In this document: positions 1-44,518 of the stretch, piece by piece | Numbering within the stretch: position 1 is the first letter of the stretch | Layout: the number at the start of each line of letters is the position of its first letter | Origin: Bacteroidia bacterium | GTDB taxonomy: Bacteria; Bacteroidota; Bacteroidia; UKL13-3 | DNA length: 44,518 nucleotides | Assembly (NCBI GenBank): GCA_044360615.1 | Contig: JBIKKC010000002.1 | Span: forward strand, 1-44,518 | Direction: 5' to 3' | Program-made: the position numbers and the translations under genes | Notes under the pieces: model-generated | Databases searched by the model: none | What the model saw: the letters and a program-made list of their open reading frames with translations, nothing else | Told to the model about the DNA's origin: nothing

Positions 1-638
1 TTACCATCTTTTATGAGTTGGTTCACATAATATTCTGAGTTGATAATTTTAAATTGCTTCAAAAATTCAACAGCTTCAAAAAAAGCAGGCTCGTGGTCGG
101 CAAGGTTGTATTCATAATTTAGGCCTTTAAGCAACTTTTCGTGGTTGGTAACGGCATTGGCATATTTCTGTTTGAACCTACTGTCTAATAAATCGCCAAT
201 TCTTAATCCGCTTCTTCCAATTTTATCTTGGTAAGTTGGGCTAATTCCTCTAAGGGTTGAACCAACTTTATGCACGCCTTTATGCGCTTCGCTGGCAGCA
301 TCTACCAATCTATGGGTTGGCAAAATAACATGGGCTTTTTCAGATATATATAAATTCTTTTTTATATCTACACCAGTGGTCATTGCTTTCTCAATTTCTT
401 TGCGCAACTGCACAGGGTCTATTACCACACCATTGCCAATAATATTGATGCAATGCTCATGAAAAATACCAGAAGGAATGGTATTCAAAACATACTTATT
501 TCCTCCAAATTCTAGAGAATGCCCAGCGTTAGGACCGCCTTGAAACCTGGCCACCACATCATATCTAGGGGTTAGTACATCTACAATTTTCCCTTTTCCC
601 TCATCTCCCCATTGAAGTCCTAATACTACATCTACCAT
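1..638 (-). CDS. purA: adenylosuccinate synthase, N-terminal ~212 codons (3' end lies beyond the window edge)
   Basis: Absent from the ORF track because it runs off the window. Reverse translation from ATG at 638-636 gives MVDVVLGLQWGDEGKGKIVD (GDEGKGK P-loop), then GSTLRGISPTYQDKIGRSGLRIGDL and YISEKAHVILPTHRLVD, which are typical PurA motifs. The frame is open down to position 1. Confidence 0.9.
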   Translation of the reverse strand, partial: MVDVVLGLQWGDEGKGKIVDVLTPRYDVVARFQGGPNAGHSLEFGGNKYVLNTIPSGIFHEHCINIIGNGVVIDPVQLRKEIEKAMTTGVDIKKNLYISEKAHVILPTHRLVDAASEAHKGVHKVGSTLRGISPTYQDKIGRSGLRIGDLLDSRFKQKYANAVTNHEKLLKGLNYEYNLADHEPAFFEAVEFLKQFKIINSEYYVNQLIKDG

Positions 639-644
639 AACCGT

Positions 645-1142
645 TTAAATTTTGATATTTTTTTTGCAATTAAGGCAATCCCCATTTTCGTTGCATTGGG
701 GGTTGCCAAATAAATATAATGAATGATTAGTAATCTGAAACTGCATGAGCTCGCCCATGGTAGTTTTTATTTGCTGTATGCGAGGGTCGCAAAACTCTAA
801 AACTTCGCTACAAACATTGCAGATTAAGTGATCGTGTTGCCTAAAACCATAAGCCCTTTCGAACCTAGAAATATTTTTACCAAACTGATGTTTAATAACC
901 AAACCACAATCTAGCAATAAATCTAAGGTATTGTAAACGGTTGCTCTACTCACACGGTAATTCCTATCTTTCATGTGCTCGAACAAAGTTTCTACATCAA
1001 AGTGTTCTTTGTTAGAATAAATCTCATCTAAGATGGCAAAGCGCTCGGGAGTTTTACGCTGTTGTTGGCGTTCGAGGTATTCTACAAACTTTTGCTTTAC
1101 CTCCTCCTTAAGCTTAATAGCTACTTGATTATCTTGATTCAT
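645..1142 (-). CDS. Fur-family metal-responsive transcriptional regulator
   Basis: 165 aa. N-terminal winged helix (RATVYNTLDLL). HDHLICNVC...C and C-terminal CLNC metal-site motifs. ATG start. Lies 7 nt upstream of purA and 38 nt downstream of relA/spoT, so probably one operon. Confidence 0.85.
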   Translation of the reverse strand: MNQDNQVAIKLKEEVKQKFVEYLERQQQRKTPERFAILDEIYSNKEHFDVETLFEHMKDRNYRVSRATVYNTLDLLLDCGLVIKHQFGKNISRFERAYGFRQHDHLICNVCSEVLEFCDPRIQQIKTTMGELMQFQITNHSLYLFGNPQCNENGDCLNCKKNIKI

Positions 1143-1179
1143 TAATTAATAAAGGGCGAAAATACATAAATCTTTTGGT

Positions 1180-3387
1180 TCAATTCAAATCTACTCTTTG
1201 AACACTAATAAGATTGCTTGCTTCTTTGATGGTGGCTATAATGTTTTCTAGTTGTTGGGTATCTAAAACTTCTAAAAAAATATTTCCTTCAAACGAACCT
1301 TCATTACTGGTGATGCTAATAGATTTCATATTTATTTGAAGCTGCCTTGAGATAATATCAGTTATAACACTCACAATACCAACACTATCAATTCCAGAAA
1401 CACGAATACTGGTTAAGAAAGCCTTGTTTACTTTCGTATTTCCGCCAGCCCATTTGGCTTTTAAAATTCTATATCCATAATTACTCATAAGGGCCAAAGC
1501 ATTGGTGCAGTTGGTTCTATGTATTTTAACGCCCTCTCCTACAGTAATAAAACCAAAAATCTCATCACCAGGAATTGGATGGCAACATTTAGCAAACGAA
1601 TATTCTAAATTGGCCTCATTCTCACTTAAAATAACTGCATCTGTAGGCAAAGCTTGAACGGCTTTGGGTTTAACCGCAACAGAAGGTTCGGTCTGTTTAC
1701 TTTTATCTGCGGTTAGAATAGCCTCAATATCTATCTTAGTTCTATCTATGGTTTCATTAGAAATTTGGAAATATAAATCGGAAACAGATTTGAGCTTAAA
1801 ATACTTTATTAATGTTTGTAAGGCATCTGAGGTAAAAGGCACCTTTGCATTTTTAAACTTTCTTTCTAAGATTTCTTTACCCATTACAGAAGCCTTTAAC
1901 TTCAATTGTTTAAAGAACTCTCTAATCTTAGATTTAGCTTTGGCAGTAACAATAAAATCTAACCAATCTTCATTAGGTTTTTGCTTACTACTAGTTAAGA
2001 TTTCTACCTGATCCCCATTGTTAAGTTGATGGTTAATTGGAACCAATTTGTTGTTCAATTTTGCACCAATGCATTTAAGTCCAAGGTCTGAATGTATATC
2101 AAAGGCAAAATCGAGCACGGTAGCGCCAGCGGGCATCTTTTTTAAATCACCCTTAGGCGTAAATACAAAAATTTCATCTGAATACAAGGCTAGTTTAAAA
2201 TCATCTAAGAATTCTAAGGCTGTAGCATCTGGGTTTTCTAATATTTCTCTCACCCTAGAAAGCCAGCCTTCTAAGCTATTGTCTGAACCAGATTTCTCTT
2301 TGTATTTCCAATGCGCGGCAAATCCTTTCTCTGCAATTTCATCCATTCGCTTGCTTCTAATTTGCACTTCTACCCATCTGCCTTTTGGGCCCATCACTGT
2401 AGTATGCAAACTTTCATAACCATTAGCTTTAGGTGTGCTTACCCAATCTCTTAACCTATCTGGGTTGGGTGTATAATGGTCTGTTACAATAGAATATACT
2501 TTCCAACACGCGCTTTTCTCGTGTTCAAAATCAGCATCCACAATTACCCTAATGGCAAACAAATCATAAACTTCTTCAAAGCTTACATTTTGAGATTTCA
2601 TTTTATGCAAAATAGAGTGAATGCTTTTAGGCCTGCCTTTAATTTCAAATGTTAGGCCTTCCTTTTGCATGTGCGCTTCTATAGGTTCAATAAAACTGCG
2701 GATATAGCGATTGCGCTGAAACTTGGTTTCGCTTAACTTGTTTTTAACAAAATTATAATTATCGGGCTGTAGATATTTGGTAGATAAATCCTCTAGCTCC
2801 GATTTCAATCCATACAAGCCTAAACGGTGAGCAAGCGGTGCGTATACATAAGCAGTTTCGGAGGCTATCTTAAGTTGCGACTTCGAGCCCATGCTATCTA
2901 AGGTGCGCATATTGTGCAGCCTATCTGCTAATTTTATTAAAATTACCCTAACATCATCACTTAAGGTAAGTAGCATTTTCTTAAAATTCTCTGCTTGTAT
3001 GCTACGGTCGGGTTGGTCGAACACCCCAGAAATCTTTGTGAGCCCATCTATAATACGAGCTACTTTTTCGCCATACTTTAACTGAACTAGGTCTAAGGTA
3101 ATTTCGGTATCTTCTACGGTATCGTGTAAGAGCGCACAAATAATGGAGGTAACTCCTAGCCCAATTTCTGCGGCACAAATTTGGGCTACTGCCAATGGAT
3201 GAAAAATATAGGGTTCGCCGCTTTTACGGCGCATATTTTTATGTGCTTCAAGGGCAAGTTGAAAGGCAGAACGAATTTGGGCCTTGTCTTCTTTACTTAA
3301 GTTTCTTCTTATGCTTCTAAGCAGTTGCCTATAGGCTTTAACTATTTCTTTGTTTTCTTGTTCTGTATTAAATTCCTTCAGCACCAT
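1180..3387 (-). CDS. bifunctional RelA/SpoT-family (p)ppGpp synthetase/hydrolase
   Basis: HD hydrolase motif (HPLAVA...LLHDTVEDT), RelA_SpoT synthetase core (GYESLHTTV, RSKRMDEIAEKGFAAHWKYK), TGS-like (IFVFTPKGDLKKMPAGATVLDFAF) and a C-terminal ACT-like domain. The track ORF extends to a TTG at 3411. The first ATG is at 3387 (MVLKEFNTEQ). Confidence 0.9.
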   Translation of the reverse strand: MVLKEFNTEQENKEIVKAYRQLLRSIRRNLSKEDKAQIRSAFQLALEAHKNMRRKSGEPYIFHPLAVAQICAAEIGLGVTSIICALLHDTVEDTEITLDLVQLKYGEKVARIIDGLTKISGVFDQPDRSIQAENFKKMLLTLSDDVRVILIKLADRLHNMRTLDSMGSKSQLKIASETAYVYAPLAHRLGLYGLKSELEDLSTKYLQPDNYNFVKNKLSETKFQRNRYIRSFIEPIEAHMQKEGLTFEIKGRPKSIHSILHKMKSQNVSFEEVYDLFAIRVIVDADFEHEKSACWKVYSIVTDHYTPNPDRLRDWVSTPKANGYESLHTTVMGPKGRWVEVQIRSKRMDEIAEKGFAAHWKYKEKSGSDNSLEGWLSRVREILENPDATALEFLDDFKLALYSDEIFVFTPKGDLKKMPAGATVLDFAFDIHSDLGLKCIGAKLNNKLVPINHQLNNGDQVEILTSSKQKPNEDWLDFIVTAKAKSKIREFFKQLKLKASVMGKEILERKFKNAKVPFTSDALQTLIKYFKLKSVSDLYFQISNETIDRTKIDIEAILTADKSKQTEPSVAVKPKAVQALPTDAVILSENEANLEYSFAKCCHPIPGDEIFGFITVGEGVKIHRTNCTNALALMSNYGYRILKAKWAGGNTKVNKAFLTSIRVSGIDSVGIVSVITDIISRQLQINMKSISITSNEGSFEGNIFLEVLDTQQLENIIATIKEASNLISVQRVDLN

Positions 3388-3473
3388 TAGATTTCTACGT
3401 GGTTTTTCCAAAAATAGTTTTTAAATGGTTTAAACCAAAATACATTGGTGTACTTGCTAACACAGCTAACACA

Positions 3474-3775
3474 AAGAAACGCCACTCGACTTTGCTCGAG
3501 GACCGGGTCGCTATGCGCAAAAGGTAGGATGTTGGGTGTAAAATAGAACGCCTCTCGACTCCGAATAACTACCTTTCGATTTTAAGAAGGAACTTTCTGT
3601 TAAAAATAGAACAACCTCTCGACTCCGCTCGAGGTCCGGGTTTGCTTAGCGCAAAAGGTAGGGAAAGGAAAAAAAGAGGGCGCGCAGCGCCCTCTTTTTT
3701 CCTTTCCTATTTTTATATGACTTGTACTGGTCCTCGAGCGGAGTCGAGAGGCAGGTCCTCGTAGTCGAGAGATTA
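3474..3775. repeat. cluster of imperfect direct and inverted copies of a CTCTCGACTCCGCTCGAGG(A/T)CC-containing element (MITE/REP-like)
   Basis: About 45-nt copies at 3485-3528 and 3618-3662 (CTCGACTyyGCTCGAGGwCCGGGT...GCGCAAAAGGTAGG). AAAATAGAAC..CCTCTCGACTCCG at 3540-3563 and 3603-3627. Inverted copy at 3729-3751, a 22/23 match to 3615-3637, plus a shorter inverted copy at 3756-3771. Confidence 0.75.
3660..3709. terminator. long GC-cored hairpin flanked by A and T runs (terminator-like on both strands), central part of the repeat element
   Basis: AGGGAAAGGAAAAAAAGAGGGCGC-GCA-GCGCCCTCTTTTTTCCTTTCCT: about a 22-bp stem with two single-nt bulges. The core GAGGGCGC/GCGCCCTC is followed by T6 on plus and T7 on minus. 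Confidence 0.55.
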
Positions 3776-3855
3776 TGCATATAAGATGATTCCTTGCTCT
3801 TTTCAAGCCCCCAAAGAGAAAGTAAATTAAAAAAACATTTTTTAATTAATATTTC

Positions 3856-3863
3856 TATATTTG
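3856..3863 (+). promoter_or_regulatory. candidate Bacteroidota -7 promoter box (TAnnTTTG) for tRNA-Leu
   Basis: Exact TATATTTG, ending 21 nt upstream of the tRNA-Leu 5' end, in an AT-rich context. Confidence 0.35.
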
Positions 3864-3884
3864 CCGTCCCTTAAACAAGGAAAA

Positions 3885-3966
3885 GCGCATGTGGCGTAAT
3901 TGGTAGCCGTGCCAGACTTAGGATCTGGTGCCGAGAGGCGTGGGGGTTCGAGTCCCTCCATGCGCA
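3885..3966 (+). tRNA. tRNA-Leu (anticodon TAG)
   Basis: Hand-folded cloverleaf. Acceptor GCGCATG/CATGCGC, discriminator A. Anticodon arm CCAGA-CTTAGGA-TCTGG. Long variable arm (type II). T arm GGGGG-TTCGAGT-CCCTC. No encoded CCA. Confidence 0.9.
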
Positions 3967-3993
3967 CAACAAGCAGCATAGCTGCAAATCAGA

Positions 3994-4026
3994 TAAGACT
4001 GACTATGAATGTCGGTCTTATTTGTT
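3994..4026 (+). terminator. hairpin plus T-tract downstream of tRNA-Leu
   Basis: TAAGACTGAC-TATGAAT-GTCGGTCTTA (10-bp stem, one G-U pair) followed by TTTGTT. Confidence 0.5.
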
Positions 4027-4051
4027 ATTAAGTGATTGATAATTAGAAGAG

Positions 4052-5452
4052 ATGAACGTAACATTCGAAAAAAAAGACGCCTTAACAGGTACCATTTCAG
4101 TACAAATTAGCCCAGCAGATTACCAGGCTAACTATGACAAAAGACTAAAAGATTATAGTAAAAAAGCCAATGTTCCAGGATTTCGTGCAGGCCACGCTCC
4201 TAAAGGAATGATTGAAAAAATGGTTGGAAATAGTCTATTGTTAGAAGAAATTAACCAGTTAGCTTCTAAAGGTCTTTTCGATTATATCGAAGAACACAAA
4301 CTTGCAATTTTGGGTCAACCTGTAATGAACGAAGACACCAAAATAGATGAGCTAAATAAAACTGCAGATTACAATTTTGCTTTTGATATTGGTTTAACGC
4401 CAGAGATAGAACTAAATATTAGCGCTGCCGATAAATTTACCCGCATTTCTGTAGAGGTAACTCCTCCTATGATTGATGAGGAAGTTGAGCGAATGACCAA
4501 GCGTTTTGGCGAACTTACCGATGTTGAAGAAGTTGGCGAAAATGACATGATTTATGTTGGCCTTACAGAATTAAATGATGCAGGAGAAATTTTGGAAGGT
4601 GGAGTTGCAGCAGATAGCGTTCCTATTGCAGTAAATACAATAAAAAATGAAGCCTTAAAAGCTGAACTTTTAGGTTTAAAGAAAGGCGCTACATTAAAAG
4701 TGAATGTATATGCCTTATTTGATAACAACGAGTTAGAAATGAGCCATGCTTTAGGAATTCAAAAGCAAACTGTAGCTGACCTTAGCCCTGATTTTACCTT
4801 AGAATTAAAGGAAATTAAGCGCACAGAGAAATCTGAATTGAACCAAGAATTCTTTGATAAGATTTATGGAGAAGGTGTTGTAAACAGTGAAGAAGAATTA
4901 AGAGAAAAAATCAAGGCAGAGGTTCAAGCATACTTTGACCAACAAGGGCAGCATTTATTAGAGCATGAGCTGTTTGATAAATTGGTTGAGAAGCACAACA
5001 TCACCTTACCTGATGCATTTTTAAAGCGTTGGTTAATAGATAGACATGGTGATAAGTTTAACGAAAATAATGTTGAAGCGGGTTATGCCCCAGAAGCCAA
5101 TTATTTACGTAACCATATTTTAGAAGAGAAAATCTTGAATGTTGCAGGCATCAAGGTGGAAGAAGCAGACATTAAAGAAGCGGCAATGAACTATACCAAA
5201 AGCATGTTTGGTGCTTATGGAAATCAAGGTTTAAGTGATGAGTTATTAATGAGCATTATTGAACCACAATTGAAAAAAGAAGATTTTAGAAGCCGAATGA
5301 TTAATGTATCGGTAAGAAATAAAGTGAACCAATACATTTTAGATACGGTAACTATTGAAACCACCTTGGTAGGAACAGAAGAATTTAATCGGATTATTCA
5401 AGAGCACAATAGCAAGCACCACCAACATGCGCATGAAGAAGAGCATGCCTAG
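4052..5452 (+). CDS. tig: trigger factor (ribosome-associated PPIase chaperone)
   Basis: 466 aa. N-terminal ribosome-binding signature VPGFRAGHAPKGMIEKM, a central FKBP-like region and a C-terminal helical arm domain. Unusual His/Glu-rich tail (HNSKHHQHAHEEEHA). Confidence 0.9.
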   Translation: MNVTFEKKDALTGTISVQISPADYQANYDKRLKDYSKKANVPGFRAGHAPKGMIEKMVGNSLLLEEINQLASKGLFDYIEEHKLAILGQPVMNEDTKIDELNKTADYNFAFDIGLTPEIELNISAADKFTRISVEVTPPMIDEEVERMTKRFGELTDVEEVGENDMIYVGLTELNDAGEILEGGVAADSVPIAVNTIKNEALKAELLGLKKGATLKVNVYALFDNNELEMSHALGIQKQTVADLSPDFTLELKEIKRTEKSELNQEFFDKIYGEGVVNSEEELREKIKAEVQAYFDQQGQHLLEHELFDKLVEKHNITLPDAFLKRWLIDRHGDKFNENNVEAGYAPEANYLRNHILEEKILNVAGIKVEEADIKEAAMNYTKSMFGAYGNQGLSDELLMSIIEPQLKKEDFRSRMINVSVRNKVNQYILDTVTIETTLVGTEEFNRIIQEHNSKHHQHAHEEEHA

Positions 5453-5471
5453 TTGAACCAAATATTAATGC

Positions 5472-5510
5472 AAAAAAAAGAGGCTTTCAAATTTGAAAGC
5501 CTCTTTTTTT
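5472..5510. terminator. bidirectional rho-independent terminator shared by tig (+) and the desaturase gene (-)
   Basis: A8-GAGGCTTTCAAA|TTTGAAAGCCTC-T7: a perfect 24-nt palindrome flanked by A and T runs. It abuts the desaturase stop codon at 5509-5511. Confidence 0.85.
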
Positions 5511-6492
5511 ATGCTCTAATCCAAGAGAACTTAAACACTTCATCACTTGGTTTTGCTCTTTCTGCAATGCGCGCCAATCTAATGGGTAGGTTCATTAAGA
5601 AATCTCTTGCCTTCTCCCCATTTTCTTGCAAGTTTCTTACATTTTCGATGTCCCAGTCTGTAAGTAGATTTTTAATTAAATCTACATAATCCATAGAAGT
5701 GTAAACTCCTATTCTTTGGGCTGCCATGCTAAAGTTAGAATATAAGTTAGTAGTACCACCTAATTCTTTAACACACTGTGCTGGCATCACAATTTTTTTG
5801 CGCATCATATCTTCAAAGGCAAGCATCAATTCATTGGCATCAATTTCTAAGATGCGTTTCACAAAAGACTTATAAGCTTTGCCATGACGCGCTTCATCTG
5901 CGGCAACTAAACCACAAAGTTTAGACAACAAGTTATTTCCGTCTTGCTTGGCTAAAGTAGCTACCCTTCTGTGCGAAATATTGGTTGCCATTTCTTGGAA
6001 ACTGGTATAAATAAAATTTCTGTATGGGTCTGAACCCGCGCCATTATCAAAACCTTCTGATATTAAATATTGGGTGCTGGCTTCAAAGGAGCGCATATCA
6101 ATTCTGCCACACAAGTATAGGTAGCGGTTAAGGGCATCGCCATGACGATTTTCTTCTGCTGTCCAGGAACGCAACCATTTCATCCAAACATTATTGTTGT
6201 ATTGGTCTACTCCAGTAAGTCCGGCTAACCAAGTTTCATAAGTAGGCAGAGCTTCTTCGGTAATTGTATCGGCCACTAATACCGCCATTAAATCGTAAGA
6301 ATGGTTTTGAGCCATCTCTTGAATTGATTTTAAATCTTCTACAAATGTTGCGTCTGAGGTAAGGGGCAATAATTCAGAAGCTTGCCAGTTCTCCTCAATA
6401 GGATTTAAGTAGTTTGTTATGTCAGACTCTATATCTTTACCAATGAAGTTCATTACTTCAATTCGGCTTGGTGTTAACGAAAGTGTACTCAT
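5509..6492 (-). CDS. soluble diiron acyl-ACP desaturase (stearoyl-ACP desaturase family)
   Basis: 327 aa. Both ExxH diiron motifs in the family context (WTAEENRHGDALNRYLYL and AADEARHGKAY), plus upstream carboxylate helices (TEEALPTY, FQEMATNISH). Confidence 0.85.
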   Translation of the reverse strand: MSTLSLTPSRIEVMNFIGKDIESDITNYLNPIEENWQASELLPLTSDATFVEDLKSIQEMAQNHSYDLMAVLVADTITEEALPTYETWLAGLTGVDQYNNNVWMKWLRSWTAEENRHGDALNRYLYLCGRIDMRSFEASTQYLISEGFDNGAGSDPYRNFIYTSFQEMATNISHRRVATLAKQDGNNLLSKLCGLVAADEARHGKAYKSFVKRILEIDANELMLAFEDMMRKKIVMPAQCVKELGGTTNLYSNFSMAAQRIGVYTSMDYVDLIKNLLTDWDIENVRNLQENGEKARDFLMNLPIRLARIAERAKPSDEVFKFSWIRA

Positions 6493-6542
6493 AATTTTGC
6501 GTAAAGGTAGGAATTCTGTTTAAGTTATCTAAAAATTAACCA

Positions 6543-6550
6543 TAAATTTG
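6543..6550 (+). promoter_or_regulatory. candidate -7 promoter box (TAnnTTTG) for tatD-like gene
   Basis: Exact TAAATTTG, ending 15 nt upstream of ATG 6566. It overlaps the alternative TTG start at 6548, which argues for the ATG start. Confidence 0.3.
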
Positions 6551-6565
6551 TTTTTCAACTTAGGC

Positions 6566-7240
6566 ATGAACCCCCATTTTATCAATATACACAGCCATTA
6601 TAGCCCCTTAGCTTATAATGAAATAGTGATTAGAAATGCTTATTATTTTTTATTAAAACAGCCAATAGATAACCAATATATAAGTGTTGGAGTACATCCT
6701 TGGGGGGCAATAAAATCAAGATTTAACAGCACCTTAGAAGAAATTGAAAAGGCTTCTAAACAGGCCAATGTGCTGGCCATAGGCGAAATTGGTTTAGATT
6801 ATTTATACCCCAATCAGGAGGTTCAAAAAGAAATGTTTTTAGCGCAACTTCAATTAGCAAGAAAACTGCAATTACCTGTTATTGTGCATTGTGTAAAAGC
6901 ATTAGAGGACTTGTTTACTATTTTAAAAACATATCCTCATCCTACTATTTTGCACAATTTTTATGCCTCCGAAAGCCTTACAAAAAAGTTTTGCCAATTA
7001 CCTGAGGTTTCATTTTCATTGGGTAAAAGGTATTTACATGCGAAGGGCGAACATAAATTATACAGTAAATCAATTCCTTTACACCGCTTATTTTTTGAGA
7101 CAGACCAAATGCGGATTCCGGTGCAGCAGGTTTATGAAAAATACGGTTTAGCTAATTCTGTCTCGGTAAAAGAATTAAGCGCACAAATCTGGCAGAACGC
7201 ACTTACTTATTTCCCGAAACTAGGTGCTCAATTCCAATGA
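6566..7240 (+). CDS. TatD-family metal-dependent hydrolase/DNase
   Basis: INIHSHY (HxH), GEIGLDY, VIVHC and FFETD motifs in TatD order. ATG at 6566 preferred over the track's TTG at 6548. Confidence 0.8.
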   Translation: MNPHFINIHSHYSPLAYNEIVIRNAYYFLLKQPIDNQYISVGVHPWGAIKSRFNSTLEEIEKASKQANVLAIGEIGLDYLYPNQEVQKEMFLAQLQLARKLQLPVIVHCVKALEDLFTILKTYPHPTILHNFYASESLTKKFCQLPEVSFSLGKRYLHAKGEHKLYSKSIPLHRLFFETDQMRIPVQQVYEKYGLANSVSVKELSAQIWQNALTYFPKLGAQFQ

Positions 7241-7803
7241 TAATCTTCTGGGGAATCTGCTAAATAGGCAAAATCCTGACCTAAATTTCTAACTGCTTGG
7301 GGCCACATTTCTTCTAGGTCATCCATGAAAACTAAATCTTCCGAAAGGTTAGTTAACCACCATGCCTTCTGGTCTATTTCTATATTTAATTGACCAGAAG
7401 CCCAGCCGCTGTAGCCAATAAAGAATTTAAAGTCGTGAATACTGGCTTTTCCTTTACTAATCAATTCATTGATTACCTCAATATTGCCACCCCAATATAC
7501 ATTCTTACCGATAGGGAAAGAATCTTCGATTAAACTACCGCACCTATGAATAAAATGGAGTGTGTTTTGTTCTACAGGCCCCCCATAAAAAATTGGAAAC
7601 TCATGATCTAATAAACTAGGGATAATATCTGAAGTTGTTTTGCTTAGCAGTCGGTTCAAAACAAAACCAACACTCCCATGAAATTCATGTTCGCACAACA
7701 GAATAACTGTTTTCCTGAAATTAGGGTCACTTAAAAACGGCTCACTAATTAACAATTGCCCGCTATGAGGGGTAAAGTTATATTGTTTATTAAGAATTTC
7801 CAT
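7228..7803 (-). CDS. YqgE/AlgH-family protein (UPF0301)
   Basis: 191 aa. LLISEPFLSDPNFRKTVILLCEH...GSVGFVLNR and GGPV...HF IH signature of the family. Confidence 0.8.
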   Translation of the reverse strand: MEILNKQYNFTPHSGQLLISEPFLSDPNFRKTVILLCEHEFHGSVGFVLNRLLSKTTSDIIPSLLDHEFPIFYGGPVEQNTLHFIHRCGSLIEDSFPIGKNVYWGGNIEVINELISKGKASIHDFKFFIGYSGWASGQLNIEIDQKAWWLTNLSEDLVFMDDLEEMWPQAVRNLGQDFAYLADSPEDYHWN

Positions 7804-7925
7804 GATGGCAAACTATTATAAAGGAGTTTCTACTTATATACAATTTATAAACGCAATTAAAGCGTAAACGAACATGCATATGTCAATGTTGTATTGTATT
7901 GGATTGTTTTGTTTAATTTTGAGCC

Positions 7926-8573
7926 ATGTTACAGAATTTGGACATTGCAGCTATAAGAAAGGATTATACCCTAAAAGAGTTTGACGAATCACATGTGAAT
8001 CCTAATCCAATTGCACAATTTAAGGTTTGGTTTAACGAGGCATTAGACGCGGCTGTTAATGAGCCCAATGCGATGACCTTGGCTACTGCTAGTTTGGAAG
8101 GTTTACCTAGTGCAAGAATAGTTTTGTTAAAAGGAATTGAGGAAGATGGTTTTATTTTTTACACCAATTATCTTTCGAATAAAGGCAAGCAAATTGCGTT
8201 AAATCCGCATGCGGCTCTTGTGTTTTTTTGGCCAGAATTACAAAGGCAGGTAAGAATTGAAGGTACTATAGAAAAGACTGCTGCGCATGCGGCAGATGAA
8301 TATTTTGCAAGCCGGCCATTGGAGAGTCAGATTGGGGCGCATGCCTCTGCGCAAAGTGCGGTTTTGGGCAGCCGAAAAGAGTTGGAAGAGGAATTTGAGC
8401 GACTAAAAGAATTATTTACGCGGGAGCCGCTATTAAGGCCAGAGAATTGGGGTGGTTTTAAAATCATCCCAGAAAAAATGGAGTTTTGGCAAGGCAGAGC
8501 CTCACGCTTGCATGATAGATTTGAGTTTACAAGAACAAAGGCTGAATGGCAATTTGTAAGACTGTCTCCATAG
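7926..8573 (+). CDS. pdxH: pyridoxamine 5'-phosphate oxidase
   Basis: 215 aa. ARIVLLKG, FYTNY.S.KG and the C-terminal MEFWQGRASRLHDRFEF signature. Confidence 0.9.
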   Translation: MLQNLDIAAIRKDYTLKEFDESHVNPNPIAQFKVWFNEALDAAVNEPNAMTLATASLEGLPSARIVLLKGIEEDGFIFYTNYLSNKGKQIALNPHAALVFFWPELQRQVRIEGTIEKTAAHAADEYFASRPLESQIGAHASAQSAVLGSRKELEEEFERLKELFTREPLLRPENWGGFKIIPEKMEFWQGRASRLHDRFEFTRTKAEWQFVRLSP

Positions 8574-8639
8574 AATTTTTGGCCAAACATTTGCCTAATT
8601 AATAAAAAATTAATATCTTGCTTCACAACCTTACCGAAA

Positions 8640-9752
8640 ATGATTGAAATTATTCTGCTTATAGCGACTTCCTTTATGGTTTGCATATATGCCATACCTT
8701 CTATTATTACTGTGGCTAAACTTAAGAATTTATATGATAAGCCAGAGGAACGCAAAATTCATACTATTAAAATACCGCGTTTAGGCGGAGTTGCTATTTT
8801 TACCGCTTTTGCTATTTCGTTATTGGTATTTGGAGAATCGAGCATGGTGGAAGGAATTAGGTACATATCTGCTGCAGGATTGGTGTTGTTTATAAGTGGT
8901 TTAAAAGATGATGTAGTTATCTTATCTCCTCAGAAAAAATTGCTAGCCCAACTGCTTGCCGCAGGATTGGTTACCGTAATGGCCGATATTAGAATTACAG
9001 ATTTTCATGGTGTTTTTGGAGTAAATGAGATTCCCTATTTCGTAAGTATAGCTTTAAGCATGTTTATGATTATTGTGATAACAAATTCTATGAACTTAAT
9101 AGATGGGGCAGATGGGTTGGCTGGCAGTTTAGGCCTAATTATGACATTAACTTTTGCCTATTTCTTTTATACGCAAGGAGAAACCAATTGGGCCATGCTT
9201 GCTTTTTCATTAAGTGGCGCTTTGTTGGGCTTTTTATTCTTTAATTTTAATCCAGCAAAAATTTTCATGGGAGATGCCGGTTCTTTAACCTTAGGTTTTT
9301 TACTTTCTGTATTTGCTATTCATTTTATAGAATATCATAGTCCAGCAGCTGGTAATTATATGCGCTTAAAATCAGCCCCTGGTATTGCTGTTGCCATTTT
9401 GATTATCCCATTGTATGATACTTTACGTGTTTTTTTATTGAGAGCACTTAAGAAAACATCTCCGTTTAAGGCAGATAAAAACCATTTGCATCATTGGCTA
9501 ATAAAAATTGGTTTGGGGCACAAACAAGTAAGTTTAATTTTAAGCGGGGTGAACCTATTATTTATTCTAATTGCATTTGCTATTAAAGATCAACCAGCCT
9601 ATTTGGTTTTAGGATTAATTGTAAGTATGGCTATCATAGCAGGCCAATTACCTATATATATTTATAGGCATAAACTAACAGATATAGAAGTAGACGATTC
9701 GGTTCAAGAAGAAATAACACAAACGCTTTTTGAAAGCAGACTTAGGAAATAA
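8640..9752 (+). CDS. polyprenyl-phosphate N-acetylhexosamine-1-phosphate transferase (WecA/MraY family, GT4 transferase superfamily)
   Basis: 370 aa, about 10 TM segments. NSMNLIDGADGLA and FMGDAGSL motifs. RLGG near the N-terminus. Confidence 0.85.
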   Translation: MIEIILLIATSFMVCIYAIPSIITVAKLKNLYDKPEERKIHTIKIPRLGGVAIFTAFAISLLVFGESSMVEGIRYISAAGLVLFISGLKDDVVILSPQKKLLAQLLAAGLVTVMADIRITDFHGVFGVNEIPYFVSIALSMFMIIVITNSMNLIDGADGLAGSLGLIMTLTFAYFFYTQGETNWAMLAFSLSGALLGFLFFNFNPAKIFMGDAGSLTLGFLLSVFAIHFIEYHSPAAGNYMRLKSAPGIAVAILIIPLYDTLRVFLLRALKKTSPFKADKNHLHHWLIKIGLGHKQVSLILSGVNLLFILIAFAIKDQPAYLVLGLIVSMAIIAGQLPIYIYRHKLTDIEVDDSVQEEITQTLFESRLRK

Positions 9753-9754
9753 TA

Positions 9755-10333
9755 TTAAAGCCTAGTTTTTATAAAATCTAGCATTTGGGCAAATGCTTTT
9801 CCTCTATGGCTGATCCTATTCTTTTCTTCTAAGCTCAACTGTGCAAGGGTTCGTGTGTCATTTTCTGGAATAAAAATAGGATCATAGCCAAACCCTTCAC
9901 TTCCCTTTGGTTCAGGCGTAATGGTTCCTTTTAGCTCCCCTTCAAAATAGTGCATTTCGTTATTTAGGATAAGACAAATTACAGTAACAAAGCGAGCCTC
10001 CCAATTTTCCTTTCCATTTAAGGCTTGCAACAGTTTTTTATTATTGGCCACAGGGTCCTTTTCTAAACCAGCATAGCGGGCAGAGTGCACACCTGGTTCA
10101 TTGTTTAATGCGGTAACCATTAAGCCAGTATCATCTGCAAAACAATTTAATTGGGTGGCCTCCCAAATTGTTTTTGCCTTTATTTCTGCATTATCTTTAA
10201 GGGTTAAACCGTTTTCTTCAATTTCTAAATCGAAACCTATATCAGCTAAGGATTTTATTTCTGCAAACGATTGAAAAACATGTTGAATTTCTTTCGTTTT
10301 ATTGTGGTTGTGCGAAGCAAAAATGAGTTTCAT
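9755..10333 (-). CDS. rdgB: non-canonical purine NTP pyrophosphatase (RdgB/HAM1 family)
   Basis: 192 aa. FASHNHNK, FADDTGL, SARYAG, GFGYDPIF and SHRGKA motifs. Confidence 0.9.
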   Translation of the reverse strand: MKLIFASHNHNKTKEIQHVFQSFAEIKSLADIGFDLEIEENGLTLKDNAEIKAKTIWEATQLNCFADDTGLMVTALNNEPGVHSARYAGLEKDPVANNKKLLQALNGKENWEARFVTVICLILNNEMHYFEGELKGTITPEPKGSEGFGYDPIFIPENDTRTLAQLSLEEKNRISHRGKAFAQMLDFIKTRL

Positions 10334-10334
10334 A

Positions 10335-10814
10335 CTAATTAAAAAAAACCTTTTGAAGCGTAGCCCATAACCTTGCTTTTTGCGCTGGTTCTGTTTTGTA
10401 AGCTGTTAAGCTTAAAGCTTGTATAATTTCTACCCCATTAACCAAGCCACTTTTATGTACAGCTAAATTTACACCCTGCGAACCAAGCCATTGATCTAAC
10501 CCCCATGCAATTAATTGCGTAGGTTGGAAATGATTAAAAATATCCTCCAGGTTTTTACTTGGAAACCGGTCTAAATTTACCACCCAAACATCGTCAAAAG
10601 ACCTTCTTAGGCCTTTTTCTATGATAGTCTTAAGAAACAGCAACTCCTCACTTTCAAGATAATCAGCAGATTTAGTGTTTACTAACATCAATATTTTTTG
10701 GTGCCCTGCCCCTAAGGAATTGTATTCTATTGAAAAATCTCTTTCTTTGACCACGAAAATTTCTTCAAACAGAGGAGATAAAAAAGAATCGGTTATATCT
10801 AAATCATTTTGCAT
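10335..10814 (-). CDS. hypothetical protein (probably co-transcribed with rdgB)
   Basis: ORF with ATG at 10814 (MQNDLDITD...). The track's TTG extension to 10850 overlaps ilvE. The stop lies 1 nt from the rdgB start. I recognise no family. Confidence 0.45.
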   Translation of the reverse strand: MQNDLDITDSFLSPLFEEIFVVKERDFSIEYNSLGAGHQKILMLVNTKSADYLESEELLFLKTIIEKGLRRSFDDVWVVNLDRFPSKNLEDIFNHFQPTQLIAWGLDQWLGSQGVNLAVHKSGLVNGVEIIQALSLTAYKTEPAQKARLWATLQKVFFN

Positions 10815-10817
10815 ACC

Positions 10818-11879
10818 ATGGCAATTTCTATAAAAATAAATAAAACACAAGCATCAAGAATTCATTTATGTGATTTTGAAAACATTGAATTTGGAAAAAT
10901 ATTTTCAGACCACATGTTTAAGGTAGATTTTATTGACGGGAAATGGCAAGATGGGGAAATACTTCCGTATGGAGAAATTCCGATGGCACCTAGTATTTCT
11001 GCTTTGCATTATGGTCAGGCGATATTTGAAGGGATGAAAGCATTTAAAGGTACAGACGGAAACCCACAATTGTTTAGACCCCTTGAGAATTTTAAGCGCC
11101 TAAATTTAAGTGCGGCCAGAATGGGTATGCCTGAGATACCTGAAGAAATCTTCATAGGCGGATTAAAGGAGTTAGTAAGTTTAGACAGAGATTGGATACC
11201 TACTAAAGAAGGTTCTGCTTTATATTTAAGGCCATTTATGTTTGCTACGGATGATTTTGTGGGCGTGAGGCCAAGCAGTAATTATTGCTTTATAATTTTT
11301 TGTTGCCCAGTTAATTCTTATTACCCTAAGCCAATTAAAGTAAAAGTTGAGCAAAAATATGTAAGGGCATCAGATGGTATGGCTGGATTTGCAAAGGCTG
11401 CTGGTAATTATGGAATTAGTATGCTACCTTCTATGGAGGCAAAGAAGCAAGGATATGATCAGATTATTTGGACAGATGGCCGCACGCATGAGCATGTTGA
11501 AGAATCGGGTACCACTAATTTGTTCTTTGTAATTGAAGATAAATTAATTTTAACGCCTGCATTAGATGGCAATATTTTAGAAGGCATTACAAGAGATTCT
11601 TGTTTACAGTTGCTAAAAAAAGAAGGCTATATTATTGAAGAAAGAAAAATTAGCATCAAAGAGATTATAGCGTATGCAAAGGACGGAAAGCTAAGCGATT
11701 GCTTTGGCACAGGAACAGCAGCCATTATAGCTAAGATTGCTGCCATTGGGTTTGAAGGTATAGATTATGAATTACCGCCTGCAGAAAATCGTAAGGTGAG
11801 TAATTGGTTATTTAAAACCATTATTGGCATACAAACCTCAACTGTTAAAGACGAATTTAATTGGATAGAAAAGGTTTAA
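10818..11879 (+). CDS. ilvE: branched-chain amino acid aminotransferase (class IV PLP enzyme)
   Basis: FGKIFSDHMF, HYGQAIFEGMKAF, FRP..N..RL..SA.RM and the EESGTTNLF motif. ATG at 10818 (the track's TTG at 10809 is an alternative). Confidence 0.9.
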   Translation: MAISIKINKTQASRIHLCDFENIEFGKIFSDHMFKVDFIDGKWQDGEILPYGEIPMAPSISALHYGQAIFEGMKAFKGTDGNPQLFRPLENFKRLNLSAARMGMPEIPEEIFIGGLKELVSLDRDWIPTKEGSALYLRPFMFATDDFVGVRPSSNYCFIIFCCPVNSYYPKPIKVKVEQKYVRASDGMAGFAKAAGNYGISMLPSMEAKKQGYDQIIWTDGRTHEHVEESGTTNLFFVIEDKLILTPALDGNILEGITRDSCLQLLKKEGYIIEERKISIKEIIAYAKDGKLSDCFGTGTAAIIAKIAAIGFEGIDYELPPAENRKVSNWLFKTIIGIQTSTVKDEFNWIEKV

Positions 11880-13045
11880 GCACGCTTAGCTCTTTCCCAA
11901 TTTGCACTTTGTTTACCGCGTAAAAACTTTATCAAACCAAGGTACATACATAGGTTCATGATAAAGAAATAATAAGGAACAAAAAGCACCTTTACCTTAA
12001 TTTTTTTATTAGCTAAATACCAGCCAAGCAAGGCCATGGCATAGAATACGATTTGAGCTAAAATCAGGCAAGTATAAATACCTCCAAATTGAAATGCCAA
12101 GGGAATATTAGTTAAGAAGATAAGCAACAAGGATAAAGGGGCTAATGTCCAACGAAGCACCCTATGTGAAATGAATAAAAAGCTAACTCTAAAGTTAGCT
12201 AGTAAATTAAACGCCTTAGGCAAACGACCCATACTTTGAAAGGCACCAGCCGCAATGCGCACTTTTCTTTTTAGTTCCTCGCCTACATTGGCGCTAGCAG
12301 TTTCTGCTGCGTAGGCATTCTTTTCATATATAACTCTGTACCCATTGGTAGCAATTTGCATGCTTTGCATCAAATCATCGAGTAAACTATCTTTAGGTAA
12401 TTCTTTATAGAGACTTGTTCTATAGCTCATGAGCTCTCCTGCCGCACCAACAATGGTATAAAAATCGGAATCTAGTTGCTTTAAAAAGCTTTCATATTTC
12501 CAATAAATACCTTCTCCTGCCCCACTTGCATTTTCTTTATCTTTGGTAATAATACGTTTTTCCCCAGTAACAGCGCCAACCTTAGGATTGGCATAATGTT
12601 TAACCATTTCGCGAATTGCTTCAGAATTAAGTTCTGTATTGGCATCACAAAAGACCACGATTGAACCCTTTACGTGCTGCATAGCTCTATTCATTGCTGC
12701 TGCTTTTCCATTGCGTGCATCCTCATGTAAACCTAGCACTTGAGGGTACTTTTTTATTCTATTAGCAGTATCATCGTTAGACCCATCGCTTATAAAAATT
12801 AGTTGAAGTTTATCTTGAGGATAATCTAAGAGGAGGCTATTTCTAATTTTATCTTCTATATAATCTGCCTCATTAAAACAAGGGACAACTAAACTAACAT
12901 AAGGCTCAAAACTATTATCAAAAGTAGGTTTAGCGCTAAGCATTTTTTTTATTCTAACTATAAAATAAAGTAAAATGCCATACCCTAAATAGCTATATAC
13001 CACTATAGCAATTCCAATCCAGAATGTTAGCAACTGAAGGTTCAT
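11876..13045 (-). CDS. membrane-embedded family-2 glycosyltransferase
   Basis: N-terminal TM, VSLVVPCFNE, FISDGSNDDT, VVFCDANT (DxD-like), then C-terminal TM helices. The ATG at 13045 overlaps the upstream TAA by 1 nt (TAATG). The stop overlaps the convergent ilvE stop. Confidence 0.8.
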   Translation of the reverse strand: MNLQLLTFWIGIAIVVYSYLGYGILLYFIVRIKKMLSAKPTFDNSFEPYVSLVVPCFNEADYIEDKIRNSLLLDYPQDKLQLIFISDGSNDDTANRIKKYPQVLGLHEDARNGKAAAMNRAMQHVKGSIVVFCDANTELNSEAIREMVKHYANPKVGAVTGEKRIITKDKENASGAGEGIYWKYESFLKQLDSDFYTIVGAAGELMSYRTSLYKELPKDSLLDDLMQSMQIATNGYRVIYEKNAYAAETASANVGEELKRKVRIAAGAFQSMGRLPKAFNLLANFRVSFLFISHRVLRWTLAPLSLLLIFLTNIPLAFQFGGIYTCLILAQIVFYAMALLGWYLANKKIKVKVLFVPYYFFIMNLCMYLGLIKFLRGKQSANWERAKRA

Positions 13046-13815
13046 TACTTTCCTATTTTTGTCCAGGAGGTATAGAAACCACAAGTTAAGTGTCGAGGTA
13101 AATAATCTGCTATTTTACAGTCGAGCACTTGTAAAAATTTTAGTTTGCGAGTAAGCAGGGAAAATGGGAAAATACGCTCTAGGAAATCGGCATTTCTAAA
13201 ATCTATATTTTTGAAGCCAACTCCTGTTAATAAACGCGTAAAGGCACCCACAGTAAAAAACTGAACATGTGTTAAGTCTTCATTAGAACTTTGTAAAGTT
13301 TTGGCACTATAACCTAATAACTTTTTAAAACTTATTAGTGGTTGAGCTAACCCCTTTTTTGTAAGGTATTGCATGGGTCTGGTAATTAATAATTCTCTTG
13401 GGCCATAGCCATTAGGAACAGTTGCCACAAAAACACCGCCTGGCTTAAGAATTCTATAAATACTTTCGCTGAGTTCATAAGGTTTATTTAAATGCTCTAG
13501 AACCTCACTGCACACTACTGCATCAAAGGCATCTACCATAGCAAATGAATTGGCATCTAACACCTCAAATTTAACATTTGAAAATGTTGACCGACTTCTT
13601 GCGGTATCAACAGAAGTTTGATCGATATCTACCCCGGTTACCTGATAACCTAATGAACCTAGAGCCAAACTAATATTACCGTTACCACATCCAATATCTA
13701 GTACTTTAGCTTCTTTATTGTTTAAGTTACGAATAGCATTCACAATAAAATCGAGTCTTTTAAAATCTTCAACATCTGTGTAATTGGTTGATTTGTGATA
13801 GTTATTAGTTTGCAT
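13045..13815 (-). CDS. class I SAM-dependent methyltransferase
   Basis: 256 aa. Motif I VLDIGCGNGNISLAL. Post-I acidic residue GVDID. Motif II/III DAVVCSEVLEHL, LKPGGVF. Confidence 0.85.
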   Translation of the reverse strand: MQTNNYHKSTNYTDVEDFKRLDFIVNAIRNLNNKEAKVLDIGCGNGNISLALGSLGYQVTGVDIDQTSVDTARSRSTFSNVKFEVLDANSFAMVDAFDAVVCSEVLEHLNKPYELSESIYRILKPGGVFVATVPNGYGPRELLITRPMQYLTKKGLAQPLISFKKLLGYSAKTLQSSNEDLTHVQFFTVGAFTRLLTGVGFKNIDFRNADFLERIFPFSLLTRKLKFLQVLDCKIADYLPRHLTCGFYTSWTKIGK

Positions 13816-13826
13816 TTAAAATAAGT

Positions 13827-14957
13827 TTAATGAATAATACTTTCATAAATTGATAATGTTAAACGTGCATTAGCTTCCCAGCTAAATTGCTTTGCTCTTT
13901 CAATTCCTTTGGCGGCTAAAGTAATGGCTAAATCTCTATTTTTCCATAACTGATTTATTGCATTTGCAAGTGCATTAGGATCAAAGGGATCTACAATAAG
14001 CGCGGCATCCCCTGCTATTTCTGGCATCGACGAAGTATCGGAGGTAATAATAGGCACACCACAATGCATGGCTTCTAAAAGTGGGATTCCAAAACTTTCT
14101 CTTAACGAGGGGTACAAAAACATGGAGGCTTGGCTATAAATTGCAGGTAAATCAGTATTTGGAATATACCCTGTAAATTGAATTTCCTCTAGAACTGAAG
14201 TATCACCAATTTCTGTTGCCAAATTTTGAAGATACTGCTTGTTAATGTCGAGCATGACTAAAGGACATGGCAAATCGTTATGTTGTTTTAAGATGCTAAT
14301 TGCTTTTAATACCCCCTTCACATTTTTCTTTGGATCGGTATTACCTAAGAAGAAAATAAAGTTATCTGGCAGTTTGTACTTTTCTTTAGCCGCTTTAAGC
14401 AGCATTTTATCTTCAACTCTTTTAAAATGATTAGCAGCACCGTTATGTGCGGTAATTACAGAAGCTGGAGGAAGCTTAAAATAATCGCAGATTCTTTGAT
14501 TCTCAAAATCTGAAACTGTTAAAATTTCCTTTGCATGTGGGACAATCATTGGAACATTTAATCTTCGGTATAGGTTTCCAAATTTTTGATAGGCTGTTCC
14601 CTGGTTAAAACTTAATTTTTCCAAATATATAATATCATGTAGCGTTAGCACTAATGGAACACTTAAGAAAACAGGAGCGGTGTTACTAGTACAATGCAAT
14701 AGATCCACCTTTTCGCGAATGGCAGCTTTAGGCAGTAAAACCTGCTCCCAAATTGGATATGGAGCTGAACGCAATTTTACAATTTTTACATTATCTGATT
14801 CTTGCAAACAAGCTTGGTCTTCATCTGGCTTAACAAAGACAATGATTTCATGAGGATGATTTAAGCGTTGCAAAGCCTTTATAAGTTCTAAAGCAACCAT
14901 ATCCATGCCATGCTTTTTCTTTCTAAAGATTCGCTGTGCCTCAATTCCAATTCTCAT
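13827..14957 (-). CDS. GT-B fold glycosyltransferase (GT4/'family 1' type)
   Basis: MRIGIEAQRIF start at ATG 14957. C-terminal PSLRESFGIPLLEAMHCGVPIITSDTSSMPEI (E-x7-E region). The GTG extension to 15044 is rejected because it overlaps the upstream gene. Confidence 0.85.
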   Translation of the reverse strand: MRIGIEAQRIFRKKKHGMDMVALELIKALQRLNHPHEIIVFVKPDEDQACLQESDNVKIVKLRSAPYPIWEQVLLPKAAIREKVDLLHCTSNTAPVFLSVPLVLTLHDIIYLEKLSFNQGTAYQKFGNLYRRLNVPMIVPHAKEILTVSDFENQRICDYFKLPPASVITAHNGAANHFKRVEDKMLLKAAKEKYKLPDNFIFFLGNTDPKKNVKGVLKAISILKQHNDLPCPLVMLDINKQYLQNLATEIGDTSVLEEIQFTGYIPNTDLPAIYSQASMFLYPSLRESFGIPLLEAMHCGVPIITSDTSSMPEIAGDAALIVDPFDPNALANAINQLWKNRDLAITLAAKGIERAKQFSWEANARLTLSIYESIIH

Positions 14958-14958
14958 T

Positions 14959-16155
14959 TTACGACTGCTTTTTAGTTTTAATGGTTGCGGTGTGCTGAGT
15001 ATGAACAAATGTTTTGCTGTTACCTTTACTTTTAAGCATGGCACCTACCATAAGGCAAAATGCAAAAGGTAATCTAAGCGCTGCATTAAGTGTTTTAACA
15101 TTAAAATAGGCCGATGGAATGGCAAAAATATAGCTAAGAGAGTTGAGAAGAAATAAAGCAATAAAAAAGATACCAAAATTATTTGAAGGAATAAAGTAGA
15201 TAAAGATACTGAAGAAAGATAGACCTAATAATAAAATCCTAGGTAAAACAATACGATGTAAGGCTTTATTAAAAAAATCAAAATTACCTTTTAAAATGAG
15301 GTTAGAAATACCCTCGAAAAATACGGTATTAAAATCAAAAAACTGAGAGGAAATCCAACGCTTACGTTGGGAGGAAAACACCTTAGCATCTTGTACTTTT
15401 TCATCATAAACCAAAGCATCGTTTTCATATAATACGCTTATTCCATTTCGAACCAAATAATATTCCAGCTCTTTATCTTCAACAGCAGAATCTATGCCGC
15501 TCATTGCTTCTTTAAAAGGCATATAACGCATGGCTTGGCCAGATCCAGATAAAGCAGATGAAACACCAAGTGTCACATGGCCTTTTCTAAATATGTGGTT
15601 ATTAATTTCTTCACTTAATCCATCCAAAATAGAAAAAGGTGAATCTAAATTTTTTGCAGTTCTATGCCCTTGAATAATCATTTGATCGTCTTGCAAACGG
15701 GCATTAATTTTGGCTAAATACTGATGCTCCATAATATTATCCACATCGAGCACTAGACAGTAATCGTAAACATCATCAGGTATTAAACCCAATGCCGTGT
15801 TAAGACTTTTTGCTTTTGTACTTTTATCAAAAGCAACTTGAATTAACTTTATTGGCATTACCAATAACTCGCCTATAGTTAGTTGCTTTAGAGAATCGGC
15901 AATAACAATTACATCAAATTTATCTTTTGGGTAATCTTGATTTAAGGAATGCCCAACTGTGTTTAATATTACTTCATCATGCTTGTAAGCAGGAATTAAA
16001 ACTGCAAAGCGATGATATTTCTTGACTACGATTTTCCTAAAATTTGTAGTTTTATAAAAGATTCCACCGAGGCTAAAGATGGCAAGATAAACCACATTAA
16101 AGGTTAGGTAAAACAACAAAACGCATTCTATAATTAACAATATCTTTTCTAACAT
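14959..16155 (-). CDS. membrane-embedded family-2 glycosyltransferase, synthase-like (paralog A)
   Basis: 398 aa. N-terminal TM, FAVLIPAYKHDEVI, VIVIADS, LVLDVDN, SSQRKRW (QxxRW) and C-terminal TM bundle. Clear paralog of 16159-17352 (shared EEINNHIFRK). Confidence 0.8.
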   Translation of the reverse strand: MLEKILLIIECVLLFYLTFNVVYLAIFSLGGIFYKTTNFRKIVVKKYHRFAVLIPAYKHDEVILNTVGHSLNQDYPKDKFDVIVIADSLKQLTIGELLVMPIKLIQVAFDKSTKAKSLNTALGLIPDDVYDYCLVLDVDNIMEHQYLAKINARLQDDQMIIQGHRTAKNLDSPFSILDGLSEEINNHIFRKGHVTLGVSSALSGSGQAMRYMPFKEAMSGIDSAVEDKELEYYLVRNGISVLYENDALVYDEKVQDAKVFSSQRKRWISSQFFDFNTVFFEGISNLILKGNFDFFNKALHRIVLPRILLLGLSFFSIFIYFIPSNNFGIFFIALFLLNSLSYIFAIPSAYFNVKTLNAALRLPFAFCLMVGAMLKSKGNSKTFVHTQHTATIKTKKQS

Positions 16156-16158
16156 AAA

Positions 16159-17352
16159 CTAGATAGATTTTTTACTATCATTTGAAATAACCGTACTATG
16201 AGGGGTATGAATAAACTTCTTATTTGCTCCTTTCAACTTAAAAAGATTTAAAAACATTAAAGCGAAGCCTTGAGGCAGAAACGCCAATGCTTTCAGAGTT
16301 CTTAAGTTATAATACTTTAAGGGAGTTGCTAAAACAAGTGCAAAGAATTGAAATATAAAAACTATTAAAAACAAATTACCATAAGGCAAACTAAAAAACC
16401 AAGTAAAACAAAACAAAGCTGTTAAACCAAGATTAAGAACACGTGGTAATAAAAGTAATTGAAGCGATTTATCTAAATAATCTATATTAAGTGTGCGAAT
16501 AGATGCAATAATTCCCTTTAGGGCATATTTGCGCATAAAAGTAAGTTGCGCCGACATCCATCTTCGTCTTTGATTTTGAAAAACTTCTGGTAATTGAACT
16601 TTTTCATCAAACACTAAAAGGTCATGAGCATAATCAATCTTAATAAGCCTCGAGATTAATAATATCTCCATTTCCTTATCAAACCCACCAATAGCCTTTA
16701 TTTCTCGCATTATTTCGACAAATAATGGGTAAGCCATTGCTTTGCCTGAACCAATTAAGGCAGAAGATAATCCTAAAGCTTTATGCGCCTTTCGAAAAAT
16801 ATGATTATTTATTTCTTCACTTATAGCATCTAAAACGGAGAAGTTGGTGTCCTCATTTTTTGCTAACCTATGGGCCTGCAAAACTTGCTGCCCTGCTTGC
16901 AAACGTTCATTCAATTTCGATAAAAATTCTGCCTGCATCAAATTATCAATATCTAAGATAATTGCATAGTCGTAATGTACATTTTGCAATGCGTCAATTG
17001 CAGCATTTAGTGCTTTGCCCTTTGTACTGTTCTCAAACTGAACTTCCACAACCTTAATAGGTAATGCACATAATTTCTCAATTGTTTGTGGCTTTAAAGA
17101 GTCTGCTATAATTATAACATCAAACAAATCTTCGGGATAATTTTGTTTAAGGGATTCTTTGGCAGTATGCAAGATTACCTCATCTCCTTTATAAGCTGGG
17201 ATAAATACAGCAAATTTATTTAACTTCTTTAACGTATAAGAGGGTGGTCGTTGTGGGAAGATACCGACAATTGCAAAAAACAGTAAATAGCCTGAGTTAA
17301 ATAGCAGAATAACTGCAAAAAAACTTAAACCAATATTTAGCAATACATCCAT
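16159..17352 (-). CDS. membrane-embedded family-2 glycosyltransferase, synthase-like (paralog B)
   Basis: 397 aa. FAVFIPAYKGDEVI, VIIIADS, IILDIDN, QNQRRRW (QxxRW) and C-terminal TM bundle. Confidence 0.8.
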   Translation of the reverse strand: MDVLLNIGLSFFAVILLFNSGYLLFFAIVGIFPQRPPSYTLKKLNKFAVFIPAYKGDEVILHTAKESLKQNYPEDLFDVIIIADSLKPQTIEKLCALPIKVVEVQFENSTKGKALNAAIDALQNVHYDYAIILDIDNLMQAEFLSKLNERLQAGQQVLQAHRLAKNEDTNFSVLDAISEEINNHIFRKAHKALGLSSALIGSGKAMAYPLFVEIMREIKAIGGFDKEMEILLISRLIKIDYAHDLLVFDEKVQLPEVFQNQRRRWMSAQLTFMRKYALKGIIASIRTLNIDYLDKSLQLLLLPRVLNLGLTALFCFTWFFSLPYGNLFLIVFIFQFFALVLATPLKYYNLRTLKALAFLPQGFALMFLNLFKLKGANKKFIHTPHSTVISNDSKKSI

Positions 17353-17353
17353 T

Positions 17354-18268
17354 TTATTTGATAATTAAACCTTGGTTTTGGTGAACATCAAAGTGCCTCA
17401 AATTCCAACTTACTCCTCTCACAAAAGCCCTTAGCAAATTAAAATCTTTCAGTAATATATATTTAATAATTCCTTTAGGAAATGAAAATAAAAAGAAAAA
17501 TAATAATGCAGTAACTTTTTGGAAACCTTGGGCATTTCTCCTGGTGTAAATAAGTCGGTTTCTGGTTAAATAATAGGTTTTCAAAGGACTATCCTTACCA
17601 ACAGACATAGATTCTTTATGATATACCAACGATTCTCCGCAATACCAGATTTCAAATCCAGCTCTTTTTACGCGTTCACAAAAGTCTGTTTCTTCATAAT
17701 ACAGAAAAAAAAGTTCAGCCATTAAACCAATTTTTTCAACCACCCTCCTATTTATAATCATAGCAGCCCCATGTGCCAATTGCGTTTGATAATTAGCATT
17801 ATAAATAGTAGCATCCTTTTGATTGTAACCAATGGCAAAACCTCGTCCAGTGTACAAATTAATACCATTGCTCCCTGCAAACTGAAGGGTATCTGGCTGG
17901 AAAAAATACAAAAGCTTAGAACTTGCAATACCGATAGAAGGATTGGATTCCATTAAGTTAACAAGAGGCTCAAGAAAATTAGGTGCTGGTTCTGTATCAT
18001 TATTTAACAAAAAGAAATACTTCCCCTTTGCTTGCTTTAAAGCAAGGTTATTTCCACCTGCAAATCCCAGATTTTCTTTACTCTCAATAAAATGAACTTT
18101 GGGATATAGCTCAAACAATTCACTTATACTTTCGGATGAAGCATTATCAACTACCCAAACATCAAAATTGGGGTAGCTCACTTTTTCCAAAGACTCCAGA
18201 AAAGCCTGAGTATACTTTTTACCATTATAATTAACAGTAATTAAACTTACTAAGGGTTGATTGCTCAT
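17354..18268 (-). CDS. family-2 glycosyltransferase (soluble, rhamnosyltransferase-like)
   Basis: 304 aa. VSLITVNYNG, VVDNASS, GFAGGNN, LLNNDTE and YYEETDFC motifs. ATGA overlap with the upstream wzy stop. Confidence 0.85.
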   Translation of the reverse strand: MSNQPLVSLITVNYNGKKYTQAFLESLEKVSYPNFDVWVVDNASSESISELFELYPKVHFIESKENLGFAGGNNLALKQAKGKYFFLLNNDTEPAPNFLEPLVNLMESNPSIGIASSKLLYFFQPDTLQFAGSNGINLYTGRGFAIGYNQKDATIYNANYQTQLAHGAAMIINRRVVEKIGLMAELFFLYYEETDFCERVKRAGFEIWYCGESLVYHKESMSVGKDSPLKTYYLTRNRLIYTRRNAQGFQKVTALLFFFLFSFPKGIIKYILLKDFNLLRAFVRGVSWNLRHFDVHQNQGLIIK

Positions 18269-19707
18269 GTCTTTTGTTCCTTATAATCTGGATCATCAAA
18301 TCTTTCTGCCACTGTAAGCATGGTCATTGTAATATACATTATGGCACCAAGAGGCGCCTGACCAAACACTGGATTTCCGAAAGATGCGGTAACAATTCCG
18401 AGGAATCCTCCGTAAAGGGCAATCATTTTTTGCTTAGAATCTGGACTTTTCACTTTTCGTATATGATAAACACCATATACTAAAACGAAGGCCAATCCAA
18501 ATGCATAAACAGTTAAACCGACAACTCCATTTTCTACCCAAATTTTAACAAACCAACTATCAGTAGGAAGGTTTACCAAGTAACTATTAGGATAGAAACG
18601 AAATGCCCAAGAGTCTGTGGTACCAATACCCGAGCCAAAGGGCCTATCTTTAAGATACTCGCGAATTTTCTCTTGATTGCTTAACCTCACCAGCAAAGAT
18701 GCTTCCTTAGGATCTAAAGCAGTACGAATCCTATAAACTTGATAATTGGTATTACCGATATATGTAAACTTAAGAAATGAAAATACAACCAAAATAACGA
18801 AAACCCCTGGCACAAGAATTCGATAGTTTCTAATCATCAACAAATACGCAATTAAACCAAATAAAATAACGAAAATAGGTCCACGTGAACCAGAAGTACC
18901 CATACCCATAATACACACCACAAAAGCAATCCAATATAAAATTTTAGCTCTTTTTTGGTAGGGCCCTAAAGCCATCATAAGCGCCAGAAAGGCTGTATAG
19001 GCCATAGTTACACCAAACTGGCCCGCATCAGAGAAAAAGGAAAATGCACGTAACTGCCCCATTAAAACGTGTGTAACCTTACCACCGCCTTCTAACCAGG
19101 CATCTTCAAATGGATCTAAACCAATGTTAATTTGTTTCCATCCCCAAACAGCTCCAACGACTCCCCAAATAACTACCACTTTAATAAACTGATCCAAGTC
19201 CTTCTTTTGAGTAAATAAAAGTAACGTTAAAGGTACAGTTTGAATAGCGTATAAGGATAATCCCCTTGAGGCATAAATCCAGGCGTTGATATTACCTGCC
19301 TCAGGATTAAAAGCCTCTAACAAGGTATAAAAAAACCATAAGCCTGTTACTGCAAAAAATCCAGATTGAAGATTCTTGATATTGTCTTTATGAATTCGAA
19401 ACAACATGGATAAAGTTGTTAAAAGTAGCACCGCATCTACTGATAGTCCTAAAGGTACACCGACAATATATCGGTTCAAACCGATAAAAAAGAAAGAATA
19501 ATGAATATAGAACATTAACCCATAATAAGGGTTTGAAATAATGAGGGCAATAAGACCTACTACAACAGGTAATAAAGCTACCAAGGTGCCAATACCAGTA
19601 TCTCCTATGGCTAAAATGATAGCCATTGAAACTCCGGTAAGAACTAATAATCCTGTAATAATAAAATTATTTGTTTTCTGACTTATTGCGCTTGCATTAG
19701 GCCTCAT
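18265..19707 (-). CDS. wzy: O-antigen ligase/polymerase-family membrane protein (Wzy-like)
   Basis: 480 aa, at least 10 predicted TM helices, with a large loop containing the SGSRGP-type motif (GTSGSRGPIF) typical of the Wzy_C/O-antigen ligase domain. Confidence 0.7.
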   Translation of the reverse strand: MRPNASAISQKTNNFIITGLLVLTGVSMAIILAIGDTGIGTLVALLPVVVGLIALIISNPYYGLMFYIHYSFFFIGLNRYIVGVPLGLSVDAVLLLTTLSMLFRIHKDNIKNLQSGFFAVTGLWFFYTLLEAFNPEAGNINAWIYASRGLSLYAIQTVPLTLLLFTQKKDLDQFIKVVVIWGVVGAVWGWKQINIGLDPFEDAWLEGGGKVTHVLMGQLRAFSFFSDAGQFGVTMAYTAFLALMMALGPYQKRAKILYWIAFVVCIMGMGTSGSRGPIFVILFGLIAYLLMIRNYRILVPGVFVILVVFSFLKFTYIGNTNYQVYRIRTALDPKEASLLVRLSNQEKIREYLKDRPFGSGIGTTDSWAFRFYPNSYLVNLPTDSWFVKIWVENGVVGLTVYAFGLAFVLVYGVYHIRKVKSPDSKQKMIALYGGFLGIVTASFGNPVFGQAPLGAIMYITMTMLTVAERFDDPDYKEQKT

Positions 19708-21037
19708 GTTTTTTAAGTTTAAGAATTTTTAAAATATGACCAGAAAACTCTATCCAACCATAAACAAGTACATTTTTAAATTCAATACCCATGTGCTTAT
19801 TTAATTGGTAATAGCCAAAAATCATTCCTGCAATGAAGGTTAAGGTAGAAACAAGCGCCACCGATTCTAGATTCCCAAATATTAGTATTGCCAGATAATC
19901 ACCCACTATATTTACAAAAAGTTGAATACCTACTTTGTAAAAGTTTAAATGTGGTTTATTTATGGTATCTAACATTACGCCAGAAAATTTATCGAGCGGA
20001 AGAATAGCCATGTAGCTAGCAAAAAAGCGAAGAATGTTTGCAGACTCTGAGTACCCGGTGCCACCTATTAACAAAACCACCCAATCTGCAAAAACAAAAC
20101 AGATTATAGCTATAGGTAAAAGTAAAAAAAACACCATACCCGCTTTTTTCTCAAATTCAAATCTCAATGCTTCATAATTCTTATCTGCAAATTGTTTAGC
20201 AAATTGAGGCAAAGCAGTAACTGCAAAACTTCTAAGTGGCATTTCAACAACTTCTAAAATTCGAGAAGGCACATTAAAAATGGCTACTCCACCGCTTCCT
20301 AAAATGCTTGAACCGATGATAAAGGTGTCGGAACTTCTAAGTAAATTAGAACCCAAGAGCGTACCCATACTATATTTGCCAAAGTGAAATATATCTAATA
20401 CAACCTTTTGGGTATACTGAAATAGATATTGAAATCCACTCCAACCCATTAAAACGCATACGAGACTGATTATGCCCTGTGAAATTAAATATCCATTTAA
20501 GACATTATAAATACTTGGATCTGCTTTTACAAATACCCAAATATAAGCTATAAAAAGTAACTGACTAATAATGCGAATGGAGCTCATACTTATGATTCTG
20601 AGTTTGGCATTTAAATACCAAGTTGTATAATTATTGGGTAAAGTTAGCACGGCTAGTGCAACTAACCATTTAAAGAAAAAAATATAATCAAGAAATAAAC
20701 CTAATGACTTAAATAAAAAATACAAGATTGCCATGAGCACCATGTACATTAAAGTAATAAGAAGTGTAATTAAAAGTGTTGACCCGATCACTTTTTTTTC
20801 CTCAGCCTCATTGCTACATTGTGAAAGATTTCTTACCATGGCATTCATAACCATGCCAATTCTTAGCGTTTCAAAAATACCGTAAATGGCCAAAAAGACG
20901 ATATATGGACCAAATGCATCTTTTGGTAAAATCCTAGCAAGTAAGGCAAAGGTTAACATCCCTAGAATGGCGCCCAAACCATTACCAACTAAGGATGAAA
21001 AACTCTTACTACGAAGGATTTGTATTACTGCAAGCAT
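19697..21037 (-). CDS. wzx: MOP-superfamily polysaccharide flippase (Wzx-like)
   Basis: 446 aa, about 12 TM helices, polysaccharide-biosynthesis-protein-like N-terminus (SLVGNGLGAILGMLTFALLARIL). Position between the Wzc-like and Wzy-like genes. Confidence 0.7.
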   Translation of the reverse strand: MLAVIQILRSKSFSSLVGNGLGAILGMLTFALLARILPKDAFGPYIVFLAIYGIFETLRIGMVMNAMVRNLSQCSNEAEEKKVIGSTLLITLLITLMYMVLMAILYFLFKSLGLFLDYIFFFKWLVALAVLTLPNNYTTWYLNAKLRIISMSSIRIISQLLFIAYIWVFVKADPSIYNVLNGYLISQGIISLVCVLMGWSGFQYLFQYTQKVVLDIFHFGKYSMGTLLGSNLLRSSDTFIIGSSILGSGGVAIFNVPSRILEVVEMPLRSFAVTALPQFAKQFADKNYEALRFEFEKKAGMVFFLLLPIAIICFVFADWVVLLIGGTGYSESANILRFFASYMAILPLDKFSGVMLDTINKPHLNFYKVGIQLFVNIVGDYLAILIFGNLESVALVSTLTFIAGMIFGYYQLNKHMGIEFKNVLVYGWIEFSGHILKILKLKKHEA

Positions 21038-21054
21038 GCATTACTCCAATCACT

Positions 21055-23262
21055 TTAAGAAGTTGCTAATTCTTCCTCTTCTTCTTGTTTTAATGCTGGC
21101 CTTTCTTGGCTACGTTTTGCTTTAGGGAGTGCACCTATCATATTTTCCAAGTTTTCTGGATCAACAAAGTTTACCCAGCACATAATCTTAGATTCTTCGC
21201 TGGCAGCTTTGCGGAAAAGCTTCATAATATTTTCATCTGCTGCGGTCCAACTTCTTCTAGCATCTACCACAAGTAGGGATAAACGAGAATTGCGAATCAA
21301 CTGATTTGGAATAGCATTAATACTGATTGCAGGAATCTCTACAATAATAAAATTATAAGAACTTCTATTTACCCTTGAAAACTCTGGCAACAAATTCTCT
21401 TCAGTTTTGGCCGAGAAGAATCTTGAAGTAACGTCATACCTTAAAGTTCTAAATCTACGGTCTTCTGTTTCTGCATCTTCAATATTGTCATCATTAGAAA
21501 TATACAATACAGAATAATCTAAACTGTATAACTTTTCGGCTAGTTTTTGCGCAGCGTAGGATTTACCCTCCTGTTCCCTAGTACTTAAAATAGTTATCAA
21601 GTAATTACCATTTACAATAGGATTATTCTCTAGTTCTATCTTTAAGTTGGAGGCTGCATAATCTAATAAAGTATTTTCTATTCTACCAATTTGAAGCGAA
21701 TTAACCAAAGACAAACGGTTAGGTAAGGCACTAAATATTTTCAATCCTGTTAGTTCTTCGGCTTTAGTAGTATTCTTAATAGACCCATCTAATAATTCTT
21801 TTGCAACTAAGTATACCAATAAGAAGAAGAAGGCGGCTAGGAAAGATAATATTACCAAAAGAGGTGCACGACTAGGAACTGATTTAGTTGGAAACACTGG
21901 TTCATCCATAACCTGAAGGTTATTAGACATTTCGATGTTTTGCTGACGCAGTTTAGCCAAATGGTAACCATGAAGAATTTCCAAATATTGACGCTCATTT
22001 ACACTAATCTCTCTTTCTAATCTGCTTACTTGCATATTTAGTGGTGAGAATTCATTGTAACGACGATCAAATTCTTTTCTTCGATCAATATAAATTTGAA
22101 GGCGGGCTTCAGAAGCATCCATTTGAAGAATTTCTTTTAACCAATTTTCTAAAACCATTGCAGAAGGAACAGACTCAATGGTATTGTTTAAACTATAATA
22201 TTGGAGAACCCATAATCTAATCTCTTGCTTAACTGCATCTACTTTTGTGGCTAACTTCGCAATTTTCTCAGGGGAATTACTATAAATTTTAGCTCTTTCA
22301 TACTCCTCATGCGTAATAGATAATTCTTTTCTTAATCTGTTTAACTCAGCATTATTTCTTAGGAGAATTTCTCTACTTTCTAATTGATCCTCTAACCTTG
22401 CTACGGCGCGCTTGTGGGCTTCATAAGACATTAACTCTTTATAGTAATCAGTTTCATTAGTCTCATTTTCAATAGCAACGGCTTTCGCTTGTTCGTAGTA
22501 GTTAATAATCTTATTACGAATTCCGAAATCTTTCAATTTATTTTCGGAATTATTTAAGGCCGCTGCTGATTCCTTTAAGCGGGCTTCAAACCATTTTAAT
22601 ACATTTACAGTTTCTGCTCCCTTTAGGTTTTTATACTTGAAAATGAAAACTTCAGTAATAAATTTCAAGGTGTTTAAACATACTCCTGGATCATCTGATT
22701 TAAAGGTTAAATCGATAAAATCTGAGGTAGACTTGCGCGTTGCGGTAAGGTTTTTGAATATTTGTTGAAGGCTATAATGACCAGTTGGGCGCGATAATAA
22801 ATCTACAACGATATTATCTGTAGAAGAGTTCTTGTATTTGGTTATTTTCTCAACGGTTGCAGTAAAATTACCAGGAACAACCATCAGTGCTCGTTCATCT
22901 GTGATGGTATTTTTAAGGTCTGCGAAACTTTTTTCACCTAATATTAAAGGATCAGGCATTTCTAGTAATAAATGCTGCGCCAACAACTTAATAGCGACAT
23001 CTTCTAGGGTTTGACGTGCCGTAATTGTAGCCAAAAGGTTATCAAAGGCATTATTAATAGTAAAATAGTCTGCACGAGGGGCATCTTCTCCCGAAGTGAT
23101 TCCGTAGCCAGAGGCTATACCCGTGTAAACAATGGTTGCTGCTTGGTATTCCTTAGGCAGCCTAGCTGTTAAAAAGTATACTAATATTGCCACTAATAGT
23201 GGGAATATGATTAACCATTTAAGGTTTTTACTAATTACGCGTAAAAACTGTGCAAGTGTCAT
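21055..23262 (-). CDS. Wzc/GumC-like polysaccharide co-polymerase (chain-length determinant) with a degenerate C-terminal P-loop domain
   Basis: 735 aa. N-terminal Wzz-type TM, a long coiled-coil periplasmic region, a second TM (APLLVILSFLAAFFFLLVYLV) and a C-terminal domain with STREQEGKS (Walker A-like) but atypical A' and B motifs and no Tyr-rich tail. Confidence 0.7.
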   Translation of the reverse strand: MTLAQFLRVISKNLKWLIIFPLLVAILVYFLTARLPKEYQAATIVYTGIASGYGITSGEDAPRADYFTINNAFDNLLATITARQTLEDVAIKLLAQHLLLEMPDPLILGEKSFADLKNTITDERALMVVPGNFTATVEKITKYKNSSTDNIVVDLLSRPTGHYSLQQIFKNLTATRKSTSDFIDLTFKSDDPGVCLNTLKFITEVFIFKYKNLKGAETVNVLKWFEARLKESAAALNNSENKLKDFGIRNKIINYYEQAKAVAIENETNETDYYKELMSYEAHKRAVARLEDQLESREILLRNNAELNRLRKELSITHEEYERAKIYSNSPEKIAKLATKVDAVKQEIRLWVLQYYSLNNTIESVPSAMVLENWLKEILQMDASEARLQIYIDRRKEFDRRYNEFSPLNMQVSRLEREISVNERQYLEILHGYHLAKLRQQNIEMSNNLQVMDEPVFPTKSVPSRAPLLVILSFLAAFFFLLVYLVAKELLDGSIKNTTKAEELTGLKIFSALPNRLSLVNSLQIGRIENTLLDYAASNLKIELENNPIVNGNYLITILSTREQEGKSYAAQKLAEKLYSLDYSVLYISNDDNIEDAETEDRRFRTLRYDVTSRFFSAKTEENLLPEFSRVNRSSYNFIIVEIPAISINAIPNQLIRNSRLSLLVVDARRSWTAADENIMKLFRKAASEESKIMCWVNFVDPENLENMIGALPKAKRSQERPALKQEEEEELATS

Positions 23263-23274
23263 AATTTCTAATAA

Positions 23275-24039
23275 TTAGTTTTTCTTTGGTTTTTTCATTA
23301 CCGATTCTAGTGGCACACCTAATATGGCCTCAAATTGTTCTAAAGCGGCGAAATAAAATCTAAATGATTCATGGTAAGCAGCCTCCGCATCTGCCATAAC
23401 GTTCTTTTGACGTGCATACTCAGAAATATGAATAGTACCCTCTCTATATTCTTTCTCAGCTACTTGGCAAGCAACCAACTGGGTAAGTAAATCTTCATTT
23501 CTTCCTTTATACAACTTATTATAACCAACCATATCTGCATAGTATGAGGCTAATTTTCTCTTGAGTTCTAAAGACTCTGCATCACGTTTATATTTGCTAA
23601 CTAAAGCTTTTTCACGTTGTTCATTTACACGACCTCTATGACCCATTACATCGAAAATGGATAACTGAATATTCACACCCGCACGATAACCTTGGGTTAC
23701 CTGTATTAAGCCTTGAGGATTAGTAATATCATTATAAGCAAAAAATGGCAAACTACCGAAGTTATAGTTGTAAAAAACATAAATATTCTGCGCCCACAAC
23801 CAGCGATTATAGCGCTCTGCCCACAAACTCGAACGCATTGCAGCATTTTCTTGTTTTAATGTTGGGTTAACCGACTTTGCAATCTCGTACAAGGAATCTA
23901 AAGAGGGTAATATTACTTCAATATCGATCTTAGGATCTAAAAATAATGAATCAACCTGCCCCTTGGAAGCCGAGATGAAGCCGAAAAAAATTGCCAGCAA
24001 CAACACTATTTTTTTTAGTTTTATGACTAATCTAAGCAT
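23275..24039 (-). CDS. secreted half-length TolC/OEP-like outer-membrane protein (single OEP repeat)
   Basis: Signal peptide MLRLVIKLKKIVLLLAIFFGFISASKGQ (ATG 24039; TTG 24069 is an alternative). LDSLYEIAKSVNPTLKQENAA..., GYRAGVNIQLSIFD and a long helical hairpin ending YFAALEQFEAILGVPL match one repeat of the outer-membrane efflux protein pattern. Confidence 0.5.
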   Translation of the reverse strand: MLRLVIKLKKIVLLLAIFFGFISASKGQVDSLFLDPKIDIEVILPSLDSLYEIAKSVNPTLKQENAAMRSSLWAERYNRWLWAQNIYVFYNYNFGSLPFFAYNDITNPQGLIQVTQGYRAGVNIQLSIFDVMGHRGRVNEQREKALVSKYKRDAESLELKRKLASYYADMVGYNKLYKGRNEDLLTQLVACQVAEKEYREGTIHISEYARQKNVMADAEAAYHESFRFYFAALEQFEAILGVPLESVMKKPKKN

Positions 24040-24193
24040 AGGTTTAGTTTTAAAAATATCTACCAACAAAGTAAGTGGTCTATACTATATCAAAGGTTTT
24101 CAGTTATTAACCCTCGCTAGATAGGTGTCTATTTTTTTGGCAAATAGGTTTTTTGGAAATAATTCGTGTTTTTTGGTAGTAAAACCAATAAGT

Positions 24194-25393
24194 ATGACAG
24201 GAAGAGATATTATTGTGGTTGGGCTTCAACCCTTGGATAGTTTAATTGGGAGTAACTGCATTAACATTGCAGAGGAATTTGCTAAGAACAATCGTGTACT
24301 ATATGTAAATTATCCTTTTGACAAGGCCTCGCTGAAAAGGGAAAAACACTTGCCAAATGTGGAGATGCGAATTAAAATGCGAAAAAATAATGAAGAAAAT
24401 TTAATTATAGTAAAACCTAATCTATATAATTTCTTTCCTAATACTTTGTTAGAATCAATTAACGGCCTTCCTTTCACATTTTTGTTTAGAATAGCCAACT
24501 TTATCAACAATCGCAGATTTGCCTCAGAAATAAAAAAAGCGATAAAAAGACTTGGGTTTAAAGATTTTTTACTCTTTAATGACAGTGATATGTTTAGAAG
24601 CTATCACTTAAAAGAAATGCTAAAACCTATTTGCACAATCTATTATACAAGAGATAATATGATGAGCGTTCCATATTGGTTCAAACATGGCCAAAAACTT
24701 GAGCCAGAATTAATGGCAAAATCTGATTTGGTTTGTGCAAATTCTACTTATTTATCTGAAATAGCTGCCAAAGAAAACCCCAATTCATTTTATGTTGGGC
24801 AGGGTTGTGATGTAAGTGCGTTTGATAGAAACAAAATAAGTTCTAAACCAGAAGACCTTGCAACTATTAAGGGTCCTATCATTGGCTATATTGGAGCCTT
24901 GTACACCTTACGTCTCGATATTCAAATAATTGCTTTAATAGCCAAAGGTAAACCTGAATGGAGTGTTGTACTCATTGGACCAGAAGATGAAGAATTTGAA
25001 AATTCTGAACTCCACCAATTAAAAAATGTACATTTCTTAGGATTAAAAGATGGCAGTGTATTGCCCCAATATTTAAATTATTTTGATGTGGCCATTAATC
25101 CGCAAATATTAAATGAGGTAACTATAGGTAATTATCCAAGAAAGATTGATGAATATTTAGCCATGGGTAAACCTGTTGTAGCTACAGAAACAAAGGCCAT
25201 GAGCATATTTAAAGACCATACTTATCTAGCCAAGAATAAGGAAGAATATATTTCCCTCATCGAAAAAGCTATTCGTGAAGATAATCCCTTGGTTCGAGAA
25301 GAAAGAATTAAATTTGCGCAATCTCACACTTGGGAAAACAGTGTAAAGGAAATTTATAAAGCCATTATAAAAGTAAACCCTCAATTAGTCTAA
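24194..25393 (+). CDS. GT-B fold glycosyltransferase (family 1/GT4-like)
   Basis: ATG 24194 (MTGRDIIVVG). C-terminal GNYPRKIDEYLAMGKPVVATE sugar-donor binding region. The GTG extension to 24125 is rejected. Confidence 0.75.
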   Translation: MTGRDIIVVGLQPLDSLIGSNCINIAEEFAKNNRVLYVNYPFDKASLKREKHLPNVEMRIKMRKNNEENLIIVKPNLYNFFPNTLLESINGLPFTFLFRIANFINNRRFASEIKKAIKRLGFKDFLLFNDSDMFRSYHLKEMLKPICTIYYTRDNMMSVPYWFKHGQKLEPELMAKSDLVCANSTYLSEIAAKENPNSFYVGQGCDVSAFDRNKISSKPEDLATIKGPIIGYIGALYTLRLDIQIIALIAKGKPEWSVVLIGPEDEEFENSELHQLKNVHFLGLKDGSVLPQYLNYFDVAINPQILNEVTIGNYPRKIDEYLAMGKPVVATETKAMSIFKDHTYLAKNKEEYISLIEKAIREDNPLVREERIKFAQSHTWENSVKEIYKAIIKVNPQLV

Positions 25394-25395
25394 AT

Positions 25396-26013
25396 ATGTC
25401 TATAGCCGCTACCATAAAGTCAAATCCAGCCTTAAAAAAATTAGTGCATTATGCTTTGATCCCAAGAGGACAGGCGCGGCCCAGAACTTGGGTAAAATGG
25501 TTTTTAAACCCATTTTACCATAAGGTTGCGCATGGAAGTACCATACGTTGGAATACCAGGATGGATGTTTTGCCATTTAATGCATTTGAATTAGGTAAAG
25601 GCAGTACCATTGAAGATTATTGCACCATTAACAATGGCGTTGGAGATGTTAAAATTGGCTCGGAAACACGCATAGGAATAAGTAATGTGATTATTGGCCC
25701 CGTTACCATTGGAAACAATGTAATTCTGGCACAAAATATAGTTATAAGCGGGCTAAACCATGGATACGAAGATGTTAACCTACCTATACACAAACAGCCA
25801 GTGAGTATGTCTCCAATTATTATTGAAGATGATTGTTGGATTGGAGCCAATGTAGTTGTAACTTCTGGAGTAACAATTGGAAAACATTGTGTGATAGCTG
25901 CCGGAGCTGTTGTAACTAAATCTATTCCACCTTTTAGTATTGCCGTTGGTAACCCAGCAAGGGTAATAAAGCAATATAATTTTGAAGCTGCCCAATGGCT
26001 AAAAATTTCCTAA
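25396..26013 (+). CDS. hexapeptide-repeat (left-handed beta-helix) acetyltransferase
   Basis: 205 aa. Repeated [LIV]-G-x4 turns (IGISNVIIGPVTIGNNVILAQNIVISG; WIGANVVVTSGVTIGKHCVIAAGAVVTK) and a C-terminal VGNPARVI. Confidence 0.85.
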   Translation: MSIAATIKSNPALKKLVHYALIPRGQARPRTWVKWFLNPFYHKVAHGSTIRWNTRMDVLPFNAFELGKGSTIEDYCTINNGVGDVKIGSETRIGISNVIIGPVTIGNNVILAQNIVISGLNHGYEDVNLPIHKQPVSMSPIIIEDDCWIGANVVVTSGVTIGKHCVIAAGAVVTKSIPPFSIAVGNPARVIKQYNFEAAQWLKIS

Positions 26014-26050
26014 TAAAACCTTATTTATTTACTTAAAAATTATTTAAAGA

Positions 26051-28489
26051 ATGCGTTTAACTATTCTATCAATTATTCTTCTTTATTTTCTTCCAAACAC
26101 AAATGCACAAACCACAGAAAAGAAAAATTGCTATGCAGGTGTATTTGTTAACGACATTTCAAGTATAGATGCCAAAATTGGCTTTGCCACAATGAATTTT
26201 GATGTTTGGCTAAAATGGGAAGGTGATGTAATGGATTACCCTAAAATAATTATCAATAATATTTATGAGGAAACAACTGTAGAATTAGAAACTATACACG
26301 ATGATGAAACCAATTGGAACCTAAAACGATTTAATGTGAGAGGCAATTTGACTTGTCCATGGAATGTTCAATACTACCCCTTCGATCACCACAAGTTAAA
26401 CTTCAATATCATGATTGATGATTTGAGTTATGAAAAATGGGAATTAAAACCTGCTTTATCTAATAGTGGCTTAAGTAATGTAAATACGGTAACAGATTGG
26501 GAGGTATATCCTACTTTGATGGTGGGTTATGATACCATAAGAAACAAGCATATTTCTTTGGATCAATCTACAGACATTCCCAAAAAAGAAATGGTGATAT
26601 TTTATGTTGAAATAAAAAGACCACTATTACCTCAGTTTACTAAAATTATTGGTCCGCTTATTTTAATTACCTTAATTGGCTTATTAGCTTTGGCTATACC
26701 AGTTAAAGAATTAGAAGTTAGAACTGCATTTGCCTTTACCGCCTTATTATCCATAGTTGCCTACCAATTTACTACTGCAGATTCTACCCCAGATGTTTCT
26801 TACTTAACTATCTTGGATTATGTGTTTATCTTTGGATATATTTTTGTAGGCACATCGCTATTTATAGTTTGGGGGTGTTCCATTGTTCCAGAAGAAAGAG
26901 GTCAAAAAATCAGTAATCTTTCATTCCGATTTTTTATTCCTACCTATTTGCTTTTAAATACATTTATTATTGTTACTAAATACGTAGAATCAATTACAGG
27001 GATTCCTCAAAAGGAAGCTCAGTTTGCCAACACAAGTTTCCTAAATAGAGCAGATACATTGGTGATGCATAATTTTAGGCAAAGAACCCTTGTCAATTTA
27101 AATTATTTTTGGTTACCAAATCTTCAGGAAAGTAAAGGTGAAAATGATGTAAATTATATATTACCTGAGTATCCTTCCTTTAAAAACAATTATGTGTACT
27201 TACTTAGTGATGGTAAAATGGAGGTTTTTTGGCCAATGTATGATAATCTACAATGGAGTGATGGCAATATTTTGAGTGCCGAAGACATTGAATTTGGATA
27301 TAAAGTTGAACCAGATTCTATGATTTATTCAATAGAAATATTGCGAAGAGATTTATTAAAAATAACTTATAAAGAGCGCGTGTTTCAGCCACAACAAAGG
27401 AACTTACCAATATACCCAAAACACTTTTATAAAAATATGTTATCAACTTACGGAAAAGATTCGGTTAAGAATCACCGTAAAATATTCCCAGCACCTGGTT
27501 ATGGCCCGTATTATGTAGTTTCAAAAGATGACAAAAAAGTTCATTTAAAGTACAATCCTTTTTGCCCTAATAATATTAGTGAATTTAAAAACATTTTGAT
27601 TGAAATTGTTCCTAATGATACCAATGTTTTAAAAAGTGGAAGGGCAGATTTATTCATTAAAAACGCCATTCTACCTGAATTTTTCTTATCGCAACTGAAT
27701 AATGAAAATAGTCCTTACCAAAATAAGATTAGCTCATCAGAAGACAATATTGTTTTGGTTAATAGCTTTGATGTAACAAATGGAAACCATGCAGCATTAA
27801 GCAATGCAATTAGCAAATTTTTCAATAGACAAGAGTTTGTAGACAAATTCTTTGGTTCAAAACTATTATCAGAACCAGTGTATTGGCCATTGAGTAAAAA
27901 TACCAAATACTACGATAGCACTTGCTTGCATTGCGATGAATTTGACAAAACTAAAATTCTAAAAATTTTAAATGCAAGTGGATATCAATATAAAAACGAT
28001 GTTTTATTGAATCAAAAAGGAGAACAAGTAGCATTAAACTTTTTTAGATTAGATAAAAATAGGGTGCCCAAAAACTTAATTAGCATGTATGATTATACCA
28101 TTGTTAGATTGGCGTCACTAGGCATTAAGGTCAATGTTGTTAATTTATTGTATCCAGAGGAACGGTTTAAAGCAGTAGCCAATACGCCAGGATTTTCTGT
28201 GTTTTTAGAATACTCCATGAATGAGGAGATTTTAATGGATTGGACCTTAAACCTAAAACATAAAGATAAATTAATGGAAAATTTATATAGACGATTTGAT
28301 AGGGAAGTAATTAAAGATTTAAGAGCCTTATTAGGGCGAAGGATGATTAATTATCAAACCACACAAACACACGTTTTTGTGCCAATTTGCTCATTAAAAG
28401 CAAGAGATACCTTTAAAAGAGCACTTGCTACAAAAAGGGTTTTACCATTTAGCACCATTGAGGATTTGTATAAATATACCAATTATTAA
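26051..28489 (+). CDS. pentameric ligand-gated ion channel (GLIC/ELIC-like) fused C-terminally to a family-5 periplasmic solute-binding domain
   Basis: 812 aa. Signal peptide (res 1-20). ECD motifs VFVNDISSIDAKIGFATMNFDVWLKWEGD and YPFDHHKLNFNI. Pre-M1 R plus M1 (KRPLLPQFTKIIGPLILITLIG), M2 (EVRTAFAFTALLSIVAYQF), M3 (YLTILDYVFIFGYIFVGTSLFIV), M4 (FRFFIPTYLLLNTFIIV, ends ~nt 26980). Then SBP_bac_5 hallmarks LQWSDGNILSAEDIEFGY and GYGPYYVVSKDDKKVHLKYNPF. Confidence 0.8.
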   Translation: MRLTILSIILLYFLPNTNAQTTEKKNCYAGVFVNDISSIDAKIGFATMNFDVWLKWEGDVMDYPKIIINNIYEETTVELETIHDDETNWNLKRFNVRGNLTCPWNVQYYPFDHHKLNFNIMIDDLSYEKWELKPALSNSGLSNVNTVTDWEVYPTLMVGYDTIRNKHISLDQSTDIPKKEMVIFYVEIKRPLLPQFTKIIGPLILITLIGLLALAIPVKELEVRTAFAFTALLSIVAYQFTTADSTPDVSYLTILDYVFIFGYIFVGTSLFIVWGCSIVPEERGQKISNLSFRFFIPTYLLLNTFIIVTKYVESITGIPQKEAQFANTSFLNRADTLVMHNFRQRTLVNLNYFWLPNLQESKGENDVNYILPEYPSFKNNYVYLLSDGKMEVFWPMYDNLQWSDGNILSAEDIEFGYKVEPDSMIYSIEILRRDLLKITYKERVFQPQQRNLPIYPKHFYKNMLSTYGKDSVKNHRKIFPAPGYGPYYVVSKDDKKVHLKYNPFCPNNISEFKNILIEIVPNDTNVLKSGRADLFIKNAILPEFFLSQLNNENSPYQNKISSSEDNIVLVNSFDVTNGNHAALSNAISKFFNRQEFVDKFFGSKLLSEPVYWPLSKNTKYYDSTCLHCDEFDKTKILKILNASGYQYKNDVLLNQKGEQVALNFFRLDKNRVPKNLISMYDYTIVRLASLGIKVNVVNLLYPEERFKAVANTPGFSVFLEYSMNEEILMDWTLNLKHKDKLMENLYRRFDREVIKDLRALLGRRMINYQTTQTHVFVPICSLKARDTFKRALATKRVLPFSTIEDLYKYTNY

Positions 28490-28536
28490 TTTATATAAAC
28501 TTGTTGCCTAAGTTGGGGAATATTATCTTTGATTCC

Positions 28537-29685
28537 ATGTTATTTTTGCGAATTTTTCTACTTTTTCCTTTTCTATATTGTTTGAACCTAAGCGCCCAAA
28601 CCTTTACCATTGAAGATGGTGACACCATTAATTTAACACAAGCCAATGGTAAAAAGCATGGTTTTTGGCGTTACTTCTGGCCCAATGGCGATCTTAAATA
28701 TGAAGTTTATTATGAGAATGGCGAAAAGGAAGGTCTAGAAATAAGTTATTATGATGGGCAAGATTGTATAGAATATTCTAATACCTATCACAATGGCGTT
28801 TTGGATGGACCACGTGTTATGTTTTACCCCAATTGCTCTACCCGTGTTGAAGAAATTTATAAAGCAGGTTTAAAAGATGGTTATGAAAGAAATTACGATC
28901 AAAATGGATTTCTTTTAACCGAAGGCAGTTTTAGCAAAGGTGAATTAGATGGAAGCTATGCTCATTATGATAAAAAAGGAATTGTAACCTATGAAAGTCC
29001 AACAAAAGAAACTACTTTAAAATTTGACAAGTTCTTAAGCGGTGAGTATAAAATTAGAGACTCGACAATCTTCAACGTTTTTAAGAGAAATAAAGAATGG
29101 AAGAAAGTAATGCTAGTTGTAGATATGACAGGCAGCATGTTTCCATATATTGGGCAAATGCTAGTTTGGTATAAACTAAACTATGAAGATGGGCGCGTTA
29201 AATACTTTGTTCTTTTTAATGATGGAGATAATACCCCAGATGAAAAAAAAGTAGTGGGCAGAACAGGAGGAGTGCACTCGTTTGAAGCCAAAGATTATAG
29301 AAAACTTAAGAAGGATATTGAAGATGTGAGAAAAATGGGTGAAGGGGGTGATGACCCAGAAAATGATTTGGAAGCTATAACCACCGCGATGATTGCTTAT
29401 AGAGATTATACCGACATTGTGTTGTTGGCCGATGAAAGCAATGTTAGAGATATGGCTTTGCTAAAAAGAATAAAGAAGCCGATACATATAATTATGTGTG
29501 GTACAAAAAAAGGCATTAACGACCAATACCTTAAAATTGCATTTCAAACAAAAGGGAGTTTTCATACTACTTCTAATGATATAGATATGAAAAAACTAAA
29601 AGATGGAGAAGAATTCCAAGTTGACAGAGATATATTTAGATTAAGCGGTGGAAACTTTATTTGGGTAGATACCGTTGAAGATTAG
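28537..29685 (+). CDS. secreted MORN-variant-repeat protein with C-terminal vWA-like domain
   Basis: Signal peptide MLFLRIFLLFPFLYCLNLSAQ. About five G-x-[KL]-[HED]-G...Y..NG repeats (GKKHGFWRYFWPNGDLKYEVYYENGEKEG...). C-terminal VMLVVDMTGSM (MIDAS-like DxTxS), GGDDPENDLEAI and VLLADE. Confidence 0.65.
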   Translation: MLFLRIFLLFPFLYCLNLSAQTFTIEDGDTINLTQANGKKHGFWRYFWPNGDLKYEVYYENGEKEGLEISYYDGQDCIEYSNTYHNGVLDGPRVMFYPNCSTRVEEIYKAGLKDGYERNYDQNGFLLTEGSFSKGELDGSYAHYDKKGIVTYESPTKETTLKFDKFLSGEYKIRDSTIFNVFKRNKEWKKVMLVVDMTGSMFPYIGQMLVWYKLNYEDGRVKYFVLFNDGDNTPDEKKVVGRTGGVHSFEAKDYRKLKKDIEDVRKMGEGGDDPENDLEAITTAMIAYRDYTDIVLLADESNVRDMALLKRIKKPIHIIMCGTKKGINDQYLKIAFQTKGSFHTTSNDIDMKKLKDGEEFQVDRDIFRLSGGNFIWVDTVED

Positions 29686-29687
29686 TT

Positions 29688-31631
29688 ATGAAAATTATAC
29701 TTGCATCCAAATCGCCACGCAGGCAAGAATTGATTAAAGGGCTTGAACTTGACTACAGCATAGTAACCTATGAAGTAGATGAATCGTTTGATGCAAGTTT
29801 AACACCGGATAAAATTGCCAGCAGCTTAGCTATTAAAAAAGCAGAGCATTACCCGGGTAAGTTATCTAAGGATGAATTATTATTAACAGCAGATACTATT
29901 GTTTGGATCAACCATACAGTATTAAATAAGCCAAGTAATAAAGCAGAAGCTCTAGAAATGTTACAACAAATTTGTGGCGAAACCCACTCCGTGTATACTG
30001 GAGTTTGCCTAAGAACAGAAAATAAAACCATCAGCTTTTCCGAAAAAAGTGAAGTAAGCTGCAAACAATTAAACCTTAAAGAAATGGAACATTATATAGA
30101 TAATTATAAACCTTACGACAAAGCTGGGAGCTATGGCATACAAGATTGGTTTGGATACACCGCAGTAGAACGCATTAATGGTTGCTTCTATAATGTTATG
30201 GGTTTACCAGTGAGTAAAATTTATGAGGTGCTAAAAAAAGAGTTTGGACTAACCCTCCTAATGCTGTTTATGAGCTTCGTTGGTTTTTCTCAAACTAGAA
30301 CAGTTATTGAGGGTAAACTGCCAGCAAAAAAAGGACAAGCAATGTTACAATTCTTTGCTAACCCTTTCGACAATGAGCCAACCAATAGAAATTTTGAAAT
30401 TGGAGAAGATGGTAATTTTAAAGAGGTAATGAACATGAGTGAAGGCCAAATGATTGCATTTGTAGATGCAAAAGACTTCATGCGATTTTACATTAAACCA
30501 GGGGATAGTTTAAACCTAAGTATTGACCCAAAAGATGCACAAAAGCTGGTAATTAGTGGAAAAGGAAATAAAGATGCCATTTTTGGATACAAACAATTTC
30601 TACATTTTAAAAACACGACAGAAAGTATAGAATTTCAAAAAATTATTGGCATTAAAATGAATATGCTAAGTCCACAAGCATTTAAGTTTTGGGCAGATAG
30701 CATTGTAAAAGAAAAGCAAAGTTTTCTTCAAGCCAATGGACAAAGTTTAAGTAGCGAAGCAAAACTACAAATAGGTGCAGAGAATTTTTATGAGTTTGAA
30801 AATTTGAAACTTACCTATCCTCAATATTATGAAAACAGAAGAAAAAGTAATTCTACATTACCTACCTTAGATGCCAGCTACTTCGATTTTCTTAAGAATG
30901 TAGATTTGAACCAAAGTAAAATAATGCATTCACCTCAATATAGAACATTTCAAAAATTGAATCTTATTAAAGCTATCAATGACAATGGCCAAAAATTAAC
31001 TATTGTAGAGATATGGAAATATTGTGAAACCTTTTTTAAGGGAGAGGTCTTAAAAATCTTCCGCTTACATATTTGGGCAGATATTGTTTACAATAGCACC
31101 CCAGAAGATGCAGGTAGTCTTTACAAATTGGCTCAAGCCGAATGTCAAAACTTACCAGGTTACACTACAGTTGAGGCTGCATATTTAGATAAATTACCAT
31201 TTACTGTGGGATCAAAAGCCTATCCATTTAAGATGAAAGACGCACAAGGTAATTTAATAAGCTTAGAGGATTTTAAAGGTAAGGTAGTTTATTTAGATTT
31301 TTGGGCAAGCTGGTGCAGGCCTTGTTTAGGAGAAATACCTGCTGGAGAAGAACTCAAAAAATACTTTGCCGGAAAGGATGTAGTATTTATTAATATTTCG
31401 ATAGATGAAGGAGAGCAGAATTGGATTGCAGCAAAAAATCGCTACAGTATCAGTGGCATTCATTTACTTTCTAACAATGGCAATAGCCCAGAGGTTCAAA
31501 AAAAATACAAAGTAACTAGTATTCCATCTTATTTCTTAATTGGTAAAGATGGCAATTTCATTTCGGCTCCTGCACCAAGGCCAAGTGCACCCAATATTTA
31601 CAATATGATTGAAGACGCGCTAAAGAAATAG
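29688..31631 (+). CDS. maf: in-frame fusion of Maf nucleoside-triphosphate pyrophosphatase (res 1-~187) and a signal-peptide-bearing TlpA/ResA-like thiol:disulfide oxidoreductase (res ~181-647)
   Basis: Maf motifs ILASKSPRRQELI, LLTADTIV, DKAGSYGIQD, NVMGLPV. Junction KKEFGLTLLMLFMSFVGFSQ looks like a signal peptide. C-terminal thioredoxin fold FWASWCRPC...VTSIPSYFLIGKDGNF. No in-frame stop between the two parts. Confidence 0.7.
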   Translation: MKIILASKSPRRQELIKGLELDYSIVTYEVDESFDASLTPDKIASSLAIKKAEHYPGKLSKDELLLTADTIVWINHTVLNKPSNKAEALEMLQQICGETHSVYTGVCLRTENKTISFSEKSEVSCKQLNLKEMEHYIDNYKPYDKAGSYGIQDWFGYTAVERINGCFYNVMGLPVSKIYEVLKKEFGLTLLMLFMSFVGFSQTRTVIEGKLPAKKGQAMLQFFANPFDNEPTNRNFEIGEDGNFKEVMNMSEGQMIAFVDAKDFMRFYIKPGDSLNLSIDPKDAQKLVISGKGNKDAIFGYKQFLHFKNTTESIEFQKIIGIKMNMLSPQAFKFWADSIVKEKQSFLQANGQSLSSEAKLQIGAENFYEFENLKLTYPQYYENRRKSNSTLPTLDASYFDFLKNVDLNQSKIMHSPQYRTFQKLNLIKAINDNGQKLTIVEIWKYCETFFKGEVLKIFRLHIWADIVYNSTPEDAGSLYKLAQAECQNLPGYTTVEAAYLDKLPFTVGSKAYPFKMKDAQGNLISLEDFKGKVVYLDFWASWCRPCLGEIPAGEELKKYFAGKDVVFINISIDEGEQNWIAAKNRYSISGIHLLSNNGNSPEVQKKYKVTSIPSYFLIGKDGNFISAPAPRPSAPNIYNMIEDALKK

Positions 31632-31650
31632 TTTCAAATACACTTATCCC

Positions 31651-31701
31651 ATGAATCACCTGATGGTTTGCCCAAAGTGCGCCTATGAATGGAACACATA
31701 A
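31651..31701 (+). pseudogene. possible remnant of a yjdM/phnA-type zinc-ribbon gene (16 codons)
   Basis: MNHLMVCPKCAYEWNT-stop. VCPKCAYEWN resembles the second zinc knuckle (ICPECAYEWND) of E. coli YjdM as I recall it. Nothing YjdM-like follows. Confidence 0.2.
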
Positions 31702-31707
31702 AACAAA

Positions 31708-31736
31708 AAGTGCCAGGCTTTGGGGGCATGGCACTT
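31708..31736. terminator. hairpin between the convergent Maf::TlpA and pfkB-family genes
   Basis: AAGTGCCA-N13-TGGCACTT (8-bp stem), A-rich on the left and TAAAA on the right. A weak bidirectional terminator candidate. Confidence 0.4.
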
Positions 31737-31759
31737 AAAAGTGAGTTTGTAAAGAAAGT

Positions 31760-32698
31760 TTAATTTCCTGAACCTAAGTTAGCGCCAATATTAAAGCGAA
31801 CTAGGTTTTTAAAGGCTGTAATACGGTCGTCTAATTCTCTTTGGCTTAAATCTATGATGCGTTCTGTGCCAAAACGTTCTACACAGAAAGAAGCCATGGC
31901 TGAGCCATAAATAATGGCATTTTTCATATTTTCAAAGCTGATGTCGCCTGTTTTAGCTAGATAACCAATGAAACCACCCGCAAAGGTGTCGCCGGCACCA
32001 GTTGGGTCAAATACTTCTTCTAAAGGCAAGGCTGGTGCAAAAAACACTTGTTTACCATGGAATAATAAAGCGCCATTCTCACCTTTTTTAATAATTAAGT
32101 ACTTAGGGCCCATTTCCTGAATTTTAGCGGCTGCTTTCACCAAAGAATATTCGCCAGAAAGTTGACGCGCTTCTTCGTCGTTAATAGACAATACATCTAC
32201 CATGGTAAGTGTCTTGCGTAAATCATCCATTGCTACTTCCATCCAAAAATTCATGGTATCCATAACAATAAGCCTTGGGCGTTTAACCAAACGCTCAATT
32301 ACAGTTTGTTGCACCATTGGGGTTAAATTACCAAGCATTAAGTACTCGCAATTTTGGTAAGCATCTGGTACAATTGGGTCAAAATTGCCAAGGACATTTA
32401 ATTCTGTAACCAAAGTATCTCTAGAATTCATATCTGTATGGTATTTGCCACTCCAGAAAAAGGATTTTTCACCTTCTTTAATTTGCAAACCTTCTGTGTT
32501 TACACCATGTTTATTAAGGTGTTGTACAAAACTATCTGGAAAATCCTCTCCTACTACAGCAACTAAATTGGTGCTTTGTGTAAAGTAAGAAGCAGCTAAT
32601 GAAATGTAAGAAGCGGCGCCACCTACAATTTTATCGGTTTTCCCGAAAGGCGTTTCAATGGCGTCAAACGCCACACTACCAACAACTAATAAACTCAT
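31760..32698 (-). CDS. PfkB-family carbohydrate/nucleoside kinase
   Basis: 312 aa. N-terminal LVVGSVAFD, GGAA.Y, and the C-terminal DPTGAGDTFAGGFIGYLA ATP-binding signature. Confidence 0.85.
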   Translation of the reverse strand: MSLLVVGSVAFDAIETPFGKTDKIVGGAASYISLAASYFTQSTNLVAVVGEDFPDSFVQHLNKHGVNTEGLQIKEGEKSFFWSGKYHTDMNSRDTLVTELNVLGNFDPIVPDAYQNCEYLMLGNLTPMVQQTVIERLVKRPRLIVMDTMNFWMEVAMDDLRKTLTMVDVLSINDEEARQLSGEYSLVKAAAKIQEMGPKYLIIKKGENGALLFHGKQVFFAPALPLEEVFDPTGAGDTFAGGFIGYLAKTGDISFENMKNAIIYGSAMASFCVERFGTERIIDLSQRELDDRITAFKNLVRFNIGANLGSGN

Positions 32699-32782
32699 GA
32701 ATATATTTTTTTAAATTTTTATGCTGCAAATATTGCGTAAATTAAAATCAATTCCTATCATTGCATCCCCGAAAGGGAAAAT

Positions 32783-32856
32783 TCCTTCTTAGCTCAGCTG
32801 GTTAGAGCACATGACTGTTAATCATGGGGTCCCTGGTTCGAGCCCAGGAGAGGGAG
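32783..32856 (+). tRNA. tRNA-Asn (anticodon GTT)
   Basis: Hand-folded. Acceptor TCCTTCT/AGAGGGA (one G-U pair). D arm GCTC-AGCTGGTTA-GAGC. Anticodon arm CATGA-CTGTTAA-TCATG. T arm CCTGG-TTCGAGC-CCAGG. Discriminator G. Confidence 0.9.
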
Positions 32857-32859
32857 CTA

Positions 32860-32885
32860 AAGCCGACAGTCCGTCGGCTTTTTTT
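32860..32885 (+). terminator. rho-independent terminator after tRNA-Asn
   Basis: AAGCCGAC-AGTCC-GTCGGCTT followed by a T run. An identical hairpin recurs at 34985-35012. Confidence 0.75.
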
Positions 32886-32898
32886 ATTTAAAAGAGTT

Positions 32899-33204
32899 AT
32901 GTATTACGTTTATATATTATATTCAGAAATAGCTGATAAATATTACGTAGGTCATTCTTTAGACCCATGGTCTCGATTGGAGCAACATTTGAGTAATTCT
33001 GGTGATAAATATACTGGTAGTTATAAAGACTGGAAATTGGCAGGTGTATTTGAAGTATCTCCAAATAAAGGTGAGGCAGATAAAATTGAAAAATTTATTA
33101 AACGACAAAAAAGTAGGAACTTAATAGAAAGGATATTGGATGCCAATTTTGTTGGAACTGGGGAGTTAGCTCAGCTGGTTAGAGTCCCGCACGTGCGGGA
33201 TTAA
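32899..33204 (+). CDS. small GIY-YIG (URI-domain) nuclease-family protein
   Basis: 101 aa from ATG 32899: MYYVYILYS....KYYVGHS.D...RL.QH, ..EADKIEKFIKRQKSR. The track ORF start at 32824 lies inside tRNA-Asn and is rejected. The last ~14 codons and the TAA stop are encoded by the pseudo-tRNA-Asn sequence. Confidence 0.8.
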   Translation: MYYVYILYSEIADKYYVGHSLDPWSRLEQHLSNSGDKYTGSYKDWKLAGVFEVSPNKGEADKIEKFIKRQKSRNLIERILDANFVGTGELAQLVRVPHVRD

Positions 33205-33240
33205 TCATGGGGTCCCTGGTTCGAGCCCAGGAGAGGGAGC
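33166..33240 (+). pseudogene. rearranged tRNA-Asn pseudogene
   Basis: 33166-33184 equals the tRNA-Asn D-arm region (TTAGCTCAGCTGGTTAGAG). 33201-33240 equals the tRNA-Asn from the anticodon loop to the 3' end. The 10 nt CACATGACTG are replaced by the perfect 16-nt palindrome TCCCGCACGTGCGGGA. The 5' acceptor strand (GGGGAGT) cannot pair with AGAGGGA. Confidence 0.7.
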
Positions 33241-33251
33241 AATAAAAGAGA

Positions 33252-33279
33252 AAGCCTCGCAGCAATGTGGGGCTTTTTT
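33252..33279 (+). terminator. hairpin plus T6 after the pseudo-tRNA/GIY-YIG gene
   Basis: AAGCCTCG-N8-TGGGGCTT (8 bp including two G-U pairs) followed by TTTTTG. Confidence 0.5.
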
Positions 33280-33310
33280 GTGTTTACATGCTTGGGACAA
33301 TTTCATATTC

Positions 33311-33352
33311 CGCCAAAACAAAACAAATTGATGAATTTTGGCGAATTATAAA
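33311..33352. repeat. copy 1 of a 42-nt hairpin element (CGCCAAAA-N17-TTTTGGCG-AATTATAAA), 2 nt downstream of the ATPase stop
   Basis: 8-bp inverted repeat with a 17-nt spacer plus an identical 9-nt tail. Same architecture and orientation as 34788-34829. The spacers differ. Confidence 0.7.
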
Positions 33353-33354
33353 TA

Positions 33355-34770
33355 CTAATCAATAAACAAAACATCCATTCCCAAATGACTATGAACTAAT
33401 TCTTTGCTGTATTCGTTTTCCTTGATTCCATAAGAAGTAATTAGCGTAACAAAAATATTTTTTCGGGTTTTGGTATCTTGTTGTAGCGCTGCAATTTTAT
33501 TTTTTAGATTCAGATAATATGATTTATCAATTGTAAAAACAGCATTATAAAACTTCATTTCACACAATTGCATAACATTATCGCTACGGTCAATCAACAT
33601 ATCAACTTGGGCATTTTCATTAAACCAACTGCTGCTCGTTGTATAAATAGCATCTATTCTCAACGCCTTCTTGATTTGTTGAATATGTTTAAGGCAAATC
33701 GTTTCAAAAGCAAACCCAGACCATGAGAGATAGGATTGTGTAGTATATAGTTTTTGCCAAGTCCCATCTCCACCATTCTTATTATTGTCAATAAACTTTA
33801 GGTAAAATCTAGCATATTCATCGGATAAGCGATAAAGGGTGAGCTGTTTCTTATTCTGATAGTATGAATAATCCGTTACAAAGCCAGATTCAATTAACTC
33901 TTCAAGTTTTGAAGAAAAATCACCACTAGACGACATTTTACATTGATTTATTAATTCATTTCTCGTGAGTCCTTTATTTGATTTTGCCAACGTTTTTATA
34001 AGTTTCATGTGCCGTTCAGAGTCGTCAAATAGCGAAGCAAACAACTGGTTAAACTCATCGTTTAATACACCATCTTTACTAAAACATAACTTATCAATAT
34101 TTTGAGATGCACTCAACCCTTTACTCAGTTTTTCTAAATAGTGTGGCACCCCACCTAAAGTCATATAAATCTGTATCACGTCATAACGAGTGAATTTTAT
34201 ACCATTCTTTAACAAAAATGCTTCCGTTTCATATAGATTAAATGGAAGCAAACGTATTTTTCTCGTGATTCTATTATGCAGCCCGCCTTTGTTTTTTATA
34301 ATTTTCTGAACCATATAGGAAGCAGCTGAGCCACAAATAACCACAATCAAATCATTCCTTTTGGTGCAATAGGTATTCCAAAAGTTTTCAAAAGCCATTA
34401 AAAACTTCGATTTGGGAGTGGCTATCCAGGGAAATTCATCGATAAATATTACTTTCTTACTTCCTGATTTAAATTTATCTAAATACGATTCAAGCATCGT
34501 GAACGCTTGAAACCATGATTTCGCAGTTTCCAATTCTGTTCGCTTTGTTCTTTTGACGAGCTCCTTACTGAAAGTTTCGAGTTGATCTTTTAGTGAGCCA
34601 CCAAACAATCCTGACATTTCAAAAACAAGGTTAGTCTTAAAGTATTCACGTATCAAATATGTTTTGCCAATTCTTCTTCGTCCGTATAGGGCAATTAATT
34701 CAGACTTGTCATTGTCAATGGCTTCTTTCAGCAGAGCCTGCTCCAACTTTCTTGCAATAATTTTACTCAT
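33355..34770 (-). CDS. AAA-type ATPase with winged-helix and C-terminal PD-(D/E)xK nuclease-like domain (archaeal-ATPase/DUF234-like architecture)
   Basis: 471 aa. Walker A GRRRIGKT, Walker B VIFIDEFP, wHTH-like LIKTLAKSNKGLTRNELI. C-terminal GFAFETIC...VDMLIDR...LCEMKF (E, D, ExK). Confidence 0.75.
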   Translation of the reverse strand: MSKIIARKLEQALLKEAIDNDKSELIALYGRRRIGKTYLIREYFKTNLVFEMSGLFGGSLKDQLETFSKELVKRTKRTELETAKSWFQAFTMLESYLDKFKSGSKKVIFIDEFPWIATPKSKFLMAFENFWNTYCTKRNDLIVVICGSAASYMVQKIIKNKGGLHNRITRKIRLLPFNLYETEAFLLKNGIKFTRYDVIQIYMTLGGVPHYLEKLSKGLSASQNIDKLCFSKDGVLNDEFNQLFASLFDDSERHMKLIKTLAKSNKGLTRNELINQCKMSSSGDFSSKLEELIESGFVTDYSYYQNKKQLTLYRLSDEYARFYLKFIDNNKNGGDGTWQKLYTTQSYLSWSGFAFETICLKHIQQIKKALRIDAIYTTSSSWFNENAQVDMLIDRSDNVMQLCEMKFYNAVFTIDKSYYLNLKNKIAALQQDTKTRKNIFVTLITSYGIKENEYSKELVHSHLGMDVLFID

Positions 34771-34787
34771 AATAACAACTTATAACT

Positions 34788-34829
34788 CGCCAAAAGTACG
34801 AAATAAAATTAGTTTTGGCGAATTATAAA
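34788..34829. repeat. copy 2 of the 42-nt hairpin element, 17 nt upstream of the ATPase start codon
   Basis: CGCCAAAA(34788-34795)-N17-TTTTGGCG(34813-34820)-AATTATAAA(34821-34829). Confidence 0.7.
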
Positions 34830-34954
34830 AGCATTTTACTTCATTCCATAATCAAAACAAAACGATATTATTCTTAAGCCATACGAAATTTTACCAATAA
34901 GAATTAAGCTGCATTTGTACCAAAGCTGCGTAAACCCTCAACTCATCCCAAAAT

Positions 34955-35039
34955 TGGTTCGAGAATAGCCCAGGAGAGGGAGCAAAAGCCGACAGTCCGT
35001 CGGCTTTTTTTTATTTAAAAGAGTTATGTATTACGTTTA
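34955..35039 (+). repeat. third tRNA-Asn 3' fragment plus terminator plus first 14 nt of the GIY-YIG ORF (direct repeat of 32834-32912)
   Basis: TGGTTCGAG[AATA]CCCAGGAGAGGGAGCaAAAGCCGACAGTCCGTCGGCTTTTTTTTATTTAAAAGAGTTATGTATTACGTTTA. It differs from 32834-32912 only by a 4-nt insertion, one substitution and one extra T. Confidence 0.85.
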
Positions 35040-35057
35040 AAAATCCCTTCCCAATTT

Positions 35058-37184
35058 TCACTCCAACCTTAAACTCAACCCAATTCTTTTTCTTTCTAAA
35101 TCTACCTCGAGTACTTTTACTTGCACTTGCTGTTGCAACTTTACTACCGTATTGGGGTCGCTTATGTAGCGGTTGGCAAGCTGCGAAATATGCACCATGC
35201 CGTCTTGCTTTACACCAATATCTACAAAACAGCCAAAGCGAGTTATATTGGTTACTATGCCAGGTAAAACCATGCCCACATATAAATCTTCTGGTTTCTT
35301 AACATCGGCAAATTGAAATTCCACTAAAGTCTCCCGTGGGTCTCTGCCTGGCTTGGCAAGCTCTTTCATAATATCTTGTAAGGTTACTAATCCCGCTTCT
35401 TCACTTACAAATTCTGCAACATTTATATTTTTTCTTATTCCTTCGTTTTGAACCAAATCTGCAACAGTACACTTGTGCCGACTAGCTATTTGATCTAACA
35501 ACGCATAGCGCTCTGGATGCACTGCGCTATTGTCTAAAACATTGGATGCACTGGGAATGCGCAAAAAAGCGGCACATTGCTCAAATGCTTTAGGACCAAG
35601 GCGTGGTACTTTTTTTAATTGCGCTCTACTTTTAAACGCTCCATTCTCCTCTCTAAACTGAATGATATTTTTAGCACTTTGCTCATTTAATCCAGAAACA
35701 TAAGTCAATAAACTTTTGCTAGCAGTATTAACATTTACGCCAACTAGGTTCACACAGTTTTGAACCACTTGGTCTAAACTTTGCTTGAGTTTAGCTTGGT
35801 CTACATCATGCTGGTATTGCCCTACTCCTATTGCTTTGGCTTCTATTTTTACTAATTCTGCCAGTGGGTCGGCCAACCTTCTCCCAATAGAAACTGCACC
35901 TCTAACCGTTAAATCTTTATCTGGAAATTCTTCTCTTGCTACTGCCGAAGCAGAATAAACCGAGGCGCCATTTTCGTTTACCATATAAATAGGTAAACTA
36001 ACTTTTAGGGGAAGCCCTCTCACAAAATTTTCGGTTTCTCTACCAGCAGTTCCATTGCCAATGGCAAAGGCTTGTATGTTATATTTTTCTACAAGTTGTA
36101 TAAGAATCATTTCTGCTTTTTGTACTTCTCGTTGTGGCTCATGCGGATAAATCACTTCATCTGCTTCTAAGCCACCCTCTTGGTTTAAACATACCACCTT
36201 GCAACCCGACCTAAACCCTGGGTCTATAGCCAGTATGCGTTTGCTACCCAGAGGAGCAGCAAGTAATAACTGCTTTAAGTTTTCAGAAAATACTTTTATG
36301 GCTTCATCATCTGCCTTTGCTTTGTAAATAGCTCGGGTTTCATTCTCTAAGGAGGGTGAAAGCAATCGCTTATAAGCATCTTTAACAGCCAATTCTAAGT
36401 GCATACTACTGGCAGTATTTCTTTTAATTAGGAGACTTTCTAAAGCCAATATTGCTTGCTCTTGATTGGGTTCAATAGACACCTTTATAAACCCCTCCTC
36501 TTCTCCCCTAAAAACTGCCAATAGGCGATGAGAAGGGCATTTATTTAGCGGTTCTTCATAAGAAAAATAATCTCTATACTTTTGCCCATCTATTTCTTTC
36601 CCTTTAACCATTTTGGTTTGAACCAAGGCATACCTTTGAAATTGATTTCTGATAGTAGCTCTTGCTAAAGTATTTTCATTAATCATTTCCGCAATAATAT
36701 CTCTTGCCCCTTGCAATGCTTCTTGTACCGTGGTTATGCCATTCTTTAGATAGGGAATAGCCGCAGATTCTGGGTTTTCATTAGATTCTCGCATTAACCA
36801 ATGTGCAAGTGGTTCTAAGCCTTTTTCTTTGGCCACACTTGCTTTGGTTTTACGTTTTTGCTTATAGGGAAGGTATAAGTCTTCTAATAGGTATTCGTCC
36901 CAACATTGTTCAATACTTTGCGCTAAGGCAGGGGTTAATTGTCCTTGACTTTTTATGGTTTGAAGAATAGAAATTTTTCGCTTTTCTAATTCTGTAAACT
37001 TGGCAAGTAATTGCCTAATTTCTTCTATTTGAACCTCATCTAAACCACCAGTTAATTCTTTGCGGTAACGGGCAATGAAAGGTGTAGTGCAAGCCTCTTG
37101 AAGTAGGTTAATGGTATTGGCAACTTGTTTATAGGCAATACCCAATTGCTTAGCTATGCGCGTGGTAGATTCTAATGTTTGCAT
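35058..37184 (-). CDS. tex: Tex-family transcription accessory protein (YqgF/HhH/S1 domains)
   Basis: TPFIARYRKE N-terminal signature, a YqgF-like RNase H fold (ILAIDPGFRSGCKV), HhH region and C-terminal S1 domain (GMVLPGIVTNITRFGCFVDIG...DGMVHISQL). ATG 37184 (TTG 37196 is an alternative). Confidence 0.9.
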   Translation of the reverse strand: MQTLESTTRIAKQLGIAYKQVANTINLLQEACTTPFIARYRKELTGGLDEVQIEEIRQLLAKFTELEKRKISILQTIKSQGQLTPALAQSIEQCWDEYLLEDLYLPYKQKRKTKASVAKEKGLEPLAHWLMRESNENPESAAIPYLKNGITTVQEALQGARDIIAEMINENTLARATIRNQFQRYALVQTKMVKGKEIDGQKYRDYFSYEEPLNKCPSHRLLAVFRGEEEGFIKVSIEPNQEQAILALESLLIKRNTASSMHLELAVKDAYKRLLSPSLENETRAIYKAKADDEAIKVFSENLKQLLLAAPLGSKRILAIDPGFRSGCKVVCLNQEGGLEADEVIYPHEPQREVQKAEMILIQLVEKYNIQAFAIGNGTAGRETENFVRGLPLKVSLPIYMVNENGASVYSASAVAREEFPDKDLTVRGAVSIGRRLADPLAELVKIEAKAIGVGQYQHDVDQAKLKQSLDQVVQNCVNLVGVNVNTASKSLLTYVSGLNEQSAKNIIQFREENGAFKSRAQLKKVPRLGPKAFEQCAAFLRIPSASNVLDNSAVHPERYALLDQIASRHKCTVADLVQNEGIRKNINVAEFVSEEAGLVTLQDIMKELAKPGRDPRETLVEFQFADVKKPEDLYVGMVLPGIVTNITRFGCFVDIGVKQDGMVHISQLANRYISDPNTVVKLQQQVQVKVLEVDLERKRIGLSLRLE

Positions 37185-37263
37185 GTGAAGTGGCAATGAT
37201 ACCTGATTTTAAGAATTATTTCCCCTAACTTTACCGCCTTTATTTATTTTTAAATTTAATTTC

Positions 37264-37746
37264 ATGCAAATTAGCGCAAACAAAGTAGTGTCTATACACT
37301 ACACCTTAACCAACAATGAAGGCGATGTATTAGACACCAGCAGTGGTGGAGAACCTCTTAACTATATTCAAGGAATTGGAGCCCTTATCCAAGGAATGGA
37401 AGAAGGATTAGAAGGCAAAAGTTTAGGCGACAAACTCCAACTTAAAATTGCACCAGAAAAAGGTTATGGTGTATTGCAAATGGAAATGATACAGCAAGTT
37501 CCGATGAGTGCCTTTGGTGGGCAAATGGTAAGTCCAGGAATGCAATTTGAGGCCGGAAGCGAAGAGCAACGTTTTTTAGTAACTGTTAAAGAAGTAACAG
37601 ATGAATTTGTTATCATTGATGGCAATCACCCATTGGCTGGCGTAGAACTTAACTTCGATGTGGAAGTACTAGAAGTTAGAGAGGCTACAGAAGAAGAACT
37701 AGCCCACGGACATGTTCATGGCCCAGGTGGTCATCACCATCATTAA
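37264..37746 (+). CDS. slyD: SlyD-type FKBP peptidyl-prolyl isomerase with His-rich metal-binding tail
   Basis: 160 aa. VVSIHYTL....G.V.D.S, an IF insert, IIDGNHPLAG, and the tail HGHVHGPGGHHHH. Confidence 0.85.
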   Translation: MQISANKVVSIHYTLTNNEGDVLDTSSGGEPLNYIQGIGALIQGMEEGLEGKSLGDKLQLKIAPEKGYGVLQMEMIQQVPMSAFGGQMVSPGMQFEAGSEEQRFLVTVKEVTDEFVIIDGNHPLAGVELNFDVEVLEVREATEEELAHGHVHGPGGHHHH

Positions 37747-38189
37747 AATCTAAACAAAGGGCTTGTGCCCCAAGGTATGCGAGATAGGATAAGTATAAGT
37801 CCTAGTCCGAAGAAAATAAGACTACGCTTATATTTATCTACGTCTGCATACGCCTTACGTGTTCTAATTCTACCTATTTGAATAAGCGCTACCCCAATGA
37901 TATTGGTAAGCGGGTGCTCAATTAAAATACCGCGCAACACTCTATCCTTCATAGTAGCGGCCATATCTTGCATGGCAGCTTGCACAGTTGGACTCAAAAA
38001 CAATAAAACAATACCAATTAACAATTGGGTATGGGCCACAGCAACCAACAAAGCGCCCGAAGTATTGTCTGCTTTATTATAAACTTGCTTATTCATAAGC
38101 CCCATGATGGCTCTAACAATAGCATACAATGCTGCTGCTATAAAAACCCAGCGCAATAAATTGTGAACCGAAAGTATAGTTAAGTACAT
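37743..38189 (-). CDS. hypothetical integral membrane protein (4 TM)
   Basis: 148 aa with four hydrophobic helices. Convergent 4-nt overlap with the slyD stop. I recognise no family. Confidence 0.5.
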   Translation of the reverse strand: MYLTILSVHNLLRWVFIAAALYAIVRAIMGLMNKQVYNKADNTSGALLVAVAHTQLLIGIVLLFLSPTVQAAMQDMAATMKDRVLRGILIEHPLTNIIGVALIQIGRIRTRKAYADVDKYKRSLIFFGLGLILILSRIPWGTSPLFRF

Positions 38190-38258
38190 AGTTTAGAATT
38201 TTTATCAAAACTAAAGAATCGCTATCTTTTATCAAGCTAGTTTTTAACAATTAATTTG

Positions 38259-40331
38259 ATGATAGCCACTTTTTGGCAACAGATGCCCTTTGTAAGAATT
38301 CTACTTCCCTTTTGCTTAGGGATTGTGGGCGCAAGTATATGCACTTTAAACTGGCCAATAATGGCTATTTTCCTGGCATTCTGGGCAATCTTATTTTTCC
38401 TATACTGCGCCAAAATTAAAAAAATTCGGTTTGAACCTATTCCTGGCGTACTGGCTTTTTTGTGTTTGGTAACCCTAGGTATGTTGAGTGTAAAACTTCA
38501 AGAGGCTAAATTTTTACATGCGCACTTTTCTAAACAGAAAGCTACATTTTTACTGGCAACCATTACTCAGAAACCTGTAGTAAAAGACAAAAGTATAAGC
38601 ATGGAAACTGCTGTATTTGCTTGCCTCGACAGCAATAAGCAGCTTCACTATTGCCAAGGAAATTTAGCCTTATCGCTTGCAAAAGATAGTTTGGCTAAGA
38701 CATTAGGCTATGGCAATCAAATTTTAATTAAATCTGGTTTTCAGGAAATAAGTGCACCTAAAAACCCAAGTGGCTTTAATTACCAGCAATGGATGAGCCG
38801 CAAGGGATTTTACCATCAAATTTGGTGCAATTCTAAGACTTGGTTCAAACTGAATGCTACTAACGGAAATTTGATTTTGAGTAAAGTATATGCCGCCCAA
38901 GATTACATTAGTAACATACTAAAAATGTACCTAGAAGGAGACGAGCAGATTGGGATAGCCGAGGCATTGCTGTTTGGCTTAGACGACCATATTCCACAAG
39001 AAATCATAGATGCTTATAGTCATACCGGCACCCTACATGTTTTAGCCGTAAGTGGCATGCATGTAGGTCTAATTTATTTGATTTTAGGAGCAATGTTTAA
39101 ACCCTTTAAAAGTAAGAAGTGGGCAAAATGGGTAGAGCCCTGGTTTATGCTTACGGGTATTTGGTTGTACTCTTTACTTTGTGGGCTCTCGCCTAGCATA
39201 TTGAGGGCTAGTGTAATGTTTAGCTTTATGATTATGGGCAAGCTCATAAGCAGAAGCGGCAACCCTTTTAACAGTTTAGCAGCCTCTGCCTTCTTTTTAT
39301 TGTTTTACGACCCGCAACTGCTTTACCATGTAGGGTTTCAGCTAAGTTATGCGGCAGTGCTAGGCATAATTGGTTTCTATCCTTACCTCTACCTTTTTTA
39401 TACGCCACCTTTTAAATGGATAGACGAAATTTGGAAAGTAATAGCCGTTTCATTGTCGGCACAGCTCCTCACCTTTCCATTGAGTTTATGCTACTTTCAC
39501 CAATTTCCTAATTACTTTTTACCTGCTAATCTCATCCTTATTCCTATTACAACGCTTATTATTTATTTAGGCATACTATTATTGATTTTTCAGCCCTTCT
39601 TTTGGCTTTCAAAAATGCTTGCCTGGTTAATTGCGCAGTTTATTTCTTTGGCCAATGCCACCGCCCATACCATTGCCTCTTTACCATTTGCCAGCATAAA
39701 TCAAATTCCCTTTACCATGGGTGAAGCGCTTTGTTTGTATGTACTTATTATTTTGGCAGTTTTATATTTTAAGCAAAGAAACCTACTCCATTTAAAACTT
39801 GCCTTAGTTCTTATGGTTGGGCTAGGCTTGTATAGTTCTTATGTATTTTATAGGCATCGGCAACAAGAGCAACTGGTAATTTTTCATAGCACTAAAGGAT
39901 TACTTATTTCTTATACCAAAGGGAGAGCTACGCAGTACTTAACTAACCCAGAATCTCTTGCTAGTAATTATTTTAAAAGAACTATTAAAGATCAAACGCT
40001 TTTTAATCAAAGTAAGGAAGTAAACATAGATAGTTTTCCTAGTGCAAATTTTAGGTTCTATTTGAACCAACATATGGTTTATGTTTTAGCCCATACACCC
40101 AAAATAATAACCCCAAAAGCTTCCATTTTAGTGCTGAGCGGGAAAGCTTGGTTCAACCTAGAACCCTTACTTGAAGAAGAAAAACCGAAGCTCATTGTAT
40201 TGGCTAATTCTATACCCCAAAAGAAAAGAGAAGCGCTTATTAAACTTTGTGGAAAACATAAGGTTCGGTTTTATGATATTGCAAGTGCTGGAGCCTTTGT
40301 AATAAATGCTAAAGAATGGAAGAACTTGTAA
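38259..40331 (+). CDS. comEC: ComEC/Rec2-family DNA internalisation channel protein (no beta-lactamase domain evident)
   Basis: About 690 aa. N-terminal TMs plus an OB-like region. Competence domain signature YSHTGTLHVLAVSGMHVG...LSPSILRASVMF and multiple TM helices. Confidence 0.85.
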   Translation: MIATFWQQMPFVRILLPFCLGIVGASICTLNWPIMAIFLAFWAILFFLYCAKIKKIRFEPIPGVLAFLCLVTLGMLSVKLQEAKFLHAHFSKQKATFLLATITQKPVVKDKSISMETAVFACLDSNKQLHYCQGNLALSLAKDSLAKTLGYGNQILIKSGFQEISAPKNPSGFNYQQWMSRKGFYHQIWCNSKTWFKLNATNGNLILSKVYAAQDYISNILKMYLEGDEQIGIAEALLFGLDDHIPQEIIDAYSHTGTLHVLAVSGMHVGLIYLILGAMFKPFKSKKWAKWVEPWFMLTGIWLYSLLCGLSPSILRASVMFSFMIMGKLISRSGNPFNSLAASAFFLLFYDPQLLYHVGFQLSYAAVLGIIGFYPYLYLFYTPPFKWIDEIWKVIAVSLSAQLLTFPLSLCYFHQFPNYFLPANLILIPITTLIIYLGILLLIFQPFFWLSKMLAWLIAQFISLANATAHTIASLPFASINQIPFTMGEALCLYVLIILAVLYFKQRNLLHLKLALVLMVGLGLYSSYVFYRHRQQEQLVIFHSTKGLLISYTKGRATQYLTNPESLASNYFKRTIKDQTLFNQSKEVNIDSFPSANFRFYLNQHMVYVLAHTPKIITPKASILVLSGKAWFNLEPLLEEEKPKLIVLANSIPQKKREALIKLCGKHKVRFYDIASAGAFVINAKEWKNL

Positions 40332-41092
40332 CATATGAAATTAAAGATAGGGTTGCTTACTTAACCCTAAACAGACCAGAAAAGCGCAATGCGTTAAGCT
40401 TTGAATTTGTGGGTGTAATTAAAGAAAGCATCCAAAAAGCCCTTGCAGATGCAAATTGCAAAGTTTTGGTAATAAGAGGAAATGGAGAAGCATTTTGTTC
40501 TGGAGCAGACTTAGCCTCTTTACAACAATTGCAAAACAACACCTTTGAAGAAAACATTGCAGATAGCACACATTTGGCAGAACTATTTCTGCTTATTTAC
40601 CACTCGCCAAAAGTAGTAATTAGCTTAGTGCATGGAGCAGCTTTTGCGGGCGGTTGTGGCTTAGCTACCATTTGTGATTTTTGCTTTGCAGAATCGCACG
40701 CGCGTTTTGCTTATACAGAAGTAAAAATTGGATTTATACCAGCTATTGTTTTGGTATTCTTATTAAGGCAAATAGGAGAACGCAAAGCACGCCAAATTTT
40801 ATTATCAGGAGAAATATTAGATGCTTTACAAGCCAAAGAATTAGGGCTTATTAATTATGTGGTAGACTCTTCGCTAATTCATGAAACAGTGCACGAGTTT
40901 GCAGTTAAACTAGCCAAACAAACATCTGCACAATCTATAGCCTCAACAAAAAAAATGCTTGCCAATGTACCCGAAAAAAGTTTGGAAGAAGCTATAAAAT
41001 ATGCTGCAGAAATGAATGCAAATGCACGTTCTAGCGAGGATTGCAAAAAAGGAATTGCCGCATTTTTAAATAAAGAAAAAATACGTTGGTAA
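40316..41092 (+). CDS. enoyl-CoA hydratase/isomerase (crotonase) family protein
   Basis: 258 aa. LNRPEKRNAL, GNGEAFCSGADL, GAAFAGGCGLA and the oxyanion-hole pattern. The stop TAA overlaps the next ATG (TAATG). Confidence 0.85.
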   Translation: MEELVTYEIKDRVAYLTLNRPEKRNALSFEFVGVIKESIQKALADANCKVLVIRGNGEAFCSGADLASLQQLQNNTFEENIADSTHLAELFLLIYHSPKVVISLVHGAAFAGGCGLATICDFCFAESHARFAYTEVKIGFIPAIVLVFLLRQIGERKARQILLSGEILDALQAKELGLINYVVDSSLIHETVHEFAVKLAKQTSAQSIASTKKMLANVPEKSLEEAIKYAAEMNANARSSEDCKKGIAAFLNKEKIRW

Positions 41093-41787
41093 TGAAAAAT
41101 ATCTTACTAACTAGCTTCCTACTTCTTAGTTGTGTAGTTTTTGCTCAATATAAAATTAATGAGGGTAAAATATTCTACGACATCAGCTATAAAAATTTAA
41201 GTCCAGACATGAAACGTAACGAACACATGTTACCACATGATGCGAGTTTCTATTTTAAAGGTCAAAAAACCAGAATGGAAATGGGCATAGCGGGCATGGG
41301 CAAAAACACTACTATTTACAATGGCAATACGAAAGAAACAGTTATCCTTTTAAATCTGTTTGGTAAAAAACTTGCCTTAAAAAAGAGCGATAGTGAAATG
41401 GTGGCTTTTAAAAAGACAATTATACCAGATTCTATAAAAGTTACCTCGTCGGTAACGCTATTCCCCGATACAAAAAAAATAGCAGGCTATGTTTGTCAGA
41501 AAGCCATGGTAAAACAAATAATTGGCAAAGACACCTTTAATAATGAATGTTGGTTCTCGAGAGATATTGCGCCCTATAATACCATGCAAGACCCCTCACT
41601 AGAAGGAATTCCAGGCATTTTAATGCAGTATGGTTCTAATGCGAGCGGTGCTTTAATGACCTTAACGGTTAGAATGGTTAGCCCTATTCCTATGGAAGAT
41701 TATTTATTTGAGATTCCAAAAGAATACCAGGTAGTAACAGAAGAAGAATTAAATAAATTAATACCAGTGCTTCAAGGGCAACGCTAG
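41092..41787 (+). CDS. GLPGLI-family secreted protein
   Basis: Signal peptide MKNILLTSFLLLSCVVFAQ. About 230 aa with a GIPGIL motif (LEGIPGILMQYGS) at the position of the family-defining GLPGLI motif. Confidence 0.55.
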   Translation: MKNILLTSFLLLSCVVFAQYKINEGKIFYDISYKNLSPDMKRNEHMLPHDASFYFKGQKTRMEMGIAGMGKNTTIYNGNTKETVILLNLFGKKLALKKSDSEMVAFKKTIIPDSIKVTSSVTLFPDTKKIAGYVCQKAMVKQIIGKDTFNNECWFSRDIAPYNTMQDPSLEGIPGILMQYGSNASGALMTLTVRMVSPIPMEDYLFEIPKEYQVVTEEELNKLIPVLQGQR

Positions 41788-42698
41788 GAGATTGCGCTTA
41801 TTTTACTTTCTGGTTGACCCAAACTACTAACGAGTTCAATTAAATGATTAAAGCTAGTAAGCTTAATTACATTGTTAAATTCTTCGAAATTTTCAGTTAC
41901 AAATTGATGACCAGAAATTAGAATAGTACTTTTAGGCCAACTTTCTGTTAAAAATTTAACAAAAGCATGTTTGTCCATATCATGCTGGGGTATGGTCATT
42001 AAAGTAAGTATAAAATCTGGGGAATGCTTTTCGAAAGCTTCTCTTAAATCAGTTAATGGAACTTCCTGACCTAGGAATAAAACTTCTTGTCCACGAGAGC
42101 GAATGATATAATTAGCAAAAAGCAAACCTAGCGAGTGCTTTTCGAACTCGGGCAAAAACAATAAAAATTTCTTTTTACTTAAATTAGGTTTTCCAACCTG
42201 GCCATCGATAGCAACATATAATTTCTGCTTGATGATATTAGAAACAAAATGTTCATGAGATGGGACTAAAGTACCCACTTGCCAAAGTAATCCTACTTCC
42301 TGAAGAAAGGGGAACACAATTTTGAGGAAGGTTTCTTCGAAGCCAAATTGTATGATGTATGTATTTAACAGTTTGTGAAATCCCAATTCATCGAAACTCA
42401 TCATTGCTGCAATGAAAGAACGAATATGGATTTTATATTCAGAAGTTGCAGAACTTAACTCTACCACTTTTTGAGCTATTTCTTCACTGTCAAATTTTGC
42501 GATTTCTGAAATTTTTAAACCACTATCATTTAAAACACTGATATTTAAAAGTGTCTTGAGGTCTTGGTCATCGTAATAGCGAATATTGGTTTCGCTGCGC
42601 TTGGGAACAATAATGCCGTATCTTTGCTCCCAGATGCGGAGCGTATGGCATTTTATCCCCGTAAGTGCTTCGATATCTTTTATTGAAAAAATTCCCAA
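41784..42698 (-). CDS. MerR-family regulator with B12-binding domain (CarH/LitR-type light-responsive repressor)
   Basis: N-terminal MerR HTH (FSIKDIEALTGIKCHTLRIWEQRYG). Four-helix-bundle W-x9-EH (WQVGTLVPSHEH). Rossmann B12 motif E-x-H-x-x-G (EKHSLG). TTG start at 42698; the next in-frame Met would delete the HTH. Confidence 0.8.
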   Translation of the reverse strand: MGIFSIKDIEALTGIKCHTLRIWEQRYGIIVPKRSETNIRYYDDQDLKTLLNISVLNDSGLKISEIAKFDSEEIAQKVVELSSATSEYKIHIRSFIAAMMSFDELGFHKLLNTYIIQFGFEETFLKIVFPFLQEVGLLWQVGTLVPSHEHFVSNIIKQKLYVAIDGQVGKPNLSKKKFLLFLPEFEKHSLGLLFANYIIRSRGQEVLFLGQEVPLTDLREAFEKHSPDFILTLMTIPQHDMDKHAFVKFLTESWPKSTILISGHQFVTENFEEFNNVIKLTSFNHLIELVSSLGQPESKISAIS

Positions 42699-42764
42699 TG
42701 TGTTTATTACTAAATATATTGGAGAAACATAATGGATGTAAAAATGTTTTCAAAATAAAAGGTT

Positions 42765-43667
42765 ATGACAAAAATCATCCTAACAGGCGGCACAGGTAAT
42801 ATTGGGAAAACGCTAACAAAGACTTTAGAAAATATTGGCAACGAGGTATATACACTTACCCGGAACCCTAAAACAGGGAACAAAAAACATATTTTTTGGG
42901 ACCCAGAAAAAGGCATTTTGGACCCCAAAGATTTAGCAGATGCAGAAAGTATAATCCATTTGGCAGGTGCTGGTGTGGCAGATCACCGTTGGACCCAAGC
43001 ATACAAGGATGAAATAATGAGCAGCAGGGTGTTAGGTACTAGGATATTGGCCAAAACCCTAGCACAGGCAAACCACAAACTTAAAAGCTTTGTATCGGCC
43101 TCCGCGGTTGGCATTTATGGGACCCATCCAACTGGAATTGTAAGCGAGGATTACCCGGCAGATGTTAATTTTTTAGCACAGGTGTGTGTAGCTTGGGAAG
43201 AAGAAACTAAGGCTATCTCCAATTTAGGGATTCCGGTAAGTATTGCCAGAATAGGGATTGTATTGAGCAAGGATGGCGGTTTTGTTAAAGAGATTGGCAA
43301 CTTGGCCAAATGGGGTTTGGCTGCCCCTTTAGGAAATGGGAAAATGATTGTACCCTGGATACATGTAGATGATTTATGCAGGATGTTAATTTTCCTTAGT
43401 AAACACCCAGAACTACAGGGTCCCTTTAATGCAGTAGCGCCAAATGTGGCAAGTAATGCAGAACTTACCAAATTGATAGCCAAAAACTTAAATAGACCGG
43501 CCTTTTTGCCTCCTGTTCCTGACTTTATGCTCAAACTTATGATGGGAGAAATGGGGCAAATGTTATTGTCGGATCAAAACATTTCTGCTGAAAAAATTTG
43601 CGCTAGTGGATTTGGATTTAATTATCTTTACGCTAAAGATGCAATTACCCAACTCCTTAAAAAGTAA
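42765..43667 (+). CDS. TIGR01777/YfcH-like atypical SDR (epimerase family with DUF1731 C-terminus)
   Basis: ILTGGTGNIG Rossmann motif. C-terminal SGFGFNY...A type ending typical of YfcH-like proteins. Confidence 0.8.
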   Translation: MTKIILTGGTGNIGKTLTKTLENIGNEVYTLTRNPKTGNKKHIFWDPEKGILDPKDLADAESIIHLAGAGVADHRWTQAYKDEIMSSRVLGTRILAKTLAQANHKLKSFVSASAVGIYGTHPTGIVSEDYPADVNFLAQVCVAWEEETKAISNLGIPVSIARIGIVLSKDGGFVKEIGNLAKWGLAAPLGNGKMIVPWIHVDDLCRMLIFLSKHPELQGPFNAVAPNVASNAELTKLIAKNLNRPAFLPPVPDFMLKLMMGEMGQMLLSDQNISAEKICASGFGFNYLYAKDAITQLLKK

Positions 43668-43670
43668 ACC

Positions 43671-44518
43671 ATGAGAAAATTCCTCTGCCTGTTTCTATTT
43701 TTGAACCTCTTCATTTTTAGCCTAAACGCACAAACCAATTTACGTTTTAGTGATGCAGTATTTGCAAAAATCTTAGAAGGAAATTATGCTCCTAGTAGCT
43801 ACTACCAAAGCACTTTACCAAGTACAAAAAATGTAATTCTTAATGAATTAAAAAAGGGCGTTTCGGCAGATTCATTATTAAACTATTTAGTGGCATTAGA
43901 GCAATTTAAAAACAGGAATACGGGTTCAGACACGCTTTCTTTAACCAATGGAATTGGCGCTGCCAGAAATTGGGCCTTGGCTAAATTTAAGAGTTTTGCC
44001 ACCGTTAATAATAGTCCACTACTTAGTGGTTTCTTCCAATTTGATAAAATGATTTGCAGCATGACCACACATAAAAATGTGGTAGCAATTTTACCAGGGA
44101 CAGATACGAGTGCAAAAGGCTTTATAATTTTAGAAGCACACCTTGATAGCCGTTGCGAAAATGCTTGCGATACTGCTTGCATAGCCCAAGGAATGGAAGA
44201 CAATGGAAGCGGGGTAGCCTTGGTTTTAGAATTGGCAAGGGTTATGAGTAAACAAAAATTTTCTAGGACCATAGTATTTATGCTAACCACCGCCGAAGAA
44301 CAAGGTTTAGATGGTGCCAATGCCTTTGCTATTTATTGTAAAACTAACAATTTGCCAGTAAGAGCTGTTTTAAATAATGATGTAATTGGTGGCATTATTT
44401 GCGGAAAAACGGCTTCACCTCCAGGTTGCCCAGCAGAAAATGATGTAGATAGCATTAATGTCAGGATTTTTTCTGCAGGTTCCAATTACTCGCAACCCAA
44501 AGGATTGGCAAGGTTTGT
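43671..44518 (+). CDS. secreted M28-family zinc aminopeptidase, N-terminal ~282 codons (continues beyond window)
   Basis: Absent from the track because it is open-ended. ATG 43671, signal peptide MRKFLCLFLFLNLFIFSLNAQ. HLDS, MEDNGSGVALVLELAR and TTAEEQGLDGA metal-ligand motifs. No stop to the window end. Confidence 0.8.
   Translation, partial: MRKFLCLFLFLNLFIFSLNAQTNLRFSDAVFAKILEGNYAPSSYYQSTLPSTKNVILNELKKGVSADSLLNYLVALEQFKNRNTGSDTLSLTNGIGAARNWALAKFKSFATVNNSPLLSGFFQFDKMICSMTTHKNVVAILPGTDTSAKGFIILEAHLDSRCENACDTACIAQGMEDNGSGVALVLELARVMSKQKFSRTIVFMLTTAEEQGLDGANAFAIYCKTNNLPVRAVLNNDVIGGIICGKTASPPGCPAENDVDSINVRIFSAGSNYSQPKGLARF

What the first reader, a model, noticed from the sequence alone, without database searches (positions are those of the whole stretch)
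26051..28489. Pentameric ligand-gated ion channel with a complete family-5 solute-binding protein fused after M4
One uninterrupted 812-aa ORF.

Res 21-190 align by eye to the GLIC/ELIC extracellular beta-sandwich:
- VFVNDISSIDAKIGFATMNFDVWLKWEGD corresponds to the beta1-beta2 ...W.D signature.
- NLTCPWNVQYYPFDHHKLNF occupies the Cys-loop position. The first Cys is kept and the second position is Leu, so there is no disulfide, as in bacterial homologs.

The membrane part follows:
- the pre-M1 Arg and M1 with its conserved Pro;
- M2 (EVRTAFAFTALLSIVAYQF), with a Glu aligned to the GLIC -2' position, which hints at cation selectivity;
- M3, a very short M3-M4 loop, and M4.

pLGICs normally end a few residues after M4. 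This ORF continues for about 500 aa carrying SBP_bac_5 (OppA/DppA-type) hallmarks: LQWSDGNILSAEDIEFGY and GYGPYYVVSKDDKKVHLKYNPF. The C-terminus of M4 is extracytoplasmic, so the binding domain would sit in the periplasm next to the channel's own ligand-binding domain. There is no internal Met or signal peptide for a separate SBP gene, and M4 is needed by the channel, so this looks like a true fusion.

The extra domains I know of in prokaryotic pLGICs are N-terminal. I am not aware of a characterised pLGIC with a C-terminal SBP5. The architecture parallels ionotropic glutamate receptors, where a binding-protein clamshell gates a pore, but it is built on a different channel scaffold.
Basis: partly seen in the sequence, partly recalled or inferred. 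Interest (0 to 1): 0.85.

Follow-up and report, generated by a model that had tools for sequence, protein, structure and literature searches.

The report
Ion channel with tethered binding-protein domain
This gene encodes a bacterial relative of neurotransmitter-gated ion channels with a complete nutrient-binding "clamshell" protein fused after its last membrane helix; the design occurs in at least five bacterial phyla, and I found no description of it in the literature I could search.

Summary
Window 26051-28489(+) is one 812-aa ORF with these parts:
- a signal peptide;
- four membrane helices, M1-M4;
- a linker of about 18 aa;
- a complete family-5 solute-binding protein (SBP5).

It is not a frameshift artefact. 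Five close orthologues (41-78% identity) share the layout, as do about 55 distant protein clusters and 49 loci in species-representative genomes of Myxococcota, Cyanobacteriota, Spirochaetota, Bacteroidota and Patescibacteria.

Channel hallmarks are conserved across the family:
- FPFD Pro-loop;
- pre-M1 Arg and M1 Pro;
- M2 acidic -2', Arg 0', Thr 6', Leu 9', Ala 13', Phe 16', acidic 20'.

The topology puts the SBP5 in the periplasm beside the channel's own ligand-binding domain.

The most likely function is a cation channel gated or modulated by ligand-induced closure of the M4-tethered clamshell. This is inferred, and the ligand is unknown. No ABC-transporter genes lie beside the gene in the five loci checked.

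In the window's divergent Bacteroidota clade only, the gene sits in a conserved polysaccharide-synthesis locus and carries an invariant CxHC motif.

The searched literature describes only N-terminal accessory domains. I rate it a new variant of a known kind.

The parts
26051..28489 (+). Whole gene: 812-aa pLGIC-SBP5 fusion protein (stop codon 28487-28489)
   Evidence: ORF list and translation. Local family HMMs match the pLGIC part at residues 4-312 (E 8e-96) and the SBP part at 335-811 (E 2e-113) in the same ORF.
26051..26110 (+). Signal peptide (aa 1-20, MRLTILSIILLYFLPNTNAQ)
   Evidence: The sequence shows a basic residue, a hydrophobic run and a small-residue end. The AF2 model has a helix at 2-12 followed by coil. 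The cleavage site is inferred, not predicted with a dedicated tool.
26111..26620 (+). pLGIC extracellular beta-sandwich domain (aa 21-190), ending at the pre-M1 Arg190
   Evidence: The AF2 model has strands from 25 to 189. The profile aligns positions 26-60 to GLIC beta1-beta2, and 99 onward to the Pro-loop and beyond. W53, W56, P110 and D112 are invariant and R190 is present in 51/52.
26354..26398 (+). Pro-loop (Cys-loop position), aa 102-116, CPWNVQYYPFDHHKL
   Evidence: P110 and D112 are present in 52/52 and F111 in 49/52. C102 is present in only 3/52.
26624..26995 (+). Transmembrane domain: M1 192-215, M2 221-243, M3 254-278, M4 281-315
   Evidence: AF2 helices, hydropathy peaks, and an alignment to GLIC-GABAA and GLIC-GlyR chimeras that runs through M4.
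26711..26782 (+). Pore-lining M2 (aa 221-244): E222 (-2'), R224 (0'), T230 (6'), L233 (9'), A237 (13'), F240 (16'), D244 (20')
   Evidence: Numbering comes from the ELIC alignment. Family conservation: -2' E/D 45/52, 0' R 45, 6' T 47, 9' L 49, 13' A 51, 16' F 42, 20' D/E 42.
26996..27049 (+). Post-M4 linker (aa 316-333)
   Evidence: Coil with lower pLDDT in the AF2 model. Linker length is 11-30 aa across 52 family members.
27050..28486 (+). Complete family-5 solute-binding protein domain (aa 334-812), predicted periplasmic
   Evidence: Pfam SBP_bac_5, Foldseek matches to whole AppA, NikZ and NikA structures, and profile hits to AppA and DppA.
27914..27943 (+). Clade-specific invariant motif DSTCxHCDEF (aa 622-631), which contains a CxxC
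   Evidence: D622-F631 is invariant in the six close orthologues except for the x position, residue 626. The motif is absent from the other 48 aligned members. Its function was not tested.
24125..26013 (+). Upstream same-strand genes: GT1/GT4 glycosyltransferase (24125-25393) and hexapeptide acyltransferase (25396-26013)
   Evidence: Pfam. The gaps between genes are 2 and 37 nt. The order is the same in L001-L004 and L069.
28501..31631 (+). Downstream same-strand genes: 394-aa protein with a sub-threshold VWA_4 match (28501-29685) and Maf-thioredoxin/TlpA-like fusion (29688-31631)
   Evidence: Pfam. The gaps are 11 and 2 nt. No terminator-like site was found on the + strand before about 31441. 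The synteny is conserved.
21055..24069 (-). Divergently transcribed polysaccharide-export genes: Wzz/GNVR chain-length/PCP-like (21055-23262) and OEP-like outer-membrane protein (23275-24069). Wzx, Wzy and GT2 genes lie further upstream.
   Evidence: Pfam. The arrangement is the same in L002, L003 and L069.

Best explanation
The gene encodes a subunit of a homopentameric, probably cation-selective, pentameric ligand-gated ion channel of the ELIC/GLIC/DeCLIC kind.

Its last membrane helix, M4, exits into the periplasm. After a linker of about 18 residues it continues into a complete family-5 solute-binding clamshell. Five such clamshells would ring the outside of the extracellular domain, close to the interface between the extracellular domain (ECD) and the transmembrane domain (TMD).

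A periplasmic ligand (peptide, oligosaccharide or metal chelate; not identified) closes the clamshell. That movement is passed on through M4 and the neighbouring Pro-loop/M2-M3 coupling region, or by docking onto the ECD, and opens or modulates the pore. Ligand presence is thereby converted into an ion flux.

Shown: the domain identities, their order, their conservation and the topology logic.
Inferred: pentamer formation, ion selectivity, that the clamshell controls gating, and the ligand.

In the window's Bacteroidota clade the gene is probably co-transcribed with polysaccharide-synthesis genes. The signal may therefore feed into envelope or exopolysaccharide production. This last step is speculative.
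For: - Domain identities and order.
- One collinear alignment spans both domains in about 55 representative clusters. All 52 aligned members carry SBP_bac_5 and 38 carry Neur_chan_memb.
- 49 of 64 genome loci have both domains in one ORF, in five phyla.
- Gating and pore residues are under family-wide constraint despite about 20% overall identity. The same 9' Leu and 16' Phe constrictions, and acidic rings at the cytoplasmic pore mouth, are described for DeCLIC (PMC9897478).
- Linker length stays within 11-30 aa.
- No ABC permease or ATPase gene lies next to the gene in L007, L011, L012, L014 or L018, and no neighbour is conserved across phyla. The protein therefore looks self-contained.
- The nearest non-channel relatives of the SBP5 part that were examined are the extracellular domains of Ser/Thr kinases, a sensor context (P0117 and P0134).
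- Precedents exist for binding proteins that signal to pLGICs, chemoreceptors and kinases (PMC549065; PMC8050422).
Against: - There are no functional data.
- The coordinates of the AF2 model could not be inspected, so the SBP-ECD contact is not shown.
- The equivalents of the DppA ligand-anchoring residues D408 and R355 are not clearly conserved. The ligand class is open, and binding competence is unproven.
- The window clade has a much weaker SBP_bac_5 score than the rest of the family (2e-12 against a best of 3e-49).
- The window clade lacks the D166/G168/E173 motif. That motif lies in the segment I take to be the loop-C hairpin, and it is nearly invariant elsewhere. This clade may therefore work differently from the main family.
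- Only a few flanking genes were checked for ABC transporter components.
Confidence: 0.55

Rival explanations
1. The channel is gated in the usual way through its own extracellular domain, by protons, an amine or a cation. The C-terminal SBP5 does not control the pore. It serves another periplasmic purpose, such as concentrating ligand near the orthosteric site (as Tasneem et al. proposed for associated binding proteins), localising the channel, or binding envelope or polysaccharide material.
For: - The ECD is complete and conserved. In the main family it includes a nearly invariant SD.GS...EG motif in the segment I take to be the loop-C hairpin. This suggests the ECD keeps a function of its own.
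- Tasneem 2005 proposed 'preliminary concentration or sensing' for fused or operonic PBPs.
- The window clade sits in a polysaccharide locus.
Against: - A 480-aa domain kept in a fixed position, with a length-constrained linker, across five phyla suggests a tight mechanical or steric relationship with the channel.
- The attachment point, M4, is next to the gating interface. This last point rests on general pLGIC knowledge and was not tested here.
Confidence: 0.25
2. The SBP5 is a membrane-anchored substrate receptor for an ABC importer encoded elsewhere. Substrate-binding domains fused to or tethered near transporters are a known arrangement. In this reading the pLGIC part is mainly a pentameric membrane anchor, or the protein has two unrelated functions.
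For: - Public annotations call family members 'ABC transporter substrate-binding protein' or 'peptide/nickel transport system substrate-binding protein'.
- The SBP5 part is most similar by profile to the transport proteins AppA and DppA.
Against: - No ABC permease or ATPase gene is adjacent in the five loci annotated or in the window clade, and no neighbour is conserved across phyla.
- Pore-lining and gating residues are strongly conserved, which a mere anchor would not need.
- Those annotations come from automatic SBP_bac_5 hits.
Confidence: 0.1
3. The long ORF is an assembly or sequencing artefact: a lost stop codon or a frameshift joining a pLGIC gene to a neighbouring SBP gene.
For: Two contigs do show the gene broken by a frameshift: L001 (ECD in an overlapping upstream ORF) and L049. 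Errors or pseudogenes therefore occur in this family.
Against: - The identical 812-aa protein is seen on 5 contigs.
- Orthologues at 78, 77, 72 and 47% identity, and 49 species-level genome loci, have the single ORF.
- M4 is needed by the channel, and the SBP part has no signal peptide of its own.
- No locus shows separate adjacent pLGIC and SBP5 genes.
Confidence: 0.02

Closest known systems
Prokaryotic pLGICs ELIC, GLIC and DeCLIC (Pro-loop receptors)
   Same: - Signal peptide, beta-sandwich ECD with an FPFD Pro-loop, pre-M1 Arg, M1 Pro and four helices with a very short M3-M4 loop.
- M2 carries 9' Leu and 16' Phe, as in ELIC and DeCLIC, plus acidic residues at the cytoplasmic pore mouth.
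- Profile E-values to GLIC reach about 1e-20 (PMC9897478).
   Different: - Those proteins end a few residues after M4. This one continues for about 500 aa into a periplasmic SBP5.
- DeCLIC's accessory domain is N-terminal and is made of beta-rich lobes, not a clamshell.
pLGICs with N-terminal periplasmic-binding-protein fusions (PBP-I/Peripla_BP_6; Tasneem, Iyer, Jakobsson & Aravind 2005), and pLGIC genes in operons with PBP-II genes
   Same: - A bacterial binding-protein clamshell is combined with a pLGIC core, presumably to add or tune ligand sensing.
- Examples were seen here: P0007 and P0136 (Peripla_BP_6 + pLGIC), and P0092 and P0103 (NMT1_3 + pLGIC).
   Different: - The clamshell here is a family-5 SBP (Pfam SBP_bac_5), not PBP-I.
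- It is attached to the C-terminus of M4, at the membrane-proximal periphery, and not to the N-terminus on top of the ECD. The coupling route must therefore differ.
Ionotropic glutamate receptors / bacterial GluR0
   Same: A binding-protein clamshell in the same polypeptide as an ion pore, outside the membrane; ligand-induced closure drives gating. This is a resemblance in how it may work.
   Different: - The pore scaffold is unrelated: a tetrameric inverted K+-channel-like pore in iGluRs, a pentameric four-helix-bundle pLGIC here.
- In iGluRs the pore is inserted within the clamshell sequence. Here the clamshell is simply appended after M4, and the channel also keeps its own ECD.
- This protein is not a member of that family.
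Free SBP5 proteins that signal to membrane receptors (DppA-Tap chemoreceptor, chitin-oligosaccharide CBP-ChiS sensor kinase, AibA-TlpB)
   Same: A family-5 SBP acts as the primary ligand sensor for a separate membrane signalling module (PMC8050422).
   Different: - Those work in trans, with soluble SBPs, and have kinase or chemoreceptor outputs.
- Here the SBP5 is covalently tethered and the output module is an ion channel.

Membership tests
Pentameric ligand-gated ion channels (Pro-loop/Cys-loop superfamily) | Extracellular beta-sandwich ligand-binding domain homologous to Neur_chan_LBD | tested here: met
   - The AF2 model has strands from 25 to 189.
- The profile aligns to GLIC beta1-beta2 and from the Pro-loop onward.
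- Canonical pLGICs of 300-330 aa match profile positions about 1-307; two checked ones carry Neur_chan_LBD.
- For this single sequence, Pfam Neur_chan_LBD is only E 0.026, below the cut-off.
Pentameric ligand-gated ion channels (Pro-loop/Cys-loop superfamily) | Pro-loop/Cys-loop motif (F/Y-P-F-D) between beta6 and beta7 | tested here: met
   The window protein has YYPFD at 108-112. P110 and D112 are invariant in 52/52. There is no disulfide pair: C102 is not conserved and position 116 is Leu. This is normal for prokaryotic members (Pro-loop in prokaryotes, Cys-loop in eukaryotes; PMC9897478).
Pentameric ligand-gated ion channels (Pro-loop/Cys-loop superfamily) | Four transmembrane helices, with a pre-M1 Arg, an M1 Pro and a pore-lining M2 carrying 9' Leu | tested here: met
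   - Helices 192-215, 221-243, 254-278 and 281-315.
- R190 51/52, P202 52/52, L233 (9') 49/52.
- NCBIfam LGIC_1 at 1.3e-9 and PDB hits.
Pentameric ligand-gated ion channels (Pro-loop/Cys-loop superfamily) | Assembles as a pentamer and conducts ions on ligand binding | not testable with these tools
   No multimer prediction or experiment was available. Inferred from homology and from conserved pore residues.
Family-5 bacterial extracellular solute-binding proteins (SBP_bac_5, OppA/DppA/NikA type) | Significant match to the SBP_bac_5 model above the curated threshold | tested here: met
   47.3 bits against a 32.4 cut-off, residues 398-718. 52 of 52 family members match, best 2.9e-49.
Family-5 bacterial extracellular solute-binding proteins (SBP_bac_5, OppA/DppA/NikA type) | Complete SBP5 fold of about 500 aa | tested here: met
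   Foldseek aligns 500-540 columns to full-length AppA (1xoc), NikZ (4oet) and NikA (3dp8), with TMt 0.67-0.76 and E about 1e-22.
Family-5 bacterial extracellular solute-binding proteins (SBP_bac_5, OppA/DppA/NikA type) | Ligand-anchoring residues of a known specificity class (for example DppA Asp408 and Arg355 for peptide termini) | tested here: inconclusive
   In the profile-DppA alignment both positions fall in weakly conserved columns. No specificity class can be assigned.
Family-5 bacterial extracellular solute-binding proteins (SBP_bac_5, OppA/DppA/NikA type) | Works with a cognate ABC importer, usually encoded alongside | tested here: not met
   No ABC permease or ATPase gene is adjacent in the window clade or in five other loci. 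A distant partner cannot be excluded. The domain is a structural member of the family, but it is probably not a transport SBP.
Ionotropic glutamate receptor family | Tetrameric P-loop (K+-channel-like) pore inserted into a PBP-II clamshell | tested here: not met
   The pore part is homologous to pLGICs, not to P-loop channels. The clamshell is appended after the pore domain and is not interrupted by it. The resemblance is in working principle only.

The most novel reading that the evidence does not exclude
This is a widespread, previously unrecognised class of bacterial pLGICs in which the primary agonist sensor is an SBP5 clamshell covalently attached to M4. Gating would then be driven from the periphery of the transmembrane domain rather than from the orthosteric ECD site. 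That would be a convergent, pentameric counterpart of the iGluR design. In this Bacteroidota clade it has been recruited, together with a CxHC motif and a thioredoxin-like neighbour gene, to couple a periplasmic chemical or redox cue to exopolysaccharide production.
Probability: 0.3. Interest if true: 0.85.

Novelty: new variant of a known kind. Interest (0 to 1): 0.66.

Why it matters
In the literature I could search, accessory domains of bacterial pLGICs are a current structural topic, but only N-terminal ones are described, and DeCLIC is the only solved example.

A natural channel with a large ligand-binding clamshell on the extracellular end of M4 would offer three things:
- a direct test of whether movements at M4 and its neighbouring Pro-loop/M2-M3 interface can gate a pLGIC;
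- a second, independent case of evolution joining a binding-protein clamshell to an ion pore, alongside glutamate receptors;
- a modular scaffold for engineered ligand-gated channels, since SBP5 proteins bind peptides, oligosaccharides, opines and metal chelates.

It also corrects the annotation of many database entries. The named family members I looked up are labelled as ABC-transporter substrate-binding proteins or as hypothetical proteins.

Tried and rejected
1. AF2 with only the six close orthologues gave pLDDT 46 and was unusable. It was replaced by a run on a 52-sequence alignment.
2. The search for related loci with the whole 52-sequence alignment failed because no stretch was conserved enough. 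A 12-sequence subset worked.
3. I looked for a conserved operon partner across phyla by all-against-all clustering of flanking ORFs. None was found; no flanking-gene cluster occurred in more than 4 of 43 loci. ORF calling in the high-GC Myxococcota loci was crude, and 8 loci dropped out of the analysis.
4. I looked for a split ancestral state, meaning a pLGIC gene next to a separate SBP5 gene. None was seen; only frameshifted copies appeared (L001, L049).
5. I tried to read the ligand class from the DppA anchor residues. This was inconclusive.
6. Literature: nine full-text searches and five papers read found no C-terminal SBP-pLGIC. The DeCLIC 2020 PNAS paper was not held. InterPro, CDART and TCDB architecture tables could not be consulted, so a prior database-level listing cannot be excluded.
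7. The sigma-70 promoter scan was uninformative: 38 sites found against 37.9 expected. It is also not suited to Bacteroidota.
8. Rfam found only two tRNAs in the window.
Full report
**1. The observation**

Window 26051-28489 (+) is a single uninterrupted ORF of 812 codons plus a stop. It starts with a plausible signal peptide, MRLTILSIILLYFLPNTNAQ. Hydropathy gives three strong membrane segments in residues 199-312; M2 is amphipathic and falls below the threshold.

**2. The C-terminal domain**

- Pfam places SBP_bac_5 on residues 398-718 (E 2e-12, 47 bits against a 32-bit cut-off).
- A profile of 52 family members hits solved family-5 binding proteins: C. difficile AppA at 1.8e-45, E. coli and Y. 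pestis DppA at about 1e-42, and NikA at about 1e-36.
- An AlphaFold2 model built on that alignment has mean pLDDT 84.8 and pTM 0.78.
- In Foldseek the model aligns over 500-540 columns with entire AppA, NikZ and NikA chains (E about 1e-22, TM-score normalised by target length up to 0.76).

The C-terminal 480 residues are therefore a complete SBP5 and not a fragment.

**3. The N-terminal domain**

Evidence from the single sequence is modest:
- Pfam Neur_chan_LBD and Neur_chan_memb reach only E 0.026 and 0.058.
- NCBIfam LGIC_1 reaches 1.3e-9.
- phmmer hits ELIC, Torpedo and muscle nAChR and GLIC chimeras at about 4e-6 over residues 98-272.

Family-level evidence is decisive:
- A profile of the first 318 residues of ten members hits GLIC and GLIC-GABAA or GLIC-GlyR chimeras at 3.5e-26 to 1e-18. 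The match covers beta1-beta2 and then the Pro-loop through M4.
- 38 of 52 members match Neur_chan_memb, best 2.5e-13.
- Ordinary 300-330-aa pLGICs align to profile positions about 1-307.
- The AF2 model shows a beta-sandwich at 25-189 and helices at 192-215, 221-243, 254-278 and 281-315, with an M3-M4 loop of only a few residues.

**4. Channel hallmarks**

Across 52 sequences that share only about 20% identity with the window protein:

| Feature | Residue in window protein | Conservation |
|---|---|---|
| Pro-loop Pro | P110 | 52/52 |
| Pro-loop Asp | D112 | 52/52 |
| pre-M1 Arg | R190 | 51/52 |
| M1 Pro | P202 | 52/52 |
| M2-M3 loop Pro | P247 | 52/52 |
| M2 -2' | E222 | E/D 45/52 |
| M2 0' | R224 | 45/52 |
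| M2 6' | T230 | 47/52 |
| M2 9' | L233 | 49/52 |
| M2 13' | A237 | 51/52 |
| M2 16' | F240 | 42/52 |
| M2 20' | D244 | D/E 42/52 |

The prime numbering comes from the ELIC alignment.

- Leu 9' and Phe 16' are the hydrophobic constrictions described for DeCLIC.
- Acidic rings at the cytoplasmic pore mouth are the basis on which DeCLIC was classed as cation-selective (PMC9897478).
- Its 'first Cys kept' point does not. Position 102 is Gly in 46 of 52 members and Cys in only three.

**5. A real fusion, and a family**

- The identical protein occurs on five contigs. Orthologues of 78, 77, 72 and 47% identity have the same length and layout.
- A sixth orthologue (41% identity) is split by a frameshift, with the ECD in an overlapping upstream ORF.
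- An exhaustive HMMER search of 1.84 billion representative proteins found about 55 further clusters of 790-917 aa. Each aligns in one stretch across the M4-SBP junction (E 1e-65 to 1e-34).
- A scan of one genome per prokaryotic species returned 64 loci. Of these, 49 carry both domains in one ORF.
- By phylum: mostly Myxococcota (Myxococcaceae, Archangium, Kofleriaceae), plus Cyanobacteriota (Oscillatoriaceae, Synechococcaceae, Melainabacteria), Spirochaetota, Bacteroidota (Cytophagales, Flavobacteriales) and a Gracilibacteria genome. All are metagenome-assembled genomes (MAGs).
- The linker between M4 and the first SBP strand stays within 11-30 residues.
- No locus shows a separate pLGIC gene followed by a separate SBP5 gene.
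- The named members I looked up are labelled 'ABC transporter substrate-binding protein', 'peptide/nickel transport system substrate-binding protein' or 'hypothetical protein'.

**6. Topology**

A cleavable signal peptide puts the ECD in the periplasm, and four helices return the chain to the periplasm. The SBP5 is therefore extracytoplasmic, which is where SBPs function. This follows from homology with solved pLGICs, not from a dedicated predictor.

From general knowledge of pLGIC structures (not tested here), the extracellular end of M4 lies at the outer rim of the helix bundle, beside the Pro-loop and the M2-M3 loop that couple binding to gating. A linker of about 18 residues would keep each 55-kDa clamshell near that interface. 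Five of them could fit around a ring of that circumference.

**7. Genomic context**

- In the wider family the neighbours are unrelated from locus to locus. They include an endonuclease/phosphatase-family gene, a radical-SAM gene, an Fe-hydrogenase, a competence gene and a PMT glycosyltransferase. No ABC permease or ATPase was seen in the five loci annotated.
- This argues against a transport-SBP role and for a self-contained unit.
- The nearest non-channel relatives of the SBP5 part that I examined are the extracellular domains of Ser/Thr kinases, which is a sensor context.

**8. The window's own clade**

- It is a divergent branch: 18-23% identity to the rest, and a weaker SBP_bac_5 score.
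- It lacks the SD.GS...EG motif that is nearly invariant in the segment I take to be the loop-C hairpin in the main family.
- It has an extra invariant motif, DSTCxHCDEF.
- In all lineages of this clade examined (window, L001-L004, L069) the gene sits between a GT1 glycosyltransferase plus a hexapeptide acyltransferase upstream, and a VWA-like protein plus Maf and a TlpA-like thioredoxin downstream.
- Where the contig extends far enough (window, L002, L003, L069), this block faces a divergent Wzz/GNVR-Wzx-Wzy-GT2 polysaccharide cluster.
- Intergenic gaps are 2-37 nt, and no terminator-like site appears before about 31441. Co-transcription is likely but unproven.

**9. Mechanism and rivals**

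Best explanation (0.55): a cation-selective pLGIC whose M4-tethered clamshell senses a periplasmic ligand and gates or modulates the pore.

Rivals:
- The ECD gates the pore and the SBP5 has an auxiliary role, such as concentrating ligand or localising the channel (0.25).
- The SBP5 is a membrane-anchored substrate receptor for a distant ABC importer (0.1).
- Assembly or sequencing artefact (0.02).

The ligand is unknown. The DppA anchor residues are not clearly conserved, and SBP5 proteins bind peptides, oligosaccharides, opines and metal chelates.

**10. Comparison with what is known, and novelty**

- Tasneem et al. 2005 described N-terminal PBP-I and MCP-N/Cache fusions, and PBP-II genes in operons with pLGIC genes.
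- The DeCLIC papers of 2022 and 2025 still speak only of N-terminal domains.
- The 2016 Pro-loop survey and the 2021 SBP-signalling review do not mention such a fusion.
- Nine full-text searches found nothing.
- Architecture databases could not be queried.

I therefore rate this as a new variant of a known kind: a pLGIC with an accessory binding-protein domain, but of a different SBP family and at the opposite end of the chain. It resembles iGluRs in working principle only.

I set interest at 0.66. Function remains inferred, and binding-protein fusions to pLGICs are not new in themselves.

Noticed in passing
window 29688-31631 (+): Maf (nucleotide pyrophosphatase, aa 2-184) and a TlpA/AhpC-TSA thioredoxin-like domain (aa 507-624) are in one 647-aa ORF. 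In L002 and L069 the orthologues are two separate genes, while in L001 they are again fused (655 aa). This is either a recurrent fusion of a cytoplasmic enzyme to a periplasmic redox protein, or a frameshift difference between assemblies.
   Followed up: partly
window 27914-27943 (aa 622-631 of the fusion protein): An invariant DSTCxHCDEF motif (Cys-x-His-Cys plus acidic residues) occurs only in the window's Bacteroidota clade. It could be a metal site or a redox-active disulfide, and a thioredoxin-like gene lies two genes downstream. No test of either idea was possible.
   Followed up: partly
window 28501-29685 (+): The 394-aa protein immediately downstream has YENGEKEG-type repeats that look MORN-like to me by eye. 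Pfam gave only a weak VWA_4 match (E 2.8e-5, below the cut-off). It is the gene immediately downstream in the window, L002-L004 and L069; in L001 a short ORF intervenes. It is absent from the wider family.
   Followed up: partly
P0145 (870 aa; not in the window): This pLGIC has an N-terminal Peripla_BP_6 domain and a C-terminal SBP_bac_1 domain. It is a second, different kind of C-terminal binding-protein fusion, with clamshells at both ends. The SBP_bac_1 match runs to the last residues, so the protein may be cut by a contig end.
   Followed up: no
P0092 and P0103 (from; not in the window): These pLGICs have an N-terminal NMT1_3 binding-protein domain (NMT1/THI5-like; weaker hits to the phosphonate-binding SBP model). 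Tasneem 2005 listed only PBP-I, MCP-N and Cache as fused domains.
   Followed up: no
P0117 and P0134 (from; not in the window): These Ser/Thr protein kinases have a C-terminal SBP_bac_5 domain. Among the non-channel hits examined, they are the closest relatives of the channel-fused SBP5. The same SBP5 lineage seems to serve as a sensor on two different output modules.
   Followed up: no
L022/L025, L019/L030, L009/L057 and L013/L056: Several Myxococcaceae MAGs carry two copies of the fusion gene, or one fusion gene plus an N-terminally extended pLGIC without an SBP5. Paralogous expansion would allow heteromers or different ligand specificities.
   Followed up: no
window 32783-33204 (+): tRNA-Asn (32783-32857) is followed directly by a strong terminator-like hairpin (32859-32881). 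The listed 126-aa ORF (32824-33204) overlaps both. Its true start is probably the internal MYYVYILYS..., which looks like a GIY-YIG-type small protein.
   Followed up: no
window 23275-24069 (-): A 264-aa protein with a single OEP (TolC-like) repeat sits at the head of the Wzz/Wzx/Wzy polysaccharide operon, in the place of a Wza-type exporter. It is about half the length of a normal outer-membrane efflux protein.
   Followed up: no
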